Counted from the first letter of the stretch, positions 1 to 36,581 are shown. The stretch: 36,581 nucleotides of DNA from Candidatus Saccharimonadia bacterium (GCA_036518915.1 DATDME010000031.1:1-36581), one strand, 5' to 3'. The notes: a model not told the origin generated them from the letters alone. Made by a program: numbers and translations.

Positions 1-813
1 CCACACCAAATGCATCACCGGCTGGTCGTGCTTGTCCAGCTTGACCTTGCCGTCTTCCACGGTCTTCTCAAAGTGCGGGAAGCCGTCGGTCCACTCCACC
101 GGGTAGATGCGGCTGGAGCCAGGTAAGATGTTGCCCTGTTCACCGTTGAGGTCGAGGGTGGCCAGCTGGGTCTTGCCCCGCAGAATGAAGATGTTGCCAT
201 GGGGTACCACGTGGACATTCCCGGTGTTCTTGAGCTTGACACTGAAGGTAGCCGGCAGAAACTCGTAGACGTTGTGGTCACTCGCCAGGGAGGCCAAAGA
301 CACTTGGCGCTTGGCTCCGGCCACGTGGGCGTCAAGCAGCACGAGCACGGCGCTGCCACCGGCAATGCTGTTGGTGTTGCCGCTCTGGCGAGTGTCATCC
401 CCTTCCCGGGTGAACACCACGGCGTAGTAATAGCCAAAGGCCGCCGTCTTGGGCACGGTAATGGTCATGTGGACGGTTTGCCAGACGTTGTTGGGGGCGT
501 CAAACACCGTTTTGTCGAACTTGGCCCAGTCAAAGTAGTCATCCCCCGATTCCCGGTCAAGGAGGCGGGGCTTACCTTCGTCACCGAAGGCAGCGAACTT
601 CATGAGGGAGACCTTGAGGCGGACGGTTCCCCCACTGTTTTGTTTGACCTTAATGTCGGTGCTGACGGTTGAGCCCGGGTCGGTGGTGAGGTTAATCGGC
701 AGCGGTGAGGTTACCAGGTTGAGTGGTTTGGCGTCGGCGGCCACGGCCCAAGCCGACCCCGTCCCAAAAGACAGGGCAAGGCCCAGCAGTAATACCAAGA
801 GTCCACGTTTCAT
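1..813 (-). CDS. Secreted protein, C-terminus cut by window edge (271 codons visible); two beta-sandwich-like modules (DUF916/DUF3324-like layout, unverified)
   Basis: Not in the ORF track because no stop lies inside the window. Hand translation from ATG 811-813 stays open to nt 1: MKRGLLVLLLGLALSFGTGSAWA|VAADAKPLNLVTSPLPINLTTDPGSTVSTDIKVKQNSGG...FGYYYAVVFTREGD...KLKNTGNVHVVPHGNIFILRGK...ILPGSSRIYPVEW...HLVW. Clear signal peptide with AWA cleavage motif. Confidence 0.7.
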   Translation of the reverse strand, partial: MKRGLLVLLLGLALSFGTGSAWAVAADAKPLNLVTSPLPINLTTDPGSTVSTDIKVKQNSGGTVRLKVSLMKFAAFGDEGKPRLLDRESGDDYFDWAKFDKTVFDAPNNVWQTVHMTITVPKTAAFGYYYAVVFTREGDDTRQSGNTNSIAGGSAVLVLLDAHVAGAKRQVSLASLASDHNVYEFLPATFSVKLKNTGNVHVVPHGNIFILRGKTQLATLDLNGEQGNILPGSSRIYPVEWTDGFPHFEKTVEDGKVKLDKHDQPVMHLVW

Positions 814-849
814 GCAACCACTTCCGTTTTCAATACTGGCACATCCGGC

Positions 850-1911
850 CTAGAAATTGCCAGCACCTACGACCGTAATCGTGTCAGTGTAGTCGGAGCC
901 GGCCGGCGTAGCGCCGGAGATTGCCGCCCGCTCAATTAGGGTTATGACGTCACCATTGGCCGTCGCCGGCGAAGCACCCGTACAAGCGGCAATCGGCTGG
1001 AAGTTCGCGCTCAAGGTACCGCCGGCCGAGGTTGTTGTGCCGTTGTACTCCGCATCAATTGCTAAGGTACAGCCGCCCGCGGCGTCAGTTGTTAGATCGG
1101 TATCAAGCACGTAGCCTTCGGTACCAGAAGTGAGCGTAGAGGGCGCGCCATCAATCGTGCCGGCCGTCGGGATAGTATACGACGCACTCGTTGAACGCAA
1201 ACCTTGCTGCGTATCTTTCGCCCAAGCAATCCAACCGCCTTTGGCGTTCGTCGTCACCGTCACTGTCCGCCCAGCGGTCGATTTTATACTGGCCGGGTCA
1301 AGATTGCTCGAAAACGTATCAGTATTACCTGATAGTGTGAAGATAAAGGTCGGTGGAACCACCGCAGTTACTACGATCTGGTCATCGGTAATGTTAGACA
1401 AAGCGATATCAGAGTGGTCAAGCGTCGCGCTACCAGATGTTTGGGTTTCCACGGAAGCCTGCTGGCTGGTGGCTGCGCCAGCAGCCGTAGTCAGCGTGTT
1501 CGTGCCCGAGAAATTAAAGCAGTACAACGTGGTACTTGAAGTTAAGTCACCGGAGCCAAACGTCACCACGTTGGCCGGACTGGTCGCACTGCTAGCCGTT
1601 GCGATGCTCGGCCAGGCCGTCGAGCCGGCCGGCAAGTTGGTGGTTGATACCGTCCAGTTAGCGGCCGTGGTATTAACGGTGTAGGTTGACGGGAACGTAA
1701 TGATTACCTTAGCCACACCCGCCGAGGCCGTGCTCGGCTTGGCACAAATCGTGCCGCCGGTCGCGGTATTAATCTTCATGCGATCCAACCGAATGTAAGC
1801 CGACTTAAAGTCAGCCTGAGCACCCATTGGCACAAATTGGAGGAATGAGCTCAGCACTAGTCCGACAACGGGAATAACACGAGCAGCGGTCCGACTTTTC
1901 CAGATCTGCAT
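850..1911 (-). CDS. Secreted beta-rich surface protein, paralogue B (353 aa)
   Basis: Track ORF 850..1968. I place the start at ATG 1911 (MQIWKSRTAARVIPVVGLVLSSFLQFVPMGAQA signal peptide), preceded by GAGG and by a TTGCAT-N18-TACTAT promoter that overlaps the longer ORF's 5' end. Homologous over its full length to 2047..3111. Ends SDYTDTITVVGAGNF. Confidence 0.8.
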   Translation of the reverse strand: MQIWKSRTAARVIPVVGLVLSSFLQFVPMGAQADFKSAYIRLDRMKINTATGGTICAKPSTASAGVAKVIITFPSTYTVNTTAANWTVSTTNLPAGSTAWPSIATASSATSPANVVTFGSGDLTSSTTLYCFNFSGTNTLTTAAGAATSQQASVETQTSGSATLDHSDIALSNITDDQIVVTAVVPPTFIFTLSGNTDTFSSNLDPASIKSTAGRTVTVTTNAKGGWIAWAKDTQQGLRSTSASYTIPTAGTIDGAPSTLTSGTEGYVLDTDLTTDAAGGCTLAIDAEYNGTTTSAGGTLSANFQPIAACTGASPATANGDVITLIERAAISGATPAGSDYTDTITVVGAGNF

Positions 1912-1942
1912 GGATACCTCAATCACTCTACTAACTAGAGCT

Positions 1943-1972
1943 ATAGTACCCGAAAGCATAAGCAACATGCAA
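1943..1972 (-). promoter_or_regulatory. Putative sigma70-type promoter of paralogue B (TTGCAT-N18-TACTAT)
   Basis: Minus strand: -35 TTGCAT (1967-1972), 18-nt spacer, -10 TACTAT (1943-1948), about 30 nt upstream of ATG 1911. Confidence 0.4.
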
Positions 1973-2046
1973 GCAGTTTATGACTCGCCTGTTGCCCCAA
2001 GCTGGGGAAAACCGCTGATTGTCATCTGGTTATGTGACGCTTTGCT

Positions 2047-3111
2047 TTAGAAATTACCCGCTGCCACCACCGTGATTGTGTCAGTGTAGTCGGAACCGGC
2101 CGGCGTACCACCAGCGATGGACGCCCGCTCAATCAGGGTAATGACGTCGCCGTTGGAGGTGGCTGGAGCCGTGCCGGTGCAAGCCGCCACTGGCTGGAAG
2201 TTAGCACTTAAGGTACCGCCGGCCGAAGTTGTCGCGCCATTGTACTCCGCGTCAATTGCGACCGTGCAGCCGCCGGCCGCGTCAGTTGTCATGTCGGCGT
2301 CCAGGACGTAACCCTCAGAGTTGGTGGCCAGGGTACTCGGCGTGCCGTCGACCGTACCGGAAGTGGGAATGGTGTAGTTCGCCGAGGCCGAGAACAATCC
2401 TTGCTGACTATCCTTCGCCCAGGCAATCCATCCGCCTTTGGCGTTGGTCGTAATGGAGAACGTTCGGCCAGCCGTAGACTTAATGCTCGCTGGGTCAAGG
2501 TTCGACGGGAAGGTATCTGTATTACCCGACAGGGCAAAGACGAAGGTCGGCGGAACCACCGCGGACACCACAATCTGGTCATCGGTGATGAGCGCCACGG
2601 CATAGTTGGTTTCATCAATCACCGCCGCGCCGGCCGTGCGGGTGTGCATGAACCCAGTGAGCGAGTTACCCGCCGAACCATTAGTGAGCGTGTTCGTGCC
2701 GCTAAAGTTAAAACAGTACAGCGTACCCACCGTCAGGTCGTTTGAGGGGAACGTCACCGTGTGGCCGCTCACAGCCGTAGCGGTATTGATGCCCGGCCAA
2801 GCGGTCGAACCCGCCGGCAGGTTGGAGGTGGTAACCGTCCAGTTAGACGCCGTGCCGTTCACCACAAAGTCGGTACCAGTTTGCGTCGGGAAGGTGATTT
2901 GGAAATCCGCCTCGGTGGCCGTCGTCCGTGGTTGGGCGCAAATCGTCCCGCCGGTCGCGGTCAACTCTTTCATGCGGTCAAGCCGCAGGTACGATTGCGT
3001 AAACTGTGGTGGCGGGGCAGCCGAAACCGTCCCACTGAACATGGGCGCAAAAACCTCAGCCGACAGCGCAGCAATCGTAGCGATGGCAAGTTTTAGTTTT
3101 TGGTTCGACAT
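2047..3111 (-). CDS. Secreted beta-rich surface protein, paralogue A (354 aa)
   Basis: Signal-peptide-like N-terminus MSNQKLKLAIATIAALSAEVFAPMFSGTVSA. Conserved mature N-terminus SYLRLDRMK..TATGGTICA, and a C-terminal module nearly identical to paralogue B. Ends SDYTDTITVVAAGNF. Confidence 0.85.
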   Translation of the reverse strand: MSNQKLKLAIATIAALSAEVFAPMFSGTVSAAPPPQFTQSYLRLDRMKELTATGGTICAQPRTTATEADFQITFPTQTGTDFVVNGTASNWTVTTSNLPAGSTAWPGINTATAVSGHTVTFPSNDLTVGTLYCFNFSGTNTLTNGSAGNSLTGFMHTRTAGAAVIDETNYAVALITDDQIVVSAVVPPTFVFALSGNTDTFPSNLDPASIKSTAGRTFSITTNAKGGWIAWAKDSQQGLFSASANYTIPTSGTVDGTPSTLATNSEGYVLDADMTTDAAGGCTVAIDAEYNGATTSAGGTLSANFQPVAACTGTAPATSNGDVITLIERASIAGGTPAGSDYTDTITVVAAGNF

Positions 3112-3192
3112 TTTGTTTTGTTTCGTTTATGACAGCCCGGATTTTTTTTGGGCTGCCCAAGTATTTTGTGTGTTTTGAAATTACTTAAGCTT

Positions 3193-3222
3193 ACAGTACC
3201 TGATACGCTACACCGCTGTCAA
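3193..3222 (-). promoter_or_regulatory. Putative promoter of paralogue A (TTGACA-N18-TACTGT)
   Basis: Minus strand: -35 TTGACA (3217-3222), 18-nt spacer, -10 TACTGT (3193-3198), in the 140-nt gap between 3252..4307 and 2047..3111. Confidence 0.4.
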
Positions 3223-3251
3223 ACCCAAAGTTTTCCACACGCCAGATGAAC

Positions 3252-4307
3252 CTAAAACGCCCCGCTGGCCACCATGGTGATAGTCTCGGTGTAATCAGCT
3301 GAGGCTGGCGTCAGCGGTTTGGTTTTGGCTTTCAGCAACAGCGAGCCCCGGCCGGCCGTTACCGCCGCCGGCGTAGTGAAGATTTCGCGGATAACCGTAT
3401 CCACCACGCCCACGTTGGCACCGCTGCCGTCATACGGTGATACCAGCGCCAGCGGCCCGCCGCTCGTTTGCGTGGCGCTGGCGCCCTGGGCCCCAAAACC
3501 TTCCGTCAGCGCCGACAAATCACCGGTCACCGAGCCAATCGTGTACGTGCTAGACGCACTCGTCAGGCCGCTGTTATGGCCATTCAAGTAAACTGTGCCG
3601 CCATTTTCACCGTTGGTGTCCAGCGTCACCCAAATCTTAACCGGCGAATCAGTCACCGTGCTCACCGGCAGGCCTCCAAAATTCACAATGTATGGCGGAT
3701 TCGTACTGGTATCCGTCGCTGAGACGTCAATGTCAAACGTCAGCGTCGGATCGACCGTCGCCGCGGTGGCCACGGGCCCGTAGCCGCTCTCCGTGAACAC
3801 CCCGCGGTAGGCCTTAGCCTTCACCGAGTACACCGTACTGCGGTGCAGGCCCCGGATCAACTGGCCCGAGCCGCTGCCCCAGCCAGCGTAGGTTTGGTAA
3901 TCTGCGAACGTCAGGGTACTGCCAACGGTAAAATCGCTCTTAACATACTGAGTGGTGGTAAACCCGTCAGACGAAATCGCAATGGCAAACTTAGCGTCAG
4001 ACGGATTGTTTTGCGGATCCAACTGCACCAATAGCTTGTTGTACCAGTTAGCTGAGTTGGTCAAGGTTACAATTGGCACGTTAGCCTGTTTCTCATAGTT
4101 TTCCCCAGCCCCAGCCGCATAATGCGCCGACGTGCCCTTGCCCTGGAGCTCGCCCGCCGAGCCGTTGATCCGGTAATTCGTTGAGCCCGAATCGGCCGTG
4201 CCGCCCGACCCAAACCCGTACGAATTCAACTGGTAGGTACTACTCGCTGGCAAAGCCGCCAGCAGCAACCAAAATCCGACCGCGATTGTCCGCCACGTTT
4301 GCATCAT
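3252..4307 (-). CDS. Secreted protein: Gly/Ser-rich N-terminus, FN3-like module, then a C-terminal module related to paralogues A/B
   Basis: Signal peptide MMQTWRTIAVGFWLLLAALPASS. FN3-like stretch (PIVTLTNSANWYNKLLVQLDPQNNPSDAKFAIAISSDGF...GLHRSTVYSVKAKAYRGVFTESGYG). C-terminal part aligns by eye with A/B (PTLTFDI..., TEGFGAQ, ADYTETITMVASGAF). Its ATG overlaps the upstream stop (ATGA, 4304-4307). Confidence 0.8.
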   Translation of the reverse strand: MMQTWRTIAVGFWLLLAALPASSTYQLNSYGFGSGGTADSGSTNYRINGSAGELQGKGTSAHYAAGAGENYEKQANVPIVTLTNSANWYNKLLVQLDPQNNPSDAKFAIAISSDGFTTTQYVKSDFTVGSTLTFADYQTYAGWGSGSGQLIRGLHRSTVYSVKAKAYRGVFTESGYGPVATAATVDPTLTFDIDVSATDTSTNPPYIVNFGGLPVSTVTDSPVKIWVTLDTNGENGGTVYLNGHNSGLTSASSTYTIGSVTGDLSALTEGFGAQGASATQTSGGPLALVSPYDGSGANVGVVDTVIREIFTTPAAVTAGRGSLLLKAKTKPLTPASADYTETITMVASGAF

Positions 4308-5086
4308 TGCCTCCAGTGTATCGTGGGCAGAATGGTTTGTAGATAGCTCTCCAAATCATCCTTGCCTGGGTTATCCGTGGTCAGCGATACCGCAATTTCC
4401 CGGCCCTTGTGCGCCCAAAACAACGTGCGCTCAGATTTATCTGGCTTCACAAAGATCGTGGCCGCCTCACCCATGAGCGTCGTCTTGACGGGTGTGTATT
4501 TATCGGAACTAATACTGCGAAACTTAAAGCTTGAATCGTCATCAAGCAGATTTGAAGGCAGGGCGCTCACCTCAATCGCAATTTGCCGGCCATAACTGGT
4601 GCGGCTCGAGAGCACGTAGGCCTCGAGCGCGTGCACGCTGCCCTTTGACCGGCCCAGCTGGTCAAACACGCCGGGATATTTTAGCTCCACAAATTGCCCA
4701 CCCAGCGTATTCACCGCCGGCACCGGCGCATTTGACGCCTGCAGCTGGGCGAGCTTGAGGGTTTGGGCTGAGCTCACCGGTCCATCCACAAACTTCAAAC
4801 CCAAAATAATCAGGATGCCCAAAAGTACGCCCACCGTCATCATGGCCATGAGCCAGGCCACCCGGCCGCCCCACTTGGCGCCCCGCCGCTTAGGCCGGGC
4901 CTCGGCCGCGGGTTTGGCCTCGGCCGCCTCCGCCACCCCGGCCTCGGCCGCGGGCGGCGCCATCACCGCCGCGACCGACGCGTCGCCCTCAGCCGCTGAC
5001 ACCGTCTCACCATACAGCGCCGTAGCGTGCACGGGCGCCGGCGCCATCGACGGAGTCGCCCCTGGAGCTGACCAGCGCTCAATCAT
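4304..5086 (-). CDS. Single-pass membrane protein: Ala/Pro-rich cytoplasmic N-terminus, TM helix, ~170-aa ectodomain
   Basis: Track ORF 4304..5197. I choose ATG 5084-5086 (MIERWSAPG...), which overlaps the TGA of the upstream gene (TGATG). TM segment WLMAMMTVGVLLGILIILGL follows KRRGAKWGGR. Confidence 0.65.
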   Translation of the reverse strand: MIERWSAPGATPSMAPAPVHATALYGETVSAAEGDASVAAVMAPPAAEAGVAEAAEAKPAAEARPKRRGAKWGGRVAWLMAMMTVGVLLGILIILGLKFVDGPVSSAQTLKLAQLQASNAPVPAVNTLGGQFVELKYPGVFDQLGRSKGSVHALEAYVLSSRTSYGRQIAIEVSALPSNLLDDDSSFKFRSISSDKYTPVKTTLMGEAATIFVKPDKSERTLFWAHKGREIAVSLTTDNPGKDDLESYLQTILPTIHWRQ

Positions 5087-6060
5087 CAGGCCAACGCTTC
5101 CAGCTGCCGCTGCATAATTTTTTTCTCCCGGCGTCCACCGAGCCAGAACGATGCCACCATCAAGAGCACCACCACCCACAACGGCCACAGCAGCCACTGC
5201 GTAGTGATGCTGCTTGCCGCCGCCTTAGCCGGGTTCGTGTCCGCCTTGGCCGAATTTACAATGGTGGTCAGCTGCAAGTAAGCCGTGTGCCCCGCCGCGT
5301 CCGCCGCCCGAATAATCAAGGGGTACGACCCCAAATAGCCCGTACCGGATTTTTGGTAGGTGTGTTTGACCGTAAACGCTCCCGGCGCCACCCGCGTCTG
5401 CACATCGGTCGTGCCGTCGCCCCAATCCACGCTCACCGCGTACGGCGCCGAGCCACCCACCAGCTCAACCGGCCAAACAATCTCCTGACCCGGCTCGCTC
5501 CCGTGGTAATAACTTTCAGATTGTATGATCAGCTCCGATGAAAATCCCAACCCGCCCGGCGGCTGGTTCAACGTCACCGTCACCGTGGGAGAACTTGGCC
5601 CCACCTGATCGAGCGTGTTGTAGGGCAAAGCCGTCAGGTCATTTTTACCCACCACCAGGTCAACCGGGACAGAAAATTTCCCATCCGCCCCGCACAGCAC
5701 ACTGCCCACCAAAATGCCGTTGGAAAATATCTTCACTAAGCTTTTTGCCTGGCACGTCCCGCTAACCGTCACCGGGTTCGTCGCAAACGCTTGCCCGTTT
5801 GACGGCGAAAGAATGGTCGACGGTTTCGTGGGGCGCGGGCCTGGCACCACCGCCTTTACGGTATACGATCCGCTACAGCTCGGCGTACTCGGCACCCCGC
5901 AGTCGCTATCGGCTTTAGACGACCAGCTGACGCTAGCCAGTAAAATCCCCACTGCCAAGACCAAAAACGTCAGCAGTGCATACGACGTCTGGCGATGACT
6001 CACCAGCCGCCACGACAGCGAATGATGGCTATACCTCGGAAACACAAGCATTAATCCCAT
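5086..6060 (-). CDS. Bitopic membrane protein with Ig-like and PKD-type domains (N- and C-terminal TM helices)
   Basis: N-terminal TM YALLTFLVLAVGILLASVSW. Ig-like segment (ILSPSNGQAFATNPVTVSGTC...GKFSVPVDLVVGKNDLTA). PKD signature PYAVSVDWGDGTT...HTYQKSGTGY. C-terminal TM WLLWPLWVVVLLMVASFWL followed by GGRREKK. Confidence 0.75.
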   Translation of the reverse strand: MGLMLVFPRYSHHSLSWRLVSHRQTSYALLTFLVLAVGILLASVSWSSKADSDCGVPSTPSCSGSYTVKAVVPGPRPTKPSTILSPSNGQAFATNPVTVSGTCQAKSLVKIFSNGILVGSVLCGADGKFSVPVDLVVGKNDLTALPYNTLDQVGPSSPTVTVTLNQPPGGLGFSSELIIQSESYYHGSEPGQEIVWPVELVGGSAPYAVSVDWGDGTTDVQTRVAPGAFTVKHTYQKSGTGYLGSYPLIIRAADAAGHTAYLQLTTIVNSAKADTNPAKAAASSITTQWLLWPLWVVVLLMVASFWLGGRREKKIMQRQLEALA

Positions 6061-6070
6061 CTTAACATAA

Positions 6071-6097
6071 ACGGGTTCCGCCCGTCGCGGAACCCGT
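6071..6097 (-). terminator. Strong hairpin (11-bp perfect stem, 5-nt loop) after 6157..6741
   Basis: acgggttccgc/ccgtc/gcggaacccgt. On the minus strand it is followed by UUAUGUU. Sits 60 nt downstream of the stop at 6157. Confidence 0.55.
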
Positions 6098-6156
6098 CAG
6101 CCACACGTTAGACATACAGCCCGCACAAAACAAAACCTGCCTATTCGCGCCGTTGG

Positions 6157-6741
6157 TTACTGAGCAGACGCTGGCTCAGGCGAGGCCACCGGCGCAGCAT
6201 TCAGGCCCGTCATTGAACCCAGCGCCTCTAGGATAATTGGCGTCTCACGGTTAATAATCGTCATGCCAGCGTTCTGGTCGGCACAGTCATTCTGAGGAAA
6301 CTGATAAACAAAATCGTACTGGCCGACCGTCGCCACCACATTGGCGCCCAGCGTCACCTTACCCGATGGCACATAGGTGCCGGCCGGATACCGCGTGATA
6401 GTGCCCAGGGCGTTATTGCCAGCCTGGCACGCCGCGCCCAACTTTGCCAAATCGGCCGCCGAGAGGCCCACCACATCAGCCGACTGCATCGCGTAGCTCA
6501 CCAACGGCAGCTCGGCCGCCAACGGCAATGCCGCCTGCACACCCCAGCCGTTAATGGCCAGCAACTGGCTGCCGTTGTGCAGGTCCGTGGCCGGCGTGCC
6601 GTGCGACACTTGCTCCTCCGCCACCACTTTGTGCACGTGGTCCCAAACGTAACCAGTGACGGTCCCCAGCAGCGCTACGGCCACCGCGACACCAAAAACC
6701 GGCACTAAACCGCGTACTCCGCCGAGCACTTTCGTAATCAC
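6157..6741 (-). CDS. Membrane-anchored hypothetical protein (194 aa)
   Basis: Track ORF 6157..6870. AGGAGG lies 5 nt upstream of GTG 6739-6741, giving (M)ITKVLGGVRGLVPVFGVAVAVALLGTV (TM anchor). No recognisable family. Confidence 0.6.
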   Translation of the reverse strand: MITKVLGGVRGLVPVFGVAVAVALLGTVTGYVWDHVHKVVAEEQVSHGTPATDLHNGSQLLAINGWGVQAALPLAAELPLVSYAMQSADVVGLSAADLAKLGAACQAGNNALGTITRYPAGTYVPSGKVTLGANVVATVGQYDFVYQFPQNDCADQNAGMTIINRETPIILEALGSMTGLNAAPVASPEPASAQ

Positions 6742-6857
6742 CCGCACCTCCTGATGCAACTTTTTACACCACCGTGTTACATCAAGCTTATGCTTTGCCG
6801 GGGGGTTCGTCAATGTATAGTCCGCGCAAAACCAAACCCACCATTGCTCTTCGCTAG

Positions 6858-6886
6858 TTGTGCCGCCCAACCGTAAGCGCTATGAT
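6858..6886 (+). promoter_or_regulatory. Putative promoter of 6923..8047 (TTGTGC-N17-TATGAT)
   Basis: -35 at 6858-6863 and -10 at 6881-6886, in the divergent 181-nt intergenic region. Confidence 0.35.
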
Positions 6887-6922
6887 AAACCCAAGTATCA
6901 AGTGAGCGCGAGATAATCCGAC

Positions 6923-8047
6923 ATGGCTGACGAGCCAAAAACTCCTCCGGCGGGCGAATCCAACCCGACCAATATTTCCCCAGCGCCCGCCGATGTCGCC
7001 GACAAGCCGGCCGAGGATGCTGCGGCCGAACAGCCGCTGGCCGCGTCCAAGCACGTTATGCCCGCGGATCCGCTACCCGACGGTACCGTCCCCACCATTA
7101 TCCAAGAGGGCGAGAGCCACCGCGCAGTGCCCAAATCCAAGGCCTCACTGACGCGCGTTTACCGCAAAGCCGACATCCTGACCACCGTTCTCACCGCCGG
7201 CGGAGTGATCTTGGCCATCCTCATCATCTCGGGGATTTACCTGTATTTTGCCAACCGCAACAAGCCCAAGCTCGCCACGCCCAAAGTCACCGCACTCGAC
7301 CAAGCCGACCTCAATAAACTGGGCGCGTTCTTCCAGGGCAACGCCAGCGGCAGCGACACGGAAGTTCTCACCATCAACTCCTCCACGCTGTTCAAAAACC
7401 GCGTCGCGACTAACTCAGACCTCAAAGTGGTAGGCGGCGCGGAAATCACCGGCTCCACCATCCTGAGCGACCTCAGCGTCACCAAAACCGCCAACCTCGG
7501 CATCGTCAACATCAACGGCCAGCTGGTCGCCAGTGGTCCGGCCAACATCAAAGGCAACGCCCTGTTTGGCGCCGGCGCTAGCGTCAACGGCAACTTGGCC
7601 GTCACCGGCACCGGCTCATTCGGCGGCACGCTCTCGGCCGGTACGCTCAACGTCACAAACCTCACCGTTACCGGCACGCTCAACCTGGCCGGCCATATCT
7701 CGCTCGCCGGGCAAAACCCCAGCGCCTCCCCCGGCTCTGAGGCCGGTGCCGGCGCCACCGCCACCGCCGACGGCAACGACGCCGCCGGCACCGTCACTGT
7801 TAATACCGGCACCGTCGCCGCGCAGCTCCCACCGGTTGGCGGCCTGCTCGTAAAAGTCACCTTCCGCACCCCCTACCCACGCGCGCCCAAGGTTGTCATC
7901 AGCGCCGACAGCCAAGCCTCCGCCGCTCTGCAGTATTACGTCCTCAAAACCGCCAACGATTTTACCATCGGCGTGTATTCCTCAAGCCCCTATCCCCTAC
8001 CCAGCTCAAACACCAGCTACTCGTTTGATTACTGGGTAGTGCAGTAG
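6923..8047 (+). CDS. Membrane-anchored protein with G/N/T/V-rich beta-helix-type repeats and a compact C-terminal domain
   Basis: Pro/Ala-rich N-terminus, then TM LTTVLTAGGVILAILIISGIYLYF. Repeats such as LKVVGGAEITGSTILSDLSVTKTANLGIVNINGQLVASGPANIKGNALFGAGASVNGNLAVTGTGSFGGTLSAGTLNVTNLTVTGTLNLAG. C-terminus VKVTFRTPYPRAPKVVISADS...FTIGVYSS...YSFDYWVVQ. Confidence 0.8.
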   Translation: MADEPKTPPAGESNPTNISPAPADVADKPAEDAAAEQPLAASKHVMPADPLPDGTVPTIIQEGESHRAVPKSKASLTRVYRKADILTTVLTAGGVILAILIISGIYLYFANRNKPKLATPKVTALDQADLNKLGAFFQGNASGSDTEVLTINSSTLFKNRVATNSDLKVVGGAEITGSTILSDLSVTKTANLGIVNINGQLVASGPANIKGNALFGAGASVNGNLAVTGTGSFGGTLSAGTLNVTNLTVTGTLNLAGHISLAGQNPSASPGSEAGAGATATADGNDAAGTVTVNTGTVAAQLPPVGGLLVKVTFRTPYPRAPKVVISADSQASAALQYYVLKTANDFTIGVYSSSPYPLPSSNTSYSFDYWVVQ

Positions 8048-8060
8048 CTAGTCAACAATC

Positions 8061-8085
8061 AAAAACCGCCCCAAAGGGCGGCTTT
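8061..8085. terminator. Bidirectional intrinsic terminator between convergent genes
   Basis: aaaaa-CCGCCC-caaa-GGGCGG-cttt. 6-bp GC stem with a tetraloop, A-run on one side and T-run on the other. Confidence 0.6.
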
Positions 8086-8109
8086 AAATGTACAAAATAC
8101 GCAGTTCGT

Positions 8110-8409
8110 CTAGGCGATCTTGGTAATCTTCACCTGGGTGTAATGCTGGCGATGGCCAGTCAGACGCTTGACGCGCTTTTTCGGCTTAAACTTCAGAACC
8201 TTGAGCTTGTCGCCCTTCACCTCGCCGAGCACCTCAGCGTGCACCTTGACGCCGTCCACCAGCGGGGTGCCCACGGTGGTCTTGTCGCCGTCAATCACGA
8301 GCAGCGCGTCAAACTCGTACTTCTTACCGTCGCCGAGGATCTCAAGTTCTAGAACTTGGTCCGGCTCCACGATGTATTGCTTCCCACCGGAAGCGATCAC
8401 TGCTTGCAT
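8110..8409 (-). CDS. rplU: 50S ribosomal protein L21
   Basis: MQAVIASGGKQYIVEPDQVLELE...KVLKFKPKKRVKRLTGHRQHYTQVKI is the canonical L21 sequence pattern. SD AAGGGG lies upstream. Confidence 0.95.
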   Translation of the reverse strand: MQAVIASGGKQYIVEPDQVLELEILGDGKKYEFDALLVIDGDKTTVGTPLVDGVKVHAEVLGEVKGDKLKVLKFKPKKRVKRLTGHRQHYTQVKITKIA

Positions 8410-8479
8410 AGTATAAAGCCCCTTTCGTGCCCGTTTTCTCTGCGGGCGTGCTTTCGTTTAATTGCTGCGTAACTTGCGA

Positions 8480-8508
8480 ATAATAACAGATATTGCCAAT
8501 TTGGTAAA
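8480..8508 (-). promoter_or_regulatory. Putative rplU promoter (TTTACC-N17-TATTAT)
   Basis: Minus strand: -35 at 8503-8508 and -10 at 8480-8485. The ~70-nt leader contains the hairpin GCCCG-cagagaaaa-CGGGC. Confidence 0.45.
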
Positions 8509-8569
8509 GACCTTGGGTGGGCCGGGGGCAAACGCATCGTCTCGTCCCCGGCCCATCCGTGTGGCGCCG

Positions 8570-8740
8570 TCAGGCGCCGCGGTGGCGCCGTGATCTCCAA
8601 ATCCGGGTCCAGCGGGCTTGCGCCCACACGCCAAGCGCTGTGCCCGCCATCACCAACGCGGCGGTTGCCACAGCCTGCCCCACCAGCGTCGACGACACCG
8701 GCGGGGCCAGATGGGCCCGGTCCCGATCTACCATCACCAT
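8570..8740 (-). CDS. Possible small single-TM protein (56 aa)
   Basis: GGAGAG lies 4 nt upstream of ATG 8738-8740. Sequence MVMVDRDRAHLAPPVSSTLVGQAVATAALVMAGTALGVWAQARWTRIWRSRRHRGA: hydrophobic helix plus basic tail. Starts 10 nt after the zinc-ribbon ORF stop. A GC-rich shadow cannot be excluded. Confidence 0.3.
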   Translation of the reverse strand: MVMVDRDRAHLAPPVSSTLVGQAVATAALVMAGTALGVWAQARWTRIWRSRRHRGA

Positions 8741-8750
8741 GCTACTCTCC

Positions 8751-8963
8751 TCAGTTCGTGACCGATGTCGATCCGCAGCTCTCACAGATATAACACGACC
8801 CGGCGGGCCGCATCTTCGTGCCGCAGGTGGAGCACATGGGGGCATCAGCCCCCGCCGCCGGCTGGCCGGCCGGCGAAGGCTCCGGGGTGTTGGCCACCTG
8901 AGACTCCATACGCCGCCTCGTGATCGCCACCAACACGTCAAACAGGAAGCCTGTGAGGTCCAT
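8751..8963 (-). CDS. Small zinc-ribbon protein (70 aa), resembling the C-terminal tail of class II ribonucleotide reductase
   Basis: C-x2-C-x10-C-x2-C-x2-C: PMCSTCGTKMRPAGSCYICESCGSTS, preceded by a Pro/Ala linker. Confidence 0.45.
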   Translation of the reverse strand: MDLTGFLFDVLVAITRRRMESQVANTPEPSPAGQPAAGADAPMCSTCGTKMRPAGSCYICESCGSTSVTN

Positions 8964-9029
8964 TGCACTTCGTCATATTTCCGCCCTTCGGGGTCGAATA
9001 ACATACGGCGACCGCCAAACTATGCCAGA

Positions 9030-10145
9030 TTAGCCCTCAAATTGCAACTTCTTGCGCCGCACCGCCACGCTCTCTAGCAGGCCCAGGGCCACCATCCCCA
9101 CCATCAAACTCGTCCCGCCATAGCTCACAAACGGCAACGGGATACCCGTGACCGGCGCCACGCCCATATTCATGCCGGTGTTAATCACCACATGGAACAA
9201 AATCATGGCTACCGTGCCCACCGCTAAAAACATCCCAAACCGGTCCTGAGCGCCATAGGCAATTCGCAGTCCCCGCCAAAACAACAGGCCGAACAACAAC
9301 AGCAGCAGCGTGCCGCCAATAAAGCCCATTTTCTCGTTGAGGACGGCAAAGATAAAATCGGTGTGCTGAGCCAGACTCGGCAAGAAATTGAGCTGACTCT
9401 GCGACCCAGCCGCCAGCCCCCGGCCAAACACCTGTCCGCTGCCCACCGTAATCTGCGACTGCACCGCGTTGTACCCAGTGTGCAGCGGATCGGCCGTCGG
9501 GTTGAAGAAGTTTTCTAGCCGCGCCCGCTGAAACGGTTTGAGCAGGGCCAGCACCACCGGCATGAGCGCCAGCCCGCCCGCCGCCAACACCGCCAAATGC
9601 AGCTTGCGCACCGGCGACACCAGCACCATGGCCAGCCAAATCGCTAGTAGCACCATGGCCGTGCCCAAATCTGGCTGGCGCGATACCAGCACCGCCGGCA
9701 CTGCCACATACACGAGCGACAACGCCAAATACCTCGGTCGCTCCATGCGGTCATAGTTATCGGCAAAGAATTTAGCCAGCACCACAATGAGTACCAGCTT
9801 GGCAAACTCCGACGGCTGAAAATTGAAAAAACCCAGGTCAATCCAGCGCTGCGCCCCCAGCACCGACCGCGCGAACACCAGCACGAACACGAGCGTTGCC
9901 AGCATCAGCCCATACAGCCAGGGCGCCAACCGTGCCCACGACCGGTAATCCACGCGCACCGCCCCAATAAAACCCAGCAGCCCAACCAGCGCGAACTCGG
10001 CCTGGTGAATCACGTCACTAAACCCCGTCGAGCGGGTCGCCTTAAAGGTGGTCGACCAAATCACCAGCAGCCCAATCGCCACCAATAGCAGCATTACCAC
10101 CGCCAAGATCCAATCAAAATTGCGATAGAAGCGGGCCCTTAGCAC
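9030..10145 (-). CDS. SEDS-family peptidoglycan glycosyltransferase (RodA/FtsW/SpoVE family)
   Basis: Multi-TM protein. Family motifs: QSQITVGSGQVFGRGL, LPSLAQHTDFIFAVLNEKMGFIG, GVAPVTGIPLPFVSYGGTSL. GTG start preceded by AGGGGA. Confidence 0.9.
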   Translation of the reverse strand: MLRARFYRNFDWILAVVMLLLVAIGLLVIWSTTFKATRSTGFSDVIHQAEFALVGLLGFIGAVRVDYRSWARLAPWLYGLMLATLVFVLVFARSVLGAQRWIDLGFFNFQPSEFAKLVLIVVLAKFFADNYDRMERPRYLALSLVYVAVPAVLVSRQPDLGTAMVLLAIWLAMVLVSPVRKLHLAVLAAGGLALMPVVLALLKPFQRARLENFFNPTADPLHTGYNAVQSQITVGSGQVFGRGLAAGSQSQLNFLPSLAQHTDFIFAVLNEKMGFIGGTLLLLLFGLLFWRGLRIAYGAQDRFGMFLAVGTVAMILFHVVINTGMNMGVAPVTGIPLPFVSYGGTSLMVGMVALGLLESVAVRRKKLQFEG

Positions 10146-10167
10146 TCCCCTATCTTACACGGTAGCC

Positions 10168-13164
10168 TTAACGCTTGGCCACTTCCACGTACAATTCCGC
10201 CCCGGCCACCCTCACCGGCACACCGTCCGCCGTGCCCTTAGTGCGCAACTCTTCGGCCAGCGTCTCGGCCTTGATGGTTTCCGCGTGCGCCGCCAGGGCC
10301 TCCGCCAACTCTGACGAATCCGTCACCAGCGTCAAAGTAATCCGATCGTCCAGCTGCAACCCAGCCTCCTTGCGCGCATTCTGCACATGGCGCACCACAT
10401 CGCGCATCATGCCCTCGGCTTTGAGTTCGGGCGTTAACGCTGTATCCAATTTGACTACTTCGGTTACGGTCAAATCCGCTTGCAAATCCATACGAAAATC
10501 AAAATTTAATTGTTTGACGTTTACTTCTTCCATAAAAATCGACCGCATCCATTCAGGGAATCCAATCTTAGGCTTAACTGCCAATGCAATGCGAGCAGAG
10601 CCCAGTGGTTGACGGACCTTAACCTTCGCGGCTGCGCGTTGCGACAAGGCCTCAGTGATAACTTCTCGCAACCATGACATCTTTTTAAGAAGTTTTTCAT
10701 CCACTTCGCCCGCCACCGGCCAATCGCTCAAATGCACGCTGGCCGGCACGTTCATGCCATCGGTCAGTTCGCGCCACAGTTTATCGGGCACAAACGGTGA
10801 CCACGGCGCCAAGAGCTGCGCCGTCCGCACCAACACGTAATGCAGCGTAGCGTAGGCGGCCGCCTTATCGCCGTCGTCCTCGCTCTTCCAGAACCGCCGC
10901 CGCGAGCGCCGCACGTACCAGTTGCTCATATCATCCACCAGGTCGCGCAACGGCCGCACCGCCCGAGCCAGCTGGTAGGCGTCGGTTTGCTCGGTCACTT
11001 CGGCGATAGTTTGGTTGAGCCGCGCCAGCATCCATTGGTCAAGCAAATTATCGGATTTTGGTTCCACTAAGTCTTTACCTGGCTGCCAACCGTCAATCTC
11101 GGCATAGGTCGACATAAACGAGTACACGTTCCACAGCGTCATAAACACATTGCGCTTAGTTTCATTGACGGCGTCGTAGCTAAAGCGTACATCCTCGCCC
11201 GCCACCACCGGTGAGCTCATCAGGAAGAAGCGCAGCGAATCGACGCCCGTGCCGTCAAAAATCTCCGATGGCTCAGGATAGTTCCGCAAGCGCTTGCTCA
11301 GTTTCTTGCCATCGGCCGCCAGCACCATGCCATTTACGACCACGTTCTTAAACGCCGGCTTGCCAAACAGCGCCGCACCCAACACGTGCAGCGTGTAGAA
11401 CCAGCCGCGAGTTTGATCGAGACCCTCGGCAATAAACTCGGCCGGAAACGCCTGCTCAAACCCCGCCTTATCCGCAAACGGATAGTGGTCCTGCGCATAC
11501 GGCATCGCGCCCGACTCAAACCAACAATCAAACACCTCTTCAGTCCGGCGGTAGGTTTTGCCGTCGCGCTCGATCGTTACCGCGTCAATCCCCGGCCGAT
11601 GCAAGTCAAACTCGCCGTCCTTGCCAGACAGTTTCTTCAGCTCGTCAATCGAGCCCACCACAATAATGTCCGACTCATCCTTCTCATTCACCCAAATCGG
11701 CAGCGGCGCACCCCAAAAGCGGTTGCGGCTAAAGTTCCAATCGCGGGCCTCGGCCAGCCAATTACCAAACCGGCCCTGCTTAATATGACCTGGCACCCAG
11801 CTGATCTGCTCATTATTGGCCACCAACTGGTCGCGCAATTTCGTAACCGCAATAAACCAGCTCGGCATGGCAAAGTACAGCAGCGGCGTCTCGCAGCGCC
11901 AGCAAAACGGATAGGTGTGCTCAAAGGTTTCGGCGGCAAAAATGCGGCCCTTGCGCGTCAGGTCAGCGATGATGTGCGGGTCGGCGTCCTTAAAAAACGT
12001 GTCAGCGATTTCTTCTAATCCGGCTTCATCTTTAAAACCACCAACCATCTTGCCAAATCCGTTGACGCTTTCGATTAGGGGCAAGCCAACCTTCAAGCCA
12101 AGTTCCAAGTCAGTTTCCCCATATCGGGGTGCGACATGTAAAACACCAGTTCCATCATCAAGACTGACTGACTTATCCGCGTATACGCGCCAGACCGCCT
12201 CAGACTGCGACTTTGGCCCATTTGCCGTAACGTTATCCATAAATTTAGTCGTACGATGTACAAATTCCGGATAGAGACCCTCATACTGCGCGCCTACAAG
12301 CTCGCTTCCCCTTACCGTCTTCACCACCTTATATTCTGCTTTGCGAAGCGTTAATTCGCCCAGCCGCGACTTCGCCAAAATCAGCCGCTCGCCCTTGGTC
12401 CACGAATCGCCGTTATCCAGCAGCTCCACCTCGGCGTACTCTGCCGACTCGTCCACCGCCAGCGCCGCGTTGGCCGGCAGGGTCCACGGCGTGGTCGTCC
12501 AGGCCAGCAGGCTGACGCCCTCGCGGCCCACTACCGGAAACTTCACGTACACGCTCGGGTCCGGCACGTTGTCTTTGTAATTCTGGTTCACTTCAAAATT
12601 CGACAGCGGCGTGGCACACCGCGGGCAGTACGGGTTCGACCGGAAGCCGCGGTACAACAAGCCCTTCTCGTGCAGCTGGCTCAAAATCCACCAGACACTC
12701 TCAATGTAGGTATCATCCAACGTGGCGTAGGCATTTTTCTGATCCGCCCAGCGGCCCATCCGGTGGTACAGCTCCTCAAACACGTCGCGATAACGGAACA
12801 CACTGTCCCGCGCCAGTTTATTAAATTTTTCTATGCCAAACTCAAGAATTTCCTTCTTGCCCGAAATCTTGAGCTCTTTTTCAAGTTCGTATTCCACTGG
12901 CAGGCCGTGCGTATCCCAACCCAACCGCCGCGGCACGTAATAACCGCGCATCGTCTTGTAGCGCGTAATGGAATCCTTGATAGTGGCCGCCAAAATATGG
13001 CCATAGTGCGGCCGCCCGTTCGCAAAAGGCGGGCCGTCATAAAAACTAAACCGCTGGCCGCCTTTGCGGGCATCAACGCTCGCTGCAAAGGTTTTTTCGG
13101 CGTCCCACTTGGCCAATATCTCGGCTTCAAACGCGGGAAAATCGGGGGCTTGGGCTTTCTTCAC
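10168..13164 (-). CDS. ileS: Isoleucine--tRNA ligase (type 2 / eukaryote-like signature)
   Basis: [14 protein letters not shown] (HIGH region) and [10 protein letters not shown] (KMSKS region). 998 aa. GTG start 6 nt after AGGAG. Confidence 0.97.
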
Positions 13165-13392
13165 GGGGGTCTCCTACTAAAAATCCATCCGGACTTGTGC
13201 AGGGACCCGCGTAACCCGCGGGCGGTACCACCCTGCTTTCCAGATGGACACTTCATTTACCGCCGATATCGTTCGGGGCAGACGTCAGATTCTACTGGGC
13301 CACTGGCCGTTCTTTCTGCTGCTTCGCGGTTGATGGCCGCTCACGGCCCGCACCGGGCCAGCGCATTACCAGATTGTTAACTTATTATATCA
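13165..13392 (-). promoter_or_regulatory. T-box leader (tRNA-Ile sensing) with extended -10 promoter, upstream of ileS
   Basis: Minus strand: TGATATAAT (13384-13392). T-box core AGCAGGGUGGUACCGCC (core at 13221-13233). Antiterminator-type fold GCAGGG[UGGUACCG]CCCGCG-GGUUA-CGCGGG-U-CCCUGC (13199-13236). Candidate specifier AUC-A (13332-13334). U5 at 13179-13183, then SD and GTG. Confidence 0.8.
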
Positions 13393-13471
13393 CAATTTAT
13401 ACCAGATGGTAGGGCACCTCCGGACCCCAGGTCATGGACCGCCAGGGTCCGGAGAGTTAGATGAGCACGAC

Positions 13472-14210
13472 TCAAGTCATCGGCGCGGTCCAGCCTAGTG
13501 CATCGGCCACCTGCTGAACCGCCCAATCCGCATTACGCGCTAGGTTTTGAATGGCCCGACGACCCTCCTTGATAGCCTCGGTAACTTTAGGTATATTCCA
13601 AACAACACCTTCGCTCTCAAGCCACTGACAGACATCCGACACCGTCTGATATTTCGTCCGCCGAACCACCAGGAACATCCAGAGCCGAAGCACGTGCAGG
13701 AGCTGCGAATTCGCGGCTTTCGGCTCCGGCCATTTTTTGGTACCTTGACACCCGCGAACTGGTAAAACTTCATGAGCTCAGCCAAAATGGCAGCCGGATT
13801 AGTCGTAAACGTTGGCTTGGCCTCTCTGGCTTCTGGCATGAGATTGCGGACAATTGCTAAGAGTTCTCCGACGAGCCGTGTCCACGGCTGCTGGGAGCTT
13901 TCTAGCTCGCCAGTAACCTTTCCGCGACGCGCTGTCACGCGCGCTGCCGACCAGTCAGCCCCCCACGCCGATTCAACTCCGCTGCCAGCCGCCCTGGGCT
14001 CATGCCACAGCACTGCAACATTACATGGATGGCAACCGACTGGAGCATGTGTGCGATACTGCCTCTACGGGCCGGCTGGGCCCACAGTCCTGAGACTGTC
14101 AAGCATATGCCACCACTCCTCATCTGCTCAACCATCCAGGCCGACACGCCACTAAACACGTCGTTAAATACATCGTCACTTACAGGAGTCTCAGTATTAG
14201 GCTTTGTCAC
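13472..14210 (-). pseudogene. Coding region of ~245 codons split over three frames by two -1 shifts; HTH-like segments; possible mobile-element remnant
   Basis: Track ORFs 13935..14210, 13540..14013 and 13472..13693 are successive -1 frames. They join sensibly at G6 (13959-13964: ...LAAELNRRGG|ADWSAARVTARRGK...) and at A6 (13733-13738: ...FAGVKVPKK|WPEPKAANSQLLHV...). Flanked by a 13-bp inverted repeat. Confidence 0.4.
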
Positions 14211-14291
14211 GATGTCGCTCCTAGCCGTCTCGAGTCGTGCTTCGGGATATCCGACTTGATGTTTATACCTAGCCTGAAGCCGTTTTGCAAG

Positions 14292-14558
14292 CTACATCTG
14301 CGACGAAAACAGACTAACAATCACCAATTGAATCACCTGCAGTAAAATAAACGCCACCAATGGCGATAAATCCAAGCCCATGTTGCGCGGCAACAACTCA
14401 CGGATGGGCGCCAAAAGCGGTTCAGTCGCGCTAACCACCCAGGCGTACAGCCGGTTGGTCGGCGACGCCACCCAGCTCATTACCACGCGCAGCAACAAGA
14501 GCACATAAAACACCCGCACAAAAATAATCACAAATTCAAGAAAAACCGCCGAGATCAT
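14292..14558 (-). CDS. yggT: YggT family membrane protein
   Basis: 88 aa with two hydrophobic helices. LLRVVMSWV...L.EPLLAPIRELLP...GLDLSPLVAFILLQVI is the YggT pattern. Sits in the dcw-cluster position downstream of ftsZ. Confidence 0.85.
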   Translation of the reverse strand: MISAVFLEFVIIFVRVFYVLLLLRVVMSWVASPTNRLYAWVVSATEPLLAPIRELLPRNMGLDLSPLVAFILLQVIQLVIVSLFSSQM

Positions 14559-14818
14559 GTGTGCGCGTAATACACCACGTCAGCCAACTGCGGCAGGCCG
14601 TCTTGACCTTGCCAAACCTGCACTGGCGACCCGTCATCCCGCACCATCACAATTGCTGGCCGGCCCAGCACATCATAGTGCTGCGCCAGTTCAATGCCGC
14701 GCGGGCTATCAGCGTCTAGCAGCTCAACGCTTACCTGCTCTTGCTTCAGCGCTTCCGCCGTCTCGTTCGCCCAACGCCCAGCCGGCGTCCCCAGGTTATA
14801 CAAAAGGTAAGTCGTCAT
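14555..14818 (-). CDS. Small thioredoxin/glutaredoxin-fold-like protein lacking CxxC (87 aa)
   Basis: VSVELLDADSPRGIELAQHYDVLGRPAIVMVRDDGSPV resembles the Trx-fold core. The protein has no cysteine. ATGA overlap with yggT. TGTTATACT lies 7 nt upstream of the ATG. Confidence 0.6.
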   Translation of the reverse strand: MTTYLLYNLGTPAGRWANETAEALKQEQVSVELLDADSPRGIELAQHYDVLGRPAIVMVRDDGSPVQVWQGQDGLPQLADVVYYAHT

Positions 14819-14832
14819 TACAGTCAGTATAA

Positions 14833-14872
14833 CAAAAACCGGGTCACTAGCACCCTCCTCTAGTCACCCGGT
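14833..14872 (-). terminator. Intrinsic terminator after ftsZ
   Basis: Minus strand: ACCGGGUGACUAG-aggagggug-CUAGUGACCCGGU (13-bp stem, one mismatch) followed by UUUUUG. Confidence 0.6.
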
Positions 14873-14921
14873 TCAGTTTTTCTATAGTAGCTCAAGGGTT
14901 GGCCGCCGCCAATCTTGACTT

Positions 14922-16328
14922 TTAATCGACATTGCGCCGCATAAATGCTGGCACGTCTAAATCGTCCTCGTCCACCGGCAAGCCGAAATTAGCATTCGAC
15001 CGTGGTTCTGCCGCTGGCTTCGGCTGTACCGGTTCCACCGGCTCTTCATAATGCGGTTCGATAACTTCGGGGTGGTAGTTCGCCATGAAGGCCGGCTCAG
15101 CTTCAACATTGTTGTCTGGCTCAATTGACGCCAGCGGCGCAAACCGCCGCGGCGGCACCGGCTCAGCCGGCGGCACATTAAGCCGCACCGTTTCGGGCTC
15201 CGGCTGGGTTTGCGGCCGCTCATTAATAAACGGCTGGCGCGGCGCCGGCATAACCGGCGGGAAATACGGCTCGGGTTCTGGCTCGGGCTCCGGCTCAGGT
15301 TCTGGAGCCGGCGTCCGGTGCACCGGGCGCACCGGTTCATGCTCAGTAACTACGTGACGGATCTGCGGCCGCCGGCTCGAATCAAAACCCGTAGCCACCA
15401 CGGTTATCTGCAAATCGTCGTCCATCGCGTCATCCAGCACCGCGCCAAAGATGATGTTGGCGTCAGGGTCAACCGCATCCGTAATGGTCTTCGCCGCTTC
15501 ATCAATTTCGTGCATAGTCATGTTGCGGCCGCCGGTAATATTGAACAGCACGCCCCGGGCGCCCTCAATACTCGTCTCAAGCAGCGGCGAATCAATTGCC
15601 TGGCGGGCCGCCTCAATCGCCCGGTTATCGCCACCCGCCCGGCCAATACCCATCAGCGCCGAACCAGCGTTGCTCATAATAGCCTTCACGTCAGCAAAAT
15701 CGAGGTTAATCAAACCGTGAATGGTAATTAAGCTGGAAATGCCCTGTACGCCTTGCTGCAGCACTTCGTCGACAATCCCAAAGGCATCCACCAGCGAGGT
15801 CTTGCGGTCAATCATTTGCAACAGCCGGTCGTTCGGAATGGTAATGAGCGTGTCAACGCTATCGCGCAATTCCACGATACCCGCCTCGGCGCTGCGCCGC
15901 CGCCGCTCACCTTCAAAAGTGAAGGGCTTGGTCACAATCGCCACCACGAGCGCGCCGGCTTCCCGAGCCGCCGCCGCCACCAACGGCGCCGCGCCCGTGC
16001 CGGTACCACCGCCCTCGCCCAGCGTAATAAAGACCATGTCGGCGCCTTTGACGGCTTCGTAAAGCTCCTTCTCACTCTCCTCAGCGGCCTTGCGGCCCAC
16101 CTCCGGGTCGGCTCCCGCGCCCAGGCCACGCGTCGTCTCACGGCCAATGTGAATCTTGCTCTTGGCCTTTGAGTGGAGCAACGCTTGGGCGTCAGTATTG
16201 ACCGTCACAAACTCCACGCCCTGCATTTTGGCCTCAATCATCCGGTTGAGAGCCGAACCACCACCGCCACCTACGCCGATCACTTTAATCCTGGCTGAGG
16301 TATCAACCTCTGGTAGAATTTCTGCCAT
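14922..16328 (-). CDS. ftsZ: Cell division protein FtsZ with long Pro/Glu-rich linker
   Basis: [49 protein letters not shown]-terminal peptide [19 protein letters not shown]. Confidence 0.98.
15268..15312. repeat. GGYTCN hexanucleotide microsatellite encoding (PE)n in the FtsZ linker
   Basis: ggctcgggttctggctcgggctccggctcaggttctggagcc encodes [16 protein letters not shown] on the minus strand. Confidence 0.7.
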
Positions 16329-16350
16329 TCTGGTCGCTCCTTACCGCTCG

Positions 16351-16380
16351 ACTATACAACGGCCTGCTGGCAGCATGCAA
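16351..16380 (-). promoter_or_regulatory. Putative ftsZ promoter (TTGCAT-N18-TATAGT)
   Basis: Minus strand: -35 at 16375-16380 and -10 at 16351-16356, inside the AT-rich 230-nt ftsA-ftsZ spacer. Confidence 0.4.
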
Positions 16381-16494
16381 ATTAATTATTCAGCTTCATA
16401 AAGCATTTTTATCGAACAATGCATGTGCGCAATACTGCAAGTATTAACCTTTACACAGGCATACATACGCAGAATAAATTTTGAGCACCACATA

Positions 16495-16534
16495 TGAACA
16501 AAAAAGCCGCGGACACATTTTTTCCACAGCTTTT
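16495..16534 (-). terminator. Possible partial terminator after ftsA
   Basis: Minus strand: AAAAGCUGUGG-(11 nt)-CCGCGGCUUUU (11 bp including 2 G-U pairs) followed by UUUG. Confidence 0.4.
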
Positions 16535-16558
16535 GAGCTCAAATTTTCCTGGCATTGC

Positions 16559-17836
16559 TTAAGGCAGCAAATTCCGTAGCGTACGCTTGATTTTATCAAC
16601 CGTTTGGCCCAGGCCCGCCCCGGCCGCGGGCTCATCACGGGCAAACGTCATGTTCTCAAGCATCAGTCCAATCGGCGCCGCGAAAGCCGGATCGTTAATT
16701 CGATCGACAATCCCCGAGAAACCTTCCGGCTTGCCGATCACGGCTGGCAGTTCCAACAACTCCTTGGCCAAGTCATCGATGCCCGGCATTTTAGCGCCAC
16801 CACCCGTTAGAACAACGCCACCTGGCAGCATTAGGTCTTTGCCCACCTTGCGCAACTCAGCCCGCACCAGTTGAAAAATCTCGTCCAACCGTGCTCCAGC
16901 AATATTTTGCAGGTGCTTACGCGCAACCAGCATATCCTCGCCGCCCAGCTCGTCAATATGTATCTTTTCGGCCAAGCTGGCCTTAGGCGTATGCGCCCGG
17001 ACGTACTTAAGCTTGATCTTCTCGGCGGTGTCGATGTTTGTTTTCAACCCAATCGCCAAATCATTCGTAATGTGGCCGGCACCCACCGGAATGACGCTCG
17101 AATACAAAATATCGCCCTCTTCGTAGACCGCCACGCCAGTTGTGCCCGCGCCAATGTCAATCAAGGCCACCCCCAACTCTTTTTGACGCTTTGTGAGTAC
17201 AGCGCGGGCAGCCGCCAGCGGCACCAACACCTGGCCCTGGATGGCAATGCCCGCCTGGTGGATACTGCGGTCGAGGTTTTTAATCGCCGGCACCGAGCCA
17301 GTTATAATATGCGATTCCACTTCGAGGCGGACCCCGTGCATCCCCACCGGATCTTTCACGTTTTGCTGGCTGTCCACCGCATACGACCGCGGGAATACCT
17401 GGATAATCTCACGGTTCGGCAGCATTTGAATGGCCGTAGCCGCTTCTTCCACCCGCATGACGTCCTCAATGGTGATTTCTTGGTCAGCCCGGCCCACCGC
17501 AATCACGCCCTTTGAATTCTGGCTGGCCACGTGCATACCGTCGATGGATATAGTCGCCCGATCAATCGCCACGCCCGAAATCCGCTCAGCTTCATCCACA
17601 GCCGCCGAAATCGAAGTCACCGTTTCTTCAACGTCGACCACCACGCCCTTGCGCATACCACTGGTTGGCGCCAAGCCCACCCCAATGACGCTCGGCAAAG
17701 CCGCGCCTTCTTCATGCAGACCCACGATGCAGCAAACCTTAGTGCTACCGACATCCAGACCAATGTAAACTTCTTCACGCTGTTGTTTTGCCGACACGAC
17801 GAGTTCGATCCTTTTGGCGTTGCTTCCTGCTATCAA
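16559..17836 (-). CDS. ftsA: Cell division protein FtsA
   Basis: VYIGLDVGSTKVCCIVG and the actin-like fold motif IDIGAGTTGVAVY. The start is uncertain: the track start is TTG 1 nt after a TATAGT box, and a GTG 13 codons downstream is equally plausible. Confidence 0.93.
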   Translation of the reverse strand: MIAGSNAKRIELVVSAKQQREEVYIGLDVGSTKVCCIVGLHEEGAALPSVIGVGLAPTSGMRKGVVVDVEETVTSISAAVDEAERISGVAIDRATISIDGMHVASQNSKGVIAVGRADQEITIEDVMRVEEAATAIQMLPNREIIQVFPRSYAVDSQQNVKDPVGMHGVRLEVESHIITGSVPAIKNLDRSIHQAGIAIQGQVLVPLAAARAVLTKRQKELGVALIDIGAGTTGVAVYEEGDILYSSVIPVGAGHITNDLAIGLKTNIDTAEKIKLKYVRAHTPKASLAEKIHIDELGGEDMLVARKHLQNIAGARLDEIFQLVRAELRKVGKDLMLPGGVVLTGGGAKMPGIDDLAKELLELPAVIGKPEGFSGIVDRINDPAFAAPIGLMLENMTFARDEPAAGAGLGQTVDKIKRTLRNLLP

Positions 17837-17906
17837 TACTATATTGCTCGCGGCCGAACATCAACGGCCGCTGGTTTGAACAAAAAAATTATTCGGGATC
17901 ATGCAC

Positions 17907-18674
17907 CTATACGGTAAGGATTTCAGCGCCGTCTGGTAAAACCAGTACCGTGTGTTCAAAATGCGCGCTCAGGCTGCCGTCGGCGGTTTTAATGGTCCAG
18001 CCGTCATCGGCCACATAAATCCGATGGTCGCCTAATGTCGCCATCGGCTCAATGGCAATTGACATGCCCGCGCGCAATTTGGGCCCGGTGCCGGCGCGGC
18101 CAAAGTTCAAAATCGTCGGGTCTTCGTGTACCTGGTCGCCCACACCGTGGCCGCTCAACTCGCGGACAATGCCCAGCTTGTCCCGCCGTAGCCGCCGCTC
18201 CACCGCCGCCGAAATATCACCGACCCGCGCATCACCCCGCACCGCCGCGATACCCGCCGCCAGGGCCTCCTCGGTCGCCGCCAAGAGCCGCTTGACGGCT
18301 GGCGTCGGCGCATCGCCCACCACCACGGTAATGGCGCCATCGGTCATCATGCCCTCATAATTTACGCCAAAATCTAGGCCCACCACATCACCTTCGCGTA
18401 ATTCGCGCCGGCCAGGAATGCCATGAACCACTTCATCATTCACCGACACGCACAACACCGCTGGATACGGTGGCATCCGACGATCCGGCTGATAACCCAG
18501 GAAGGTCGGCTTGGCGCCCTGCGCGGCCAGCTCGCGCGCTGCCAGCTCGTTGAGCTCACCAGTGGTTTGGCCCGGCGCCAATTGCGCTTTGAGCAGGCGC
18601 AGAGTAGCCGCCAAAATGGCACCGCTCTGACGCAGCCGGTCAATTTCGGCCGCGTTCTTCACCCGGTTCATCAT
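17907..18674 (-). CDS. map: Type I methionyl aminopeptidase
   Basis: VVHGIPG, GDVVGLDFG, GHGVGDQVHEDP, IAIEPM, EHTVLV metal-ligand motifs. Confidence 0.95.
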   Translation of the reverse strand: MMNRVKNAAEIDRLRQSGAILAATLRLLKAQLAPGQTTGELNELAARELAAQGAKPTFLGYQPDRRMPPYPAVLCVSVNDEVVHGIPGRRELREGDVVGLDFGVNYEGMMTDGAITVVVGDAPTPAVKRLLAATEEALAAGIAAVRGDARVGDISAAVERRLRRDKLGIVRELSGHGVGDQVHEDPTILNFGRAGTGPKLRAGMSIAIEPMATLGDHRIYVADDGWTIKTADGSLSAHFEHTVLVLPDGAEILTV

Positions 18675-19201
18675 CGCATGACATCCTCAATCCGGTCACG
18701 CACCTCTTCAAACGTACCGCTACCATCAACGACAGTAAGTAAGCCCATTGCGCGGTAATGTTCCACGACCGGCAGGGTGAACCGCTCGTACGCGGCCCAC
18801 TTGCGTTTGATTGCTTCGGCCCCGTCGTCCTGACGGTCACGCAGCTTCAGCCGCTCCATAATGGTGTCACGTTTAACATCCAGCAAAATCACCCGCCGCA
18901 AGGTTCGGCCGTGCTTGAGTAATTCGTGGTCAATCCAATGGACATTGCTCTGAGTCCGCGGAAAACCGTCGAGCACAATCGGCTTTGATTGGGCAATGCC
19001 GTCAATGACTTCGCCAACCACCTCTTCCACCTGCTCCGCCGGCACTAAATTACCGCTCGCCATGAGCGGTGCGGTCTTGGGGTGCTCGCGCAATAGGTGT
19101 CCACTTGAAAGATGTACGCCATGCAAATCCCGCGCAATAAGCTCACCCTGCGACGACTTACCCGAGCCCGTCGGCCCCATCAAAATAATTAGGTCCCCCA
19201 T
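18671..19201 (-). CDS. adk: Adenylate kinase (short form, no zinc lid)
   Basis: MGDLIILMGPTGSGKSSQGELIA P-loop. GGAGG lies 5 nt upstream of ATG 19201, so the 19213 ATG in the track was not used. ATGA overlap with map. Confidence 0.9.
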   Translation of the reverse strand: MGDLIILMGPTGSGKSSQGELIARDLHGVHLSSGHLLREHPKTAPLMASGNLVPAEQVEEVVGEVIDGIAQSKPIVLDGFPRTQSNVHWIDHELLKHGRTLRRVILLDVKRDTIMERLKLRDRQDDGAEAIKRKWAAYERFTLPVVEHYRAMGLLTVVDGSGTFEEVRDRIEDVMR

Positions 19202-19608
19202 AGTGTCCTCCATATATGTGGCACAAAGATCACTAAACCGATGAATAATGCCGCCACCGCCGCCACCAGCACTGCGCCCGCCGACATGTCTTTGATAATC
19301 TTAATGCGCGGATTTTCCTCAAGGTCAATGAGGTCCAAAGTTCGCTCAATCGCCGTATTAAACATCTCCGAAAGAAACACGATGATCACCGCGAAGAACA
19401 CGGCCGCCAGCTCGTCATCCGAAAGATGCAGCAGCACACCCAACAGCGCCGCCGCCACCGCAAACCACAGGTGCACCCGGGCGTTGCGTTCGTGCTTAAT
19501 GACATGCAAAACACCATGAATGGCATGTAACATACCGTCAAGAAAACTGCCCTGCGCCCGGGGGTGTACCCGAACGGCATGGTCATCAACCGGCGCTACT
19601 TTACTCAT
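19189..19608 (-). CDS. dgkA: Diacylglycerol/undecaprenol kinase family protein
   Basis: HERNARVHL...FLSEMFNTAIERTLDLI...IKDMSAGAVLVAAV is the DgkA pattern, with three TM helices. Confidence 0.85.
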   Translation of the reverse strand: MSKVAPVDDHAVRVHPRAQGSFLDGMLHAIHGVLHVIKHERNARVHLWFAVAAALLGVLLHLSDDELAAVFFAVIIVFLSEMFNTAIERTLDLIDLEENPRIKIIKDMSAGAVLVAAVAALFIGLVIFVPHIWRTLWGT

Positions 19609-20060
19609 GCTGCGCCACCCGCTAGCCGCTCGCGCACCAGCTTAGAAACTGTACCACCATCAGCCCGCGTCCCCACCTGCTGCATCACCTGGCCAATCAC
19701 GACGCCCATTTGCTTCATATCGGTCGCGCCAACCTGAGCCACCACGGCGTCAATCAACTGGCGCAACTCGGTCTCGTCCATGGCTTGCGGTAGATATTCG
19801 GCGATGATCTTTTGCTCGGCCGCCTCGGCCTCGGCGAGCTCAGAGCGCCCGGCCGCCGTATAGGCCTCAATGGAATCTTTGCGCTGCTTCACCTCGCGGG
19901 CCAGCACTTTCAGCACTTCATCGTCACCGAGCGGGTGGCCCACCTTAATTTCTTCATTCTTAATGGCGCCCCGCACCAGACGCAATACTCCGGTACGATC
20001 AGCCGTGCCAGCCTTCATGCTGGACTTCATATCTTCGGTTAAACGTTCTTGAAGAGTCAT
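19605..20060 (-). CDS. yqeY: GatB/YqeY domain protein
   Basis: MTLQERLTEDMKSSMKAG...LRLVRGAIKNEEI...EAEQKIIAEYLP...MGVVIGQVM. Start taken at ATG 20060, not the longer track ORF. Confidence 0.85.
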   Translation of the reverse strand: MTLQERLTEDMKSSMKAGTADRTGVLRLVRGAIKNEEIKVGHPLGDDEVLKVLAREVKQRKDSIEAYTAAGRSELAEAEAAEQKIIAEYLPQAMDETELRQLIDAVVAQVGATDMKQMGVVIGQVMQQVGTRADGGTVSKLVRERLAGGAA

Positions 20061-20146
20061 ACCGGTATTGTACCTGTTTAGCAGTTTGGACGCACACTTC
20101 AGGGAGATTACGATGCCGTCGTATGCGATAGACAAGGAAGCTCCAC

Positions 20147-20171
20147 GAAAAAAGGCCCGAAGGCCCTTTTA
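20147..20171 (-). terminator. Intrinsic terminator after rpsU (UUCG tetraloop)
   Basis: Minus strand: AAAAGGGCC-UUCG-GGCCUUUUUU, immediately after the rpsU stop. Confidence 0.75.
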
Positions 20172-20172
20172 C

Positions 20173-20382
20173 TTAGCGACCGAGGTAAGCTTTCGCCTTA
20201 GCGGCCTTGCGCGCTGATTTGCGGATAGCGATTTCGCGCTGAGCCCGTTTGGTCAGCGGCTTCTCGAAGTATTTGCCGCGCCGGGCAATACCTAACACAC
20301 CAGATTGCTGCACTTTTTTGTTAAAGCGCCGAATCATGTTCTCCAACGACTCTTTGTCGTCTTTACGAGTTACTTGAAGCAT
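20173..20382 (-). CDS. rpsU: 30S ribosomal protein S21
   Basis: ESLENMIRRFNKKVQQSGVL...YFEKPLTKRAQREIAIRKSARK. SD AGGAGGTG. TGGTATCAT extended -10 at 20437-20445. Confidence 0.95.
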   Translation of the reverse strand: MLQVTRKDDKESLENMIRRFNKKVQQSGVLGIARRGKYFEKPLTKRAQREIAIRKSARKAAKAKAYLGR

Positions 20383-20457
20383 AAAATCACCTCCTTTCTA
20401 TCGAAAAATCAGCGACAGTTAGCCGTCACCCCGGAAATGATACCAGATTAAGGCTAA

Positions 20458-20786
20458 CTAGTCCAGCGGCAAGCCGTCGTTACGGCCCAAGACATGCAGG
20501 TGCAGATGATACACTACCTGACCGCCCTTCTCACCCACATTCACCAGTAACCGCCATGATGCTTTGACATGAGAGTCATGCGCCACTTTGCGAGCGGTCA
20601 TCAGCAGCTCCCCCGCCAGCATTGGGTCATCGAGCTCATCCAAGCTCTTTACGTGACGCTTTGGCACACCAACAGATGAGTCGGCGCTTCAGGATCAATA
20701 CTTTTAAATACCGCCACCTGGTCATTTGACCACACCAGTTTAGCTGGGTCGCCATTGGCAATTGAGCAAAATATGCAATCTTCCAT
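20458..20786 (-). pseudogene. HIT-family (HinT-like) hydrolase interrupted by a 1-nt deletion
   Basis: MEDCIFCSIANGDPAKLVWSNDQVAVFKSIDPEAPTHLLV (frame 1) continues as PKRHVKSLDELDD...GGQVVYHLHLHVLG (the -1 frame). Junction at CTGTTGGTGTGCCAAAG (~20663-20670), where GTGGTGCC would be expected. Confidence 0.8.
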
Positions 20787-20888
20787 GGCTCTCATCATAT
20801 CAGACCTCAGCGCCATATGTCGCTTAAGCTTGCCTTTTTCTCGATCTGAGCGCAAAATAGGCCCGGATTTATATCTGGAATTTACGCT

Positions 20889-21521
20889 ATGCCAATTATC
20901 CGTTGGTGCCGCTACCATTGGGCCAATCTGACACTCCGCCAAACCTGTGGCTTGGCGATTGGTTTAATGATGTTGCTCAACGGCTGGCAGGTGGCGCGAG
21001 CCGCCACCACCCGACCGCCCGCCACCAGCTCGCACGCCAGCTATAGCCTCACCGTCGACGGCCGACTCACCACCCTCAGCTTCGACCACAGCCTCAGCAC
21101 CGCGCCAGTCACGCCGTCCGACGCGGCCGCCACCACGTTGCGGGCCGCCGGCCTCAGTGCCGAGTTTACCCAGCTCTACCTCGACGCCGCCGCCGCGACC
21201 GGCACGCCCTGGCAACTGCTGGCGGCCGTGCACTACGCCGAGACCCGGCAAAGCGGAAGCACCAGCCGCCAATCCCCGGCCGGCGCGGTCGGCCCCATGC
21301 AATTTTTGCCGGCCACCTTCGCCGTCTACGGCCTCGACGCCGACCACAACGGCCGCCGCGACATCACCAACGTCACCGACGCCGTCTACTCGGCCGGACG
21401 CTACCTGGCGGCCAACGGCGCGGCCCGTGGCCAATACATTGCCGCCCTCTTGGTATACAACCACTCTGATAGCTACGCCAGCTCGGTCCTAGCAACAGCC
21501 CGCCGCCTCGGTCTGAACTAG
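20889..21521 (+). CDS. Lytic transglycosylase-domain protein (membrane-anchored/secreted)
   Basis: AVHYAETRQSG...GAVGPMQFLPATFAVYGLDADHNGRRDITNVTDAVYSAGRYLAANG...YNHSDSYASSVL is the SLT/MltB-like pattern. N-terminal hydrophobic anchor. Confidence 0.8.
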   Translation: MPIIRWCRYHWANLTLRQTCGLAIGLMMLLNGWQVARAATTRPPATSSHASYSLTVDGRLTTLSFDHSLSTAPVTPSDAAATTLRAAGLSAEFTQLYLDAAAATGTPWQLLAAVHYAETRQSGSTSRQSPAGAVGPMQFLPATFAVYGLDADHNGRRDITNVTDAVYSAGRYLAANGAARGQYIAALLVYNHSDSYASSVLATARRLGLN

Positions 21522-21571
21522 CCTCGCCAAAACGCTTGTGGTTCGGCTAGTATTACCGCTATGCTTAAGCT

Positions 21572-22246
21572 ATGTTGGCTTTATTTGCCTGCTTTTCTCC
21601 ACCCGTCATGCTTGGCACAATTATCACCGAGTGGAGCCTGGCCGCCTTGGTCATCTTGCACTACCGCCTGACCCTCAGCCGGCGCCTCATCGTCTTTATG
21701 CTCATCTGCCTAGGCGGTTTTCAGCTCGCTGAGTACAGTGTGTGCGGACACTACGGCTACAGCCTGCTATGGTCCCGGCTCGGCTACATCCTCATCACTC
21801 TCTTGCCCGCCCTCGGCATCCATTTAGTAGCCAGCCTCAGCCAAGCCCGTACTCAACTCGTTTTTGTGCCCTACACACTAGCCGCCACCTTCGCCGGGTT
21901 ATTTGCCGTGCTGCCCAACAACCTCAACCAGAGTGTCTGCACTGGTAACTACATCATCTTTCAGCTTAACCCGGTATTAGGACGACTCTGGGGTTGGTAC
22001 TACCTGGCCGCCATCACCACCGGATTACTGCTGACGGCCAACGGCGCGGCGTCTGGCCGGGCCAAGAGCCGGCCGGCCTTATTTTGGCTGGCCATTGGCT
22101 ATCTCAGCTTTATGCTGCCCTCACTCATCATTTACTGGGTAGCGCCGGCCACCGGCCTCGGCATGCCCTCAATTATGTGCGGCTTTGCGTTAGGGCTGGC
22201 CATAGTGCTGGGCTTCAAAATCGCCCCCGCCACCCCCGAGCGCTAG
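21572..22246 (+). CDS. Polytopic membrane protein, unknown function (about 7 TM)
   Basis: 224 aa, hydrophobic throughout, with regularly spaced helices. No motif recognised. Confidence 0.6.
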
Positions 22247-22998
22247 CGCGTTTCTTTGGCCATAAAGTCTTTAACGCTCGCAATCGTGTCCATAAATTGC
22301 GATGGAAAGATGATGGTGGAATTTTTCTCGGTTGCAATCTCAGTTAGCACTTGCAAGTTCCGCAGTTGCAGCGCAATGGGGTGCGACTGGATAATATCGG
22401 CTGCCTCACCCAGTTTGGCAGCACTTTCAAACTCACCCTGAGCCGCAATGATCTTGGCCCGCTTTTCGCGCTCGGCTTCGGCCTGCTTGGCCATGGCCCG
22501 CTGCATCGTGTCAGGCAATTGAATGTCCTTGAGTTCCACGCGCGACAGCTCCACGCCCCACTGTTCAATCGTCGTCTCCAAAATATTCTTGACCAGCTCG
22601 TTGATCTTATCGGTGTTAGCCAGCACCTCATCGAGCGGATGTTGGCCCACAATGTTGCGCACCGTGGTCTGTGAAATCTGGTTAATGGCCACCATCACGT
22701 TGTCAATCGCCACCAGCGACTTCACCGGCTCTACCACCCGGTAGTACGCCACCGCCGCCACATCAATGGACACGTTGTCCTTGGTAATGACTTTCTGCGA
22801 CGGGATCGGCATGGTAATAATGCGCATGTTGACTTTGCGCATTACATCAATGAATGGAATGATCAACCGCAGCCCTGGCTCTTGCACCGTGCGCTGCACG
22901 CGGCCCAACCGAAACACCACGCCACGTTCGTACTGCTGCACGATGCGCAGTCCAGTGAGCAAAATTACGACCACAACTACAATCAGACCGATGAGCAT
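22243..22998 (-). CDS. SPFH/Band 7 (stomatin-like) protein
   Basis: N-terminal TM, then [14 protein letters not shown]...[18 protein letters not shown]...[40 protein letters not shown]. Confidence 0.9.
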
Positions 22999-23055
22999 GT
23001 TTCGCTCCTCCCGCTTTCTGGAGGAATTTTGCGCTTACCTCACAAGATTTGCAAG

Positions 23056-24333
23056 CTAAGCGACGCCAAACCGCTGGCGCAGCTCGGCCACAATTGACGC
23101 CAACGGAATGATTTCCTGGGCATGCGAGGCCATATCGCGCAAAATCACCGTTTCCTCACGGACCTCTTTTTGGCCAATAATCAGCGCGTATGGCACGCCC
23201 AACTTGTCGGCCCGGCCGAGCTGCACGCCAATGCCGTCCTTATCAACCGAGCCCACCGCGCTCACGCCGCCGTCGAGCAGCTGCTGCTGCAGCCGAAAAG
23301 CCGCTAACCGCGCCGGCTCGCCGAGGCTTGCCACGTAGACCTGCTTCTTTGGCGTTGGCGCTGGCACAACGCCAGCCGCTTCCATCTCCAAGATTACCCG
23401 TTCAATACCAGCGCCAAAACCGACGGCCGGCGTCGGCTGACCACCCAGCTGCTCCACCAGTAAGTCGTAGCGACCGCCCCCGCCCAGAGCAGCCTGTGAG
23501 CCCTCGCGTTCGCCATAAAACTCAAAGACCGTCCGGGTGTAATAATCGAGCCCACGTACCAGCAGCGGATTGAGGTCATACTGCATACCCAAGTCGTCCA
23601 GATACTCCAAGACACCCGAAAAGTGTGCCTGGCAATCGCCACACAAATAGTTCAGGGTTTGCGGTACATCACGCAGCACCTCCCGCGTATTGGCCTCCTT
23701 AGAGTCAAGCACTCGCAGTGGATTCTTGGCTAGACGCTCGCGATCTATATCGGCCAGATGCTTGTCATGCGCCGTCAGGTATTCCACCAAAGCCTTGCGA
23801 TATTTTGGTCGGCAAGCCTGATCACCAACGGAATTGAGCTGCAGGCTGACATTAGGTAACCGCAGACGCTTAAACACTCGAGCCAACGCTATAATCAGCT
23901 GGGCATCGGTGCTGGGATGCGGGTCACCAATCACCTCGGCATCCATTTGCTTATGCTGCCGGTACCGACCCTCCTGCGGCCGATCGTAGCGAAAAACCTC
24001 TTCTAGGAGATAGAGCTTCACCGGCTGGGGCCACGAGCCCATACCGTTTTCAATATAAGACCGAATCACCCCAGCGGTACACTCCGGTCGCAGCGCCAAC
24101 CGCTTACCGCCCCGGTCCTCAAAGCTATACAACTCCTTATCAACGACATCGGTTCCCTCGCCTACCGAGCGCACATACAAGCCCTCATCCTCCAAGACGG
24201 GCGTCTCAAGCCGGCCGTAACCGGCGTCTTCAAATGTTCGCCGGAACGTATCCATCACGTAATCAAAAATGGCGCGACGATCGGGCAACAGGTCATACAT
24301 GCCCCGTACGGATTGGATCTGCTGTTTCGCCAC
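23056..24333 (-). CDS. hisS: Histidine--tRNA ligase
   Basis: VRGMYDLLPD, FRYDRPQEGRYRQHKQMDAEVIG, GGGRYD, GFGAGIERV. Start taken at GTG 24333 (GAAGGAG 8 nt upstream) rather than the track start 24414. Confidence 0.95.
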   Translation of the reverse strand: MAKQQIQSVRGMYDLLPDRRAIFDYVMDTFRRTFEDAGYGRLETPVLEDEGLYVRSVGEGTDVVDKELYSFEDRGGKRLALRPECTAGVIRSYIENGMGSWPQPVKLYLLEEVFRYDRPQEGRYRQHKQMDAEVIGDPHPSTDAQLIIALARVFKRLRLPNVSLQLNSVGDQACRPKYRKALVEYLTAHDKHLADIDRERLAKNPLRVLDSKEANTREVLRDVPQTLNYLCGDCQAHFSGVLEYLDDLGMQYDLNPLLVRGLDYYTRTVFEFYGEREGSQAALGGGGRYDLLVEQLGGQPTPAVGFGAGIERVILEMEAAGVVPAPTPKKQVYVASLGEPARLAAFRLQQQLLDGGVSAVGSVDKDGIGVQLGRADKLGVPYALIIGQKEVREETVILRDMASHAQEIIPLASIVAELRQRFGVA

Positions 24334-24410
24334 GTTTTCTACTCCTTCATTTACACGGCCGCTTACTTGCACATCCGCGACTGTGCGCAAGCGTAGCATA
24401 GCGGAGACAC

Positions 24411-26585
24411 TCAATCAATGAGGTCAAGCACCCGCCGCACCAGCGTCACCCCAGGGATATGACGGAGCCGGCGCATCACGTCCGCCAGCTCAAACAAATC
24501 GGATACTTCAATGCCCAGCTGAATCTGCACCGCTTCACCACCGTTGCCCCGCTGGCCCGAGCTAATGCCGGCTAGCCGCAGGCCTTGCCGTGCAATGGCG
24601 CCCGTAATATCCGACACAATCCCCACCCGGTTAACCGCGCCAATTTCCATCCGCACCACAATCCACTCGCCCTGTTCATCGGTGGTCTCCCACTTGCAGG
24701 CTATCAGCCGTTCTGGTTCGCCGGGCAGGTTGCGGCAGCCCATGACATGCACCGTCACCCCCTTGCCCCGCGTCACAAAGCCCACGATCGGCTGCGGATA
24801 AACTGGTTGGCAGCAGGGTGCCAGGGTGTAGCTCAAATGCTTGCCCATCACCAGCACCCGGCCAGTAGTATTGGTACGCTTAACCACTGGCACATTGGCC
24901 GGCCGGCCGGCATCCGGGAACAGGCGTTTAATGGCTTGATTTAGGCTTAGAGCCCCCTCCGCCAGTTGCACCAGCAAGTCATCCAAGGATCGCAGATGCA
25001 GGTTATCAAGCGCCTCGGCCACTGCCCGCTTTGGCAGATCTTCCAGGCGCTTCATGCCCCAGGCCACCAGCCCGGCTTCAAGCATCACGCGACCCTCCGC
25101 CACATTGGCGTCCCGGCTAGCCGCCCGGAACCACGCCCGAATGCGGTTCTTGGCATGAGTTGTCACTACAAAGTTGAGCCAGTCGCGATTGGGCGCCGGT
25201 TCACGCCGGGTCACAATTTCCACTACGTCACGATTTTCCAGGCGCGTATCCAGCCCGGCCATGCGGCCGTTCACCCGGGCGCCCATCGCCCTGAGCCCCA
25301 CGTTTGAATGCACCGCGAACGCAAAATCCAGGGGCGTCGCGCCTTCGGGCAGCTCGTACAAATCTCCTTTCGGCGAGAAGACATAAATTTGATCCCTAAA
25401 CAGCTCCAGCCGCGCCCCTTCCACGAACTCCTGGGTGCTGCCGGTCGAGCGTTGTAGGTCACTGAGTTGCTCCACCCAGTGCAAGTTATTTGGCACAGCG
25501 CCGGTCCCCTTGCCCTGCTGGTACTGTTTGGAATGTTTCTGCTGATCATAGTAAAAGTGCGCTGCCAAGCCATATTCAGCTTCTTCGTGCATTTGCGGCG
25601 TGCGAATTTGGATTTCCGTGATCCGTCCCTCCGGCCCAAATACCGTGGTATGCAGGCTCTGGTAGCCGTTGGGCTTGGGCACGGCAATGTAATCTTTGAT
25701 GCGGTGGATCAGCGGCTTGTACAGCTGATGCACAATGCCCAACGCTTGATAACAGGCCGACACATCCGGCACAATCATCCGCACCGCCACCAGGTCATAA
25801 ATTTTTGATAGATCCCCATCAACCTTCGCCAGCTTCTTATGGATACTGTAGTAATGCTTGCGCCGACCTTCGATCTGCACCACCGTCACTCCGGCCGCCC
25901 GCACATGCTTCACCAGGCCCCGCTTGATAATGGCCAGTTCTTTTTCCCCCTGCCGGGCCGAGAGCTGCACCTGTTGTGCCAAATTGGCATAGGCCTCGGG
26001 CATGGCATGCTGAAAGCCTAAGTCCTCCATCTCACCTTTGAGCACACCCATGCCCAAGCGGTCAGCCAGCGGCGCGAACACTTCTAGGCTTTCCAGCGCA
26101 ATGAGCCGGCGCTTGTCGGCTGGCAAAAACTCCAGCGTCCGCAGGTTATGCAACCGGTCCGCCAGTTTCAGCAACAATACCCGGATATCTTTCGTGCTCG
26201 CCAGCAGCAGTTTGCGCAGGTTTTCACTGCTGGCCTGCCGCCGGTTGCTCTCGGGGTCCAGGCGCGGCGACGCCGATAACCGCAGTTTAGTCACCCCATC
26301 AACCAACTCCGCAACTTTTGAACCAAATTCTTGTTCAAGTTGCTGTAAAGTGACTGTTGTATCTTCCACCACATCGTGCAATAACGCCGCCATCACGGCC
26401 TCATGGTCCATGCCCCAACCAGCCACAATTTCCGCTACCGCCAATGGATGGATCACAAACGGCTCGCCACTCGCCCGCTGCTGATCTTGATGCGCCGCGA
26501 CCGCAAACGCCTCGGCGCGCTCAACGGCCGCCCTTTGCTCAGCGGTGAACCGGTGCGTGGCGTATTGCATATGTAATTTATTCAT
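24411..26585 (-). CDS. relA: Bifunctional (p)ppGpp synthetase/hydrolase (RelA/SpoT homologue)
   Basis: HD hydrolase motifs (HPLAVAEIV, LHDVVEDT), a synthetase core (YQSLHTTV), and TGS and ACT-like C-terminal regions. 724 aa. Confidence 0.97.
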   Translation of the reverse strand: MNKLHMQYATHRFTAEQRAAVERAEAFAVAAHQDQQRASGEPFVIHPLAVAEIVAGWGMDHEAVMAALLHDVVEDTTVTLQQLEQEFGSKVAELVDGVTKLRLSASPRLDPESNRRQASSENLRKLLLASTKDIRVLLLKLADRLHNLRTLEFLPADKRRLIALESLEVFAPLADRLGMGVLKGEMEDLGFQHAMPEAYANLAQQVQLSARQGEKELAIIKRGLVKHVRAAGVTVVQIEGRRKHYYSIHKKLAKVDGDLSKIYDLVAVRMIVPDVSACYQALGIVHQLYKPLIHRIKDYIAVPKPNGYQSLHTTVFGPEGRITEIQIRTPQMHEEAEYGLAAHFYYDQQKHSKQYQQGKGTGAVPNNLHWVEQLSDLQRSTGSTQEFVEGARLELFRDQIYVFSPKGDLYELPEGATPLDFAFAVHSNVGLRAMGARVNGRMAGLDTRLENRDVVEIVTRREPAPNRDWLNFVVTTHAKNRIRAWFRAASRDANVAEGRVMLEAGLVAWGMKRLEDLPKRAVAEALDNLHLRSLDDLLVQLAEGALSLNQAIKRLFPDAGRPANVPVVKRTNTTGRVLVMGKHLSYTLAPCCQPVYPQPIVGFVTRGKGVTVHVMGCRNLPGEPERLIACKWETTDEQGEWIVVRMEIGAVNRVGIVSDITGAIARQGLRLAGISSGQRGNGGEAVQIQLGIEVSDLFELADVMRRLRHIPGVTLVRRVLDLID

Positions 26586-28236
26586 AGAGAATGTCGCGAA
26601 TAATAAATTGTAAACTAGTTTTACCTTGATACTCGTTCTTGTTCAAGCACCCGACGAACCGCGCCGGCACCGTGCCCAAACGCTCGGCGTGTTCGCCCCA
26701 GCCAAACGCCACCGCCGCTATACGCTCACCCTGGCCATCCCGCAAACCCAACCGCAAGTGCTTACCCTCGCTGCCCATCCGCGCCAACCGTTCAACCCGA
26801 ACGCCAGATAGCACGATCAGCGGCTCGGGGTTGCCGTTACCAAACGGCTCGAGCTGTTCCAAAGCCGCCAAGGTCTCCCAGGTCAGCTCACCCACGCCCG
26901 GCAGCTCCAGCTCGGCCACCAGGCCGCCGCTGCCCACGGCCGGAGCTTGTGCCGCCCACTGCTCCGCCAAATGCTGCCGCAGCTCGGGCAACCGGTCGGT
27001 GGCCAGCGTAAAACCCGCCGCGAAGGCGTGCCCACCGTACCGCTCAAACAACTCAGGCTTGGCGCGCAGAGCCGCCACAATATCAAAGCCCGGCACACTG
27101 CGCGCCGAGCCCTTCGTGTGCTGGCCCAGCACCTGCGCCACCAGCACCGGCTTATGCAAGGTTTCAGCTACCTTGGAGGCGGCGATGCCCACAATGCCGT
27201 GCGACCATCCTTCATCCGCCAGCACCAATACCGGATCAGCCTCATACTGGACAGCCTGCAACAAGGCCGCTTTGACGATCCGCTGCTGCTCATCCCGGCG
27301 CTGCTGGTTCAAGTAGTCAAGCTCACGCGCAATTTCCGCACAGCGCCCAACGTCTGCCGACCGCACCAACTCCAGGCTCCGCTTGGCATGCTCTAACCGG
27401 CCAGCCGCGTTGAGCCGCGGCCCCAGCATAAAGCCCAAGTGGTGCGACCGCACCTCACCCAGCCGAAAACCCGCCACCTCCGCCAGCGCCCGCAACCCCA
27501 CCCGGCGGGTCTTGGCCATGACCTTGAGCCCATAGTGCACCAGCGCCCGGTTCTCGCCCACCAGCTGTACTACGTCACAGACCGTGCCAAACGCCACCAG
27601 GTCCAGCAGCCACTTTTCCTGGCCAGCCGCCGGCCGCCCCGTGCGCTGTGCCAAGGCCTGCACCATCTTAAACGCCACACCCACCCCGGCCAAATCCTTA
27701 AACGGATAGGCGTCGTCCGGCCGCTTGGGGTTAATGACCGCCACAGCCTGAGGAATTTCCGCCGGCACAGCGTGATGGTCGGTGATAATCAAATCGAGGC
27801 CGTGCTCCCGCGCCCAGGCTGCCTCCGCCACGCTCGTGATGCCGCAGTCCACGCTCACCACCAGCGTCACACCCTCACCCTGCAGGTATGCCAGAGCCTG
27901 TTGGTTAATGCCATAACCTTCTTCAAACCGGTCCGGAATATACGCCAGCGGCTCTAAACCCTGCGCTTGGAGGGACTCCACCATCACCGTTGTAGCCGTG
28001 ATGCCATCGATGTCATAATCGCCGTACACCGCCACCCGCTCGCCCCGCTCAGCCGCCAGCACCAGCCGCTCCACCGCCGGCCGCATATCGGTCAACCGCC
28101 ACGGATCATGCAGATCACGGCCGTAATCAGGCCGCAAAAAGGCCTGCACCGCCGCTTCGTCGGTCAGGCCACGGCCAGCCAGCAACCGCCGGACCAACTC
28201 CGGCACCGCCACCAACTCTGTCGCCATGCCACTCAT
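26578..28236 (-). CDS. recJ: Single-stranded-DNA-specific exonuclease RecJ
   Basis: DHH motifs: VYGDYDIDGITA, VSVDCG, IITDHH, GGHAFAAG. 8-nt overlap with relA. Confidence 0.95.
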   Translation of the reverse strand: MSGMATELVAVPELVRRLLAGRGLTDEAAVQAFLRPDYGRDLHDPWRLTDMRPAVERLVLAAERGERVAVYGDYDIDGITATTVMVESLQAQGLEPLAYIPDRFEEGYGINQQALAYLQGEGVTLVVSVDCGITSVAEAAWAREHGLDLIITDHHAVPAEIPQAVAVINPKRPDDAYPFKDLAGVGVAFKMVQALAQRTGRPAAGQEKWLLDLVAFGTVCDVVQLVGENRALVHYGLKVMAKTRRVGLRALAEVAGFRLGEVRSHHLGFMLGPRLNAAGRLEHAKRSLELVRSADVGRCAEIARELDYLNQQRRDEQQRIVKAALLQAVQYEADPVLVLADEGWSHGIVGIAASKVAETLHKPVLVAQVLGQHTKGSARSVPGFDIVAALRAKPELFERYGGHAFAAGFTLATDRLPELRQHLAEQWAAQAPAVGSGGLVAELELPGVGELTWETLAALEQLEPFGNGNPEPLIVLSGVRVERLARMGSEGKHLRLGLRDGQGERIAAVAFGWGEHAERLGTVPARFVGCLNKNEYQGKTSLQFIIRDILYE

Positions 28237-28281
28237 GCTACCTAGTATAGCAGCCGCCAGATGGCGTGGATGCCACGAAAA

Positions 28282-28437
28282 TTATATGGCAGTATACTTG
28301 CGAGCGAGAAAGTAAAAGTTAGGATCGCTGCGGCGCACAAAGCCTATCGGTGGCTCCGGGGTACGGCAGGTCATGCGGGCACGGTACACCGGCCGCCGAC
28401 TCGGTTGCAGCTTCAACCAGCGAATGAGGGTTTTCAT
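28282..28437 (-). CDS. Possible 51-aa basic micro-ORF coupled to the wHTH gene
   Basis: Below the track cut-off. The ATG overlaps the wHTH stop (ATATGA). MKTLIRWLKLQPSRRPVYRARMTCRTPEPPIGFVRRSDPNFYFLARKYTAI. No homology recognised. Confidence 0.2.
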   Translation of the reverse strand: MKTLIRWLKLQPSRRPVYRARMTCRTPEPPIGFVRRSDPNFYFLARKYTAI

Positions 28438-28718
28438 ATCGTCCGGCTCCCCCGCCGCGCTTGGCTCTTGAGTACCAAGCCCTGCAGCTCGCGGTAGAGC
28501 ATAAACTTCGGGTTGGCCGCGTAAACCTTGGAGTTACCCTCTTCTTTGACCGTCACAAAACCGACATCCGCGAGCCGTTTTAGCTCTCTCTGCACATTGC
28601 CGGGATCCTCTTTGATCATCTTAGCGAGGCCCCGCACATGCATGCGGAAGTCGGGATACTTGGTATATATTACGATAATTTTGCGTCGGGTTTTCGACGT
28701 GATGAACAGCTCTAGCAT
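28434..28718 (-). CDS. Winged-helix (ArsR/MarR-like) DNA-binding protein
   Basis: LFITSKTRRKIIVIYTKYPDFRMHVRGLAKMIKEDPGNVQRELKRLADVGFVTVKEEGNSKVYAANP is the typical wHTH layout. Locally AT-rich. Confidence 0.75.
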   Translation of the reverse strand: MLELFITSKTRRKIIVIYTKYPDFRMHVRGLAKMIKEDPGNVQRELKRLADVGFVTVKEEGNSKVYAANPKFMLYRELQGLVLKSQARRGSRTI

Positions 28719-28834
28719 CTATTTTTTGGTGTTTTATTTGGTGTTGTTAAATTCACCATACGCTAAGCGTTAGCTGAATGCAAGTCTTTTTTACAACGCC
28801 CGTACCAGATAAATTTATTGATTAAGCGCCCAGA

Positions 28835-29755
28835 TTATTTCTTACGGCTGCTGGCCTGAGCCACTGCCATCCGGCGCAGGCGGTAATTGTGCCACGTCAC
28901 CAACAGCGGCGAGGCGTTGAAAATTGATGAATACGTACCCGAGGCGATGCCCAACAGCAGCGCCAGCACAAACATCCGGATTGACTGGCCACCAAACAGG
29001 AACAACGCCAACAGCGTCAACAGCACTGTCATAGATGTGTTAATGGACCGGGCCATGGTTTCCAAAATGGAATTGTTCACAATGGCCTCAAACTCACCCC
29101 TCTGCCGGCGCAAGTTCTCGCGGATGCGGTCAAACACCACAATCGTATCGTGCACACTAAAACCAATGACCGTCAAAATAGCCGTCACAAACAACGCGTC
29201 CACCTCCACTCCAAAGAAGTGGCCCAGCAAGGAGAACACACCCAGCACAAACAGCGCATCATGCAGCAGAGCAATAATGGCCATGATGCCAAAGCTCCAC
29301 GGCGACACCGGCGGCGGCGCATTACGGAAAGCAAAGGCCACATACAACACAATGGCCGCACTCACCAGCACCAGGCTAACCACCGCGCTCACCGCGATCG
29401 TGCCAGAGACTGTTGGGCCCACCGAATCAAATGACAATTCGGTAATGTTTTGCTTCTCTAACGCCGACTTAAACTTCTGATGATTAGCCTCATGCTGAGC
29501 CTGCGGCGCGGGATCGCGAAACCGGATTTGCGTCTGGTCTGAGCCGCTAGCCACCACCTGAATATCCTTAAAACCCAGGCCGCTCGCCGCTTCATTCACC
29601 TTGGCCACGGTCACATCGCCCCGCACCACGCTCAGCTGACCCGAGCTAAAATCAATCCCCAACCGCAGGCCAAACAGCGCCAGGGAAATCACACCCGGCA
29701 CGATCATCACGAGCGAAATGGCGTACCAAATCTTGCGCTTGCCAATTAAATTCAC
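28835..29755 (-). CDS. secF: Protein translocase subunit SecF
   Basis: GIDFSSG, six TM helices, AILTVIGFSVHDTIVVFDRIREN motif. ATGA-type overlap with secD. Confidence 0.95.
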   Translation of the reverse strand: MNLIGKRKIWYAISLVMIVPGVISLALFGLRLGIDFSSGQLSVVRGDVTVAKVNEAASGLGFKDIQVVASGSDQTQIRFRDPAPQAQHEANHQKFKSALEKQNITELSFDSVGPTVSGTIAVSAVVSLVLVSAAIVLYVAFAFRNAPPPVSPWSFGIMAIIALLHDALFVLGVFSLLGHFFGVEVDALFVTAILTVIGFSVHDTIVVFDRIRENLRRQRGEFEAIVNNSILETMARSINTSMTVLLTLLALFLFGGQSIRMFVLALLLGIASGTYSSIFNASPLLVTWHNYRLRRMAVAQASSRKK

Positions 29756-31074
29756 TCCGCTGCTCCTTCCTCAGCCACCTGCTTCAAGCCATACCAGCGG
29801 ACGTTCTGGCCCCACCTGGTGCGGATAATCCACCGCAGCAAGCTGCGCGTTACCACCACCGAAGTGAACAATGATACCAGCACGCCCAAGCCCAGCGTCA
29901 CAGCAAACCCGCGGATAATGGGCGTGGCGCTGGAGGTTAAGAACAAGATAACGCAGGTCATGAGCGTACTCACGTTGGAATCGCGAATACTCGTCCAGGC
30001 CCGGTCAAAGGCCGCCTCCGTAGCCGCCCGAAAGCTCTTGCCCGCCCGCAATTCTTCCTTCATGCGCTCAAAGATGAGGATGTTGGCGTCCACCGCCATG
30101 CCAATACTGAGGATGAAACCGGCAATACCAGCCAGCGTTAATACAATGGTGTAGCCCGGCACAAACGCCGATAGTTTATAGATAGTAAGCGTGATAGCTG
30201 TGTAAATGGCCAAAGCCATCACCGCCAGCACGCCCGCCAAGCGGTAGTACACCAGCATGAAGATGGCCACCATACCCAAGCCAATTAGACCTGCCACCAG
30301 CGAATGCTGCACGCTTTCCTTGCCGAGCGTGGGGCCGACGGTGCGCTGCTCCACGAGCGTTACCGGCACCGGCAGCGCACCCGCCGTAATTTCGTCGGCA
30401 ATTTTGCGCGCTTCAGCAATGTCCATGTTGCCCGAGAGAATGGCGTTACCATCGGTGATCGACTCAGTGCGGGCCGGGCCAAAGGTTGGCTGGCCGTCTA
30501 GCACCGCCAGCAACAGATTTCCGGTCTGGCTGAGTTTGGTCGTGAGTTCACCAAATTTTTTGGTGGGATCGCCCGTCTTCAACTTGAGGCGCACCACCGG
30601 CTGGGCCCGCTGCGGATCGTAATCAGCCGTCGCCGATTCAATATCTTTGCCGGCAATGCCGGTTGGGATTTGCTCACTGGTGCTCTGATTGACTTCCACA
30701 AATTCCAAATTGGCAGTTTTGCCAATGCGGTCGATGGCTTCATTGACGTCTTTGACGCCCGGCAGACTCACCGTCACGCGGTCATTACCCTGTTGCTGTA
30801 CCGTGATCTCGCTCGTGCCGCCGAAGTTAGCTCGGCGCTGAATTACCGTAATTAATGATTCCAAGGCGGCCGTGCGTTGGGCCTGCGGCGTCTTAGAGAA
30901 ATCCGCTTGGAACACCAGCTGGGCGCCGCCCTGCAAATCCAGACCTTGGCGCACCGCCAGCTTGGCATTCTTCAAGCCCGCTGCCTTCAGGATAATGTCC
31001 TCACGTGGATAGGCCAGTACGGCGCAAACCACTGCCAACAGGAAAATCAGACCAAGTTTGACTCGTAAGCTCAT
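29752..31074 (-). CDS. secD: Protein translocase subunit SecD
   Basis: LGLDLQGG, periplasmic-type P1 domain, LAGIAGFILSIGMAVDANILIFERMKEE motif. Confidence 0.95.
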   Translation of the reverse strand: MSLRVKLGLIFLLAVVCAVLAYPREDIILKAAGLKNAKLAVRQGLDLQGGAQLVFQADFSKTPQAQRTAALESLITVIQRRANFGGTSEITVQQQGNDRVTVSLPGVKDVNEAIDRIGKTANLEFVEVNQSTSEQIPTGIAGKDIESATADYDPQRAQPVVRLKLKTGDPTKKFGELTTKLSQTGNLLLAVLDGQPTFGPARTESITDGNAILSGNMDIAEARKIADEITAGALPVPVTLVEQRTVGPTLGKESVQHSLVAGLIGLGMVAIFMLVYYRLAGVLAVMALAIYTAITLTIYKLSAFVPGYTIVLTLAGIAGFILSIGMAVDANILIFERMKEELRAGKSFRAATEAAFDRAWTSIRDSNVSTLMTCVILFLTSSATPIIRGFAVTLGLGVLVSLFTSVVVTRSLLRWIIRTRWGQNVRWYGLKQVAEEGAAE

Positions 31075-31085
31075 ATCTGCACCCG

Positions 31086-31115
31086 ATCATAGACGATGCG
31101 CTACTGGCTCGTCAA
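31086..31115 (-). promoter_or_regulatory. Putative secD promoter (TTGACG-N18-TATGAT), only 11 nt from the ATG
   Basis: Minus strand: -35 at 31110-31115 and -10 at 31086-31091. ATG at 31072-31074 with no SD in between. Confidence 0.4.
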
Positions 31116-31187
31116 TCTATTAGTAGACGTACGACGCAGGAGTACCGCAGGCAATGACGCAGCAATGCGCAAGGTACGAAACCTGCG

Positions 31188-31844
31188 CTATTGCCAGTTG
31201 GATACCACGTTGTTGATGCGCTCCATGACCGACGCCGGGTCAATCGAGCTCTCATCAGTGTAATAATGGCCCACGTTGAGGAAGTTATCCGGAATGTACA
31301 GGTAATGCATTTCGTCAACCAGACCGTGCAGACGTTCAATGGCCTCCGCCGGACCCACCGGAATCGCCGCGACCAGTTTCTCATGATGCACCCGCTGCAA
31401 AAAATGGAGGGCCGCGTCATAAGAAATGCCGTTCTTCACCCCATCGGTCGCGATGATAATGTTGCGGCCATCGAGCTGAGCCGGATCTGCCAAGCCATGC
31501 TCGCCCACCACGGTCGCCATTTGGTACATATGCTGCATCTTCTGCTCTTCGAGATACGTCCGCATATCCTCCATGTACTCTTCCATTTCGCCAGCACTCA
31601 CCATCGAATTGTAGGTAAACATGCCGCTGTGATCGATCGTCCCGAGCACCAAACTTTGGTCACCCGGCGCCGTAATGCGAGCCGTCAGCAACAGCGACAA
31701 CGTGCAGTGCAGACGCTTGGCGATCGCTTCGCCCACCACCACCCCGCCCGGAGAGAGCGCCATCACCGCGGTGTTCTCATAGCGGTATTGCATCAGTTCC
31801 TCAACCAGCTTCTCGCCTGCCTCGGCTCGGTCGTGGAAATACAT
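31188..31844 (-). CDS. Phosphoribosyltransferase-family protein (predicted PRTase)
   Basis: FHDRAEAGEKLVEEL...VMALSPGGVVVGEAIAKRL...IIIATDGVKNGISY is the PRTase fold pattern. Confidence 0.8.
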   Translation of the reverse strand: MYFHDRAEAGEKLVEELMQYRYENTAVMALSPGGVVVGEAIAKRLHCTLSLLLTARITAPGDQSLVLGTIDHSGMFTYNSMVSAGEMEEYMEDMRTYLEEQKMQHMYQMATVVGEHGLADPAQLDGRNIIIATDGVKNGISYDAALHFLQRVHHEKLVAAIPVGPAEAIERLHGLVDEMHYLYIPDNFLNVGHYYTDESSIDPASVMERINNVVSNWQ

Positions 31845-31932
31845 TTAGGCGCTCGCTAGTAACATAAGCATATTGTACCGCAGATATTACCAGAACGTAC
31901 GGCCACGCCAACGAGTCGTATATGATACCCCT

Positions 31933-33885
31933 ATGGAAGAGGCTCAATATGTACTTGTCACCCCGCTCGGCTACGCCGGCAGCGTGGAGGAACTAACCTA
32001 CCACACCTCTGCGCCGCTGGAGACTGGCCAGTTAGTGGAAGTGCCGCTCGGCCGGCGCCACATCATTGGCCTGGTTACCGGCACCACCAGCCGCCCCGGG
32101 TTCCCAACCAAAGCTGTCACCCGCTGCCTGCCCCAGCCTCCCCTGCCGGCCGAATTGCTCAGGCTGGCCCGTTGGCTCGCTGAATACTATGTGGCGCCGC
32201 TCACGACAGTGCTAGACACCATGCTGCCCGCCGGCCTCGGCAAGGCCCGCCGAGCCGCCAAACCCACCACCGCCAAGCCGGCCCACGGCCTGCCCCCGGC
32301 CGGGCTGACCGCCGAGCAAACCGCGGCCATCGCGGGTTTTCAGGCCTCGCCCCAGCGGACCGTCCTGCTCCAGGGCGTAACTGGTTCTGGCAAAACCCGG
32401 GTTTACCAGGAGCTCACCGCCGCCTGCCTGGCCGCCGGCCAATCGGTGCTGATGCTGGTGCCAGAAATCACCCTCACCCCGCAAATGGTGCACGGCTTTG
32501 AGCACTGTTTTGGCGACGTGGTGCTGGCCAGCCACAGCAAGCTCACCGAGGCCAAACGCCAGCAAATTTACGACGCCGCCCTGGCCGCCGCCACGGCCGG
32601 CCAGCCCCGGGTTATCATTGGGCCGCGGTCGTGCCTCTTCATGCCGTTGGCCCAGCTGGGGCTCATCATCATCGATGAGTGCCACGAGACGACCTACAAG
32701 CAAGAGCGGGCGCCGCGCTACCACACCATCCCCACCGCGGCCTGGATGGCCGCCGACCGTGGCGCCCGGTTGCTGCTGGGCTCCGCCACCCCGGGCCTTA
32801 ACGAGTTGTACCTGGCACAACAAGGCCGTCTAGGGCATTTGCAGCTCACGAAACGCGCCAACAACAAACCGCTACCCAAAAGCAAAATAATTGATTTACG
32901 AAACAAAAATTTATTCAAAGCGAACAAACTGATTGCGCAGCCGCTCGTTGAGGCCGTGGCCGAGACCGTGGCGCAGGGCCGCCAGGTCCTCCTCTACCTG
33001 AACCGCCGGGGCAGTGCCTCAAGCCAAATCTGCAGCGATTGCGGCTACGTCTCAAGCTGCCCCCATTGCCACCTCCCCCTCACCTTCCACGCCGACCTGT
33101 TGCGACTCATCTGCCACCATTGCAATTTCCGCCAGGCGAGCCCGGCCGTCTGCCCCAACTGCAACCAAGCCGCCTTAAAGCTCCTGGGGGCCGGCACCAA
33201 GCGCGTTGAAGCCGAGATTGCCAACTTGTTCCCCGAGGCCCGCATCGCCCGCCTTGACCGCGACTCCGCCACCCTCAACCACATCCACGCCACGCTCAAG
33301 CAGCTCAAAGCCGGTGAGCTTGATATTCTCGTCGGCACACAGATGATCGCCAAGGGCCTCGACCTGCCGGCCATCGACGTCGTGGGCGTGATTGGCGCCG
33401 ACACCATGCTCCACCTGCCCGACTACACCGCGGCCGAGCGCACCTTCCAGCTGCTTAGCCAAGTGAGCGGACGCGCCGGCCGCGGCGACCGCGCGGGCCA
33501 GGTTTACATTCAAACCTACTCGCCCGACCATCCGGCCATCCAGGCGGCGGCCCGCGGCCAGTTCGCGGAGTTTGCCGGCGCCGAGCTCGCCGAGCGCCAG
33601 GCCTTAACCTATCCACCTTACACCTACCTGCTCAAGCTTGAGGTAGCCACGGCCACCGCCGAAGCCGCCCGCGAAAAATCAGCCCAGCTCGCCGGCCAGT
33701 TGCGCCGTGTCCGCAGTCTGCAGGTGATGGGACCGGCCCCGGCCTTCCTAGAATATCAAGGCGGCAAACACCACTGGATTATCACCGTCAAATCGCCCCG
33801 CCGGCCCGCGCTGGCCGCCATCGCGCGGCAGCTGGCCACCGACGCCCATTGGACCGCCGACCTTGATCCGATCAATCTGTTATAA
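31933..33885 (+). CDS. priA: Primosomal protein N' (replication restart helicase PriA)
   Basis: LLQGVTGSGKTRVY (Walker A), IIIDECHE (DExH box), Cys-rich zinc-binding insert CSDCGYVSSCPHCHLPLTFH...CHHCN...CPNC. Start taken at ATG 31933 (TATGAT 6 nt upstream). Confidence 0.95.
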   Translation: MEEAQYVLVTPLGYAGSVEELTYHTSAPLETGQLVEVPLGRRHIIGLVTGTTSRPGFPTKAVTRCLPQPPLPAELLRLARWLAEYYVAPLTTVLDTMLPAGLGKARRAAKPTTAKPAHGLPPAGLTAEQTAAIAGFQASPQRTVLLQGVTGSGKTRVYQELTAACLAAGQSVLMLVPEITLTPQMVHGFEHCFGDVVLASHSKLTEAKRQQIYDAALAAATAGQPRVIIGPRSCLFMPLAQLGLIIIDECHETTYKQERAPRYHTIPTAAWMAADRGARLLLGSATPGLNELYLAQQGRLGHLQLTKRANNKPLPKSKIIDLRNKNLFKANKLIAQPLVEAVAETVAQGRQVLLYLNRRGSASSQICSDCGYVSSCPHCHLPLTFHADLLRLICHHCNFRQASPAVCPNCNQAALKLLGAGTKRVEAEIANLFPEARIARLDRDSATLNHIHATLKQLKAGELDILVGTQMIAKGLDLPAIDVVGVIGADTMLHLPDYTAAERTFQLLSQVSGRAGRGDRAGQVYIQTYSPDHPAIQAAARGQFAEFAGAELAERQALTYPPYTYLLKLEVATATAEAAREKSAQLAGQLRRVRSLQVMGPAPAFLEYQGGKHHWIITVKSPRRPALAAIARQLATDAHWTADLDPINLL

Positions 33886-33896
33886 TAACGCCCAAT

Positions 33897-34475
33897 ATGA
33901 CTATGACAGCCAACGACATCATCACCCTGCCCGACCCCCGCCTGCACCAACGCTCCCAGCGCATTGGCCATGTTGACGCGGAAATCCAGCAACTCGCCGA
34001 AGACATGATTGCCGCCACCCTCAACTGGGAGGCCAGCCGCACCCACGAAATTGGCGCTGCCCTCGCCGCGGTCCAAGTTGCCAAGCTTTACCGCGTCGTC
34101 GTCATCCGCAACGACTTCGACAACAAAGAGGACAAGTCCTTCAGCGTCTTCATCAACCCCGAGATCGCCAAGTACGAAGGCGAACCCACCGAAGAGCTTG
34201 AGGGCTGCCTCAGTGTGAAAGACCTGTATGGCTCAGTCGCCCGCTACCCCAAGGTTAAAATTAAGGCCCTCAACCTCAGCGGCCAACCCATCCGCCTAAC
34301 TGCCACCGGCTTCCTGGCCCGCGTCTTCCAGCACGAAATTGACCACACCAACGGCGTCGTCTTCGTCGACCACATCGCCGACCAGGGTAAGCTCTTCCGC
34401 CTCACCGAGGATGGCAAATTCGTGTCGGCACTGGGCGTCAACCCCGGCCCGGCCGACGAGATCCGCACCCCATGA
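33897..34475 (+). CDS. def: Peptide deformylase
   Basis: EGCLSV and QHEIDHTNG motifs. Confidence 0.95.
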   Translation: MTMTANDIITLPDPRLHQRSQRIGHVDAEIQQLAEDMIAATLNWEASRTHEIGAALAAVQVAKLYRVVVIRNDFDNKEDKSFSVFINPEIAKYEGEPTEELEGCLSVKDLYGSVARYPKVKIKALNLSGQPIRLTATGFLARVFQHEIDHTNGVVFVDHIADQGKLFRLTEDGKFVSALGVNPGPADEIRTP

Positions 34476-35389
34476 CCGAAACCACTTCCTCTGACCAACT
34501 CATCTTTTTTGGCACCGACGCCATCAGCCTGCCCAGCCTCGTGCGGCTCATTGCCGAGGATTACCCGCTCATCGGCGTGGTCACCAAACCCGACGCGCCC
34601 ACCGGCCGCGGCCGCCACATCACCGCGCCGGCCGTCAAGCGCCTGGCCGAAGCCAATGGCATACCGGTATTTCAGCCGGCCAAAGTCGCGGAACTGCTGC
34701 CGCTGTTTGAGCGCCTGCGCCCCTCCGCCGGCGTCGTGGTGGCGTTCGGCAAGATTATCCCGCAATCTGTTATTGATTGTTTCCCCAAGGGCCTCGTGAA
34801 CGTCCACCCCTCACTACTCCCCCGCTGGCGCGGCCCTTCGCCGATTGAGCATACCATTTTGGCCGGCGATGACGTCACCGGCGTCACGCTCATGCAAATT
34901 GAAGCCGGCGTCGATACCGGGCCCACCTACACCGACGTCCACCTCCAGCTCACCGGCCAGGAAACCCGCCTCACGCTCTTGGAGCAACTCGCCGAAATGG
35001 GCGCCGACCTGCTGGCTGCCGACCTGGGCGCCATCCTAGCCGGCACCATCGCACCCGTACCGCAAGATTCCACCGCTGCCACCACCTCCCGCCTACTGAG
35101 CAAGGCGGACGGCCAGCTCGACTGGCACAAGCCGGCCCAGCAGCTCGAGCGCGAGGTGCGCGCCTTCCTGGGCTGGCCCGGCAGCCGCACCACCCTGGCC
35201 GGCCGCGACGTCATTATCACCGCCGCCCATGTCCTAGAAACCTCCGGCACGCCCGGCCAAGCCTACGTCACGCCCAGCCAAGAGCTAGCCGTCTACGCCA
35301 GCCCAGGCAGCCTCGTTATTGACCGCCTCAAGCCCGCCGGCAAGGGCGAGATGTCCGGCACGGCTTTCCTGCGCGGCGTGAAGCTCTAA
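34472..35389 (+). CDS. fmt: Methionyl-tRNA formyltransferase
   Basis: LIFFGT..., NVHPSLLPRWRGPSPIEHTIL, GVTLMQIEAGVDTGP. ATGA overlap with def. Confidence 0.95.
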   Translation: MTETTSSDQLIFFGTDAISLPSLVRLIAEDYPLIGVVTKPDAPTGRGRHITAPAVKRLAEANGIPVFQPAKVAELLPLFERLRPSAGVVVAFGKIIPQSVIDCFPKGLVNVHPSLLPRWRGPSPIEHTILAGDDVTGVTLMQIEAGVDTGPTYTDVHLQLTGQETRLTLLEQLAEMGADLLAADLGAILAGTIAPVPQDSTAATTSRLLSKADGQLDWHKPAQQLEREVRAFLGWPGSRTTLAGRDVIITAAHVLETSGTPGQAYVTPSQELAVYASPGSLVIDRLKPAGKGEMSGTAFLRGVKL

Positions 35390-35406
35390 CCACGACGCTG
35401 ATCTTC

Positions 35407-35485
35407 GCGCGGCCAATTTTCTGCGCGGCCAATTCCCGTCGGGGCCTACGTTTGGCCATCTGAGCCATCGCCGTCGGGGCCTACG
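35407..35485. repeat. Two pairs of short direct repeats in the fmt / Pro-rich-gene convergent spacer
   Basis: GCGCGGCCAATT at 35407-35418 and 35423-35434. CCGTCGGGGCCTACG at 35436-35450 and 35471-35485; the second copy contains the stop of 35481..36578. Confidence 0.5.
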
Positions 35486-36578
35486 CTTCACCTTCGGGGC
35501 CGTCGCCCTCGGTGGCACCCTCAGGGCGGCCGCCACGCTGCTTGCCTTGCTCCCTTCTGCGCTTACGCGCCCCACTCCTAGCCGGCCCTTGCTGAGCACG
35601 ACGCCGCTGATCACGCTCCAGCTTAATCCGAGCCGTTAAAGCCCGATCAACTCTATTGTAGGTTGCGATGAGAGACCGGACTGAACCGTCATTAATTTCG
35701 GTTGTTAATCGCTTTCCGCTCGCATAGCCGACACCGGCCCTAGTTAGCCTTAATCGCGCCGCCTCTAGTCGCCTCGTTATACGCTGCACATTACCACCGA
35801 TCGCTAACTCGCCATTCAAGTCATTGAGGCTCGATTGTTCCTGGGCGATAAAACGAAGCAGCGTCGTTTCCCGCTCGGCCTGCGGCATGTCGGCCTGGGT
35901 CGCCAATGTCTCGACATCGGCCTCCAATTGCCGTTCTCGCTCACTTATTAGCGCGTCGAAAGCGTTATTGACCCGGCTCACTACCTCTATCAGCTGATTC
36001 GAGGCATTCGCTTGACCCGGCTCCGAGCGAGGTATTGCCAAACTGTCTCCAGGATCTGGATCAGCCAGTCCATTCGTGATCAGCCATCGAGCCGCCAACA
36101 AGACATGCTCATGCCGCTCCTCCTCTGGAACGCCCTTAGCCTCAGCCTCCTGCATAAGATCCCTCACGACCGTCTCCGCCCGCTCCACCCGACTATGGTA
36201 GTTTGCCACTTCTCTGGCCAGCGCCGATTCTTCTGGCCCGGCCGCCGGCTGAGATTCACCAGGCGCCGGCTGAGATTCACCAGGCGCCGGCTGTGGCGCC
36301 GCGCCGGGCTGCGCCGGGCCACCCGCTGGCGGACCCACCGGCGGCGCAACTGGACCACTCGGCGGCCCAGGCGGAGGTGTTGGTGGCCCAGGCGGTGGTG
36401 TTGGTGGCCCAGGCGGAGGTGTTGGCGGCCCAGGCGGAGGCTGTCGTTTATCAAAAGCTTTCTGACGCGCCAGCCAACCCTTGGTTTGCGGGGGCAAAGT
36501 CGGCGGAACACCGGTCCTAACTCCAGCCGCCACCGCCTGCGCCCTGGTCTCCATGTCTGCCAGAACCGCCGCCGACAC
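35481..36578 (-). CDS. Proline-rich repeat / coiled-coil hypothetical protein; 5' end unresolved (frame open to window edge)
   Basis: PPGPPTP x4, APGESQP x2, then an acidic/helical region and a basic tail (RKRRREQGKQRGGR). The codon beyond 36578 is still open. Candidate starts: GTG 36578, ATG 36554, or outside the window. Confidence 0.7.
   Translation of the reverse strand: MSAAVLADMETRAQAVAAGVRTGVPPTLPPQTKGWLARQKAFDKRQPPPGPPTPPPGPPTPPPGPPTPPPGPPSGPVAPPVGPPAGGPAQPGAAPQPAPGESQPAPGESQPAAGPEESALAREVANYHSRVERAETVVRDLMQEAEAKGVPEEERHEHVLLAARWLITNGLADPDPGDSLAIPRSEPGQANASNQLIEVVSRVNNAFDALISERERQLEADVETLATQADMPQAERETTLLRFIAQEQSSLNDLNGELAIGGNVQRITRRLEAARLRLTRAGVGYASGKRLTTEINDGSVRSLIATYNRVDRALTARIKLERDQRRRAQQGPARSGARKRRREQGKQRGGRPEGATEGDGPEGEA
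36243..36294. repeat. 21-bp in-frame tandem repeat (about 2.5 copies)
   Basis: cgccggctgagattcaccagg repeated with period 21. Encodes APGESQP units. Confidence 0.8.
36364..36440. repeat. 21-bp in-frame tandem repeat (about 3.6 copies)
   Basis: ggcccaggcgg(a/t)ggtgttgg(t/c) with period 21. Encodes PPTPPPG units. Confidence 0.8.
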
Positions 36579-36581
36579 CGG

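Follow-up and report, generated by a model that had tools for sequence, protein, structure and literature searches.

A probable divergent Pam pilus operon of Saccharimonadia

A contig of Candidatus Saccharimonadia bacterium (GCA_036518915.1, DATDME010000031.1:1-36581; 36,581 nucleotides, hereafter the window) begins with an island of eight genes, nt 1-8047, which the original prediction took for an undescribed surface module. What does this island encode? It very probably makes up the greater part of a divergent, "type-2" Pam pilus operon from a member of the Saccharimonadia (CPR/Patescibacteria). The Pam pilus operon has been described in ultrasmall parasitic (CPR) bacteria, namely, Ca. Mycosynbacter amalyticus, in a 2026 preprint that presents PamA and PamB filaments, solved by cryo-EM and formed by donor-strand exchange, TM-anchored, PapD-like PamC and PamD, the tip protein PamT, the anchor PamR and the absence of an usher; the assembly pathway is largely an AlphaFold-based model (bioRxiv 10.64898/2026.03.03.709456). 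Because the eight genes appear to form a divergent version of this operon, for which NCBIfam profiles exist (NF058578, NF058579, NF058581), the island no longer belongs to an unknown kind, and the label "undescribed" is withdrawn. The window proteins were compared with canonical pam loci, and with the M. amalyticus proteins and the PamA and PamB structures by description only.

Gene content and conservation of the locus

All eight ORFs of the island were recovered where the original prediction had placed them (Table 1). Translations, a hydropathy scan and Pfam and NCBIfam searches agree that every product carries a signal peptide or a membrane anchor and that none contains an enzyme domain, as originally proposed. 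Signal-like N-terminal segments were detected by the hydropathy scan in g1, g2 and g3; that of g4, IAVGFWLLLAALPASS, is under the threshold of the scan and was seen by eye. A single TM segment was found in g5 (residues 74-106), g7 (4-33) and g8 (82-112), and two in g6, one N-terminal and one C-terminal (residues 287-309). The genes g6, g5 and g4 are translationally coupled, with the g5 start overlapping the g6 stop (TGATG) and the g5 stop overlapping the g4 start (ATGA). A terminator scan placed a hairpin where g8 and rplU converge; it likely serves as a terminator in both directions, closing the locus.

Table 1. Features of the island in the window
Feature	Position (nt)	Strand	Description
g1	1-813	-	ORF runs past window start
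g2	850-1911	-	353 aa; mechanical ORF reaches 1968
g3	2047-3111	-	354 aa
g3 inter-domain linker ITDDQIVVSAVVPP	2545-2586	-	residues 176-189; candidate donor strand
g4	3252-4307	-	351 aa
g5	4304-5086	-	bitopic membrane protein
g6	5086-6060	-	PamR homologue
g6 mature N-terminal strand GSYTVKAVVPGPRP	5830-5871	-	likened to pilin linker (IVVSAVVPP)
g7	6157-6741	-	194 aa; GTG start behind AGGAGG
g8	6923-8047	+	divergent; TM anchor and beta-helix region
GC-rich hairpin	8062-8085		10-bp; terminator scan

The locus adjoins rplU and rodA, and there is no ATP synthase near it. The order rodA-rplU-g8(divergent)-[g7]-g6-g5-g4-g3-g2-g1 is the same in 17 loci, which belong to different Saccharimonadia species. 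Three further loci retain it with small changes: in L010, g8 is placed after g6, hence between g6 and g5, and in L018 and L020, g5 has no tblastn match. The block is not a chance assembly because its gene order recurs in all these 20 window-type loci (one of which, L014, ends within g4); conservation of the neighborhood in relatives was thus borne out in about 20 Saccharimonadia genomes.

Relatives of PamR, PamT and the Pam pilins

The g6 protein is homologous to PamR along its entire length: its match to NF058578 (E 8.4e-86) takes in positions 2-295 of the 297 in the profile and scores 287.5 bits, just short of the curated cut-off of 300. Among the bridge loci retrieved with the g6 family, which comprises 335 homologues, L039, for example, encodes PamT and PamR above the NCBIfam equivalog cut-offs and a pilin in the PamE position above the NF058581 domain cut-off. 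The architecture of g6 consists of an RbmA-like tandem Ig/FnIII region and a C-terminal TM helix. The originally predicted Ig-like part of g6 is confirmed by the Pfam assignment (Big_6/Glucodextran_B); the PKD part is not. The VDWGDG motif is invariant across the family. We consider g6 a candidate pilus terminator and membrane anchor. Its mature N-terminal strand, with the nearly invariant family consensus GxYTVxAVVPGPRP, appears, in our reading of the sequences, to resemble the pilin linker; the N-terminal strand of PamR is predicted to insert into the last pilin (bioRxiv 10.64898/2026.03.03.709456).

The proteins g2 and g3 are 70% identical across the entire mature protein and share one family profile; g2 is a 35.7-kDa protein with a pI of 4.6 and four conserved Cys. 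In g3, a signal peptide (residues 1-~34) is followed by an N-terminal beta-sandwich (35-175), the linker and a C-terminal Ig-like domain (190-354), and the AF2 model (pLDDT 90.9) contains two beta domains with the linker unpaired. The g3 family includes 1422 homologues, and those with names are all from Saccharimonadia. Alignment of the g3 family with canonical PamE-type pilins is colinear through both domains (hhalign 95.2%, E 2.6e-8; in a second comparison, 90.4%, E 1.4e-6, 250 columns), whereas NF058581, the Pam pilin C-domain model, matches none of g2, g3 and g4. We class g2 and g3 as two-domain pilins whose relationship to the PamE type is seen only at the profile level, in profile-profile comparison.

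The linker DDQIVVSAVVPP is the most conserved segment of g2 and g3 (mean top-residue frequency 0.79, entropy 0.73) and is not part of any strand in the monomer model of g3. Both proteins are most conserved in the linker and C-terminal domain; PamA and PamB show the same pattern, and their donated strand is the inter-domain linker (bioRxiv 10.64898/2026.03.03.709456). The strand-exchange element had originally been sought in S/A-Y-[LI]-RLDRMK, which forms an ordinary strand of the N-terminal domain in the g3 model; Pam pilins donate the linker instead.

The third of the presumed paralogues, g4, is of a different make: it matches g2 and g3 only over the last ~136 residues (32% identity, E 2e-8, BLASTP; C-terminal domains, hhalign 98.4%). 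A common C-terminal module in three ~350-aa paralogues accordingly holds for g2 and g3 throughout and for g4 through this region alone, and the motifs PPTF.F.LSG, TTNAKGGWIAWAKD and EGYVLD, attributed to all three, are confined to g2 and g3 because the match of g4 is limited to these residues. A PamT-like segment (residues 21-74) and an extra middle domain of ~110 residues precede the common domain of g4. NF058579 (PamT) covers g4 residues 16-81 with 28.9 bits, far under the cut-off of 240; the g4 family aligns with canonical PamT (hhalign 96.9%, E 1.8e-10), and the g4 profile finds more than 40 canonical PamT-position proteins of ~240-325 aa at E <1e-3. Thus, g4 is a PamT-related pilin and a candidate tip subunit.

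Among the remaining proteins, g8 has a homologue, likewise divergent and at the same place, in 19 loci of the window type and in about 30 canonical ones (E 6e-32 to L039) and weakly matches a PHROG tail-fibre family (E 2.5e-4). A tail-fibre-like protein co-localises with pam (bioRxiv 10.64898/2026.03.03.709456), and g8 is this conserved neighbor of pam operons. The g5 protein, with an Ala/Pro-rich cytoplasmic N-terminus and an outer domain of ~150 residues, is placed by phmmer between the PamR gene and g4 in all but one of the 20 window-type loci, and weakly matches the TM protein encoded upstream of PamT in canonical loci (hhalign 12%). The N-terminally anchored g7, which contains two Cys, is represented in just three of the 20 related loci, apart from the window. 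It starts at a GTG of its own (AGGAGG-N6-GTG), is followed downstream by a GC-rich hairpin of 10 bp (about 6075-6100), and is probably an accessory gene in its own transcription unit. Neither g5 nor g7 matches any Pfam, NCBIfam or PHROG family.

These proteins could instead make up a non-filamentous envelope layer (an S-layer-like or wall coat) or be independent adhesins co-located through common export and regulation only, as might be suggested by the acidic g2-g4, with 46-51% Thr/Ser/Ala/Gly as in many surface-layer proteins, and by the Foldseek matches of the g3 model, which are limited to generic tandem Ig-like adhesin/cohesin folds. Such a layer seems very unlikely, considering that a PamR anchor, a chaperone-fold partner (see below) and a PamT-like subunit are kept together in a fixed order, that the most conserved parts are the linker and C-terminal domain and not the exposed surfaces, and that the N-terminus of PamR looks similar to the linker of the pilins.

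A chaperone candidate and the resemblance to WxL and chaperone-usher systems

The window contains the first 271 residues of the ~352-aa g1 protein (full-length homologues, 347-366 aa), among them the signal peptide and both beta-sandwich domains; the C-terminal TM helix and the basic tail are encoded past the window start. The homologue P0243, 76% identical to g1, ends with a TM helix followed by an RRRKR tail. The AF2 model of the full-length 76%-identical homologue (pLDDT 88.9; helix 317-353) corroborates the tandem beta-sandwich predicted for g1. With phmmer, g1 detects the gene that, in canonical pam loci, occupies the PamD position directly upstream of PamR (E 1e-12 to 1e-19). We regard g1 as a candidate membrane-anchored, PamC/PamD-like pilus chaperone of the PapD/WxLIP-like type; the claim that no known assembly machinery is encoded fails because g1 is such a chaperone-type candidate.

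The best Foldseek matches of the g1-family model are E. faecium WxLIP structures (9i1y, free, and 9i25, bound to a long WxL protein; E 3e-9), followed by the chaperones CsuC, CfaA and YadV (~1e-7). It is conceivable, albeit very unlikely, that the island encodes a remote WxL/Csc-type complex, in which g1, as a WxLIP, would hold non-polymerising g2-g4 on the wall by strand insertion, yielding an adhesin coat and no pilus. The Firmicutes WxL/Csc systems are likewise monoderm, Sec-dependent and usher-less; WxLIP (DUF916, DUF3324 and TM) resembles g1 in fold, size and build, its 337-365 aa comprising a signal peptide, a pair of Ig-like domains and a TM at the C-terminus; a WxLIP beta-hairpin strand is predicted to insert into the WxL domain and complement the partner; and WxL clusters similarly combine one small single-domain protein, at least one large protein with the common C-terminal binding domain, and an anchor. 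However, the TM-scores to WxLIP, 0.33-0.42, are modest and do not exceed those to CsuC (0.37/0.53), WxL proteins are described as peptidoglycan-bound rather than polymerised, and direct sequence homology leads to Pam components, whose relatives make filaments in cryo-EM. The Pfam families PF13731, PF06030 and PF11797 are not detected in g1-g8 or in 145 family members (47 g1 relatives, 58 window-type pilins and 40 canonical pilins), and, as originally noted, W-x-L motifs are absent from the mature pilins and no LPxTG partner is encoded. The suggested WxL/DUF916-DUF3324 resemblance survives at the fold level, for g1, and not in sequence.

The chaperone matches of g1, together with the weak Foldseek matches of the g3 model to SafDAA and CfaB, also bear on a classical chaperone-usher pilus with its usher outside the window. 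As in the Pap/Fim, archaic Csu and CFA/I systems, the Ig-like pilin domain of the window would lack one strand, to be completed by a chaperone strand and then by the neighboring subunit; the chaperone-like fold has two domains and the subunits are disulfide-stabilised. A classical pilus is nonetheless extremely improbable. Neither the window nor the 10-kb flanks of those window-type loci that were examined contain an usher-sized beta-barrel gene, and Saccharimonadia are monoderm, without an outer membrane; the chaperone is TM-anchored (P0243, AF2 model); the pilins add an N-terminal domain and would donate the linker between their domains in place of an N-terminal extension; and the fibre would be terminated by a dedicated TM anchor protein, PamR. 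Neither g1 nor its relatives match any Pfam family above its cut-off and therefore no chaperone-usher family either.

Predicted assembly of a probable distinct Pam subtype

The Pam reading accommodates a full-length PamR homologue and a chaperone of two sandwiches anchored by a TM helix; pilins of two domains that conserve the linker between them and possess an Ig-like C-terminal domain as well as a terminal aromatic residue; the PamT-type N-terminal segment of g4; the divergent tail-fibre-like neighbor g8; the absence of an usher, sortase and ATPase; and a Saccharimonadia host. The window locus is a distinct Pam subtype. Its order is PamR-g5-g4-g3-g2-chaperone(s), as opposed to PamT-PamA-PamE-PamD-PamR(-PamB-PamC); its pilins are missed by NF058581, its PamR scores just below and its PamT far below the equivalog cut-offs, and the PamT-like protein contains the additional ~110-residue domain; it lacks a ~55-kDa PamA-type pilin and carries the additional conserved bitopic protein g5; and it is located by rplU/rodA, whereas the Pam operon is located by ATP synthase. 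A window-type locus can share a contig with a canonical pam locus (L002, L024).

In the assembly we propose, Sec would export every subunit, and the membrane-anchored g1, together with a second chaperone-like paralogue encoded just past the window edge, would donate a strand to each pilin, capping its incomplete Ig-like C-terminal domain. The pilins would then polymerise by donor-strand exchange, the linker of the incoming subunit filling the C-terminal-domain groove of the preceding one. The fibre would begin at the tip with g4 and continue with a shaft of g2 and g3, until the last pilin receives the linker-like N-terminal strand of g6 (YTVKAVVPGP), which ends growth, and the C-terminal TM helix of g6 retains the fibre in the cytoplasmic membrane. 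Neither an usher nor a sortase nor an ATPase would be required, and g5, g7 and g8 may be envelope accessories.

The original proposal of a dedicated surface module that lacks genes for a sortase, an usher or a type IV pilus is upheld, and its partners can largely be assigned to a characterised system, Pam. The island is genuine and of interest, but the kind of system is already known; the module probably works by beta-strand exchange, and the fibre would probably mediate contact with a host bacterium.

Gene content and conservation of the island

The island at the start of the window is a real, conserved surface module and represents a divergent, widespread subtype of the Pam pilus system, an usher-less system of Ca. 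Mycosynbacter amalyticus; we assign the locus to the Pam class with high confidence. Translation placed eight ORFs, denoted g1 to g8, where the original prediction had located them within nt 1-8047, with g1 to g7 encoded on the minus strand, and, as had also been proposed, no enzyme domain was found among the eight products in Pfam and NCBIfam. In a hydropathy scan, signal-like N-terminal segments were identified in g1, g2 and g3; a similar segment of g4 was seen by eye, below the scan threshold. Single transmembrane (TM) segments were found in g5 (residues 74-106), g7 (4-33) and g8 (82-112), whereas g6 carries hydrophobic segments at both termini, including a C-terminal TM segment (287-309). 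Translation of g6, g5 and g4 is coupled via TGATG and ATGA overlaps, with GGAGG preceding g4. The g7 gene has a start of its own (AGGAGG-N6-GTG) and could form a transcription unit apart from the pam genes.

Between 10 and 36 kb, the window consists of housekeeping genes, including those for IleRS, FtsZ, FtsA, Map, Adk, HisRS, RelA/SpoT, RecJ, SecDF, PriA, Def and Fmt. Scans of the window for tRNA and Rfam families yielded no matches, and a promoter scan found no sigma-70-like sites, a type of scan that is uninformative for CPR bacteria. Features of the island and its surroundings are listed in the table, together with one set of positions from related loci.

Positions of features in the window and, where indicated, in related loci
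Feature	Position (strand)	Description
Hairpin between g7 and g6	6075-6100 (-)	Perfect 10-bp GC-rich hairpin, CGGGTTCCGC...GCGGAACCCG, then TTTATGTT
g8	6923-8047	Divergent from g1 to g7
Hairpin between g8 and convergent rplU	8062-8085	Strong hairpin (terminator scan)
ORF in the rplU-rodA gap	8751-8963 (-)	70 aa; C-terminal CxxC...CxxC zinc-ribbon-like motif, CSTCGTKMRPAGSCYICESCG; may be a small real gene
Stretch separating the IleRS gene from a small yggT-like ORF	13165-14290	About 1.1 kb; only overlapping ORFs (e.g. 13540-14013), with no Pfam, tRNA or Rfam match
ORF between recJ and secF	28434-28718 (-)	94 aa; by eye, like a small winged-helix (ArsR/PadR-like) regulator
Chaperone-like pair followed by a very large secreted protein, in several window-type loci	L007 18271-20954; L010 18699-20945; L011 17658-20930	Protein of over 750-1090 aa

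Database searches retrieved 1422 relatives of g3, 335 of g6 and 1149 of g1, almost all of them unnamed, the named ones belonging to Candidatus Saccharimonadia. A genome scan with the g6-family alignment identified 108 loci, 80 of which are covered here (L001-L080; CP045921, of M. amalyticus, is not among these). In line with the restriction of Pam to CPR/Patescibacteria, 79 of the 80 are titled Saccharimonadia, Saccharibacteria, Patescibacteria or Parcubacteria, or carry no taxon ("bacterium", "uncultured bacterium"). The sole exception, L051 (JBPOIN010000146.1), comes from a Pseudomonadota-labelled MAG; the contig carries a canonical PamR and a chaperone, and the label probably reflects faulty binning, not a true case outside the CPR.

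The neighborhood is conserved: 17 loci (L001-L009, L011-L017 and L019, some ending at a contig edge) keep the order rodA-rplU-g8(divergent)-[g7]-g6-g5-g4-g3-g2-g1, and three more are slightly altered, with g8 located after g6 in L010 and no tblastn match to g5 in L018 and L020. The g7 gene is present in only 3 of these 20 window-type loci. A second, shorter chaperone-like gene often comes next, at a position equivalent to one past the window edge. The very large secreted protein that follows the chaperone-like pair in some loci, in a region whose equivalent lies beyond the window, may be an additional component of a fibre or adhesin.

Probable Pam components encoded in the island

Cryo-EM of Ca. 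Mycosynbacter amalyticus filaments identified two pilins, PamA and PamB, that assemble by donor-strand exchange, the linker of one subunit filling the C-terminal domain of its neighbor (bioRxiv 10.64898/2026.03.03.709456). The operon further encodes the chaperones PamC and PamD, which are PapD/FimC-like and carry a C-terminal TM helix; the pilin PamE; PamT, a single-domain tip pilin; and PamR, a TM-anchored protein with a proposed role in ending fibre growth and in anchorage; the system has no usher, and its conserved neighbors are a "tail-fibre-like protein" and ATP synthase genes (bioRxiv 10.64898/2026.03.03.709456). NCBIfam models including NF058578 and NF058579 derive from the same 2026 preprint. 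The class, proposed in the original prediction as a candidate undescribed module, had been published months earlier.

Most of the 60 loci L021-L080 with sufficient flanking sequence show the canonical order: ATP synthase, g8-like gene (divergent), TM protein, PamT, PamA-like protein, PamE, chaperone and PamR. Canonical loci passing the NCBIfam cut-offs for PamT and PamR (L039, L024) served as proxies for the M. amalyticus proteins WP_260763277-289. In L039, the scores were 299.6 bits for PamT (cut-off 240), 387.9 for PamR (300) and 136 for the pilin in the PamE position (55, NF058581). NF058581 scored 83-158 bits on the proteins in the PamT, PamE and other pilin positions of L039 and L024, and only 18 bits on the 418-aa PamA-like protein of L039.

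The g6 product matches NF058578 ("pilus system RbmA-like protein PamR") over profile positions 2-295 of 297 (E 8.4e-86) and has the PamR architecture: RbmA-like tandem Ig/FnIII domains, a strand at the N-terminus and a TM helix at the C-terminus. At 287.5 bits, it narrowly misses the curated equivalog threshold of 300, indicating a divergent subfamily. The product of g8, with a weak match to a PHROG tail-fibre family, is homologous to the divergent neighbor of canonical pam loci (E about 1e-30).

In canonical loci, a homolog of the chaperone gene g1 occupies the PamD position immediately upstream of PamR (E 1e-12 to 1e-19). A full-length homolog, P0243 (76% identical), was modeled with a pLDDT of 88.9 as two beta-sandwiches and a C-terminal helix (317-353) that coincides with a hydrophobic stretch and an RRRKR tail, so that the g1 family shares the PapD/FimC-like fold and C-terminal TM helix of Pam chaperones. 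The island thus encodes an assembly chaperone, where no known assembly machinery had been recognized.

The putative pilins g2 and g3 are 70% identical over the whole mature protein, whereas g4 shares with them only the last ~136 residues (32% identity, E 2e-8); NF058581 matched none of the three at E <= 1. The g2/g3 family is colinear with the PamE-type pilins of ~350 aa across both domains, with an hhalign probability of 95.2% (E 2.6e-8) for our own alignments and 90.4% (E 1.4e-6, 250 columns) for independent tool alignments. An HMM of the canonical Pam C-terminal domain built from the loci reached the window-type pilins at consistent positions and below threshold (best E 1.5e-3), the link between these domains being significant only by profile-profile comparison. 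The motifs noted in the original prediction align with conserved positions of this domain: VVPPTF.F of g2/g3 with canonical VPPyL.F, TNAKGGW with TNa..GY, EGYVLD with sQFGiNL, and the terminal DYTDTITV...F with GvYttTltY...F.

In the AlphaFold model of g3 (pLDDT 90.9), two beta domains (about 35-175 and 190-354) are predicted to flank a segment (176-189) to which no strand is assigned; together with the hhalign colinearity, the model points to a two-domain pilin with a linker. The g2/g3 linker, DDQIVVSAVVPP, is the most conserved segment (entropy 0.73, compared with 1.24 for the N-terminal domain), and the same linker conservation is reported for PamA and PamB (bioRxiv 10.64898/2026.03.03.709456). 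Against a PDB set without PamA and PamB (25PZ, 25QA), Foldseek searches with the g3 model returned only generic tandem Ig folds, namely integrin calf/thigh domains, cohesin dyads and MSCRAMMs, and, weakly, SafDAA and CfaB; sequence searches of this set produced nothing useful, whether the query was g3, g8 or one of the profiles A2, A3, A4 and A5. The (S/A)Y(L/I)RLDRMK mature N-terminus, suggested originally to be a docking or strand-exchange element, is less likely to play this role because the g3 model places it as a regular strand within the N-terminal domain and because it has a counterpart in canonical pilins; the inter-domain linker is the preferred candidate.

Residues 16-81 of g4 match NF058579 ("CPR-type pilus protein PamT") at 28.9 bits (cut-off 240), and the g4-family profile reaches over 40 canonical proteins in the PamT position through this N-terminal segment (hhalign 96.9%, E 1.8e-10). 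The 351-aa g4 protein comprises the PamT N-terminal segment, an extra middle domain, a linker-like segment and a pilin C-terminal domain. Comparison of g5 with the TM protein that precedes PamT in canonical loci gave an hhalign probability of 12%, and g5 was not assigned to that family; g7 had no match, and PHROGs searches with g5, g7 and g4 gave no match.

Comparison with WxL and chaperone-usher systems and a proposed assembly mechanism

The original prediction compared the island to the WxL/DUF916-DUF3324 surface loci of Firmicutes, and this likeness holds at the level of fold, for g1, and is not supported by sequence as membership. WxLIP, the DUF916-DUF3324 protein of these clusters, spans 337-365 aa and combines a signal peptide with two Ig-like domains and a TM helix; a beta-hairpin strand that it contributes is predicted to enter the WxL domain (PMC10599100). 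Its architecture is identical to that of g1. The P0243 model finds its best Foldseek match in E. faecium WxLIP, free (9i1y) or bound to a long WxL protein (9i25), with E 3e-9 and TM 0.33-0.42; V. cholerae RbmA is another of its best matches, as are the pilus chaperones CsuC, CfaA and YadV, these three with E about 1e-7 and TM of at most 0.37/0.53. Sequence argues against membership in the WxL class: PF13731, PF06030 and PF11797 have no match in the eight proteins, 47 g1 relatives, 58 window-type pilins and 40 canonical pilins; the mature pilins contain no W-x-L motif; and the eight proteins contain no LPx[TSA]G motif. No sortase was detected among the larger ORFs of the window, and the g1-family profile had no match among PDB sequences. 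The Pam preprint does not mention WxL (bioRxiv 10.64898/2026.03.03.709456), and the two monoderm systems may be deeply related.

The resemblance of g1 to classical chaperone-usher chaperones is likewise at the fold level only, as g1 and its relatives have no PapD_N or PapD_C match in Pfam and the g1 family is TM-anchored. No usher family was matched in the window, nor did the examined flanks of related loci show a candidate.

The model of the preprint and the features identified here suggest the following route of assembly. All components would be exported by Sec; membrane-held g1 and its paralog would cap the pilin C-terminal domain; the PamT-related g4 would seed the tip; g2 and g3 would polymerise, each linker entering the previous subunit; and PamR (g6) would end and anchor the fibre. 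The mature N-terminus of the PamR family, GxYTVxAVVPGPRP, is nearly invariant and, by our own reading, resembles the pilin linker IVVSAVVPP, which would fit an N-terminal strand of PamR competing for the same groove as the pilin linker. The conservation of the linker and its likeness to the PamR N-terminus may lend indirect support to donor-strand exchange. The original interpretation is supported in part: the island is a genuine surface module, is conserved, and probably functions through strand exchange, but it belongs to a class already described and it does encode an assembly chaperone.

A proposed second type of Pam operon

The window type differs from the described Pam operon in several respects. 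None of the three curated models (PamR, PamT and NF058581) is passed; PamR is encoded first and the chaperones last; the PamT-like protein contains an extra domain of about 110 residues; a PamA-size pilin is missing; and the conserved bitopic g5 is inserted. A homologous g8 neighbor is present in both types. ATP synthase genes, which adjoin 25 canonical loci and L018, adjoin none of L001-L017 and L019 and are missing from the window.

The window-type locus L002 and the canonical locus L024 occur about 12 kb apart on a single contig of a Saccharimonadales MAG (CAZSRA010000001.1), indicating that the two types may be paralogous systems and not just drifted orthologs. Such a second lineage would have an anchor and a chaperone pair of its own as well as an enlarged tip subunit, and it can occur alongside a canonical operon in one genome. 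The broader proposal, in which the window type is a second paralogous Pam lineage and the Pam systems of CPR bacteria share with the WxL/WxLIP clusters of Firmicutes an ancestor in an ancient monoderm "chaperone-only" system of strand complementation, is rather unlikely.

Canonical loci show further variation. In L024, a Vgb-like beta-propeller protein of 586 aa is inserted between pilin genes, and PamR is followed by a giant protein of 2452 aa. In L028, L040, L043 and L059, a second PamR homolog lies 4-7 kb downstream of the first, which suggests tandem pam modules.

In a cultivated parasitic CPR bacterium, Pam pili are the abundant fibres of host contact, and they define a class of pili that does without usher, sortase and ATPase. 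A second, sequence-divergent type of Pam operon is widespread in environmental Saccharimonadia, and NF058579 and NF058581 therefore under-detect the system. It also follows that two Pam types can occur in the same genome, perhaps serving different hosts or functions, and that the putative tip subunit is modular and hence a candidate determinant of host specificity. The tie between the folds of the Pam chaperone and WxLIP offers a testable bridge from CPR pili to the poorly understood WxL clusters of Gram-positive gut bacteria. If the common ancestry is true, WxL clusters might form polymers too, or attachment of subunits to the wall might be a further function of Pam chaperones.
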